A stretch of 64,000 nt of DNA, from contig OZ059896.1 of NCBI GenBank assembly GCA_964057225.1, positions 10,416,001 to 10,480,000 of the forward strand. The letters run 5' to 3'. Shown piece after piece: positions 1 through 64,000 of the stretch. A program made the position numbers and the translations under genes. The notes beneath the pieces are model-generated. The model did no database searches. It saw only the letters and a program-made list of their open reading frames with translations, and had not been told where the DNA came from. Origin of the DNA: Auanema rhodensis. Taxonomy: Eukaryota; Animalia; Nematoda. Each line of letters opens with the position of its first letter. Position 1 is the first letter of the stretch.

Positions 1-246
1 AAATGATCTCATATGATCAAGAAATGTAGAGAACTGGCATTTGCTGTAATAAATTATATATTCATGTCTGCTATGATTAAAGCACCTGTGTTACAAGACA
101 ACATAAGGAATCGTGATAACTAAATCAGTACAGCACACAACAATAACTTCAAAATATCTTCTAGTATACAATTTTAGTTCTGTTTTCTAGAGATCCGGAA
201 ACACGTACCTCAGCAAAAAATGATATCAACAGTAAAAAAATATATA

Positions 247-2014
247 TTATGAATCATCATCGGCCCATAGTGAACTATTATCATCTTCTTGTTCAGAAAA
301 GGATATGTTTTCCTGCACAGTTCTGAACTTTGCTTTTAACGCCGCACCTAGAAACGCTCCCTAAATTTGAAAAATAAAACTATAATTGTTTCTTAAAAGT
401 ACCTGATCTAAATCTGAAGTGGGAATATGTGTAGATCGTCGTCCCCGAGGAAGTGGTGTTCCACCAGGAGATCTAATACAAAAAATTACAGTAACGTTTG
501 AAAATTCGTATTACCTGTCAGTGTTAGTTTTCTTCAATCGAACAGTTTTTAAATCAAATACACTCGGCCTGACTATAGGTTCTCTATCACCGTCAGCAAA
601 TTCTGTATTTCTATTCTCGTCTTTCGTTTCAATATGCTATAACATTTCATTAACATCTGTTTTAACAATATTGTTACCTCCATAGCTAAACGAGGCTTAT
701 GTTGAGATTGATTACAGGGCTTCAAAAGATTAAGTGGGGGAGGTGGGGGAGGAGGTAACCCAGGAGGACATACTACTGGCGCTATTACTGGTTTTATAAC
801 AGAATTAGAATGTGTGTTTAAAGTCTAAAACGAAAGGATAAATAAAGTACATATAACAAGAAATACTTTTCCTCCCATAGTTGGACTACAAAGTGATCCT
901 CCCTTTCCTTCATCATCGGAAACAATAGACGCTCGTTCCGGTGAAGTATCCTAATAAAAAATGTAACTATGTAAACACGAGAAAAGAAACCTTCTCATTG
1001 GTGCGAAGACTCATAAAGTACTGTAATTGCTTAGTAAGCATGGCAACTTGTGCTTCCATTGATTGCAACTCAAAATAAAACTGTAACTGATAAGACAAAA
1101 GATGTAAGCGTACCGTTTCAGCTACTCCAGTTCGTGTGCTGCCCATAGACATTAGCTCATCATCATCTTCCAAAGTCATTGCAACAGACAATGGTTTATT
1201 AAAAAGCTTAACAGTACAAATTAACTTACGGAAAAAAGGTAAGCATACCTGGAATTCACTAATGTCATCTCTTGCTATAGATTCTGTTTTCACTCGAATT
1301 GGTAACATTGACCATTTTGGGAACAAATATGAATTTCTATGTACTACACCTAAAAAGGACAGATTGACATATTAAAGTTATGCACCCAACCTTCTTCATC
1401 ATCATCAGTAATAAGAACGGCTTCTATATTATTAAATGTATACTTTGGTGGTTTTCTTTCTACTTGTAATGGAACCTAAATTAATCTTTTACTGTTAATA
1501 ATGAAAATAAAATTTAACTTGATTCAATATCATTGCGGCATCGCCTTCAAAAGTGATAGGTTCGATTGGGGAATATCTTAAAGAAGCAAATGAGTGTATT
1601 ATTCAAGTAACAAAGCGTGCTTTAAAAGCATCCTTCGCAGATGTCGCCTACTGGCATTCCAAGTATTATTACAAAACGTGTCGAAGCATTGTCGTATGCG
1701 GATTCCTAGAGCTCGTAACCAAAAACGCTAAACAAGAATGTTGCATGAAGTATTAGTTATCACCAATAAACGAACCACTATCAACACCTCCTGGTTCAAA
1801 CATCGAGCCATTAATTCAATGCTACTTACTTCCTGTACAGCAACTACACCGGTGTTATAAGGCAGATGCTAAGACACTTGTATTATCGAAATACCATATC
1901 AAGTTAAACCTGCTCATTATCTTCATCAGAGCTAAGAGAATCATTTAATAAAGTAAATGCACGAGATTCCCTTTGTGATTCTAATTGAACTTCATTTCCA
2001 CCAGTAATACTCAT
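247..2014 (-). CDS. Multi-exon proline-rich protein, PRR11/MTFR1-like (coiled coil, polyPro, WH2-like LKKT, RSPGGTP)
   Basis: ATG 2014 follows acceptor ttatag|atc and gives MSITGGNEVQ. Later exons encode FELQSMEAQVAMLTKQLQ (coiled coil), PPGLPPPPPPPL, FDLKTVRLKKTNTD|RSPGGTP and GAALKAKFRTVQE...WADDDS, with stop at 247-249. RSPGGTP...ALxxKF resembles the PRR11 C-terminus. The middle exons are not fully resolved. Confidence 0.6.
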
Positions 2015-2373
2015 GATCTATAATTGAAAACAAACGTGCGAAGAAAACACTAAGAAACAGATAAGAGCCATATAATGATAACGATACGCAATCAATTAGA
2101 CCACATTTATGAAATATAAAAAAATGTATTGATTGATCATTTTAATTATTGAAATGAGGAAAATATTCAAACCATTTAAATTCGCGCTAACGGTAAACAG
2201 CGTGCAATGATTCGTCAACTATAAATAGCGTACAATTAAAGAACATAATTTTTGGTGAATAGTGGTTTCATGTTCACTTCAATGTTAAAGTCAACGCAGT
2301 AAAAATCTTTTTTTTTTGATTTATTTTTCAAGGAATTATACATAAATTAATGTCAACGTAAATAAGTATACAT

Positions 2374-5300
2374 TTAGTGAGGAGCTTGAGGAATAGCTTC
2401 TCCAAATTTGCTCTTATGAGCGGCATTCTTAGACGGAGTAAGAACATCATTGTGTACGTAAGAATCACAGGGATAACACCAAACAGAGAGATCAGCTAAA
2501 GAAAGAGCCATAGGATGAGACGAGGTTAGGTGATGATGAAGGGCGTGTTCGTGAACATGCCGGCCACAATGTCCCTGAAGAGAGTTCAAGAGATATATGA
2601 ATCAATAGTACAGTACGAATATATCATATATAATAACCGATGACCTACTTGATAGCAATGTAAGCATATCCATACTTCGGCTCTAATACTGCAAGAAGCA
2701 CAGGGCGTTTCGGAATCTATACCCACATCAGGAACCGGATTTACCTCAAATGGCTCTTTTCAAAGAATGTTTAAACAAAGCATTTACCTGATCTAAATGA
2801 GGACAATCTGAGAGAGGAATGACTGCATGTAGAGCTCCGATATCGTCGATATGTGAAGGACTGGTCAAATCGGCCATTTCTTCGTCTTCTTGATAATGGA
2901 TCCAGTCTACAGGAAGCTAAAACAAAGCATGAAACTTCAAAATTTAATTAGCTGTATTATTGGAAGAGGAACCAATTCATATTGCATTTGTTATATCAGA
3001 AATTTATTAATGTTTTCAAGCAAGCGGTGTGAAATGGGAAAAAAAACAATATAAAATCACAAATGATGTGTCTATTCATTTAATATTAAGTTTTTCAATC
3101 TCATCTGCCAATTCAGAAGGTGAAGGGACAGTACGAGCTTCGCGTAACTTGCTTGCTAGGCGGGAAGAACGGAGTGGTGTAACTTCCATATTTTTTAAAT
3201 TATCAACAATATTAGCAGTTGAGCCGCGTGAATTATGTAATCTAGAAGTTGTTTTGGGTGTTGATTTTGTGCTACGTGCTTTCCCGGACGTTGTAAAGTG
3301 AGGTGAATTTATAACTTTTCCAAACCGAGTCTAAACCCGCAACATAATGCAGGTGAAGATTTATGAATTTCCTTACCTGGAAGCCTTTTAACATGTGCCA
3401 ATAACGCTGCTGAATGAAAGCTGATTTCCGTAATGTTGACCAAGCCTCAGGATGAACATGTCTATAAGACTTCAACATTGAAGAAACAATTATCACTAAC
3501 ATACTTTTGCTTTTGTTCTAAAGGTTCTAAGAAATATCGTTTAAGGGACCGATTGATCATTGTTTCACATACAGCGGAAGCACTAACAGAGATAGATTCA
3601 ATGTTATATCCTATAAATAAGGTAATATATATCAGATATATATTTTTTTATTCACCTCCTTCTAAGACTGTTACTAGTTTTCCTCCAGCTAAGCCAGACA
3701 AAAAATGAGTAAGAAGCCCAAACATGGCAGGAGATACCTTAAGAACTAATAACTAGCTTTTGCTATGAGAAAAATATATTCACTTTATATTCTCCCAATG
3801 GATCACCCTTAGCCGCATCAAAACCTGCTGATATAAAAACTAAATCTGGATTAAACTCGTATGCAATTGGCATAATAATCTGAAATTCGAATACATATTA
3901 TGAAAACCATAAAACATAAATCCTTTGTTTAGCTCACTTTCACAAACGCAGCCTCATACTCTCTATCCCCCATAGCTGCTCCGCTGAACGGTATGTTCAC
4001 TGTGAATCCTTCACCTTTACCATCACCAACATCGGATAAATCTTTCGGCTCGCCTATAGGATAAAACATTCCTCCTTCATGTCTATGTATTGAAATGTAT
4101 AACACATTATTATCCTATAATATTAATTTTCTTGATTTTTTATTCATTATACAAACCTCAAAAAAGATTTCTTGAGTACCGTTACCATGATGAACATCCC
4201 AATCAACAATCAGAACCTTTTTTACTCCATATTTTTTAATGGCATACTATAACCAGCTCGTTTAAAAATTAACGTATACGTATTAAAACCTGTGTAGCTA
4301 TGCCTACGTTGTTGAAAAGGCAAAAGCCGCTTGGCTTCGATATTCCAGCATGGTGCCCTGAAAGGAAACAATCCACGAGCAAACAGAAACAAGACTACAA
4401 GGCCACCAAGAAGCTGCATGAATAATTCTAATGAAGAGCTGGCATGTAATCTCGTTCATAAACGTATATACAACGCGCCAGTATCCTTTTTTTACCAAAG
4501 AATTGTTCACCGATACACTTTTTTAAAATTAGAAAACGTTAATTGAAATCAATCTCCAAATTCGAGTAACGCAACCATATGATTCGTCACATTTAACTTT
4601 CCTTGAACTCATTCTTATCAACCGGTTGGTTTCCCAATTTTAATTTTACATTTGTTAATTTAATGAAAAAAATAGTACCTGGTGGTCGAATTACCGCAAA
4701 CGCATTCGACAATGTAGTGGGTTCGTCATTGTATACTTGATCTACACACTGCAAATATTTACATTATATACTAAAGTTGTAGTAATTTCCATAAGAATAC
4801 ATCTTATGTATCTATTTATTAAATCAAAAAAAATTAATTTTCCAAGTAGTTATAATAAAAATTGATTCTATAATATTCCCATTAGATGTTTATAAGATAA
4901 TATGAAACCTAGAAGATATTATATCAGTTCTAGATTGGAAACTTTTTTTTATTACGTAAGTATGTTCCAAATTTGAAACATTGTAGTGATAAGAAACAAA
5001 CGGCTGGGCTGTCGCATAGTCAAACAAAACCCAGAGACCAAGCTCATTCTTTTTCTCTTACAAATACATTCGTAAATTCAGAATTTGTGTGCTTAGCATG
5101 AGTCACTTGTTCACAAATTCTCTTCCAACATATTTATAACATAACTTCGTAATCTTAATGTAGAATACTCTCAGCAGTAAAAATTGACACTACGCTGTTT
5201 CAGAATAGACTACATAGGTGCACGGAGATATGTGTTAAACAGTGATACCAGGTATGCTCAAGAAAACATATAGTAATATTATTCTTCAGAATGGATACTA

Positions 5301-8300
5301 ATGCAAGTAAGCCAGAGTTGCAACTACCTCCATTTCACCGATTATTGGAAAAGGAATTTATTTTTCCATTTTTGTTATACTTCGCATTTTTCCGAATAGC
5401 TAGCACAATAATCAAGCAGAAATTCTGGCAAGACTTTAAGGGGTTTAAGTATGCAACATCTTTAAACAATGTTTAATAAAAATGCTTGCAGGAAATACCG
5501 ACTACAAAACTTGTCTGTATGTTTATTACATTCAGTTATTTCTGGATTATGGTCAGCAGCTTTCTTATTATTTCATCCAACTTTGATGGTTAGAGGGATA
5601 ATTATATGGTATAATCCAATTGCTGCACAATTACCTATTCTGTCAATGGGTACAAATCAAAATTTTTCATCACTCATTTAAAAATATCTGTAATTCTCCA
5701 GCCTACTTTCTTCATGATGCTATTGATATGCTCAATCATGAATGGTCTAAATGGACTTTAGAACTATTATTTCATCATGTAGCAACATGCTTTAGCTTAA
5801 GTACAGGCCTAGTGCCTCGCAAATTTTTATTATGCACCTACTGGGCTTTGCTCATGGAAGTTAATAGGTGATATTATCCAGAAAGTAAAATAATCTTAGA
5901 ATTTTAGTATTTTTCTGCACTGCCGAACAATTATGCAAATTTCTAATTATTCAATAACTTATTCAACATTTTACTATTATATACTGAAATTGAATGTTAT
6001 AAGGTAAATTAATACAAAATATTCCTTTCTTCAAAAATTTTAATTTCAGTTTCGTACTGTTTCGCTTTCTAGCACAATTAGTTTTTATATATTTAATTAT
6101 TTTTCATTACATTTTCGAAATGCATTACTTCTATTTATGTGTAGCATTGGGGGGTCCCTTCACTTTTTTTATCATAAACGGCTTGCTATTCATGAGAATT
6201 ATTGCTACTGATGGATATTTGGGTGATAAGTGGAGACAGAAAATAGCTACTACACGGTATTTAAATTTTAGAATCAGACCATGCTAATACAAATACTTGT
6301 AGGGACTTCTCGAAGGACGATACAATATCGAAAACGGATTAAAGCGTAAAAATTTTAGTATTATGTAAAGGTTACCGGCTGTTTAAATTGCAATAAAAAA
6401 ATAAAAATTTACCTGTAGTACAGCACCAACAGCATTTGATGCAATATTAAATGAATGATTTGTCAAAAAAATAGAATCTAAATCTTGCTCTTTTCGTCGT
6501 AGTTCTTCATCTGTCATCTAGAAATGGAAATTAAAAACATTTAATAACAAAAGGCTTACTCCCTGAGTTCTTGCTAAATTTTGCACATGAGGTCGATCAT
6601 GAACGAGTTCGAGCTCACTTTCAGTCGCCAATCGTTTATTCATAACCATTTCACATTGAACATTAAGACCATCTGTTCCAAAAGTTTCAATTATCTAAAT
6701 ACTATTTGAACAAATTTAGACTACAATACGCCTACCCGTTCTGTTCGTGCTGGTTTTTCGGGATGATCATCTTCCTCAATATTATAATGAAGATGGTCGT
6801 CTTTAATATAATAAACATATGTTTTTGAAGCTGCCGGCAGCTTCTCTTTAATCAGATCAATCATGTATAATAGTGTTTTTTATCAAAATGTTACCGTCAG
6901 CATTATAGAACATCAATTCAGATTGAGTCACATTACCCGTATTGACTTTTTCCTCTTCGGACAATGAAACGAAGGATGCATCAGATGAATGACTGTAAAG
7001 AAGTTCAGATAACTGAAAATTATATACACTTACATTTCCCAATTTTTTCCACTTTTATTTTTGTAAAAAGCCAATCCGGGCCAAAATTGTCTATGAACAG
7101 AAATTACATTTAGGCAAGTGGAGACAGTGCTGAACTATATATATATTCTTAAACTAGAATTGTGCAAACCTCTCTTTGGGAGGATTCAATGGTTGTAATT
7201 GATAAGGAATGAACCCTTTCAAAACTCGAACACAGCGCTGCACACCCAATGCTGATGCAGAATGATTGTATCCTCCCTTTATAAAACACTTTGCTCTATA
7301 ACAATACACAAATCGTACCTCTAATATAACTAAAAGTTTCCCTTTCGCTAATGCCTTCAAATGGTATAGCAAATGAGAATATCCGTCAGGAGTTAGATTC
7401 ATTTCCCCTAAAGGATCTCCTTGTAAGGAATCAAAGCCTGCAAACTGACGAATAAAATAAATACATAGTTATATGAACCTGCGGACACAATCACAATATT
7501 CGGATTGAAATCAGACGCTATTGGCCAAATAATATTCCAGAAAATTGCCAGGTAGTCGGAGTCTCCACACCCAGTCTAAAGGACATGCTGCTTCTTTCCT
7601 AATAATAAAAATAACCTCATTTAAGGGTATGTTAACGTTATATCCCCGGCCTTCTCCATCTCCAACAGAATCAAAATTAGATTCAGCTAAATGAGGCCAA
7701 TATTTTCCTTGCTCATAGCGATGAACCGAAATATATAAAACCCTAGAGAAAAAAACATTATTTTGATGGGATATTATCAAACCTCTTATCATCATAGAAT
7801 ATTCGTTGAGTTCCTTGACCATGATGGACATCAAAATCAACAATTAATATTCTATAGAAATAATATATATATTTTATATAATTCACATTTACCTATCCGC
7901 GCCAAAATTGAATGCAGCTTCTGCTGCTTGAGCAGAATTATTAAAGATACAGAACCCGTTAGCGTTCGATACATCTGCGTGATGACCAGGTGGACGTACT
8001 ATAGCAAATCCATTAGGTATCTACCGTAATGCTTGATTGAAAAAACTAAATATATGATAAATCACCTTTTCCTCCATAATCATTTCTGCCATAGTACGAC
8101 AACATGAAACACTCTCTTGGGCGGCTTGTAAAGAGCCATGAAATTACACAAGGTTTCAGTGTTTCTGCATATTAAACTTACTGGTGTCATAAAAACAGAA
8201 TCATATTGGCTACAAAAATTATTTAGCTCATCTTGATCCAAAACACTAGTATTGAATACACTATTAAGATAGTGAGCATCATGAGTTAATTTCAAATCAC

Positions 8301-8548
8301 TTTCGTCAATACTAGGCCAATCCTAAATAAAGCGCTCGTTGTTAGAGTTGAAATTCTATTCAAACCTCTAATATATTACAGCCTTCAATACAATCAGATT
8401 GTGAAAGATACTTTTTTATCAACTCTATTCTTGATGGATGTTCTGGATGTTCTGTATTTATGGTATTGATGTGATTAATTTGAAATGAATTATATCCAAT
8501 TGTAGTTTTATAGTCTATATTTGGCGACCCCTCAGAAAAAATATCCAT
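2374..8548 (-). CDS. hda-6: Histone deacetylase 6 (two deacetylase domains plus C-terminal ZnF-UBP)
   Basis: DD1: [46 protein letters not shown]2: RPPG|HHAG...[25 protein letters not shown]. ZnF-UBP: CPHL...WICLHCYQ|[11 protein letters not shown]...[12 protein letters not shown] 8548 lies 5 nt after acceptor cttttag. Confidence 0.96.
3076..3330 (-). CDS. hda-6: Putative alternative terminal exon of hda-6 (84 aa basic S/T-rich tail; isoform lacks ZnF-UBP)
   Basis: A 46-nt intron 3376-3331 (gtaagg...gtttag) joins KGFQ in phase 0 to an open frame TRFGK...EKLNIK with TGA at 3076-3078 and AATAAA at 3008-3003. The ZnF exon acceptor (exon starts 2916) is also phase 0. Confidence 0.7.
   Translation of the reverse strand, partial: TRFGKVINSPHFTTSGKARSTKSTPKTTSRLHNSRGSTANIVDNLKNMEVTPLRSSRLASKLREARTVPSPSELADEIEKLNIK
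5291..6342 (+). CDS. TLC-domain (TRAM/LAG1/CLN8) membrane protein, TLCD1/TLCD2 (fld-1)-like, nested in hda-6 intron
   Basis: Six exons with canonical short GT-AG introns; ATG follows ttcttcag|a. Motifs [43 protein letters not shown]|IFLHCR and FVLFRF; several TM segments; ends SKTD with TAA at 6340-6342. Confidence 0.9.
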
Positions 8549-9039
8549 ACTACCTAAAAGATATTTGTCTTGTTTATATTAATAAAAATAAAAGTATTAA
8601 TTTTTTTGCTGCATGAAAGAGTATCTTAATGCTTAAGTCATTTTTTGCTTTGAATAAAAAATGCTGCCGTTAGTTGCACACTTTAGTTCCTTTTGAAGGG
8701 ATAAAAACCGTGCAACCGGTTGCTTACTGCTATCCTAAACAATATATTTTTTTTGAAATAGTATGTTAGTTATTTAATTAAAGTTAAATGTTTAGTATGA
8801 AATGTTTAATATCATTTAATGTATTTCATGATTATAAAACATAAAAAAGCGGAAGGCCGTCCTACTTTTTTTTACAATTACTACTTGCAACCGATTTATT
8901 TGTTCATTTCTTCATATTGCGTCAGGTTGACGGACATGTTTTACAAATTTTGCTTCATTGTTTTTTTCCCTTCTTTATCTATGATATTTGAAATCAATTG
9001 TTATATGAACGTATTAACATCACTATACGTTTTCAGAAG

Positions 9040-12000
9040 ATGAGTAGGCTTAGTACCGTCCCTGATAATATCAACTTTTCTGCCGAGGAAGACGTAACCC
9101 TGAAGAGATGGAAAGAGAAAAAAGTTTTTGAAAAATCTCTAGAGTACGCTAAATAATTATTTCTTTATTTCTTTTATTTATTTCTTAGGATTTCTAAAGA
9201 TCGTCCTCGTTACACTTTTTATGACGGACCGCCCTTTGCTACTGGACTTCCTCACTATGGGCATATACTTGCTGGAACAATCAAGGTAGCTTAGCTTAAT
9301 GTACTAGAAAAAATTTTTTTTCAGGATGTGGTCACTAGATGGGCTCATCAAAGTGGCTTCCATGTAGAGCGACGTTTTGGATGGGATACTCATGGGCTTC
9401 CTGTGGTAGCTAAATATAGTTTTTTTTTTTCAAAGATAATATTTCCAGGAGTTTGAGGTTGACAAAACTCTTGGAATTAAAGGACCCGATGATATTCTCA
9501 AGATGGGAATTGGCAAATACAACGAACAATGCAGAAGCATTGTTATGCGATATGCTGATGTTGGTCTAATTCTGAAAACAGTTAACAACTTTGTTGTTTC
9601 AGGAATGGGAAGAAACTGTTAATCGCATGGGCCGATGGATTGATTTCCGTAATGATTATAAAACTCTTTATCCATGGTTTATGGAAAGTGTCTGGTGGGT
9701 TTTCAGCGAGTTGGTGAAGAAAGGAATGGTTTACCGTGGTGTTAAAGTAAAATAAAATTTGAGACGGTTTCAATATTCCTAATTTAAGGTAATGCCTTTT
9801 TCTACTGCTTGTTCAACTCCATTATCGAACTTCGAAGCTGGACAGAATTATAAAGATGTAGTTGATCCAGCAGGTTAGCATATATTCAAAAACATTATTA
9901 TACGTTTCATTCTTATAGTATTCGTTGGATTCCGTCTTGATGAAAATCCTAATAGAATGATGGTAGCATGGACTACCACTCCTTGGACTCTCCCTAGTAA
10001 CTTGGCTCTTTGTGTCCACCCAGACCTTTCTTATGTTGTAGCTAAGGGTAAGATTAATGTTTCACACTATTTTTACTCTCTATATTACAGATAAAACTAC
10101 AAATATTGAGTATATTGTTATGGAAGAGCGCTTATCCGAACTCAAGAATGATAACCTGGAAGTAATTGAAAAGGTAATATTTATCAGTCAAGGATAACAA
10201 TAAACATATAAAAATATCTTTGTTTTCTAAATTATGTGTATTTATGCTTGTTCTTAACAATATTTTTTCAGCTTAAAGGATCAGATTTGAAAGACAAAAC
10301 ATATCAACCTTTGTTCCCTTACTTTGAACATTTGAAGAAGGAGCGAAATGCTTTCCGTGTTCTCAATAATACTTTTGTTACCACTGATCAGGGTACTGGT
10401 GTTGTCCATCAATCTCCTTACTTTGGAGAGGTAAACCTCTAATATTTTTTTATAATTACTATTATGTTTCAGATTGATTTCACAGTTTGTCTTGAAAATG
10501 GAGTAATTACTAAGGATATGAAAGTCGTATGCCCTGTCGATGAGAAGGGATGGTAAGAAGATGTTTAAAAATTTTGTTATGGTGTTATATTAAGCTACAC
10601 ATCGGAAGTACCTGACTTTGTTGGAATATATGTAAAGGATGCTGACAAATTGATATGTAAGAGATTAAAGGAATCTGGTAACCTTATTAAACAAGGAGAG
10701 GTGGGAATGCGTCAATATGAAATAAATAAATAACTTCTTCAAGGTTAAACATAATTATCCATTCTGTTGGAGATCTGATACACCTCTTCTATACAAAGCT
10801 GTTCCATCGTGGTTTATCAGAGTAGAATCAATCCGTGATCGCCTTCTTGAATCTAATGAACATACTTATTGGTAAACAATTAGTTTGATTCATTAATATT
10901 CGTATTTGTTAAGGGTACCACAATTTGTCAAGGAAAAACGTTTTGCTAATTGGCTCAGAGATGCTAGAGATTGGGCTGTATCAAGAAATAGATTCTGGGG
11001 AACTCCTATCAATCTCTGGGTCAGTGACGATTTGGAAGAAGTTGTATGTCCAAGCAGTATTGCTGAATTGGAAGAATTAACTGGTCAAAAAATTACTGAC
11101 ATTCACAGGGAAAGGTATTAAAAAATTGTGTATAACATATTTATTGTATCACATGCAGTGTGGATCACCTTACTATTCCGTCTAAAACTGGAAGAGGAGT
11201 TTTAAAACGTGTATCTGAGGTAATAGCTCAACTCGCATCATATATATCAATGTAATATATAGGTATTCGATTGTTGGTTCGAGTCTGGTTCTATGCCATA
11301 TGCTCAAAATCATTATCCTTTCGAAAACAAGAAGGTCTTTGAAGATAACTTCCCTGCAGATTTTATTGCTGAGGGTATAGATCAAACACGTGGATGGTTC
11401 TACACTTTACTTGTTCTTTCTACTGCATTATTCAATAAACCACCTTTCAAGGTATAGCAATCTATTTGATTTTGTATAGTTTTTCTTTCAGAATTTGATC
11501 TGCAATGGTCTTGTTCTTGCAACCGATGGTAACAAGATGTCTAAGAGAAAGAAGAATTACCCTGACCCAATGGAGGTTGTGAAGAAATACGGAGCTGACG
11601 CACTTCGTCTATATCTCATCAACTCTCCAGTTGTACGTGGAGAGAATCTTCGTTTCCGGTAAAAGTTTTTATATAATTTTGTTTTTCAACTTTTTTTTAG
11701 CGAGGAAGGTGTTCGTGAGCTGTTAAAGGATGTGTTCCTACCATGGTACAACGCATATCGTTTCTTTGTACAGAATATTCAAGCTTATGAGCATGTTAGT
11801 TTTTTCTGTCGTTGAATAAATTGAATGTTAATTTCAGGAAACCAAAGAAGAGTTTAACTTTACTCATGATATTAGAAGTGACAATGTAATGGATCGTTGG
11901 ATTGAATCATTCACTAATAGTTTAGTTCAATTTGTGCGCAAGGAAATGGCCGAGTACAATCAGTTATAGTTATGTTTATTTAATTAATTTGTCTTAGATA

Positions 12001-13504
12001 TCGCCTTTATGCCGTTGTTGCACCTCTAACAAAATTCTTTGATACTTTGACAAATATCTACATTCGTCTCAACAGGAAGAGAATAAAGGTAATTGAAATG
12101 GATATTTTCTATATTCACGAATAGTTTTAAGGGAGATGAAGGAAGAGAAGATCAAGTTCGTGCTTTAAATGCTTTAGGAAAGGTTATTATACTGATTACT
12201 CGTCTTATGTCTCCATTCACTCCTTTCTTCTGTGATTACATATGGCAAAATATTCACAAGGTTTATTTCTTATTTTTGCGACACATTTTATGACCCCTAC
12301 TGCTCTCTAGATTACTGGACATTCTGAAGAATCCGTACATTTCACACTTCTGCCTACTCCCGATGACAGTCTGATTGATGTCACCATTGAGAGACGTGTT
12401 GAAGCCATGCGCTCGGTTATTGAGCTTGTCCGTATATGCAGAGAAAGAAAGGGTATACCAGTAAAGGTGAATTCAATTGTATCATCCAATCACAATTATT
12501 TTCTTTTTAGTATCCTCTCAAAGAAATGATTGTTATCAACAGAGACGAACAATATTTGAATGATCTTGTAAGCTTGCAAGACTACATTCTTTCTGAGGTT
12601 AATGTTCGTAAATTGACCGTGTCTCAAGATAAAGCTAAATATGGAATTAAGCTGAAGGTTTTTTTTAAACTTATAATGTTGGTGTATTAAATGTCCTTTA
12701 AGGCTGAACCTAACTTCCGTATGTTGGGAACTCGATTGAAGGGTGATCAAAAGAAGGTAGCTGAATATCTTAAAGGAGATAAGAAGAATCCCCCCAAAAT
12801 CACTGAAGAGGAATTAGAGAAATTCCTTTCCGAAGGTTTGTAGAACTTCAGAATTTCTATTTATAACTGATATTATTGTTTTTAAGGAACTTTGAACGTT
12901 TTGGGTTATGATTTATCATTAGAAGAAGTTGCTGTCTCTTATGCTAACGATGAAAAGGGAGCCGGAATCGAAGGGTTTGAAACAGTATCTGACAGCAAGG
13001 TATTAAAAGAATTTGAGAAAATTTGTATTTTTTCTTAATTGTAGACAATTGTTATGATCGATACCACTGAAGATGATTCATTGAAAGAGGAAGGACTAGC
13101 TCGTGAAATCACAAACAGAATCCAGAAACTTCGTAAAACAGTAATATCTGACTTTATCTTCGGATATAATTTTTCAATATCAGGCAAAACTCGTATCTAC
13201 TGACGCAGCGACTGTATTTATTCAAATTCTGCCAGCTGATTCTCTGCTTGCCAAAGTTGTTACTGCTCACCAGAAAAATATTGAAAATGTCACTGGTATT
13301 CTGCTTACATAGTTCACGCTGTAGTTCATGCTTTTTTCTTTATAGGCACACCCGTAGTGATAAGCAGCGCTCCTTCTGATAAAAAAGCTACTGCTGAGAA
13401 TGTGAGCAAAGTAAAAGATGACGAAGTTTCGGTTAGTTCCATATTAGAGTTCTGAGATATATATTTTATATTTACAGTTGTGGCTCTACACCGAGAAGCA
13501 GTAA
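9040..13504 (+). CDS. iars-1: Cytoplasmic isoleucyl-tRNA synthetase (about 27 short introns)
   Basis: [13 protein letters not shown]; [14 protein letters not shown] (HIGH motif); GWDTHGLP; [13 protein letters not shown]; [11 protein letters not shown]; KMSKR; ends LWLYTEKQ with TAA at 13502-13504. Confidence 0.98.
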
Positions 13505-14470
13505 ATTAATTTTGAATTTCATTACGGCTTTTTGTTTGTTTTTTGCTGTTTGAAATAAAGTTTTTAATTTAGTGCGCTTTCTTGTGTTTATAGTAGAATA
13601 ATTAAACTATTCCGTTCAAATTTTACTAGTTTGTTCGTTTATTACAAGAACAATAGAAGACTAGTACGTCTAAGTGATATTGTTTTTTATGATAAACATG
13701 ATGAATCTTCCGAAATCAGTAACTGAAAAGAATATAGTACTAAAACTGTCGTAAGTGAACAAAGGTTACGAAACAAGATAACACCTTTATGAAGTGTGAT
13801 CTCGTATAAAATTGTTTCCTGCTTGTCTCTTCTCCTGTAATAGAACATCTTATATATTTCCTCTTGTGACATCAATGACGTATAACTTATATCCTGTAAG
13901 ACATGTTCAGTATTGGAGTTAAGTTTTGAAATTCATGTATTATTCTATGAGATCGTTTTTGATAAGGAATTGATGTTATGTATTAGTAGAGAAGTACGGA
14001 ATGAACTAGTCTAAGGACGTACTAAACCTACTGAAGCTTATCAAAAAGCAAGAAACACACCTCCACATAAGTCAGTCACGGTTAGTTATTTACATTCGGA
14101 CGTGAGGAATGAACTTCTGTATTTATTAAGTTTATTATATCTCTTATTATAATGCTGGTTCTTTTAGTTCCAGACCCACATCTCTATACCATATTCTTAA
14201 TTTTTAGATAATTTTATAGTTTTCTCAGAATAATCAAGATTAGTAGTATATTAGATACCTAAATTAATTTGGATGACCGTTAGAAAACAAATAGAATAAC
14301 TGTTAAGTGACGGCAAAACATGTCTTTCTTTTATCTAATATAGTTCCATTCTTCTCATAAACACATTGTTCATTCTAAGTCATATCGCTTGATTCGATCA
14401 AGAAATATATGCAATACATTACTTTTCAAAACATCAGTTCATTCTCCTAAGCATTTTTTTTATTTCAGAA

Positions 14471-16402
14471 ATGAAAACAGAAGAAACTTCTACTTCTTTT
14501 ACCTTCGTGCTATATCTTATTGTGTCTCCATTGGTTATTTCACCATTTTTAAACTCATTGTTGATACCAAACATTAACGAGGATACTGTATATGGTACTG
14601 TAAAGCCAAAATTTAACAATGTTTATGAAACATTCAGGTATTCGATTTTAACAATTATATTTAACTTTTAATATTTTCAGACGTAACTTCGGCGAAGGAC
14701 TTGAACGTGAAGGTGCTGCTATTTCGGTATATCACCGAGGAGAACTGGTTGTTAATCTATGGGGAGGGTATGCAGACAAAGAATCCAATCGTAAATGGAA
14801 AGCTGATACTCGTACTGTACTATTCTCAGCAACAAAGGTAAATTATAAAAAAAATTAAGAAAATAAAATCTAATTATAAACAAAAATCGAGAAATATTTG
14901 CTTCTATTTCGATCTTTAATGTATGTTATCAAAAAGATTAGCTACTTTTTTTTCTATTATATCGAAAATGATAACGGAAATAAAGATAAAGTTCAAACTG
15001 TTCCAGGCAATATCAGCATTATGTGTAGCCATTCTAGTGGATAGAGGATATTTAACATATGATGATAAAGTCACCGACTATTGGCCAGAATACGGTAAAC
15101 ATGGAAAAGAAAATACTACCATTGAACATGTGCTCAGTCATATGGTATGTGATTTCAATTTTATATTTTTCTTGCTCTAAACAAGATCACCATTTTCCAT
15201 GTTATGTTTTTAAATTGTTTATTTGAGGCTGGAGTTCCATACCTAGATGAACTTATTGAACCAGAAGATGTACTCAATTTTACTAGAATGTTTAGAAAAA
15301 TAGAAGATACCAAGCCTATATGGGTACCTGGTATGTATTCGTCAGTATATAATGAAATCTAGTTATATGATTCAGGCACAAAAACAGGCTATCATCCAGT
15401 AACGTTTGGATTAATTATTGACGCTATTATTCGTCGTGCTGATCCAAAAGGAAGAGATCTTTCGACGTTTTTTAAAGAAGAAGTTGGAAACAAATATGGT
15501 ACCTTGAAAGTAAAGTTCGCTAAACAACAAAAACGTTAATTATAGATTTACCAATTGATATCGGAATTGAGAAACACGAGGCTCCTTTTATTGCACGAAT
15601 TACTACACCAGGTATCTGGGAGTACATCAGAGATTGTATTCGAGATCCAAAAATCGTTGTTATGCTTGGAATAATCTATGCCCGATTGGACGAGATTGTC
15701 TTGAAAATTAGAGAAAATCCATCTTGGTTAGCTATAGATTGGGTAAGACCATGCTTACTCTCATTCCAAATTAATTGAAAAATTCTTAAAATTTTAATTA
15801 AATTGAATCTGAAGAAATTCATTTTAAACTTTGATTTTTGATTAATATCTTAACTTCAAAATGCGCAGCTACATGTGTTATGACTTGTTTTTAGGATACA
15901 ATTACCTTGAACGATCCTGATGTTCTCTCATTACCATTGGGTGCTGTTACTGGTGTTTCTGGAGCTGAACCACTTGCTCGACTATTTGCGATGTCTATTA
16001 ACGGACAAATAATTTCTAATAGAACATTAGATTTACTTATGCAGCCAACAATAAGTGATTGGCATAAAGAAGAGGTTTAATTGAACTATAATATATTTTG
16101 ATAATTCTCTGAGTTTCAGGTGACGTTGTGGCCTGTAATGAAAGGACGAGGATTCTTCTATGAGCGTAATCCTTTAGTGCCTGTTAGTTTAAAAATAACA
16201 TTATACCCATGATATGAAATTTTGTTTTAAGGGAGCATTTACATTTGGACATCCTGGATTCGGAGGACAGTTTGTTCACGTAGATCCATCTAATGACATA
16301 GTCATTGCATATGTAGCCAATGGCTTAAAAACAGCTTCAGGAGAATTATGTACACCATATATGCGTTTAATGAGCCAAGTTTACAAAGCAATTTCTGAAT
16401 AA
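14471..16402 (+). CDS. Beta-lactamase/PBP-fold serine hydrolase (nematode lact family) with N-terminal hydrophobic anchor
   Basis: [23 protein letters not shown], catalytic SxxK (FSATK), [34 protein letters not shown]; stop at 16400-16402. Confidence 0.93.
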
Positions 16403-17636
16403 TTTTTTTGAAAATTTGATTATGTCAAATCAAATATTTTCTTTTCTTTTAATAATACTACGGGTAATTATTGTATAATACATATGATATCAATAATTTC
16501 ATGTTCATGTCTTTGTTTATCAATTGAAAATGCAAAATAAAAATATAAATATACATAAACACCTGTACTTATGATTTCTATTTAAACATATTTTATAGTA
16601 AGTTTTGTAAATATTTAAACGACATTCAACTCACGATAAGAAGTTAATAAATTAAGCTGAGATGATTTAGTAAACGTGTTACAGTTCTGTTTTATGTTTA
16701 ATTCAGGGATAGGTTTAGTTGGATTCTGATAGTAGTTACTACCCATATGATTATAGAGCATAGAGAATGTGATTTATACAAATAGTTTATAAAGCTTTTG
16801 GATTATAATATTATATTTTATATAATTTCTTTTATTCCGCTAAACTTACATCATTTTCATCTTAATAGGATATGAATGATGAGAAAGCATTCAACAACAA
16901 TATTTAAAAAAATATTGTTTTCATTGATTTTTTCAATTTCATTTTCATTTTACATATTATATTCAATGTTATTTTCTTAAATAAGAAATATTATCGATAT
17001 ATGTTGTTATCATTTCAAAAAATTATCAACAGAGAGAACGATTTCATGCTTAGAAATTCAAAATTTAATAAATTATTTCTTTTTGTTGCAAATAGTTGTT
17101 TTTCAAGTTATAGTATAAATTAAAGTTTTCGTGATGATGAATCAGAGTTGTCTGCAATTTAGAAGATAGGAGAGTCAAGTTCTTTACAAGTAAATATTCT
17201 TTCTAATTATTTTTTTGTTTTGTTTTCGTTATGCGGGTGACCTCTATATACTCAATATATTACATCATCAGAAGCCTCGTTTCCAACGACAACGGCTGTT
17301 GTGATGCTGAAAATCGAAATTTCATATGTGTAGTGAGAAAGAAATGTATAGACAAATGTGGCTCACTTGCAAACTCAATTGAAATAACTATGCTTCACAA
17401 AACAAAATGTAAAACTGTTTGTTGAGCTGTTGAGCGTATACATTATTCTGAATCGGTAATACAATCACATATTGGTCTTCTTTAACTTATATTGTTTATA
17501 TTAAAGTTTAAAGTTAACCATATAATATGTACATATTTGTTATTTCATGTTAAAACTTTATATTCAAAAATCAGAAAATAATATTTATTTCCTGAAAAAA
17601 ACTTCACAGACAATTTTGTTTTAACATTTCCATTTA

Positions 17637-17845
17637 TTATTCTTCTCCAGTTGGTGCTGGACCAACAACTGTATCGTCATAATCCAAATCTGGACGACCA
17701 GGATGTTTTTTCTCTATTGGCTAAAAATGGATATTAAACAGATTAGATGAAAATTAATAAAGCTTACAATTTCTTCAGGTGGTACACTGTCAATGTTGAA
17801 GTTGGAATAATCAGGAGTTTCTTGAGATTCTGGAGCATCAGCCAT
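17637..17845 (-). CDS. 53-aa acidic, Pro-rich microprotein (2 exons), probable ciliary gene
   Basis: Acceptor tttcag just upstream of the ATG. Exon 1 17845-17768, 47-nt gtaagc...ttttag intron, exon 2 17720-17637. Product MADAPESQETPDYSNFNIDSVPPEEIPIEKKHPGRPDLDYDDTVVGPAPTGEE, followed by a double stop. The region is a GC-richer island in very AT-rich flanks. Confidence 0.82.
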
Positions 17846-17972
17846 ATTAAAACTGAAATGAGATGAAAACGTAAGAAAACGTTTGTGGTGCAAGGTGAAA
17901 GGATTGAAATTAAAAAAAATTGAAAATAAGTCTATGGCAAAGTCTTTTTATACGTTCAAGGATAATTGAAAT

Positions 17973-18015
17973 ATCTCCATGACAACTTTTGTATTGTAAA
18001 TGTTTCCATAGTAAC
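17973..18015. promoter_or_regulatory. Two X-boxes (RFX/DAF-19 sites)
   Basis: ATCTCCATGACAAC (17973-17986) and GTTTCCATAGTAAC (18002-18015) fit the 14-bp RTHNYY-WT-RRNRAC consensus, 130-170 bp upstream of the ATG at 17845. Confidence 0.8.
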
Positions 18016-18487
18016 ATGATGAAAATTTTGATGAAGTTATGAGTATAACATCTGATTTTTATCTATAATCATTAGTTATAATAGATTTAAATGAATAAGT
18101 TGAGAAATAAAACTATAAATTTCATTCTAATAATTATTTTATTTTTTTTAGTTCATGTGATTTATATACACATGTATATGATTATGAGCATATTATACTT
18201 AAATAATAAAATTATAGATTATAATTATAATTTTATGAATAATACTTAAACAATAGATACAATACATGAAGATTAGTAACATATATACATTAATAGAAAT
18301 ATAAATCTTTGGACCTTTTTTTTTAAATTTATTAAACAATAATTATATACAAATTAATGATTTTTGACTTTTTCATACCCATCATCATTTAAGATCTAAT
18401 ATCAGTATGATCATTGAATATTTTAAAATAACTTTATATATATATATATTTAAAATAATTTAAAAAATAAATCTTATATTAATATTT

Positions 18488-20160
18488 CTACCATTTTGAA
18501 TATATAATATTATTATAATTCTCAACTCCTTTTTCTCCTTTTGATGTTAATCCAATTAGATTTGCACAATGAACTTGACTTTTTCGCCTTCTTCGTGTAA
18601 GCATATATATAGTTAAAAAGGGCAAAACAAAAAAAAATACTGGTAAAATCTGAAAGAAATCAAAGAAAAAAAAGTTTTGTTTTCATTAAAAAAATTATAA
18701 TAAAACTTACAAAAACACTAGATTTAAGTGTATGATACAATGGAACATTAGTTTTAAACATATTTTGCATTAATCGTAATGTTAAAGTTGAAACAGCAAA
18801 AATAGTTATAATAGAAATCTTAAAAATAATATTAAAAGGTAATTTATATATTATTATAATATTACTTGAAGTAACATAATAACTGTTATGAAACGTGTCG
18901 TATCTAAATTTTCTTTAATTTGAAAATGCCTGGAAAGTTGAAATCGAGAGCTGTATAAATGAAAAAATTAATGAAAGTAAAAAGAATTTATGTTTTACCA
19001 GCTTTTTCTTCTTCTATTAATAACTGCAATATATTGTAGAGATAGTAAACAAAGTATTGCACATATAGTTAATATAAGAAAAGATAAATTTATTCTAATA
19101 ATAATAAAAATGAAATATATATGAGAAAAATAACTAAAAAACCGATTAGTTGAAGCTCTAGGTGTTGTTATAACAGAGATTTGTGGTTCTTCAAATGTTT
19201 CATCCCAATAACATAATGTAATTAAAGGAGCAGGTATCACAACCTAAATATATTATAATATTTTTTATTTATTATATAACTATATATGGTTATATATACT
19301 GTACTGTGCAATAAACTTCGGACACCTACTAGATACTCTTGTATCTTTTCAGACAAACTACAAAAATAAAAAAATAAAAAGGTTTTTTTGGTTTGAGCAG
19401 GAGTTTCTGATGCCTCTAAGAGGCGAGTGTCCGACGTTCATTGAACTAAACTAACTGTATGTAGTATATAATATATAAATTGAATTTTTGAACTTCATCC
19501 TTACAGATAAAAATGTTAAAAGAAATCCTATTTTTGAATTTCTTTGTTCATATGTTTGTGAATGAATTGTAGCAATTGTTCGTTCGACACAAGCAGCCAT
19601 TTGTAATGAAAACTGAGAAACAAAAAATAATAAAAATAAAAGAAACAAATAGAAAATAAACCTGAACAAGTAAAGCATAAATGTTTAAAATATGTCCAAT
19701 AATATAAAGATTTCTACTTAAAAATATATCACAAACATGTATCATATCACTTACAAGTATATTTTGATATGCCTAAATAATAATAATATTTTATAAAAAT
19801 TAAAAAAACTAATTTATATACTAAAAATATAGTTAATATAAGTGCATGAAATGTAGCATTAGAAAAATATGCAATTAATATAATCTAAAATAATAATATA
19901 ATTTTATTTATTTATATATTAATTATATAAAATACTTTTATATTACAATGAAATGTTGTTGGATAAATAAATTGATGTTGAACATATATTAATGGTATTA
20001 TAGATAATAAACTTAAAATACATCCCAATAATTTCAAATGTATATTAAGAGGAAATGAAACTATTTGATAACCGTTCTTAAATTATAATTATTTTTGTGT
20101 TTTTTTTCTAAAAGAAAACAAATTTACTTGAAAACAAAACTCATCCGTTAATGTTTCCAT
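18488..20160 (-). CDS. Serpentine chemoreceptor GPCR, Sra superfamily (Srb-like)
   Basis: METLTDEFCFQ, TTFHCN, ACVERTIATIHSQTYEQ, FQLSRHFQIKENLDTTRF; multiple TM exons; ends YNNIIYSKW with TAG at 18488-18490. Confidence 0.85.
19297..19459. mobile_element. Degenerate MITE-like element (Tc1/mariner-type ends) in a chemoreceptor intron
   Basis: Inverted repeats caataaacttcggacac (19309-19325) and gtgtccgacgttcattg (19427-19443) match at 15/17. The right end actgta fits a TA-CAGT terminus. The intron is about 250 nt versus about 45 nt typically. Confidence 0.55.
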
Positions 20161-21675
20161 TCTTCTTTTTATTCATGCAAATTTGACCTGAAAAAAGTGA
20201 AATTATTTGAAAAAAAAGGAGAAAACGATATTATAATAGCAGATTATAATCAATTTTTCTAAAAATTCTATTTAATAATTTATTCATTTTAATCTAAAAA
20301 AAATATAAATATATTCATACATCTGTATTGTCTATGTATTTTAAAATTAGGTATGTATATATCAAACTTTTGCATATGTAACTATCTATCTCCCCCCTCC
20401 CTTCACACCCCATTACCACCACCTCCATCACCACCATCACCACCCTTGTGATTATAATTTCATATTACTGAAATCATGAATATATTTTTTTTCTTACAAA
20501 TTGTAACAAAAAGATTATGGAAAGTAAAAAGTTTCATTAATATCAACAAGTCTTGCATTAGATAATCATTCTTTGTATTATAAATATATATATATTATAT
20601 ATTACATACTGTTACATCATCATTTTAATAATAAAATAAAAGAATTACATCATATTATTTCAATAAATATTATTATTTTAATATTTACTTTGTTTTTGTT
20701 TTTTTTTTTGAAAAATTGAACAATATCAAAAGAATTTTTTATAAAAAGGAAATTTTCAAAACTTAATAAAGTCAAATAGGAAAAAAAGAAAATAATACAT
20801 TAGATGGCTTTAAATTCTATTAAATTTTATTTTCTTAATTATGAGATTCATATTCTTTTATTTATTAGATTTCAATCATTTTTATTATAAACCAAGCGAT
20901 TTGTATTCAATGTTTTTTCATCCACTGTACTGTTTTAGCTTCCAAGTGAAAATATATTTCAAATAAGATTTTCTTATGGGAAAGATCAAATTTTCAATTC
21001 GTCTTGCTTTTACGCCCTACATCTATTCATTCAGGGTCATTCTCGTCTCCAAAATTCGGACATAATGGCTTCCAAAATAGGTTTAAGCTGGGTTGCCGTC
21101 ATCACCTTATTTGCGTAGTTCTGTACATGGATAAATGACGAATTTGGGAAGTTCGAAGGATTTGAAATATTTCCTGAATTCTTGTGAAAAATATGCTTAA
21201 TCAAAGGCACTTTCGTCTATGAGGTGGAAGAAATGAGTCATTGACTAGTACCACGATGACAACTACAACTACAACTACTACTACTACGACGTGAACTAAT
21301 ACTTTTTTAGTTGTTAGATATGAACATACAATGAGCATTTTGTTCTTTTTTTTTGAGAAATAAATAAAAGTAGTTGTATCTTTATCATTTGGGTTATTAG
21401 AATTATGAAGTCAACGCAACGGAATAACACAAGCCTAAGCTTATTCATATATTCGTCACATAGCATGACAGAAAGTGTTCTATATGAAACGACACATTTA
21501 CTCATTTGGCTTCTGTTTAATTAAAGTGCCTCACACAAACGAAATTACGAAAGAAAAGACATATGATGATAGATATATAATTATATATACAAATTTAAAG
21601 AGAGATCAGAGAAATTAGAGTAAGGGTCAATGTATAGGATAGTTGAATGTCCCCTTGTTTCTCAAAGACTCCGTC

Positions 21676-21676
21676 A

Positions 21677-21707
<31 letters not shown>

Positions 21708-21830
21708 TTCTATTTCTCTCAATTCTCTTTCAATCTGTCTTTCTCTCTAGCTATTCTTTTGGAAACAGAAATGATCTGGATGATGATGATGATGATGATT
21801 GTGATGAGAGAAAGAAGAATGATGATGAAA
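21676..21830. repeat. (CT)n and (GAT)n microsatellites
   Basis: Directly visible tracts; they account for the spurious ORFs at 21630-21922. Confidence 0.85.
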
Positions 21831-23749
21831 CCTATAATGGATCTGAAACGATAGGAAAAGAATAAGAGAACAGACTCAACGAACCCCAATGAGCATATCC
21901 ATTCCTTATAAGCTTGATCCAATTAGTTCAAGAAGCTATGTGCCTTATAAGACAAACAATCTAAGATTGAATGAGATGTCTTTAGCATCTCCTTGGGTTT
22001 GTCATCACTTTTCTTCAATATTCAATAGCGTTAATTAAACTTCAAACATATCTCTATTTTATTTTTTTTTCAAATCATTTTCAAGATACATAGTACTAGT
22101 ATATCATCAAACATTTTCAACATTCAATATATTAGTTCAAAATTGAAGAAAAAAATGAATTCAAGAAGATATTGAACTAAAATTGTCATTTAAAGGCTGG
22201 AAGCTCAGAAACGTTGAAAAAGGATGAAATGTCAACACATGATCGTCGTTTGTCATCTTTTCTTGCCTCAAGGGAAATGGCAAGAAACAGACTAAAAATG
22301 GTCTGCATAAGAAGAGGAAACGACATCAAGATGGGTTTAAGATGGTGGTAGCTGATTATGTTGAAAAGTTTCAGTTTTTTAAAAGAATTGTTTGATTCAA
22401 AAATTAAAGATATAATAACACAAAATAATAAATATTATAAATAAAAACATGAAATCATATATGAAAGGAGAAAAAATTGAAACATTTGATATAGAAAATG
22501 AAAAATCAAATGAAAATTTGGAATAAATTTTTATAATTACCATACATATATAAATATATAAATATTAATATGTATAATTCTAAGTAAAATTATAATAATT
22601 CTTTATATTATATGAATAATTGATCATAATTCATTAACAATTATTAAAATTACGTAATTAATCTATAAAGATTAATCAGTACAAACTAGGAAATTAATGA
22701 AAACAAATATTTATGAAAAATATGTTTTGTTATAAATTTAATAAAACATATGTTTATATTTTTAATTTTTATACTTCAATAGATTAATTATAATTCAAAA
22801 AAAAATATAATAACCTTTATATAAAAATAAAAATATTTATAATATTTGTTTTATATTAATTAGTATTTATTATATTTTAACTATATATAGATATTAAAGG
22901 TTTCTTGAATTTAAAAAAAGAATTGATGAGTACAGAACAATAATCAAACTACAAGTTTCTTCAAATATGTGGAACAGATTTCTTCAAGTTTTTTTAAAAT
23001 TTTACCTCTTTCTCTTTCTCTTTTAGTCTTAGATAGTATATTAGTCCATACTTGTGTTTATATAATGATATATCTATATACGAAATATAAATGTCTTCTA
23101 TTTGAAATTCCCGACTGATTACGTAAAATATTTGTTTCTTTTAATGTTTTTATTCTTTTTCTTTAGATGTCATTCAACATCTTCTTTTTCTCCTTATGAT
23201 TATAAGGAAGAAATTGTTAGCTCTACATACGTAGATGGCAATTCTCCTGTTGACCACCTGCTCTTCCTTTATCCGGCTATTTTGGGTTATTCTTCTTATT
23301 TCTCTCATCCTTATTTCATGCCATCAACTCATCTCTGACACACATATGTAACAGTAACTATAAGGATTGTACATCAACAGTTTGCCGTCGAATCTACCAA
23401 CAGCCTCATCGAAATGACCAGACGGTCAACAGCACTCTTTTCATTCTTAACGTTCATGGCGATTGTCGGACCGCCCCCCTCTCCTCTACACATGCCCATC
23501 GTGGTCCGGCAGCCGGCCAAATACTGCTTAGTCCCACCCCCTTTTTCCTTTTCACCATCCACCAGCCTTCTGCTTTGTACTGACAGAGAATCCTGACCTC
23601 TACGGATCTCATAGCTGACTAGTTTAGCTGTCTAGCCTATCTTTTAACTCTTTTCATTCAAAAAAAGGTTATAATTACTATATTCGCTGTCTATTTAACC
23701 ACAATATTTTAACTAATTTTAACTATATTATGCTAGATATTCTTAAGTA

Positions 23750-24894
23750 ATGAAACTTATATTTCATATTTTATTTTGTTGTTACTTAACAAATTCATTT
23801 GTATTTGCTGGTACTCCATATTTTGTATCTGGTATTCAAACTATATGTTCGGATCATTGTCCCATACCCCATCCGTATGATATCATATGGATACCAGCCT
23901 CACGTCCACCATGTCTACATCCGGGTCAGCCAATTTTTGATTGGCCAGCTGGTAACTGTACCAGATCAGCTCAACTGATAGACATACATTCTGATCAAAT
24001 TTCGATAGATTCTGAAGGAACTGTTTATGCAAAAGAACGTTTATGTTTTTACTATACATATGAGATTATTAACTATACATATAGTTGCTCAAGCAATTCT
24101 AATGTACGTAAAACATCTTCAATGCGTTTGGGTCACACAGTTTTCACAAAACAACAACGCAGAGTCAAACGATGGCTACGACGTCGTAATCCAAATTCTG
24201 CAAGCATTCATTTTCAACAAGAACGGTTAGTTCATTGAATATGTTTATATATTTAAATTTTATTTTAGTTATGTGAAAGAACTACCTGAAGATATTGAAG
24301 TTAATTCACTTATATTATCAGTTCGAGCTACTCATGCTACTAATGAACCAATTTACTATTCAATGGTTGCTCCACAAGATTCACGTTCACAAAATATTTT
24401 TACGCTTGATACGGTTTTGAGATCTCAGAAAACTTATTAAACTTATTTTTCATTATTTCTAGGTAACGGGTGATATTCGACTAGCTAAATCATTAGATCG
24501 TGAAATTCTGGATAAGCATGTTCTGAAAGTAACAGCTTATGAACGAATTGATTCTACTATATCAAGCAGTACAACTGTTATCATTGATGTTTTGGATGTG
24601 CAGGATAATTCTCCTGTATTTGAACGTGATAGCTATTTTGCTGACATTCGAGAAGATGCACCGGTAAGTTCCCTTTATCTTTTTTATTTTAAATTATTGA
24701 CCTCGACTTCCATATTTGACTCATCGAACCATAAAGAATTAGACTAGTGGCTCGTTGTTTTTCAATATTATTTTTTGGTCAATAATACTTTTCTTGACTA
24801 TTATGGCGATTTCGATGCATTTCTAATTGTTCTCCTTTACCCATTCTTTATCTCACAGTCTCTTTCTATCTATCTATCTCTCTATATCTATCTA

Positions 24895-24926
<32 letters not shown>

Positions 24927-27900
24927 AATGTTAGTGTGGTAATAGGAAAACTAAATATCTCTGATTTAATTATTATAGTTTTAATATACTTTTCTATTTT
25001 AAAAAACAAGTCAATTTAACAATATTTATGATTATATATCGTTTTTACTTCCTATTTTCTTTCATTATATATAAGATTCAGTTTCAAAGTTGTTTGTCAA
25101 GCTCAAAATGACATGACAAGAAACTTATTAGGTAATCATTGAAATGGAAACGATGATGTCTATGCAAGCGGAACTTGCTGACCTCTTCTAATGACCATAC
25201 ATTGATGAAGTTGAAGTTTATTTTTTGACTTTAATTTACAAATTATAATATATTTCAACCAATTATCACTTAATTTGCCCGTTATTAGTTTTTGTTTTTC
25301 CACCAATACTTATTAATAACCTAATTTTTAGTCTATATTCATAAGTATTTATGCTTTGATGAACTAAAAAGTTCCTCAAACTAGCTAAGCATTTATTTTG
25401 GGATAGATGTTTTGAGGATAGAAGCTAAGAGAAAGAGATTGAGATATAGAAGTAGCAGAAGAAAGACATGGAACATGAATGTTGGTGAAAGTGATTGAAG
25501 AATAGATGTATGTATATTGGTAGTGCAAAGGATAAGGCTTATTAGTTAAAGTATTTTGAAGAGAGAAGAAGCAAAATTGAATGTGCCATGAAATAAGATC
25601 GAATATGATGAAAGACTGAAGTGAAGAACGAGAGAAAGAGATAGATTCGAGAGAATCGAATAAAAGTTTTCGATATGTGAGATGTGTTTCACATATTCCT
25701 TCAAAATCTACATTACTACTCATCTAAATACTTAAAGCTGCATACCGCATATGTATGAATGTAACAGTTACATATGAAATTCTGAGATTTTATTACTCTG
25801 AGAACCTAAAGAATCATAAAGAGTACCAGAATATCGGAGTGAGTGAAGGGAAAAGAGAATAAAAATCCTACGAGACCAAGCCTATGGTCGGCAATTGCCG
25901 GATATGCTCTAGGAAAAATTGAATCATTTCTTTTAAGACATGTATACTTAGAATACTTTTCTCTTTACTTCATTCTCTATATTACTATTACATGTGAAAT
26001 GAACACTGAAGTATTCGTATATGATGATCTAAGAAAGATTTCTGTATCAAAGCTTTCAATAGACGAACATTGAAACGTAAGGCTTTATATAAGAGCATAT
26101 TCTTATTATATCTATTGAGATACATTTATGAATATATTATATGTATAGATAACTAATTCCATAGTTGAATATTGATTGAACTTGTATAATTAGTAGTCAA
26201 TATGGAGAATAGTAGAAGGAGATAAAGGAATTGTAGAGAGACAACGGTTAGCCTCTCCGCACATAATATCCACAATTTGAAGGAAATCTGACATATGTTC
26301 TATGAGCGTTCTCATACTACCTGTAGTAGGATTAGTGGCACAATGAAGAGCCTGGTCATCTACGGATAATCCACTTGAACAGTTGCAATGGAAATCTGTA
26401 GAGCATATCGAGATTGTGATGCAGATATTCAAAAATGCTTGAATGAGTTGAATCATATTGATGGCAAGTATAGCAGCATAAGTTGGTAACGTCACACAAC
26501 TTCTTTCTCAATATACTATGCAAATAATTAATTGAAAATGTAAATGAATCGAAAGAACTGCTTTTTCTACCCATTTTAGCTTCTGTTTTTCATTAGAAAA
26601 TGCAATTCACAACCATCATCGACTGCTGAGTCATATTTTTGTTCATCGTTAACCTTCAAACTATGCCCCACAGGGTCCATAAAATGGACCAGCTCTTATT
26701 CAGCTTATCTACTTTCCTTACACTCTTTCTCTCTTTTTCTTTCTTTTTCTCTCGTCCACTCTGTGAATTATACGCATTCTATCTCTTATTTTCTGTACAG
26801 CTTAATTAATCTTGCTGCCTGCTATTTATGTGAGTAGTGAAATTGCTACCCATTACAACCAGGCAGCAGGAGCATGACATTCGCTCCTAGATTGATAATA
26901 GCTTAAAGGGCAACGAAAATCTTACATGATACATAAGCTGAAAATGTGAATCATTCTTTTCATTTGGAAGAAATTGTGGTGTGAATAGTGGGGGTATAAG
27001 CCTATTGCCATCAGCTCGCTAACGATTTGTTCTGGCAGGTGAGACTAATTATGCCCTTACTATGCATGGCGGACTAACATACATAGCTACTGGCTAACCA
27101 ATGAGGGAATCATCCAATTGTTAGATAGCATATGAGAATAAGAGAGGTATGACTGCTTAGGTGGTTAGAGACAAACATTTCGAAAAGAAAGATTATTGAT
27201 AGAAGCATTCAGAAGAAGGGAGAAAGGAAGGGGAAACAAGAAAGCTTAGCGAACCACAAGGCAATAAGCTGAAACCTGGTATTGATTGTAGTGCTTGAAT
27301 ACAATTTCTTAACAATCAGAGACTTTTAATATTTTCAATTCTATACTCATATAAACTTTTTACATGTACAATTTCTACTTTTCTTTCTCATAATCCGAAT
27401 ATAAGAAAGAAAGAAACTCTTCAAGACCTTAGATTCGAACCCAATTAGCTCGATTGAATAGAAAGACCAAAGAAGGTACCAGGTGTTCGGTGGCATATTG
27501 CTCCCCTTAGAAGTCAGTTTGCGAGCAAAATCTAAATTGGCTACAAATCATTTTTGTTTATTTATTATTCATAAGCTCTATGAGTAAAAACCCGACGATA
27601 ACAGAAGGACTAATAGTGTAAAAAGGTTTTTTTCATATAAAACACAATCTAGAATGTTATAAATAAGTTCAAATACAATATGACAACAAAGATTTATTTC
27701 ATTTTGACTATTATTTGTGTGATTTCATCAACATCATTCACGTCATCATCATCATCATCATCTAGTTATCTTCATCCTTTCCTCTCTTGTCTACCCACCT
27801 AACTAGTCTTTCCCAACTATTTCCAAAGGATATAGGATATAGAATCTTCTTGAAAACTATTCAAAACCATTTCCTTCTTTTGATGTCTTGAACCATAATG

Positions 27901-30900
27901 GATTATGTGGAAGGCTTCATACAGCCGTCAATAACTTCAATGATGGTCAGTTTTAAAGAGTCGTCAACCAGGCTGTCGGCATCGGCTTTTCTAGCTTTCA
28001 ACATATACTAAGCTTATCCAGACGAAGCATCTAAATGACTGACAGCTTTAACTGACTAACTATATAAGAAAATTAATTATATACATTATCTTAATAGAGT
28101 ATATAATCTATAAATTCAATATATATGAAAGACTTCAAAGATATAGAAATTAAATAGATTTAAAATAAATAAAATAGTTATTTCATTCATTTATTATTAG
28201 ATGGGAACAACTGTATTATCAGTTTTTGCTCGTGATTTGGATATTGGGGAAAATGGAGAAGTGGAATACTCATTAGGAGATGGAGAAGGTTCAGAATATC
28301 TGACCATACAACCAAAATCAGGAGTAATTCAAACGGCATCCCCTCTTGATCGTGAAGTTTTGAGCCTAATTCGGTATGAATAGTAGATTTTCATTACAAC
28401 CTACGAAGCGATTTTTAAAGATTGGATGTCATAGCAACTGATAAAGGAATACCACCAAGAAAAAGTACAGCATTAGTTGAAATTGGAATCATTGATGTTA
28501 ATGATAATCCACCAATATTTGAAAAAGATTTTTATAATATAACCATATCGGAAAATGCTACATTGCCAGTTATTGTAGCAACTGTTCGAGCTACAGATAA
28601 GGATAGTGGATTAAATGGTATAATCTAAAGAAAATAGCATAATTTATGAAACAAATTACAGGTCAAGTACATTATAGTCTAGTTACCACATCATCTTTAC
28701 CAATTACAATTGATTATTCCACAGGAGAAGTGACATTAAGAGAGAAACTTGATGCTAAATATTCGCCATTTACTGTTCTCGTTCGAGCTAAGGATGGAGC
28801 TCAACCAGCATTAACTTCAACAGTATCATTAACATTAAACATTGAAGATATTAATGATCATGTAAAATATATTATAAGCAAATATAAAACATTTTATTTT
28901 TAAGGCTCCAAGGTTTATAGCATCACAAAAGCAAATATTTTTGGAAGAAAATGTTGCTGTAGGTGAAGAAGTAGCTAAAGTTTATGCAATTGATGATGAT
29001 TCTGGTGTAAATGGACAAGTAAAGTATGTATTATTTGTTTATTTGATTGTTGTGTTTCTATACTTGATTGATTGATTCCTCTAAATTATGAAAATAATTT
29101 GTTTTAGATATTCAATGACAGGATCAGATGATTTTGATATTAATGAAAATTCTGGTGTAATTAAAACAACTCATTTATTGGATCGTGAGCGAATGGCAGC
29201 TTATGAACTAAAGGTTATTATAATTTAAATTATATAATTAATAATTTCATTAATTTAAAGAAATATATTATAAAAAGTTATTTTTAGATAACTGCTAGTG
29301 ATCTTGGTGAACCATCACAGAATACATCAACAATCATGAATGTTATGATTCGTGATGTTAATGATAATGCTCCACAATTTGATAAAAATGAATATAATGT
29401 TTCTGTATCAGAGGATACTGAACGTGGAACACAAATTCTAACATTACTAGCTACGGATAAGGATGAAAATCAGAAAATCAGCTACAGAATTGAGCAAGCT
29501 ACTAAAGAAGTTATAGCGTTGATTGATATGGGAGAACAAGGCGCTTTACTAACCTTATCTGCTCCTGTTCATAGTTCTGATGATGTAATTCGAGTTGAGA
29601 TCATAGCTACGGATCAGGGAGGTCTTCAAGGAAAAGCCATTGTGAATATATTCGTTGATGACATCAATTCTGCTCCTTACTTCACTCAACACCCTTTTTC
29701 TGTGCGAATTCCTGAGAATTCTCCTGTTGGCTTTCATGTTATGACACTTCATGTAAGATAGTTTATCATTGCTATGATTCATTAAGATTTTTCAGGCTGA
29801 AGATACAGATCGTGGAAGTAATGCTGATATAACATATCAACTGAAAAGTGATGCATTTGAGATAGATTCTCGTTCAGGTCAAATTCAAACAAAAATTGAA
29901 TTAGATCGTGAAGAACAGGAATCATATACTTTAACAGTTGTAGCTTCTGATGGAGCTGATCCACCTTTAAGCAGTACTACTCAAGTAGAAGTCATTGTTG
30001 ATGATGGTAAGTGTTGTATATAATTCATTATTTTTATTTTTTATTCATCTTCATGAATGAAGGATGATGATGTCGATAAAGGTTATGAGAGAAAAATCTT
30101 GAAGACACTGTCAAGATTATGCTTCGTCTATGTGTGTGTCTGTGTGTGTGTGTGTGCCAAGTGTTTCATTTTGGATTAAGGCGCTAATTTCCGTAAATAA
30201 TGAGGCAGCTTGAACAGCTGGCCTTTTCGTCGGCTGGAAATTGCCTGTCCGGTACTCCAGGGGCTGTTGTCTCTCTCTCTTTCATCATACACACACATGC
30301 ATCTCATCTCATCTCTAGCTCTCTTACCCTATTCTGTCATTCTTTCTATCTATAAGGGGAGTATATGTATGGTCAAGCCATACTGGGTAAAAGAGGATAT
30401 TGACAACAAGACTAGAGAAGATGCAAGATTTGTCTCATCTACATGTAGAATCCATTTGGTTCGTCTCTCAAATGAGCAACATAGACATTGAATGTTAATG
30501 ATTTGTTTACAAACATTTAAAAAGAGTAAACAATATTAGCATAAATTGAGGAAAAAGGTATAATAACCTTCTGTTTTGCTTGAAGCATCTGTATATACTT
30601 AATGGTGTATGAATATATAGAAATTATTTATTTATATATTAAGTCGTATATGAAACATCTCTAGAGAAATCGTAATGATTGACAGTTTTTTCATATACTT
30701 TTCGTTTAAAAAGGAAAATTTTTGAATAGCTATTGAATAATTAAAATGTAAAAAGCCAATTCGAAAAAAAATGGAAATATTTGAATTTGAATGAGAAATT
30801 TCATTAAGAAGATGAGAAGATTTTCTGAGTAAAATACTCATTAGATTTCTAGTCGGCATAGATCAAAGAATTGTACTTCTTAATTTCTATGCCTTGAATA

Positions 30901-33900
30901 GTAAGTATTTTTATAAAGAAAAAATGTTTCTTTTCGAGTAATTTGTGGATTAATCTTAATTTATAAATAATTTCAGTTAACGATAATGCTCCTGAATTCT
31001 CAGCTGCTCGATATGAAGCATCTATATCAGAAGATATTGCAGTTGGAACATCATTTATGCAGGTAAAACATACAACATGTGCTCTAATGATCTTCATTCT
31101 TTTAAGATTTCTGCTATTGATGCTGATGTAGGTAATAATGGTATAGTAGACTATTATATGAATGATACTGATGCAACTGTGATGCTGGATCTCTTCCGCT
31201 TAGACCGAACTAGTGGAACTTTGCGCGTATCCGGAAAATTGGATCGAGAACTTTATCCAAAGTGAGTTGATTCATTCACTAAATTTTATTTTTCGATAGG
31301 AGGCTTTCAAGTGTGTCAATCTACCAGATTTCCGGACAACAGTTTTGTTGTCTTGTAAAGGACATAACCTAATTTTGCAGTTGAATAGAAGAACATGCGA
31401 TTTCTCTCTTTTCTAATTCCTTTAACACAGTTTGGCATGATTGAAGGAAAAGATGCAAGAAGGCATAGTAAAATATATGCATATAGTAAAGAAAAGAAAA
31501 TAGAAACATCTGTTAGGGTGAAAATTAATTATATTTTCACCATTTGCCCTCATATTTTCTTTTTTTATTCTTTTTTTTTCTTGACTGTTATGCATCGCAT
31601 CATAATGCTTTGTGCGTTATAATGAGCTTATTGCGCAATTGAACTCAATGAGTAGGGGTTGTCTTTGCTATGGCTTTTTTCTTCAAAAATTATGAGAAAA
31701 GGTCAAGCAGATGATACAAACATGTGTCAAATACTTTATTTAATCTGTAACATATACCTTAAACTACAAACATGTGAAATGATAGAGTATTTAAAATTAA
31801 AATAAACAACAAAACATAAACAATTTGAACTTGTTTCAGGCTTGTTCTTCCTGTAATTGCTCGTGATCGTGGTACACCAACCTTATCATCATCATCACAA
31901 ATCATCATTACTTTACTTGATATCAACGATAATGCTCCAATCTTTGAACATTCATCATTTGATTTATATATTGCTGAGAATTCTCCTGCTGGAAGTTTAG
32001 TTGGTACCATACAAGCGCACGATCCTGATGAGGGCGAGAATGCTATTATGCAATTCCGTATATTCGGTGGAACTGATGCCAAACTATTTGATATTGAAAC
32101 AGATCCTGATCAACCAGGACTTGTAAGAATATTAACCCGAGCTGAATTCGATTATGAGGCAAAAGCTAATAAATTTTATTTGGAAGTTCAAGCAAGCAGG
32201 TAATTATTGAAATATCGTTGAAATTTATATTTAATTATTGATTTATAGTGGACAATTAAGTTCAACAGTTCCTGTACGTGTTCATGTATCTGATGTGAAT
32301 GATAATCGACCAATATTAAAAGATTTTATCGTTTTCTTCAATCGTTATGAAGGAGAAACAATGAATACAGATATTGGAAATATTCCAGCTTTGTAAGTTT
32401 TATGATGTAAGCTTGAATCTTTAATTTTCAATTTTTATAGCGATCCTGACCAAAATGCTACATTAGAATATACAATGGAAGAAAACGATGTGTTATTTGT
32501 TGATAAATATTCTGGAAAAATGACATTAAAACAGCTTTGGAAACGCAATTTTGATGCAAAATTCAAAACTTGTGTATCTGGTATTTCTATATTTATCTAT
32601 ATAACTTTTAATATTTATCATATTATATCAGATGGTCCTAATACTGTATGTGGTTTATGTCGATTCATACATACTTACATACATGCTGATTGGTTACGTG
32701 AAGCTATAACTATACATATAGAAAAAATATCTTTGGATGATTTTTGGGATCCAGCTGTGTTTAATCGTTTAAGGTTTTCTACTTTTTCTCAGTTATGTCT
32801 TAACTATAAAAATATTTATTTAGACAATCAATTTCAACAATAGATGATTGGGATTCATCTTCTATTCATATACTTGGAGCAGAAACTGTAAAACAAGGAA
32901 TCAATGTGAATTTCGTTGTAGTTGATAAAGGAAGATTAATCAGGTATGTTTATATAAAATTATTTTACTTTCAATCTTTATTGATGAATTGTATTGTTCA
33001 TAAGAAAATTAAGTTGAAAAGCCTTAATTGTCTTTCATGTGTCGGGTTTATATTTCATGTTTCATTTAATATAATTATAATTTATTATAATTATTATTAT
33101 CTCAAGTAGTTATTACATTGAGACTATTCAACAGCTTGAAAATATAAAATAATTAAGATTTATAATTTATATTGAATAAAGCTAATGAAGGAAATGCACA
33201 CATCTCATCTTTAATCAGATTATTATCTCTTAGAATCAAGATGATGCTTTTCTTAATTTTCTTTTATATTTGGACGGTAATTTGAAAAGCTCTTGTCTTC
33301 AGATAATGTGACATACTTGCCTTTGCCACTGTCGCAGCATGTTCGCATATTCCTTTCTAGCTGCTTGAGCGATCTAATCTTCTTCAATAACAGCTTGAAG
33401 AGGCATGTATTACGGGAATACAAATGCCTTTCATATCATCTTTTCGCAGTTTTGAATCTGAAGAGTTTCCGACCCTATTCTGTCGGTAAACGCCTACAAA
33501 GACATAAGAGATGTATATGAAAAGATAATAGAAGATGATGTTGTCGTTCAATATAAATTAGAAAATCAAGTGTTTTTCCTATTCATTGCCGGTAATGAGC
33601 ATACTGTCTGTCAGCCATCTGTCAAACTGTCTCGATTTACGAAATCTTCATACTTTCTTTGGTATAAAAGAAAAAATAAAAATTACCAGATGGAAAATAC
33701 ATAAGAAGTCAACAGTTTTGTTTCATCCTTCCGACAACAAAAAAACTATTTTGTGAATCTAATCGTGATTCTTTTCTTTCAAAATGAGAAAAAAACAAAT
33801 ATAATACTCTAGCTTGTTATGAAGAGCATGGTCAAGAGAAACAGACAGATGTTTGTCCTTATCCAATTCAGTATAATCATCTTTTCTTCAACAACTAAAG

Positions 33901-36900
33901 TCCATTTATTAGTTTTTTAACAAAAATGAAGAGAAAACAATTATCCGTATTGATCATTAAAACCCTGACGTTCAATTGGATATTTTGTTCACATAAAATT
34001 CGTTGTTAAAGTCATTTATGCCAATTTTGACCTTATAATCGTTGAACCAGCTGTACCAATAACAAACATATTTATTTATATAAATAACATAATTTATATA
34101 CATATATTATTATATTTTTATTTTTAATAATCTTGGATGAATTGAAAGTTTGAGTATTGAGTGTTAATGGTCAAAAGCTTTTACGAGATGGAACGATGTG
34201 CTTATTCAATATTCTGACCATTTAGACATATTAAGAACACTGAAAGGATGTAAAAGCAAGTAAAACCGATGCTCTTGGTTGGCTAGTTGACACGTCAGTG
34301 CATTCAGATGATCGATGTTCTCCGTTGTTGCGTAGAACGGATGAGAGTTAGAATACATGAATGAGGCAGTAAGCGTTCACTGCTATTCGTCTCCTGTAAT
34401 TTCTCTCTCGAGGCTCTTCCCTAGCCCATTAGTTCTAAAATAGTTGAAACATCTAACTCAAAATCGGGGGGAAGGGTGTAAAAATATGAGAAACTTGAAA
34501 GAAAAAATAAGAAATTCCTTTGGTTGTTGAAATGTTTCATCATTTTATTGGAACTAATGTGAAAGCTGATATTCTTATTCGATGGTAGAACAGATGCTTT
34601 GAAGTCGTATCATTAGGAAATTGCTTTTCCGAAAGGCTGAAAGTGAGAATCGGAAAAGATAGAGAGAGAAATAGAACAGCTTGTAGCTTGTAAGGTAACT
34701 CCTTTTATGGTTATTGAAGGAAATACTATAATTGAAATAGAGCATATGATGAAGATGATCTATAAGCAACAAGAAAGAGAATAGGGGGCAGCAAGCAAGT
34801 AGCGTGTATGATTGAGAGATAGAGAGAGAAATATATGAAAAAGGGGGTGAAATGAGAAAGATCTTTCCTGAAGAACATATGGTTCAGCTCAAATAACATG
34901 CCAAATATGTCAACAGTCAGTATGAGCAAAGATATCTTAGTTAGATCTCTTTTGTCCTCTATAAGCTTTGAGACAATATCATTAACAAAAAGATGAATTG
35001 AAAGACAGAAGGTTTAAATATGAGATTCATATATCACGATATTCATATATTCATATTACTATATGCGGGATTTATTGTAATAATTATTATAAAATAATAT
35101 TTATAGATCATGGAAAGTTGAAGATGTTCTGAAATCGGAAATAAGTCGATTAGAAAGAGTATCACTTCTTCATATTACTGTAGTTCGTGATGAAAGTTGT
35201 TCGAAAGAACCATGTCCATATTATCAGAAATGTCGTCAAACATTAAAATATATAAACAATCAACAGGTTTAATTATCTTAATTATCTTTATATTTTAATT
35301 ATTTTTAGTTTCATGAAACTGATAATTTCATTGCCAAAACAATAAGAACATTACAAACGTTTGTATGTGAATGTCCATCTGGATTTACAAGTAAGTGTAT
35401 GAATCACAATCTTCCCAATTCTTTATACTAACCATTATAACTCGGTTGCATGTTCAATAAGTGTTTTATTATAATTATTGTTTATAATTAATTTCAATTC
35501 TCAATTGAATTTCAAATATTTATTCTCCTCTTTACAGGTTCAATTGAAAATCTTCAACAATGCGATTTAAGGCTTGATCAATGTTACAGTAATCCATGCA
35601 AAAATAATGGAACATGTGTTTCATTGGAAAATAGCTACAGATGTGAATGTCAAGGAAGTTGGAGTGGTAAGTAGTTTAATAAGTTATTTATTTACTTAAA
35701 TATAATAATAATATTTAAATTATAATTAAAATAACATTCTTATAATACATTAATATTATTTAATTAACAAGTAGAATATCTAATTCATTCTAATTATTGA
35801 ATTTATGCTTTGAAAGAAGAAAGGGGGACAGAAATTGGGGGAGGAGATGATTAGGTTGACTGATGATTTACCAGAGAGTACATGTTAGTAATTCTACTTT
35901 GAATTATTAGCTGGAAAGATAGAAAAGATATGTATGTCTGTATAGTATATGAATATTAATATTTTAAATTAAATATATGATTAGAAGACAGTTTCAATAT
36001 TATATATTATAATATATGTATACATCTTGTATAATTTGTAATTTAACTTAAAATATTTTCATAATTTCTTTCTTTTCTCATCTGAACACTATTCTGTTAT
36101 AATGGAGGTCATCTTTTCTCTTCTAATTCAATATAGTTGATGACGAACTTTGTACGTCTTACTGAACATATTGCCGTTCTAGTTAAGGATGTGCAACATA
36201 CACAACATAAGTATGCCTACTCAATATAATCTGCTGATTTCATTATAACAGCCTTATATTGAAGAATTATGCGATTATCACCCTTTCCCTCTAAATTGTG
36301 TAGACTCTTAAGAAGACTTGAGTAGAGAAGATTGACAATGGGACTTGAGATACACACACAACTGAATGAAGAGATTGAACTGACCAATTTGAATGTAACA
36401 AAAAAAGTTCTTTTCGAAGCTAAAAGGAGAAAATTGAAAAAACCGGAGTAGGGGAAGAGGGGGGGAGAACAGAGTGTATGAGTATAAAAACTTAGAGTTA
36501 ACTCTCAAATAATAAAATCGTTTGAAACTTTCTGAGACAAATTGGGTTCTTCCTGAATTTCCTATAGCTAACGCTAATTCGGAAGTTAAAAATTGACATG
36601 AAAATTTGTTTCGGAAATAGTTTTCTGTATCTTCATTAAATAATTTTGAATTTATTGAGCATATGTTGAGATCATTAAAGATGTAATGGACTCTTACTAT
36701 AATACCAAATGTTGCATTTACAAGGGTCGCTTAGAGTGATATAGTTAAATAAAAAAAAGACTGTAAGAGTATATGATATAAGTGGTTAAAGCATTAAGTA
36801 TATATACACATATGTATACTCTATTATATATTCCAATATGTATATACTATTACATATAATTAAGGGAGGAATAACACTTTTATATTATTTTTTATTTTAT

Positions 36901-39900
36901 TTTTCAGGTCAAAATTGTGATATTCCACATGCTGCATTAACATGTCTTCCCGGATATTGTTTATCAGATTCATCATGTGAACTTATTGGAAATGAAATGA
37001 AATGTAGACATTGTCCTTATAATCGAACAGACACTGATGAACGTTGTCGATTACGTTCAATATCCTTTAATGGAAATTCAGTTGTTAATGTAAATCGTGA
37101 TTTAAGTCGCATGGAATGGACGCTAGAATTAAGGTATATTATTCATATAATTTAATATAATTAATTTATATATTTATTAGTATTTCAACTATTGCTCATG
37201 ACGGTGTCATATTATATTCTGGTCATCCTGAAGCTGATCATATTGAACTTTCTATTTCGGATCGTATACTTAGAGCTCAATTTTCACTTGGAGACAAAAA
37301 TAAAGTGGTTCGAATGGAAAATGAAAGACATAACAGGTAATTTATTTCTTTTTTTTTTTACATAAATATAATTTTTATTTTTCAGGATTAATGACGGTCA
37401 ATGGCATAAAATTACTTTGCATTATTATGATCGAGTTTGTTATTTATAACTATATTATTTATATTTAATTTTTATAGAAACTTACCATATTATTAGATGA
37501 ATGTGATGCATTTTCTTCGTTATATGCTAACGGAGAACGTCCTTGTGCTGCACAAGCAAAAATTGATTTACCAGCAAAGTGTGTACAATTTATAAATAAT
37601 TTTATATTTTAACTATTATATGTATAGTTTACAAATTAATTACAATATTATTTACAGATGCTTAGATCCAGCTGTACCATGCTTCCGTTTCTTGGATTTA
37701 ACTAATGGAATATTTATTGGTGGACGACCAACATCTAATCAACAAGTTGAACATGGCTACAATGGATGTATTTCAAACCTGAGTTTGAATGGAGAATTAA
37801 TCCATTTCTCGTCAATTCCTGATATGTATACTATTGGAACAGTTAAAGAAGGATGTTCAGCTCTTTCTGATTTTTGTTCTGATACATCTATGTGTCCATC
37901 CAATAGTAAATGTATTAATCGTTGGAATGGATTCAATTGTCGCTGTCCACACTCCGTGCATAGTACAAGCACTTGCGAATCAGGTATATCTCCTTGTTTA
38001 ATTCATTTTTCATATTCTTTTTTTTTTGTTTCAGAAAATATATCAACTCATTCTCGTCCTATATCATTGTCTGATGATGAATCATTTGTGATTTATGAGC
38101 CAAATGATGTCGCCGTTCCATTCTCATTGGCATTTGAATTCCGAACATCTCGTGTTGATACTCAAGTTATGGTTGTTGAGTTTGATCAGAGAAACACATT
38201 TTATCGCCTACAGGTATCCGTACAATCTAATTTGTTTGTAAAATTTTGTTTTTTCAAAGATTGATGATGGTTTAATACATGTTTGGGTTGGACAAAACTC
38301 AATGCTTATACCCATGGCTGAAGTAAATGCTGGACATTGGATTCGTGTTCATGTAGATTTTGATGAAGAAGAGATTACAACAACTATTGATAGCATATAT
38401 AGTGTTGTTTACAAGAAAGCATTACTAGTTGATCTGAATGTTGCTCTCATCTATACAGGATTAGCACCATCGACAGGTCATCCTTCTAGATTTGAAGGCT
38501 GCCTTCGTGATCTTCAAGTTAATGGTCAAGTACAACCTGTTAAAGAAAAAGGAAAAGTAAGTATTATCTCTTCTTTCGTACAACTTATACTATAAACATA
38601 GGTTCGAGCTGGATGTATCGTAGGAAATCGTTGTTCCATATCGGGAGTATGTCCAAAAGAAAGTAAATGTCATCGAGAATGGGATCGTCACAGATGTCAA
38701 TGTCATAAAGGTTCATAATGAAATTTCAAATTCTATTAAAAATTCTTCTTTATTCAAGGTTTTGTTGGTGATACATGTATGCCAATATGCTCCATAAAGG
38801 GTATCTGTGGAACTGATGGTCTTTGCCAAGTAACTAATTCATCGTCTGGATATGAATGCCAATGTCCCCAAGGTATTAACTATAATAATATATTTTAGTA
38901 GAATTCAATATATATATATTACTCTTTAAGGTCGCACTGGCTTAAATTGTGAGAAAAATTTAGCTGAACAGCTTTGTCCAGCTGGATGGTTTGGTGAATA
39001 TCCATTCTGTCGGCGATGTAATTGTAATCCACTTTTCGGATTTGTTTCACAATGTGATTCGATAACTGGTGATTGCCAGTGTGAGGTACACAATCAAATA
39101 ATAATGCTTTTATTAATAATTTTTAAAATAGAAATTCTTTTTCCTTAAAAATGGTCGATGTGTACCATGTGAATGTGGGCTCGGCTCGCAATCCATGGAA
39201 TGTTCTACTGATGGTCAATGCACATGTTCTGGACAAGCAACAGGACGTCGATGTGATAGATGTGCAGATAAACGTCAAGTTCGTAAACTGTTATATATTC
39301 TTAAAACTTATTTTTATATAGATGTTAGATATGAAAACATTGAAATGTCTATCTATTCGTGACCGTTGTCCGTCTGAAATTGAAGATGGTATACAATGGC
39401 CAACCACATTAAAAGGTATATTCTTTGATTAAAAACAACAAATAACTAATAATATTTAGGTGTACTAGCCCGAGCTTCATGTCGTGGACAAGAAACTGGC
39501 TTAGCTACCAGACTATGTGATAAAGGTGGTGAATGGCAAAATGTAAATAATTGGAATTGCACGAAGCCAGAGTATGGCCTAATGGTTAATAAGGTAAATA
39601 TAATATTATGAAGAATATTTTTAACGTATAACTTTGTATTTTAGTTCGATGCTCTGGATTCATATGAGCTATTGACTATGCTTCATAATGCAACGGACTC
39701 AGAAACATCAATCCGAGGTCGTAATCTTGAAATTGCTCGTTCAGCAACTGAGCGTATAATTCAAAATGAATTCAAGTAACTCCTATTAAGCCAAATTTTA
39801 TTTAATTTTTAATTTTTAGACTTGAACCTACCGTACGATTACATATGCGTGACTTATTTTTTACCCAATCACTTGTAAAAGCAACGGATAAGATATTAGA

Positions 39901-42030
39901 TAGTGAATCACCATTTGAATATTTACAACTAGTACAACGATTAGCCAATTACGGAAAAAGTGTATTTGATGTTCATAATCGAGTACCTTTTCTGGAACCG
40001 TTTGCCATTACATCCGAAAGCATTTGTAAGTTTGTTGTTTATTTCAAGTTATCTATTTATTTTTTTCAGTGTTTGCTATTGATAATTTGGATTTCGATAA
40101 CATTGTCCCCAAATTTAACAACTTTTTGGATGAGCGCAATAGTGAATTTCCAAGAATTTCAATTGAAGCTCGTCACTCGGATAAAGTGAGTATTCGTTTT
40201 CTAAAAGTAAAATAGATATTATTTATAAATTTTTTTTAGATTTACTTTACAATACTTCCAAAACCACGATGTGTTCGTTGTGAAAATCCAATTGTAATAG
40301 TATATGCTAATACAACAAGTAAAATTCGAGTAGAATTTCCTTTAACAGAAGAAAATGGTTGGAAATATCCAGAATGCGTTCGTTTACATGTGAGTAATAA
40401 TTCTTAATTTATATTAATGAATTTAATATATTTGAAGGAAAAAACACACAGTTCTTGGTCAACAGATAGTGTTAGCTTAGTCGGATTAAACCTAAGCCAT
40501 GTAGTTTGTGAATATTCGAAACAAGGAATATATACATTACTTGTTAAAAATAATAAAGGAGCTTATGTAAGTGAAATACTTATTCTTTATAAGGTATAAT
40601 CAACTAATTTCAGCTTCGATTAGCTCATTCTGATAACATCAGTTCACCAGTATTAGGTGTTATATCATTATTGCTTCTTATATTTGCATTTATATGTACA
40701 ATCATACGTAAGAATATACGAACTCAACTAATACGTTTGGGATTCATTATATTCTTTGCAATAAATGCAATAAATATCTATTTCGTTCATAAAGTATCAA
40801 TCAATCAGGTAAATATATTTCAATTTATATATTTTAATTTTATTCTTTCTTCAGGTTTTCTGCCCTGTGCGAAATGCTGTTTTATCTTTTACAACATCTT
40901 CGCCATTTGCTTGGCTTTTCCTCTATTCTTTACATTTGTACAGAATGTTAGCTGATGGTAATCCAAAATCAAGGTATTTCATTTATAATATTATTACTTA
41001 TATGATGTTTTTTTTTCAGTATGACAGTATGTCTGCTACTCGGACTTGTTCTACCATGTCTTCTCTCATGTGGATCATTCCTATTTGCAGCTCAATGTTC
41101 ATTTATGCCATCAGAATGGCTATTCTATTTACTTTTGATACCAATTGTTATGTTCTTATTGGTATATAATTCATTTTCTTTAATTTATTTATGAAAATTC
41201 TTCATTTCAGTTATCGTTCTATGCTTCTGCGACATCTTTCTTAGTTTCAATGAACAAACAATATGATGTTGTTGTGGTTAAATTCAGCCTACGAAAAGCT
41301 CTATTCCAACATTTTATTTTGGTAATTTTATAATTATATATTTTCTATTTTTGTTTATATTTTTCTTATTTCAGTCATCGTTAACATTATTCCATACCGG
41401 ATTATCATTATTCTTACCGCAAATGTCAATAGCATCACCAATTCAGGAACTTATTTGTAACATTGTTCTTGTTGTTGTATGCTTATACATCCTTATCTGG
41501 AGTTTTTCACCGTCAGGGGTGAGTGCTTGATCTATTCTTTACTATCTTCTATGTTTTGGCTTCAAGAACATGCAAAATTATTTTTAGAAGACAGCTGCAG
41601 CAAATGATATGTGGCTTGAAGATCCACAAAAAAATGGCTTAATCGACTCAACATGTGGACCTGATATTCATTCTCCTTTACTCACTACTCACGATCGTGT
41701 CGATATTCATAATCAAACCATGATCGCGGACTGGATGCCAGATGTGATTCCTGTTGATCCATATTTAACATCGACACCTATAGCCAATAACCGAACCGTC
41801 GCAAGCTCAGAGTACAGTACCCCTCTTCCTCGATTAGATAATCCTCTAGCTAACACGATTCTATCACCAGCAGATCGTATCCTCAGCGAAAGTATGTTTT
41901 TTTCTCTAAAATATTATTAAACATAGTAATGTATTTAGGTAAATTCCGTTGCGAAGAAGATGATGTGGATGCAGCATACTATACTTATACTATACAACGT
42001 CGACGTCAGAATACAACATTTAGTAAATAA
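23750..42030 (+). CDS. fmi-1: Flamingo/CELSR atypical cadherin adhesion GPCR
   Basis: Signal peptide, RRVKR basic site, cadherin repeats (LDRE, DVNDNxP), EGF and laminin-G domains, laminin-EGF, HormR (GIQWPTT), GPS-like segment, 7TM exons; C-terminus DAAYYTYT...TTFSK with TAA at 42028-42030. Confidence 0.97.
24863..24918. repeat. (CTAT)n/(CT)n microsatellite in fmi-1 intron
   Basis: Directly visible. Confidence 0.85.
30130..30156. repeat. (TG)n microsatellite in fmi-1 intron
   Basis: Directly visible. Confidence 0.8.
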
Positions 42031-43531
42031 TATGACATTCCAACATATTCTCTTCTTTAGATCTTGAATTTATTAATTTTTATACGAGTTCAATATATTT
42101 CTTTCGAAGTTTTATTTTTCAAGACTATAAAAATCTTTTTATATTTTAGTTAAAAAAAGAAAAAACCATCCATATAGATAATTAAATTTTCTTTATTACC
42201 TCGTATTGAAGACTGGTGCTATACATATTGTATAATTAATTAAATGTTATTGATTGTATTTAAATAATTTAATTTGTTTTCATTTTTGTTCTGCTGAGAT
42301 TCTCTAGTCAATGATCTTAACATTATCATTTTCTTTCCTTGTTTTCTCATATCCAAATTATATTTATATGTTCACTTTGTATATTTTTTATTGTTTAAAT
42401 AAAATAATTTGTAATAATATATTCACAAATAAATTTATAATCATATTTAAGCAGTTGCATAATAAATATAATAGTTATGCGTCACGTGAACAACGGCCTG
42501 TAATCATTTAATCTATTTGCATATCATCAAAACGGTTGTTCCATCCTTTAGCTCTTTTTGCTTTTTTACATTTTCTCTTGTTTAGTTAAAGTTTTTTTTT
42601 CCTTTTAATATTATTAGTATTTAATTAGATATTGAATTTCTATATATATTCTCTTTTAAATTATATAAGCCTATTATTCTTTTTTTTTCCGTTTGATGTC
42701 AATTAGTTTTAATTAGTTTTAATAATTCCATTTTTCTTTTTTTTTATTCTTAATAGACTTATATTTCTTTTCATTGAATAGTGGGCTTCGAATTGTTTCA
42801 CTTGCTGTTCAAACCTTTGTAACTTACTTACATTTAGAGATTTTCTACCAAAAGAAGCTATACAATCAACTGTCCATCTGAAAAATTTGTTTGCACGGAA
42901 GTCAATTTGAAAAGGAAGCATCAACGAGAGAAAAACAAACGTTGTCCGAATAACTCCTCCCCTTCTTCTCTCGCCTATGTCATTTACAAACGGAGATAAA
43001 GCTTTGGTTTTCGTTTTATATTTTAAACTTTTATTCGATTATAAGGCCTTTTTACTCCATGATTTAAATGCCATTTCTTTTTAAATCAAACAATTTTTTT
43101 ATAAAAAAATATCATTATATGCTGCAAAAGAAATTACTTCTACCAAAATGGCCAGTTTATGTATCCTAGTCAATCCCATCAGATTTGAAAAGAAAAAAAC
43201 AAATAGAATTTACTAAAGCATTTCCAATTTTGAAAATGGATCTTTAAAATACTTTCATGTACATTTACAGTTCTTCCCAATCCTTGCCCACTCTACGCTC
43301 TCATTTTCGTTTTCAATTGAGTTGACGTCCGGCAAACAAACGCAGCACGAACTGACCGTGTTCTTACATTTTCACATTTTTTATTGCAATTCAGACAAGA
43401 ATAGTTAATTCTGTTAGCTTTACAAAGAAAATATTGAAGTTTCAGAACTAGACTGTCCCTATGTTCATATATTTGAAACTATATTTGTATTTTGTTTTAT
43501 TCTACACATTAATTGACAAAATTATTTAGAA

Positions 43532-43888
43532 ATGGACACAGCTGAGCTGGTTACTCCTTCACCATTTTTTGTAGCTTCTGTTGATTATTCTGTAGCAATC
43601 GTTCTATTTCTTGGATGTTTATCTCTTATTTTAACTCTTATACATCTAATACAATCAACATTGATAAGGCCGGTAGAAGATATTGAAAAAGGTAAGTTAA
43701 TAAAAATGTTTCGAAATTCTTAAATAAATAAATCTAAAAACACGAATAAAGGGTCAAAAATGTGATTAAAGGACAATTATCTTCTTACAGGCTTAAAACC
43801 ACGAATTCCTCTCCCACCTTCTGAAGGATATGTTACATACAAGTATCAACAAACAGAAGATAAAACAAAAACTTTCCGTTTTCACTAA
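43532..43888 (+). CDS. 85-aa single-pass membrane microprotein (2 exons), unknown function
   Basis: Acceptor tttag|aaATG; exon 1 43532-43691; gtaagt...ttacag intron; exon 2 43791-43888 in phase. One hydrophobic helix (VAIVLFLGCLSLILTLIHLI) and a PRIPLPP tail. Confidence 0.7.
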
Positions 43889-44411
43889 GAATTTTTCAGC
43901 TATTTACTATTGAAAAAGCTATTTAGTCGAAATATGTTTCTTATTTTTTCTATTTCACGGGTTAGAATTTAAAAAAAACCAATATATCAATAATTCTATG
44001 CTATAACGATTATATGAATATATATTGCTTTTGTTTCTTTTTTCAAAAAGGAGAAAACTTCTAATCAATTCGCAAAAAAGCATGTTAATATATTTTTAAA
44101 TAAAATTGTAATTTCTTAACCGCTTTCAATACTTATTCAATATTTTTATTTTTTATAAAAAATTACTTTGCAACAACTTATCTTGTTTTTATTTTTGCGA
44201 TTGATCCGTATTAAAATAGAATAATATGCATATAGATTTGAGAAAAGCTAAACTTGCGATCATCGTTCCTGTTGTACGCTCCGGTTGTCAATAATATTGT
44301 CTGTTTATCCTAAAATGGTGCTACTGGATATCTTTATCAATTCAATAAATTTGAATAAGAGTTCATAGATGTATTGTACTGAGGATTTATTTTTATAATC
44401 AAAACTTTAAA

Positions 44412-45195
44412 TTAAGAAAAACAGTTCAATATTTTATAGCAAATGGCTCGCCTATAAATAATAATTTCACTCATTAGTATATGAACAAAAAAAACCTTTC
44501 TCCGTTTGTTTTTTTATCCAGTAAAGAAGCAATTAAAGAACTAAATATATCAGTTGGTATTTCTTTATTGCTAGAAAGAATCATCTGAATACTTTTAATG
44601 TTTTCTTCATATTGATCGCCATCCTAAATAAATACTAATTTGTTATAACTATTAAAATACTTACTACAGTGCAAGCTTTAAACTCACGATAAGGTATTCG
44701 GGGCGTATTCATCTGAGGAAAATTTCGAATACTTTTCTGAATATAAAATTTTAATGTTATTTTATTTACCTAGTAACACCATATCATATAATAAGAAAGA
44801 TAGCTTCGTATCAATGTTAGCTTCTATTGCAACATTTGAAGGTAAAGGTATGACATTTGATCCATCTTTTCTAGAATTTTTTGAACAAATTGATAAAACA
44901 AATAAGTAGTTCGTACTGTTTATAACCAACATAAACCATTCCGGGAGTATCTTCGATACCTTTGTGAATTCTAAATTTTACATCATTGAGCATATCAGGA
45001 GATGGGGGTAGGTAAGACTGTTTGCTATTTCGTCCATCAACTATATCTACAGTGGATAAGAAAATTATACAAAATTAAACCTGAATCAGAACAAGGCCGT
45101 TTTCGACTGACTTCCTCTCTGGGTGGTTCGAAAACTTTTACATCCTGTGTATATGATGGAGAGGAATCATCGATTTGTAAGTTGAATTCAGACAT
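44412..45195 (-). CDS. Multi-exon protein of unknown function (about 200 aa; 3' end uncertain)
   Basis: ATG follows gttag|agat. In-phase exons MSEFNLQIDD...RKRPCSDS|DIVDG...VGYKQ|KDGS...YDM|KSIRN...CTV|DGDQY...NGER|RAICYK are joined by about 45-nt GT-AG introns. Further exons to about 44200-44300 are possible. Confidence 0.65.
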
Positions 45196-45381
45196 ATCTC
45201 TAACATAATTGAGAGATATCAATATTATAAATAGAATTTTCAAATAATATTCATAAGATATTAACTTAATACAGAAAATTTGAAACAAACAAGAAATATA
45301 AAATATTTAATATTTACATCATTTATAAAAAATTTTCATATTCTCATTGCTATCAGACAACTTATTTTCTATATTTGTTAA

Positions 45382-47282
45382 TTACAGCAAATAATGGACT
45401 TTTTCATTAGTAACAATATTCCTTTCATTTATATACAATTCACTGTTGCTGTCTACTTTGTTCAACAAATATCTATAACTTATAAGGTGATTTATAATCC
45501 TTTAAAATGTTTTACCTATAATTAACCATAATTCCAAAACTATTTGTCAAACCTCGTGCGCTAGTATCACCTAACCAGTTCAAACGATATAACTCAGCTC
45601 CATTACGTAAATGGAAATTAGCTTGAAGAGAATACATTTTTCGAGAAAAAAAATACACTCATACCAACAGGATTTAAAGCATATCCGTTTCTCTTAGCAT
45701 TACACAAATACCGAGCGCATGCAGACAACAAAACTTCTTTAAGCGGAATAATTTCAGATACGGAAAGAGATTTTTTAGATAAAGTCTGAAAACAAAAATC
45801 ATCTTAAATAATACTTTACTACAAACCTGAAGTAAAAACCTTCGAGTTAATTCTTTATCCAGTGCTTTTCCGCTTAATTTACTAACACTAGCAATGGTGT
45901 TTCCATCGATTATGTCATCTGGGATGAAAAATATATGTGACAACTCTTTTACAACTTACCAAATTCGGAATTTCCATGTAAGGTTCGCAGGTACCAATTT
46001 CGAAAACCAGGAATCGGTGATAACGTGGAGTGCTGATTAATGCTCGATACTTCTTGTTCAATTCTTTTCGCAACTTGTTTAATCAATAAATTTCCCAAGT
46101 CGATGCCAGCTAATCCTGAACCATTATGAAACAATGAACAAGAATTTTTTTAATTTTTATTACCTTTTTGCGGTGAGGTGATTGAATAGTAAATAGCAGT
46201 AGATTGATCATTTTCCGAGCTCTGAATGCAGGAACCATCCATAATTTTCTATGATTATAAGTTAGCTAAGATGATGTTTTATGTAATTACCTGGACATTG
46301 TCAGCAATAAAGGACATCAAGGCAACATGAACCATTACTAGAGGTTCTCTTGGTAGTGCTTCATGGGTGAAGTAGAAACAACTGAAGTATTAAATAATAA
46401 ATATTGAACCTTTGAAATCGTACCGTCGATGTGATCCTAAACGGGTTTGAAAATCCACTAAGCCTCGTACAGGGTGCACAGCTTCATACTGCGCTATCTG
46501 AAATGTAACATAACATAATCGAACTAGTAATAGATCGATTACCTTATGAATAATATCACCAGGACTTTCCCATGTTAGCCGGTTGAGCTTCAGATTTGAC
46601 AAACAAAACCAAGTTGTGAGCAAATCACGAGCCGATTCCTCCAACCGACGTAACGAAGAAACAACAGTTTTATCTTCTTCAGTTTTCATCAATGTCTAAA
46701 GAAAAATGTGTGATAAACTATAAAAATTAATAAAATTACTAAAAGTTTAGCTCTCATATCACAGACTGTTTTTATACCCTCGGGTAAGTTTCCAATATGT
46801 CTCAACAGAAAGTGATGAATAGGTCGTGCGGCAGAATAAATTTCATGAGCCATTTGTTTATTCTTCAAACAATTAATTAATAATCTCATCATGACCAATA
46901 TTGTATACTTTCCCGTACAAAGACAGAGCAGATTCCAACGCATCTGTTCGAACACCACAATTAGAGGCTAAAGAAAGCAGAACAGCTTTTTTTTGATGTT
47001 CATTTTCTTCATATAACTTCAAGACTTTCTTACTACTATCCTAGAACGTTATAAAAATAGAACTGCCAAATAAAGTATATTTACTATAAAGCTATGTTGC
47101 GATGACTTGTTCGTTAGGGAAGATAACTGATCATCTATTCCCAGCACGTCATTACCGAAAGCTCGCATTCCTACAGAATTCTGAAGGACGCTTTTATTAA
47201 AGCACTCTTATACTAATTTTAATTTTTTTAATGTTACCTTCCGCCATCTTAATAAAGTATTTCTCCATAAACTCAACTGCAT
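45382..47282 (-). CDS. mlcd-1: Malonyl-CoA decarboxylase, mitochondrial
   Basis: Arg-rich presequence [15 protein letters not shown]; [79 protein letters not shown]. Confidence 0.96.
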
Positions 47283-47978
47283 GGGTAGAATTTCCTATAA
47301 TATTTATAAATAATATATTCTATAGCTACTAAAGCGAAACGTTAATCGATTGTATTCAAACGACCTATTTATAATTTCATTAATTCTTCATTCACCAAGA
47401 GCTTAATACTTATAACTTTACACTATATCCTATATCTTAATCAATCGTTTAATTTTCAAAAGTTTTAAGTTGAAGCGATATTAAAAGCTTGTAAAACAAA
47501 CAATTAAATACAATTTATTTATTTTCTTTAAATATTTTAGCATACTGTAGGATAAATGGAAGTTTTAGGAAAATAAACAACATAACGTATATATTTTAAT
47601 TTGGACGAGGATCTTTCTGTTTGCTCTTTTGCTCCATTCCTAATCTTTTCAATGATTACTTCCGTTTTTTTTATGTAATGTGACCAATTTTCTCAATAAT
47701 CTTGGAAAGCACATTATTCCGCATGAGCTTTGTTTCTTATCTTATTCTAGATAATGTGTAAAACTTGCACTCTTGAGAAAAAAAAGATATATTGATCATT
47801 AATTTCTTGCTAAAGCTGGGTTTGCTTGCACTATTCCCTTTCCTTTATTTTTCGAAATTAAGAATTTTTTGATTCAAATTGAGATTTCTTCATATCAAAA
47901 AATTCTGTTGATATATACGGATGTATTTTTACTTTGTTATGTATTATTTCCTTTTTTCAATTACAAGAATTCAGAACA

Positions 47979-49558
47979 ATGGTCATGTCTACTCCATCTA
48001 AGTGGCTTTGCCAATCTGTGCCACACATGGTTGCTCAAAGAGCTTTATATAGTGGAGCAGCTGCTAAGCCTGATATGATCCGTTTTCGTTCACCGGTGAT
48101 GAGCAACAGAAAGGTATTGAATAGCATAAAATATATATTAATTATAAAGTTAAGGCTCCTCTTGCTCGTTATGGAGGACGCCACAACGTTGCTGTTCTTC
48201 CTGGAGATGGTATTGGTCCTGAAATGTGCGCTCATGTTGAAAACATTTTCCGCGTAGCTCAGGTAAAACATTCTTAATTTTGGCTAATTTGGCAAACATA
48301 ACATTACAGGTCCCAGTCGACTTTGAAGTCGTTAATCTTACTTCTAAAAATACCTCTGAGGAAGAATTGAACCAAGCTATCACTATTATCAAGCGAAATG
48401 GTGTAGCTCTCAAGGCAATAGTTTTGAGCTTGAGACTAAATAACCAAAACAATGTTTTAGGGAAATATTGAAAATAAATTCGATGATCCACAATTCAAGT
48501 CTTGTAACATGGAACTTCGTCGTAATCTTGATTTATTCGCCAATGTTTTGCATTGTGCTACTATTCCAACTATTCCCAGCCGTCATAAGGTTATTTTTAT
48601 AGACAATAAAAAAAAAATATGCAAATTGTAGGATATTGACATGATTATTATCAGAGAGAATACTGAAGGAGAATATTCTGGACTTGAACATACTGCGACA
48701 CCCGGAGTTGTTGAAAGCTTAAAGGTATCTTGATATATCGTACAAAATCTTATTTCTTTCATGCTTAGATTGTTACTCAGCAAAAAATTGAAAGAATATC
48801 ACGATTTGCATTCCAATACGCTGTTAGATACGGTAGGAAAAAAGTTACTGCTGTACACAAAGCTAATATTCAAAAGCTTGGTGATGGTCTCTTCTTGAAG
48901 GTTACTATTTACTAATAACTTTTGTCCTAATTTTTGAAATTCAGGTGTGCAAAGAAATCGCTGCTACTGATTATCCTGAAATTAAATTTGAATCCATGAT
49001 CGTTGATAATGCTTCTATGCAATTGGTGAGATCAAAAACTGAAATTAAGTACAATGCTTGTTAAGGTTTCTCGTCCTCAACAATTCGATATCATGTTGAT
49101 GCCAAACTTGTATGGAAACATTATTTCTAACATTGCTTGTGGTCTTGTAGGAGGACCTGGATTGGTATCTGGAATGAATTTCGGAACTGATTATGCTGTT
49201 TTTGAAACTGTATCCTTGTTGTTCCTAATTGATTGTATATGTAAAATTTTAGGGTACTCGTAACACTGGAACTGCCTTAGCTGGAAAGGATATCGCTAAC
49301 CCAACAGCATTCATTCGTGCAGCAGTTGATATGCTCAGATATCTCGGTCTTGATGAGCACGCTAACCTTATTTCTGATGGCTTGTTCCACGCTTTAGTTG
49401 AAAGAAGAATCCATACCCGTGATATTGGAGGAGAAGCCATGGTACTATTTTAAAAAAAAAAAAATTTATGTTATTATGGTTTTCAGGCTACTCAATTAGT
49501 TGGAGCATTGTCCGAGTTCATTCATGAAGAAATTGAAAAAAAGAAATGGCATGTCTAA
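47979..49558 (+). CDS. idhg-1: NAD-dependent isocitrate dehydrogenase gamma subunit
   Basis: [74 protein letters not shown]; stop at 49556-49558. Confidence 0.95.
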
Positions 49559-51590
49559 TTAGATCTCTAGATTGACTTCATGTTTTCTAATACATAGCTT
49601 AGCACGTTTAGCTCTTCATAATCCTGTTATCTGAGTGTCGCTTACTTTACATAAATACTTTAAAATTTAGTGGTAACCACTAATGATCTGTCTTCAACAT
49701 AGTTTGGAGTTGAACCTAATATGTTTTAGATTTACGGATTATTGTCAGTAATGGAACAATATCTGTAATATAGGTCAACTAATGTTGTTTTAGAAATAGT
49801 TAGCAATTTTCTGAGTGTTTCTTTCATAATACAGTTGTGTTCTCACATCGTTCCTTCCCGAAGTTGATGACTTTTTCTTCTACTGACCCTATATCGAAAT
49901 TTATCTTTATTTTATGTGTGATGCTATTTACACTTTCCGTGTAGGTGTTAGAATACTTAGATATGCTTAATGAAGTTGATTTTCTTATTTTGAGTTTCAT
50001 TATTTCTGTTTAGCGTGCTATTTGTAGTTCAATTATTCATAAGTTTAAAGAATCATCATTGAGAACTGTCAAATCAATCTTATGATGTGTCTGTCCATTT
50101 GTTCTTTTGAGAAATTGGGGCTGTAGCCACGTGACTATGAAAACATGATATCATACATCAGCATACAATCAGAAAAGTTGCTTTTCTGGTCAGTTGTGTA
50201 GTTTATTATTTACAGTATTAACTATAAGTAGACGTTTTTATAGGTATATATGTTATTCAGGCAATGTTATGCAGTAATGTACAAAAGTATGAATCACCGA
50301 TGTAGTTTGCAATATTGTAGGGCATTCCAAAATAAAATATAAACTTCAGGTTGGAGAAAAGCTAAGTTTCAGCAACAGTAAGGATCATACGATTTATTTC
50401 CTGAATAAAAAAAGTCAATCTATGATTTGCGCTTACACACACTCAGTAACTAACATTTATTTTCTTTTGCATGGTGAAATAGGTCTTCGAACTATGGCCT
50501 CAGTAATTGAAGGAATAGAGGACGCAGGTTGAGAAACTTGTTTGAATACCACGTGGTGATCTCTTCTGATAGTGTCGTTTGTATGTCAACGAAATGTCCA
50601 CTACTAATCACTTCTACGTGCGATTTATTTCTCATTAAACCTTTTTAACTTATTTCCATTCATTCATTTCTCTCTGTTTTCTGTCTGTTTCTCTCTCTCT
50701 CTCTCTCTCACTTTCTCTCTATTTCATCCTTTGGTACTCTCTCTCTCATCTTGTCACCTCTTCCTATCGGTCTTAGTAACTTAATTTTGACTTGATAATG
50801 CCCAGAGTCGGTGTATAAGTTCGAAGTGATTATGTTGTCAGATCAGTGTTCATACGCATGACGTACAGAGATTCAAACATCATAATTCTCAAGATTCTAT
50901 TTTCATTTCCCATGTTCACCAGTTCTATTCTATTATGATTAGCCGTCAATTAAATACCATGTCGAAGACTTACAAAGTAAGACAATTCTATAACTTATGA
51001 ATAAGCCACTTTTGAAGTTCGATGTCAGTTGATCTTATCATTTTTTTATCAAATCAAAGATGGTCTCATCGTTAAAATTATTAAATAATTGTGCAAATCT
51101 TCCAAAATTTCAAAATAATTGCAAAGAAATCTTTATTAGATAAGTAAAAATTCTCAAATAAATAAAAAAAATGTTCTGAGTATTGGAATTAAAAGAATAT
51201 ATGTTGGATACATTAAAAACACCGACAGCGGGATCACAAAGTTATCAGACCATGTTAGCAGAAGAAGAGATATTAAATATAATAAGAGATTTACAGTATA
51301 TGGAAAGAGAGCTTAACAGAACCAGACTCTGCTGGGCATGAGACCATTTAAATCAATGGAATTGTTTCAAAAATGTTGAAAGCCTTTCCATATATGGTTT
51401 ACAAACTTGAATTGTCCTGGCAAATTTTGCATTTACAACCTGATAGACATGTTCAAAGCTTCCAGACGAAATGCCACAAAGATGTGTGAGCGATTCCGCC
51501 AGAATCATTGGACATTGTCATAGCATACATATAAGAATGTCTCGAGCTACTTTCAAATGCTAAGTGTTTTAAGGAAATATCAATTTATGC

Positions 51591-54025
51591 CTATATTTCT
51601 GTTTCTGAACTAGAAATATCACATCCTTCATCGGATGAGTCCATTTCAGCTGTACCATTAGCAAGAAGCTTGGCACAGAAGCTTTGGATACGTTTAGCTG
51701 CGTCCATCATGACATCTTCGGGATAAGTGATAACCAAACGAATCCAGCCAGGTGAAGAAAATGCTCCTCCTGGCAAAACAATCAAGGATTCTTCCTGAAG
51801 AAGGAGATTGTTATGAATGACGTATGAATATTGCGAGAAAACAAATTCTATTTGTAAGACAAAGTAACTTACAATAGCTAAGTTTTGTGAGAAAACAAGA
51901 TCATCTCCATAAATAGACTTATCAATACCGACCATCAAGTACATGGCACCTTGAGGACGTAGTGTGCGAATCCCAGGTACATTCTGCAATTACAGGATAC
52001 TTTATAACTCTCAAGTTTAATGTTATTACCTTGAGAGCATTTGTTAAAATTTTGGCGTTTCTTGAGATAATGTTTCTGTTATATTCAAAGTAAGATTCTG
52101 GAGTTTCTAACAAGATCTTTGGAAGAGCTCCTTGAACAAGGGAGCAAGGACCGACAATCTTCTGTGACAAAGCAACAAGTCCTTTTTTGACATCACTAAG
52201 GACACCATGACGATTATAGACAATCAACCATCCAAGTCTCCATCCTGGAGCCATCCATCTTTTAGCAATTCCATCACAAGTCAGAATAGGAACCTAAAAA
52301 GAAATATAAGATATCATATCTTAACAAACGAAAAGATCAGTCGGGAGTGACGTCAAGGAAATAGAAAGAAGAAAGGAAGGAAAGGGACAGGTCGATGACG
52401 TCGTGTTTCAATGCACGTACCTTTGGTGACAACGAAGCCAGTGGACAGAATTCGGCTCCATCGTATACAAGGTCTCCATAAATTTCATCAGCAATTATCA
52501 CAACTTTATGACGGGCAGCAATCTTGAATTTTTTATTATAATGAAAATAAAGTAGACCTAGAGCCTACCTGCAAAATGTCTTCAAGATGTTCTTTAGGCA
52601 TTACGACACCTGTTGGGTTACCAGGGTTGTTGACAATGATAGCTTTGGTACGTTCGTCAATTAATGATTCAAGATGGTCTAAGTCGATCAAACCTCCGTT
52701 TGTCATATCAAGATGGTATGCACGGTCCTTAAATACCTCATAGTACTGCATTCGTGGATTTTTCTTCTTACCTCAATACCATGGGGACGACAAAGAGTAG
52801 AATAAAGTGGGAATCCAGGATGTGGAACAAGAATATTATCTCCATAATTGGCAATGCCTTCGATTGCCATCTGTATAGCATGAGAACATCCACTTGACAA
52901 AATAACATCATCGGCAGTAAAAGGGGCTTCAGGTACCGAGTATCGGGTAACAACAGCTTGCCTGGCAGCAAGTTCTCCAACAGCTGGACCATAGCCGTCA
53001 TGTCTACAAATGAGATTTTAATAATTTTCAGTTTTTTTCGACATTAGTACTTGTGAGATTCTAGTGTTTCACGGACAGCTTCCTCAGCAATCTTGCTCGT
53101 AGGTAAAATTCCGGAAATAGATGGGTCTCCAAGAGATAACTTAATCAAAGGCTTTGCTGGATTAGTTTCAACGTTCATAGCATCAGCAATTTTTCGGATT
53201 GGATTGACCGTATTCCGGGCATGCTCTGACTGTGAAAGCATATGCCATCCTCTTTTTTCGAATTTTGTTGATTTCTGCAAACACATTTGTTCAAGTATAA
53301 TTTGAAAAAATCAGTTTTAGATTATTTTTGGATGAAGCTGAATCATAAAATGAAAATATTGATCTTCAACTCTGTAATTATTTTATTTGCAAAACATTAT
53401 TTTTTTGTAAAATCGCCTTTCAATGCTACATTTTGATTCAATAAAAAATCTCGTTGTTCCTTTCAGACGAAGCGGTTGTTGTAATAAAAAAGAAAAAAAT
53501 GAATGAAAGATGTAGACATGGAAGGTACTGGAAGGCAAGAACAACAGGAGGAGTATTTTTGAGAACGTATGTGATTTGTTTATAAATTGGGATCATACGA
53601 GTAACGAAAGATTGATATTTAGAATTTAAAAAATGTTTTGAAAAGAACTGATAACTTTTTTGATAATATATATTGTGTTATAGTGGTGGTAATATGGAAT
53701 CTAATTTAATTTTAAACTTGAATTTTGCCTTATCATCCACAGAGGAAAATGTGAGAAATTTACTGTTTTCTAATTATTATGACTGACAGACAGGTGTAGC
53801 CGATAATACTGTAAGCACTATAGCATGGATAAGCTGTGCAAAAGCATTGAAGATAAGAAAATGCATTGAAATGAGAGGTTGTTCGTAGAAAAAAATATTT
53901 TTCTGATTATTACAGAATGTTTTAGAAATATAGAAAGAGCTCACCATGTTGTTGATAATCTTCTCGTGGCGATGAAGCTGTGTGCTTATTTGGTCTGGCG
54001 TAATTTGGTGGGCGGTAACTTCCAT
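51591..54025 (-). CDS. tatn-1: Tyrosine aminotransferase
   Basis: First exon MEVTAHQITPDQ...NNM|gtgagc; NTVNPIRKIAD, LGDPS, SGCSHA, NNPGNPTG, ADEIYGD, PLP lysine GIAKRWMAPGWRLGW; acidic C-terminal tail. Confidence 0.95.
52348..52403. promoter_or_regulatory. CRE palindrome TGACGTCA plus near-CRE TGACGTCG in a tatn-1 intron
   Basis: TGACGTCA at 52348-52355 and TGACGTCG at 52396-52403, inside an intron about three times longer than its neighbours. Confidence 0.4.
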
Positions 54026-55682
54026 TTTAGCGAAAATTGTATCTTTAACGTCCTTTCTCTGAAATCAAACCGTCAATTAACGACATATTGCAGGAGAGAT
54101 ACAAAGAAAGAACTAAAAACTGAAGAGAGTACAAGACACGCGAAGGTAAAAAAAGATAGTAGGCGGTAGGATGAGAGAACAAGAGATCAAGTGGAAATCA
54201 AAAAGGTGATAAAAAATCTCATGAAATTACGAATGATTGTCATAGAAATCAAAGAAGATTGAAGAGCAGATACGAGTACATGTGGTTCTATTAATAGAAT
54301 TTGTTCAGATCAGTACGCCGAATTTTCTAAACTTATGTATCTGATTCAGACTATTGTGTTCTAATGACGTTGATCACTAACAGTATATCTTATTGTTAAT
54401 GATGAAACGATCCAATAGAAGACAGTAATGTTGACGATGCATGAGCGAAGATGTTCTATTCGTCAAAGTATTTCTAGCTTGAATTCATCGACAAGCCCAT
54501 ATCTGAAAGATCGTTAGAACACTGACTTTTTGCTGATAATTCCGGTATCCATTAATTTTGAGTACAGTCGATGCAAAATTATAGTCAGGGACAAACGAGT
54601 GGTGTGAGCAATCACAGAGCTGCTTCTCTAGCTATGCGCCTGATTCTATACCTGCATGACTGCTACACTCTCTGATGCGTTCAGCTTCGTAGATATCAGT
54701 TGTATAAGAAAAATCTTTACAGATACAAAAACATAAGAAATGAATCCATTAATGGGTGTTCTTTCTTCATCTTCAGGATAATTATATACATATATGTCAG
54801 TTTATATACAGGCCCTCTTTTAGTCACGCCCCTCCCCCCCCACATTTCGTTGCGGGCTGGTTCGAGCACGTGGAAATTGACACAACGTGATAATGATGAT
54901 GCAATATGATATTTTTGTTTCCCTTATAAGAAGAACCTTTTCATTTTATAAAAATAATTAAATTAACTCGATATAGGCAAAGACAACGATATAAATAATT
55001 TATTGTGGTGAACACTGTAATAATTGTGTCATTAATTAGAATAGTATACTTTACGCTGAAGCGTCATTTAGAAGAAATAGGCGTGCGATATCGGTTGATA
55101 CAAAATTATTTTGAACATCTTCATCCTTTGCTTCCACCTTTTTTATACTTTTTGATCCAATACGCCTTCTGTAGTTCCGTTCCTTTTTTTTCCTTCCTTT
55201 TGCTATTTTTCTACCTTTTTTTTTGTATTTTGGTAGTTTTTATGAGCACTTCATCATTTCTTTCTAGTTTCTCATATTCTATTATAGTTCTTCATCTTAT
55301 TTTCTCACAGTATGACAGACATTTTCTGTCTTTCGGTAAATTTGATATGTCTTCGTAGTATGGCACTGTGATGATAATATAATATAACGGACAGAAATAG
55401 ACTTTCTTGAAAGAAATTGGAAAAAACACTGATCTATAAAAAGAATAAAGTGATACGTGAAAAGAACAAGAACAAACATATAATTTCAATGATACATTTA
55501 AGCAGCATCTTCAATGATCATGAGAGTAGTAGTTTGAATGATCGAGAAATTGATTCCTACTTAGCTAATGTCAACTTCTCCGTTTTCGCAAACGGCGCTG
55601 ATCAAAAGGTCAAGATTATAGAAATATAAAACAAAAGTGAGAAAAAATTATTCTCTAATAACCGAATAAGAAAAATTGAATG

Positions 55683-55760
55683 AAAGAGAGAAAGAGAGAG
55701 AGAAAGAGAGCGATAAAGGGAGAGAAAGAGAGAGAGCGTAATAAAGAGAGAGAATGAGAG
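55683..55760. repeat. Imperfect (GA)n tract
   Basis: Directly visible, in the tatn-1 upstream region. Confidence 0.75.
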
Positions 55761-58254
55761 AATTATATCATATTTGAACCGAAATTTTGGTCATTATGAT
55801 CACTTACTCAAATCTATAAAGATAAAAATTCATTTATTACAAAGAATTGCCATTTTCATTCGACCCTGAACACTTTTAAAAATCGAATGAATTTACAAAT
55901 GTTAGTAGTACTTGATTACAGCGTGTTATAAAAAATATAGTACAATTGAATGTGAGCAAGCGGAAGGATATACTGTAAAACATGGAGCGAAAGTGAGAAA
56001 GGGAAAAGGAAGATAGAGAAAGAGAGAGGTGGGGAGGGTAGAATGAAGAATAAAAGAGAAATATATTATATAAAAGAGAGGAAGCAGATGTTTTGATTCG
56101 TAACCAAATCACATGTACATATTCAGAATCCATTAGTAACCATTTCCTTTGTGTTGACTTGGGGGTTTAGCTATAGAGAATGTGGGAAGATGAATAACAT
56201 AAACAGTTAAGTGATGCCTTATATAGTTTTATATAGCAGACTGTTATAGGAATATTCAGAAATTATCATAAACTGTATTTTGTGAACAATGTTGGTTTAC
56301 ATGTACGGTCAAGCTTCACTGTACTAAATTTCATTTCACCTGTTTCTATTCTTATTCGGTACTACTACACTGAGACTTAGAGGACGTATGCAGTTGACTA
56401 TAAGTGTACAGTCAATATGCCCATGTCTTCTAGGTTTCTAAGCCGTATCTACACTTAATTATAATGCCCAATTAAAAAAAAGCCAAGAATAGTTTTCAAT
56501 AAAGTAAATCTCGATTATTGGCAAGAACACAGAACTTGCTTCACCATTACGATTTTTAGCCCTATTCTTAGTCAGATTCTGGATTGGTCAACGTCATCAA
56601 ACAACATTCGAAGCAGGATTGTCTACGTGATAGTGGTTAGTCCTATTTCAAATTTTACGAATTTATGTTTATTCGAAAGTTTAGTAGAAGAACAGCATCA
56701 GAGAACTATTATTTCAGAAGTTGTTGATCATGATATCCAGTATGCATGCATTATTCTATATATAGATCTTGTATAACTGTATTTCAAACGTTGATATCGT
56801 TTCCTTCCATTTAAGATGATATCTGAGAAGCACATCACGAGTACTCGTAACTGTATCCGCAGTCGTGTTCCGCAAAGTTTAAGAATTAAAAACGCGTAGT
56901 AAACCAACGCTACACTTTTGTTTATTTTTAAATGAAAACTAGCAATTACGTCAAAAGAGCGGCTATTCTGAAGGAACTATTTTGCAAAATTGAACAGCTG
57001 TAGTAATGGCTTGTCGACGAAACTCGCAATCGTTCATGAATTTCGTTGCCATATTAGAAAATGTGTCGATGACAAGACAGGACATTAAGAAAGAAATTGT
57101 TCTTTTCCTTTTTGCTAATCCATTAACAAAATTGCATCACTATGATCTCAATCAATCTCAGATGGCTGCTTGCTACAAACTCTGCTGGAATGATGATGAA
57201 ACTTAGCCCGGAACTGTCACCGTTGCTATCTTAACTTTTGTTAGGACAAGTGAACTAATCAATTAAACTTGAACATTTGGCTAAATGTGCAATACTTAGA
57301 TTCAAATATCTTATTTTAACAACGCACGCATTTTAATATAAGAAAGAAGTATAATAATAACTTTCGATTCATTCATTAAAATATTAATCTTTATAATCAA
57401 CCAACGTTCCAGGTGTACAGTGTTTATTTTGAAAAACAAGTAAAACAGTCCAGTTGTCTGACCACTAAGATATATATATATATATATATATAAAATTTAA
57501 AAACAGCATTTTAATTAACAGTTAGTAAACATTGAAAAGATAATAAACATTTTAAATGGTTTGATGTTGTGTTTAAGCTATTAACAACAAAACTCCCATT
57601 ACCACAATTAAAATATAATATATTTGCCTAGCACCTCAAGCTTGATGATAAATGATTCTTTTTCAATGAAATGCTTGATACCATATAATACCATGTTTTT
57701 ATAGTTTTCAATGATTCGATAACACATTTCTTGTATCAAAATAATCGAAGTAAAACGATAATTTGTTAGTTTACAACAGATTAATATTTTTATAGTTTTT
57801 TTCATAAATATTGTTTTAAAATCTTAAAACTTGTGTTTGATCCATAAAGAAACGTAATACATGAATTTTTTTTACATTTGGCATCACATTACAACAACGG
57901 AAATGTCGATTTTACAAGTTAAAATAAATTATGGAAAAGAAAAAAGTGAGTAGGCACAACAATATGCAATATTCACCGGGCGAGAAATATCTACAATTTA
58001 AGGCAAATTCTTGTTTTGTACCAAAAAAATAAAATAAAACACATTATAGAATTCATAATTAGAGAAATGGTTCCACAATAAACCTCGTCTTAAATCAATA
58101 TGCCATCTAAAGTTTAAATCTTATGTACAAGAGGTGAATCGAAAAGTCAAAAATTGGAAAGTTAAAATAATATATAAATTATTAAGAGCATACAACAATC
58201 TTTTACAAGACTCGTATATGATTCAAGGATAGTAATTATTGAAAAAATCCCACT

Positions 58255-63136
<4,882 letters not shown>

Positions 63137-63588
63137 TAAAGTACCTGAATCCGACACTAACATAAGAATAAATTTAAAAAAATAAAGTTGAGAAAGAAGC
63201 TTCAGATTGGAATTTTGCAGTATTACAATTCAATCACAGTAAATAAAACGAAAACACTAACACCCTCAAGGGTTAATTGATATTCGTCAACTCCGTCGAA
63301 ATGAAAATAGCAATGCATATTGATCACGTATCTTTATATTTCATACAGTATGTATCGAGATACTTGTTTTTATAACAGAAGAAGCTAATTACATCAAGCA
63401 ATTATAGTAGTTTAAAATGGTACTAATGAAAAAATAAAATACTTTATTTACGTTTTTACTAAAAAGGCATGTGAAAATCACATTCTTTCAGCTATTATTC
63501 TTCCTTGCGCAAAAATCAATAATATTTCAACAACTGCAAATATCAATAGTTTATTCATATATAATATAAACTTGGAGGAAGATTCAGT

Positions 63589-64000
63589 TTACGCAGTTTT
63601 ATCCAATAATTCTTTAATAGTATTTTCAAACGAAGCTGGTGAGCTAGTTGGAGCATATCTAAATCATTAAGATACATAAATAAAAACAAAAAAAGGCATA
63701 CCTAGCAACAACATGTCCCTGGCGATCAACCAAGAATTTAGTAAAATTCCATTTGATAGCATCGATAAGTGTACCTCCCTGTTCTTTTTTCAAAAAGGTC
63801 CATAATGGATCAGCATCATTTCCATTTACTTTAATCTGTGAAAAAAAGAGAAAGATGCAGAATAACTCTTTTTCGTACCTTTCCATACAAATCAGGCTCA
63901 TAGTTGAAGCTTTCTTTCACAAACTTCATAATATCAATTTCGCATGATGGTTCCTTCAAATATAATATTACTTACTCAGTACAACATAGGAAATCATGTC
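63589..64000 (-). CDS. Glutathione peroxidase (PHGPx-like), 3' portion; 5' end outside the window
   Basis: [25 protein letters not shown]|[16 protein letters not shown]...[19 protein letters not shown]|YAPTSSP...DKTA with TAA at 63589-63591. Confidence 0.93.

Follow-up and report, generated by a model that had tools for sequence, protein, structure and literature searches.

In the canonical targets of the RFX transcription factor DAF-19, such as bbs-5, osm-6, xbx-1 and the B9 genes, the ATG is preceded at about 100-200 bp by an X-box that fits GTHNYYATRRNAAC. Their products are folded components of IFT, the BBSome or the transition zone and are conserved throughout the ciliated eukaryotes. 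The family of the Caenorhabditis elegans gene C33A12.4 differs from these targets in that its named members come from nematodes only and have neither a predicted fold nor a known partner.

Kunitomo et al. (2005) ranked C33A12.4 second among the mRNAs enriched in ciliated neurons, and expression was found in the amphid, phasmid and labial ciliated neurons (PMC551537). The supplement of the same paper lists C33A12.4 among the genes with X-boxes (PMC551537). Chen et al. (2006) placed it in the top 50 daf-19-dependent genes (PMC1794439). In arrays comparing daf-19(+) with daf-19(-) animals, its signals were 1106 versus 25 and 1064 versus 50, a difference of approximately 29-fold (PMC1794439 supplement). 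In its daf-19 dependence it ranks between osm-6 and xbx-1, with an absolute signal above either of them; the array signal of osm-6, for example, was 248 versus 1106 for C33A12.4 (PMC1794439). A later paper uses C33A12.4 solely as a ciliated-neuron marker, and the published mentions of the gene that we found are all list entries or marker use and give no function. Another C. elegans gene ranked at the top of the screen in which C33A12.4 was found, R102.2, encodes a protein of 125 aa whose listed relative is R102.1.

In this study, we describe a gene of Auanema rhodensis located in a 64-kb stretch of genomic DNA, called the window hereafter. As judged by sequence comparison, it is almost certainly the single-copy orthologue of C33A12.4. 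It is therefore an orthologue of an already known, uncharacterised gene and not a new kind of gene.

Structure of the Microprotein Gene

A preliminary description of the window had proposed a small two-exon ORF with X-boxes upstream. The ORF was found as placed: the gene is a minus-strand ORF of 53 codons (26 + 27) followed by TAA, in which two coding exons are separated by a 47-nt GT-AG intron. The locus is compact, in that two X-boxes, a TATA-like element, a candidate SL1 acceptor, two exons and an AATAAA sequence lie within approximately 380 bp. The features of the locus and its neighbours are as follows (positions in the window).

18488-19678 and beyond, minus strand: Srab-class serpentine chemoreceptor gene (Pfam), the last open piece of which ends at 18488
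18002..18015, no strand assigned: distal X-box GTTTCCATAGTAAC, a perfect fit to GTHNYYATRRNAAC on both strands, near-palindromic, starting 170 bp upstream of the ATG
17973..17986, no strand assigned: proximal X-box ATCTCCATGACAAC (minus strand GTTGTCATGGAGAT), one mismatch, starting 141 bp upstream of the ATG
17946..17952, minus strand: TATAAAA, a putative TATA-like element approximately 20 bp downstream of the proximal X-box and approximately 100 bp upstream of the ATG
17853..17858, minus strand: TTTCAG, 7 nt upstream of the ATG
17845..17768, minus strand: coding exon 1, 26 codons from the ATG at 17845 (family profile E 1.8e-6)
17767..17721, minus strand: intron of 47 nt, phase 0, GT-AG (GTAAGC...TTTTTAG), 21% G+C
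17720..17637, minus strand: coding exon 2, 27 codons and TAA (family profile E 2.8e-13)
17633..17638, minus strand: AATAAA, overlapping the stop codon, a putative polyadenylation signal
14923-16402, plus strand: beta-lactamase-domain (PF00144) gene, downstream of the microprotein gene and convergent with it

Exon 1 includes TPDYSNFNIDSVPPEEI and contains a first conserved motif, PDYS.F..DSVPPEE; exon 2 encodes PIEKKHPGRPDLDYDDTVVGPAPTGEE and contains a second one, HPGRPDLDYDDT.VGPAP. The exons have a G+C content of 40-42%, the intron one of 21% and the flanks one of 15-27%. Both exons are single-copy in the genome (181 Mb, 112 contigs).

The TTTCAG sequence just upstream of the ATG is probably an SL1 trans-splice acceptor, because the genome carries approximately 3450 copies of the SL1 22-mer. 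Tandem arrays of these copies, with periods of approximately 252 and 341 bp, include C3:6741531-6766485 and C3:14134320 onward (L002, L003). Compared with the hundred or so SL1 genes of C. elegans, the copy number in A. rhodensis looks far higher.

Homologues and Conservation of the Gene

Is this short ORF a gene at all? Short ORFs are common, this one was perhaps picked after the X-box had been seen, and neither exon has a Pfam match, all of which would suit a chance ORF beside chance X-box matches. We therefore turn to its homologues, which were sought with single exons of the window or with proteins retrieved from the databases. A search with the 59-aa unspliced ORF that holds exon 1 gave no homologous protein. 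The query that we used against 1.84 billion representative proteins consisted of exon 1 with four intron-coded residues (window:17756-17845:-), and the first homologue obtained, P0002 (E 2.2e-4), has an exon-1-like stretch joined in frame to the exon-2-like EVKHVHPGRPDLDYDDRPVGPAPEE. P0002 (120 aa) is internally duplicated and probably arose as an assembly artefact; searching for contigs that encode it, we found no such record. A repetitive protein of 750 aa (P0001) was set aside as noise. With the clean part of P0002, and then with an alignment search, 40 proteins of 32-90 aa were recovered, the family profile search being restricted to proteins of 31-98 aa. The homologue search proposed in the preliminary description thus reveals a conserved gene.

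The named members of the family belong to Caenorhabditis, Pristionchus, Heterorhabditis, many strongylids, Aphelenchus, Ditylenchus, Meloidogyne and Halicephalobus, that is, to nematodes of clades V and IV; further members are unnamed Logan and JGI products. C. elegans is represented by NP_501685.1 ('Uncharacterized protein CELE_C33A12.4', 61 aa, UniProt Q18358, P0021). C33A12.4 had been suggested beforehand as a possible relative, and its place in the same family is borne out by its presence in this set. R102.2 had been suggested as well; at 125 aa it falls outside the 31-98 aa range of the profile search, and none of our results hints at a relationship with it.

To the 2756 stop-to-stop pieces of the window, excluding those touching 19894-19942, we applied a profile built from 26 orthologues alone, from which the window sequence had been left out. 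The piece containing exon 2 matched profile positions 28-51 (E 2.8e-13) and that containing exon 1 matched positions 1-25 (E 1.8e-6), so that the order of the exons agrees with the profile and the two together cover it from end to end. No other piece among the 2756 scored, the next best having an E value of 2.9. In the family alignment (A2), the two exons of the window coincide exactly with the two halves of the family, and conservation is concentrated in two short blocks; almost no variation is seen at R, P, D, L, D, Y or at V, G, P, A. The N-terminal family motif PDYSK[FY].EDSVPPPE[KR] is present in exon 1 of the window, and the C-terminal motif H.HPGRPDLDYD[DE]TPVGPA in exon 2.

The intron position is conserved as well. 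All ten orthologous loci, like the window, have a phase-0 intron immediately behind the SVPxxE[KR] block, and the same exon boundary is seen in the unspliced read-through products P0042, P0037, P0035, P0040, P0034 and P0033. The gap of 77 nt in the C. elegans cDNA clone yk305a7 equals the intron length at the locus (L005). Both exons match an independent profile in order while nothing else in the window scores, the intron position is shared, and the G+C content of the exons is approximately twice that of the intron. The family profile, the alignment A2 and the conserved intron position effectively refute the view that the ORF arose by chance, and we regard its probability as negligible.

The window gene shares with C. 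elegans C33A12.4 its two coding exons, the position and phase of the intron and both motifs, with 19 of 27 residues identical in exon 2 and 10 of 26 in exon 1. Both proteins are small and acidic and have no Pfam domain. They differ in that the C. elegans protein, at 61 aa, extends into a TECTEEKND tail at its C-terminus and the window protein stops soon after GPAP; the intron is 77 nt in C. elegans and 47 nt in the window, and the neighbouring genes are different. By sequence, the closest members are those of H. placei (P0003), A. caninum (P0009), H. bacteriophora (P0013) and C. bovis (P0024), each with approximately 60% identity over both exons, although none of these species is a near relative of that of the window. 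The strongylid members also end shortly past GPAP (..GPAPEE), as the window protein does, but their introns are far longer, reaching 1.1 kb in A. caninum.

Several members bear implausible automatic names in the databases: 'Candidate secreted effector', 'Multidrug transporter', 'Translation initiation factor' and 'TFIP11' occur among P0032, P0013, P0007 and P0021. The first of these, attached to the Meloidogyne incognita member P0032, would imply a secreted product. However, no member has a hydrophobic N-terminus and all begin with an acidic stretch; the family is present in free-living species, and the C. elegans gene is neuronal (PMC551537). The other automatic names are equally implausible for proteins of this size. 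We rejected the secreted-effector reading on the basis of the acidic N-termini, the free-living members and the neuronal expression in C. elegans, and consider secretion extremely improbable.

Genomic Setting

Directly upstream of the microprotein gene on the same strand lies the Srab-class chemoreceptor gene, as the preliminary description had stated for a chemoreceptor in general: its exon at 19454-19678 matches 7TM_GPCR_Srab with an E value of 1.1e-5, above the Pfam cut-off. Given this shared strand, the last open piece of the receptor ending at 18488, and a TTTCAG acceptor just upstream of the ATG, the two exons might be imagined as part of a larger unit, either an operon with the chemoreceptor or a longer protein. 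Against this, approximately 640 bp separate the end of the receptor from the ATG, and this interval contains the X-boxes and the TATA-like element. The orthologues are free-standing genes of 55-76 aa with other neighbours, the two exons span the family profile end to end, and the AATAAA sequence overlaps the stop codon. The operon was rejected because of the gap with its promoter elements and the free-standing orthologues, and we regard a larger unit of either kind as very unlikely.

Some further features of these loci may be recorded here. Between the microprotein gene and the beta-lactamase-domain gene, a plus-strand ORF of 64 aa with eight cysteines lies at 17231-17425, in a stretch that by eye is richer in G+C than its AT-rich surroundings. 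It has no Pfam and no Rfam match, and the stretch might represent a small gene or exon, on one strand or the other. An Rfam search of 16400-19800 returned nothing relevant. In the clade IV species A. avenae, D. destructor and Halicephalobus (L007, L008 and L012), the orthologue is followed by a convergent mitochondrial-carrier gene, a case of conserved microsynteny; this neighbour is absent at the window locus and in C. elegans.

X-boxes and the Promoter

The preliminary description had also noted two X-boxes upstream of the ORF and a weaker third one at about 17928. The first two hold, one as a perfect site at 18002-18015 and the other with one mismatch at 17973-17986; the two are 15 bp apart. 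The supposed third site, AAGTCTATGGCAAA at 17928-17941, has four mismatches on either strand and was rejected, so that it is not counted here. The distal site GTTTCCATAGTAAC is the sole perfect GTHNYYATRRNAAC site in the 64-kb window, and shuffled sequences gave a mean of 0.63 strand-matches. The motif is uncommon in the genome, the 181 Mb of which contain 832 strand-matches in all.

Conservation of the X-boxes upstream of the homologues, which had been proposed as a check, is evident. A site with at most one mismatch occurs between -250 and -50 of the true ATG in eight of the ten orthologous loci; with a chance of 0.031 per locus, as estimated from the remaining sequence of these loci, the binomial P is 4e-11. 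The reversed pattern, used as a control, occurs in none of the ten. When a variant with a 3-nt spacer is admitted, Halicephalobus becomes the ninth locus, with sites at -178 and -98, and C. elegans gains a second site at -155. The X-box-like sites of C. elegans thus lie at -124 and -155, compared with -141 and -170 in the window. Paired X-box-like sites are found upstream of the C. elegans, C. bovis and Halicephalobus orthologues, and the pairing seen in the window therefore recurs in the family. In P. pacificus, no X-box was found within approximately 1.2 kb upstream of the annotated start, so the link between the family and the X-box is not universal.

Other genes of A. rhodensis carry the same motif. 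Perfect X-boxes were found 97 bp upstream of a BBS5 Pfam match and 287 bp upstream of a match to the B9 domain; the RFX regulon of this genome therefore uses a GTHNYYATRRNAAC-type motif.

With regard to the remainder of the promoter, elements of the TATAAAAG type, read directly, also follow the X-box in the promoters of N. brasiliensis, A. caninum and D. destructor, and the TATAAAA sequence of the window may play the corresponding part. A GGGCGG-like element occurs approximately 20-40 bp downstream of the X-box position in L005, L013, L011 and L006, the promoters of C. elegans, C. briggsae, C. bovis and P. pacificus, where it reads gggcgtggc, gggcggggc, gggcggcgc and gggcggagc, respectively. 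It is absent from the AT-rich promoter of the window.

Indirect Evidence of Transcription in Auanema rhodensis

No protein with the words of exon 1 was found in a collection of 5.8 billion proteins; thus, no public annotation or transcript-derived product of A. rhodensis was seen. Four sequencing runs of one 2019 study, the material of which we guess to be RNA, hold 0.46-0.50 of 28 words sampled from 17580-17900. For an mRNA that is both spliced and trans-spliced and that terminates 15-35 nt past the AATAAA, the expected share of these words is 0.44-0.51; genomic DNA would contain all of them. With the runs guessed to be RNA, the observed share is a hint of a spliced transcript. Splicing and expression in A. 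rhodensis are therefore suggested by conservation and by this indirect word share; expression and daf-19 dependence have been demonstrated for the C. elegans gene only.

The runs that hold these words are small (13-20 million letters), which implies a high abundance. This abundance might be taken to mean that the gene, although a genuine C33A12.4 orthologue, is not driven by its X-boxes in A. rhodensis or is expressed more widely than in ciliated neurons, and P. pacificus, with no recognisable X-box near the annotated start, would agree with such a possibility. However, the C. elegans gene, which is strictly daf-19-dependent, is also abundant (1106 versus 248 for osm-6; PMC1794439). Moreover, the X-boxes are kept in position in eight or nine of ten orthologues from two nematode clades, and the motif marks the BBS5 and B9 genes in this same genome. 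We thus consider X-box-independent or broader expression unlikely.

The association of the ORF with ciliated neurons, X-boxes and DAF-19, which the preliminary description had proposed, turns out to be published for the C. elegans orthologue (PMC551537; PMC1794439). The microprotein gene of A. rhodensis is very likely an RFX target in ciliated neurons.

Properties of the Microprotein

The window protein of 53 aa is acidic. Pfam gave no match for either exon or for eight orthologues, and the PDB gave no relative for the exons, the orthologues or the family profile, the only match being one to PCNA at chance level (E 0.3-0.6). A feature search of the ESM Atlas returned no match above 0.80. AlphaFold2, run on a 28-row family alignment modelled on the C. 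elegans member, produced no secondary structure (pTM 0.22). The microprotein is therefore predicted to be disordered and without a fold, in agreement with the acidic, disordered and domain-free protein that had been proposed at the outset. It had also been proposed that HPGRPDLDYD may be a short binding motif. This sequence is the most conserved block of the family, and the protein has no predicted fold, both of which fit the idea; it may thus be a site of binding.

Proposed Role of the Gene

How might such a gene act? We propose that in A. rhodensis the orthologue of DAF-19, an RFX factor, would bind the paired X-boxes upstream of the microprotein gene and that this binding would drive strong transcription in ciliated sensory neurons. 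The microprotein would then be a disordered adaptor or regulator, and its partners, one or two folded proteins in the cilium or the dendritic ending, would be bound through two nearly invariant linear motifs, PDYSK[FY].EDSVPPPE[KR] and H.HPGRPDLDYD[DE]TPVGPA.

Taken as a whole, a C33A12.4 orthologue that is RFX-driven through paired X-boxes and encodes a disordered adaptor or regulator is the best explanation of the locus, and we hold it with high confidence. As to the part concerning the protein itself, that a motif-bearing disordered adaptor or regulator docks onto folded ciliary partners is a suggestion to which we would give somewhat less than an even chance. More tentatively still, we speculate that the C33A12.4 family as a whole, named so far in nematodes only, may be an abundant RFX-driven microprotein with a specific job in sensory cilia, whose two invariant motifs might act on a conserved ciliary machine (IFT, the tubulin code or the transition zone), for instance by clamping or regulating it.

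As a single result, the window adds one more orthologue to a known gene family. It also provides an example of a real gene of 53 codons, below the ORF cut-off, that can be recognised from sequence alone. If the microprotein is indeed RFX-driven and ciliary, a double-X-box promoter of approximately 200 bp might conceivably serve as a portable ciliated-neuron driver in non-model and parasitic nematodes, although we regard this outcome as doubtful at present; its very compact size could also make the promoter useful for the labelling or manipulation of ciliated sensory neurons in further nematodes, including parasitic ones. C. elegans C33A12.4 is among the most daf-19-dependent and most abundant transcripts of ciliated neurons, yet it has no assigned function. 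What the comparison adds is that two nearly invariant motifs, an intron position and X-boxes are conserved across clades IV and V, which provides a handle for experiments on this family.
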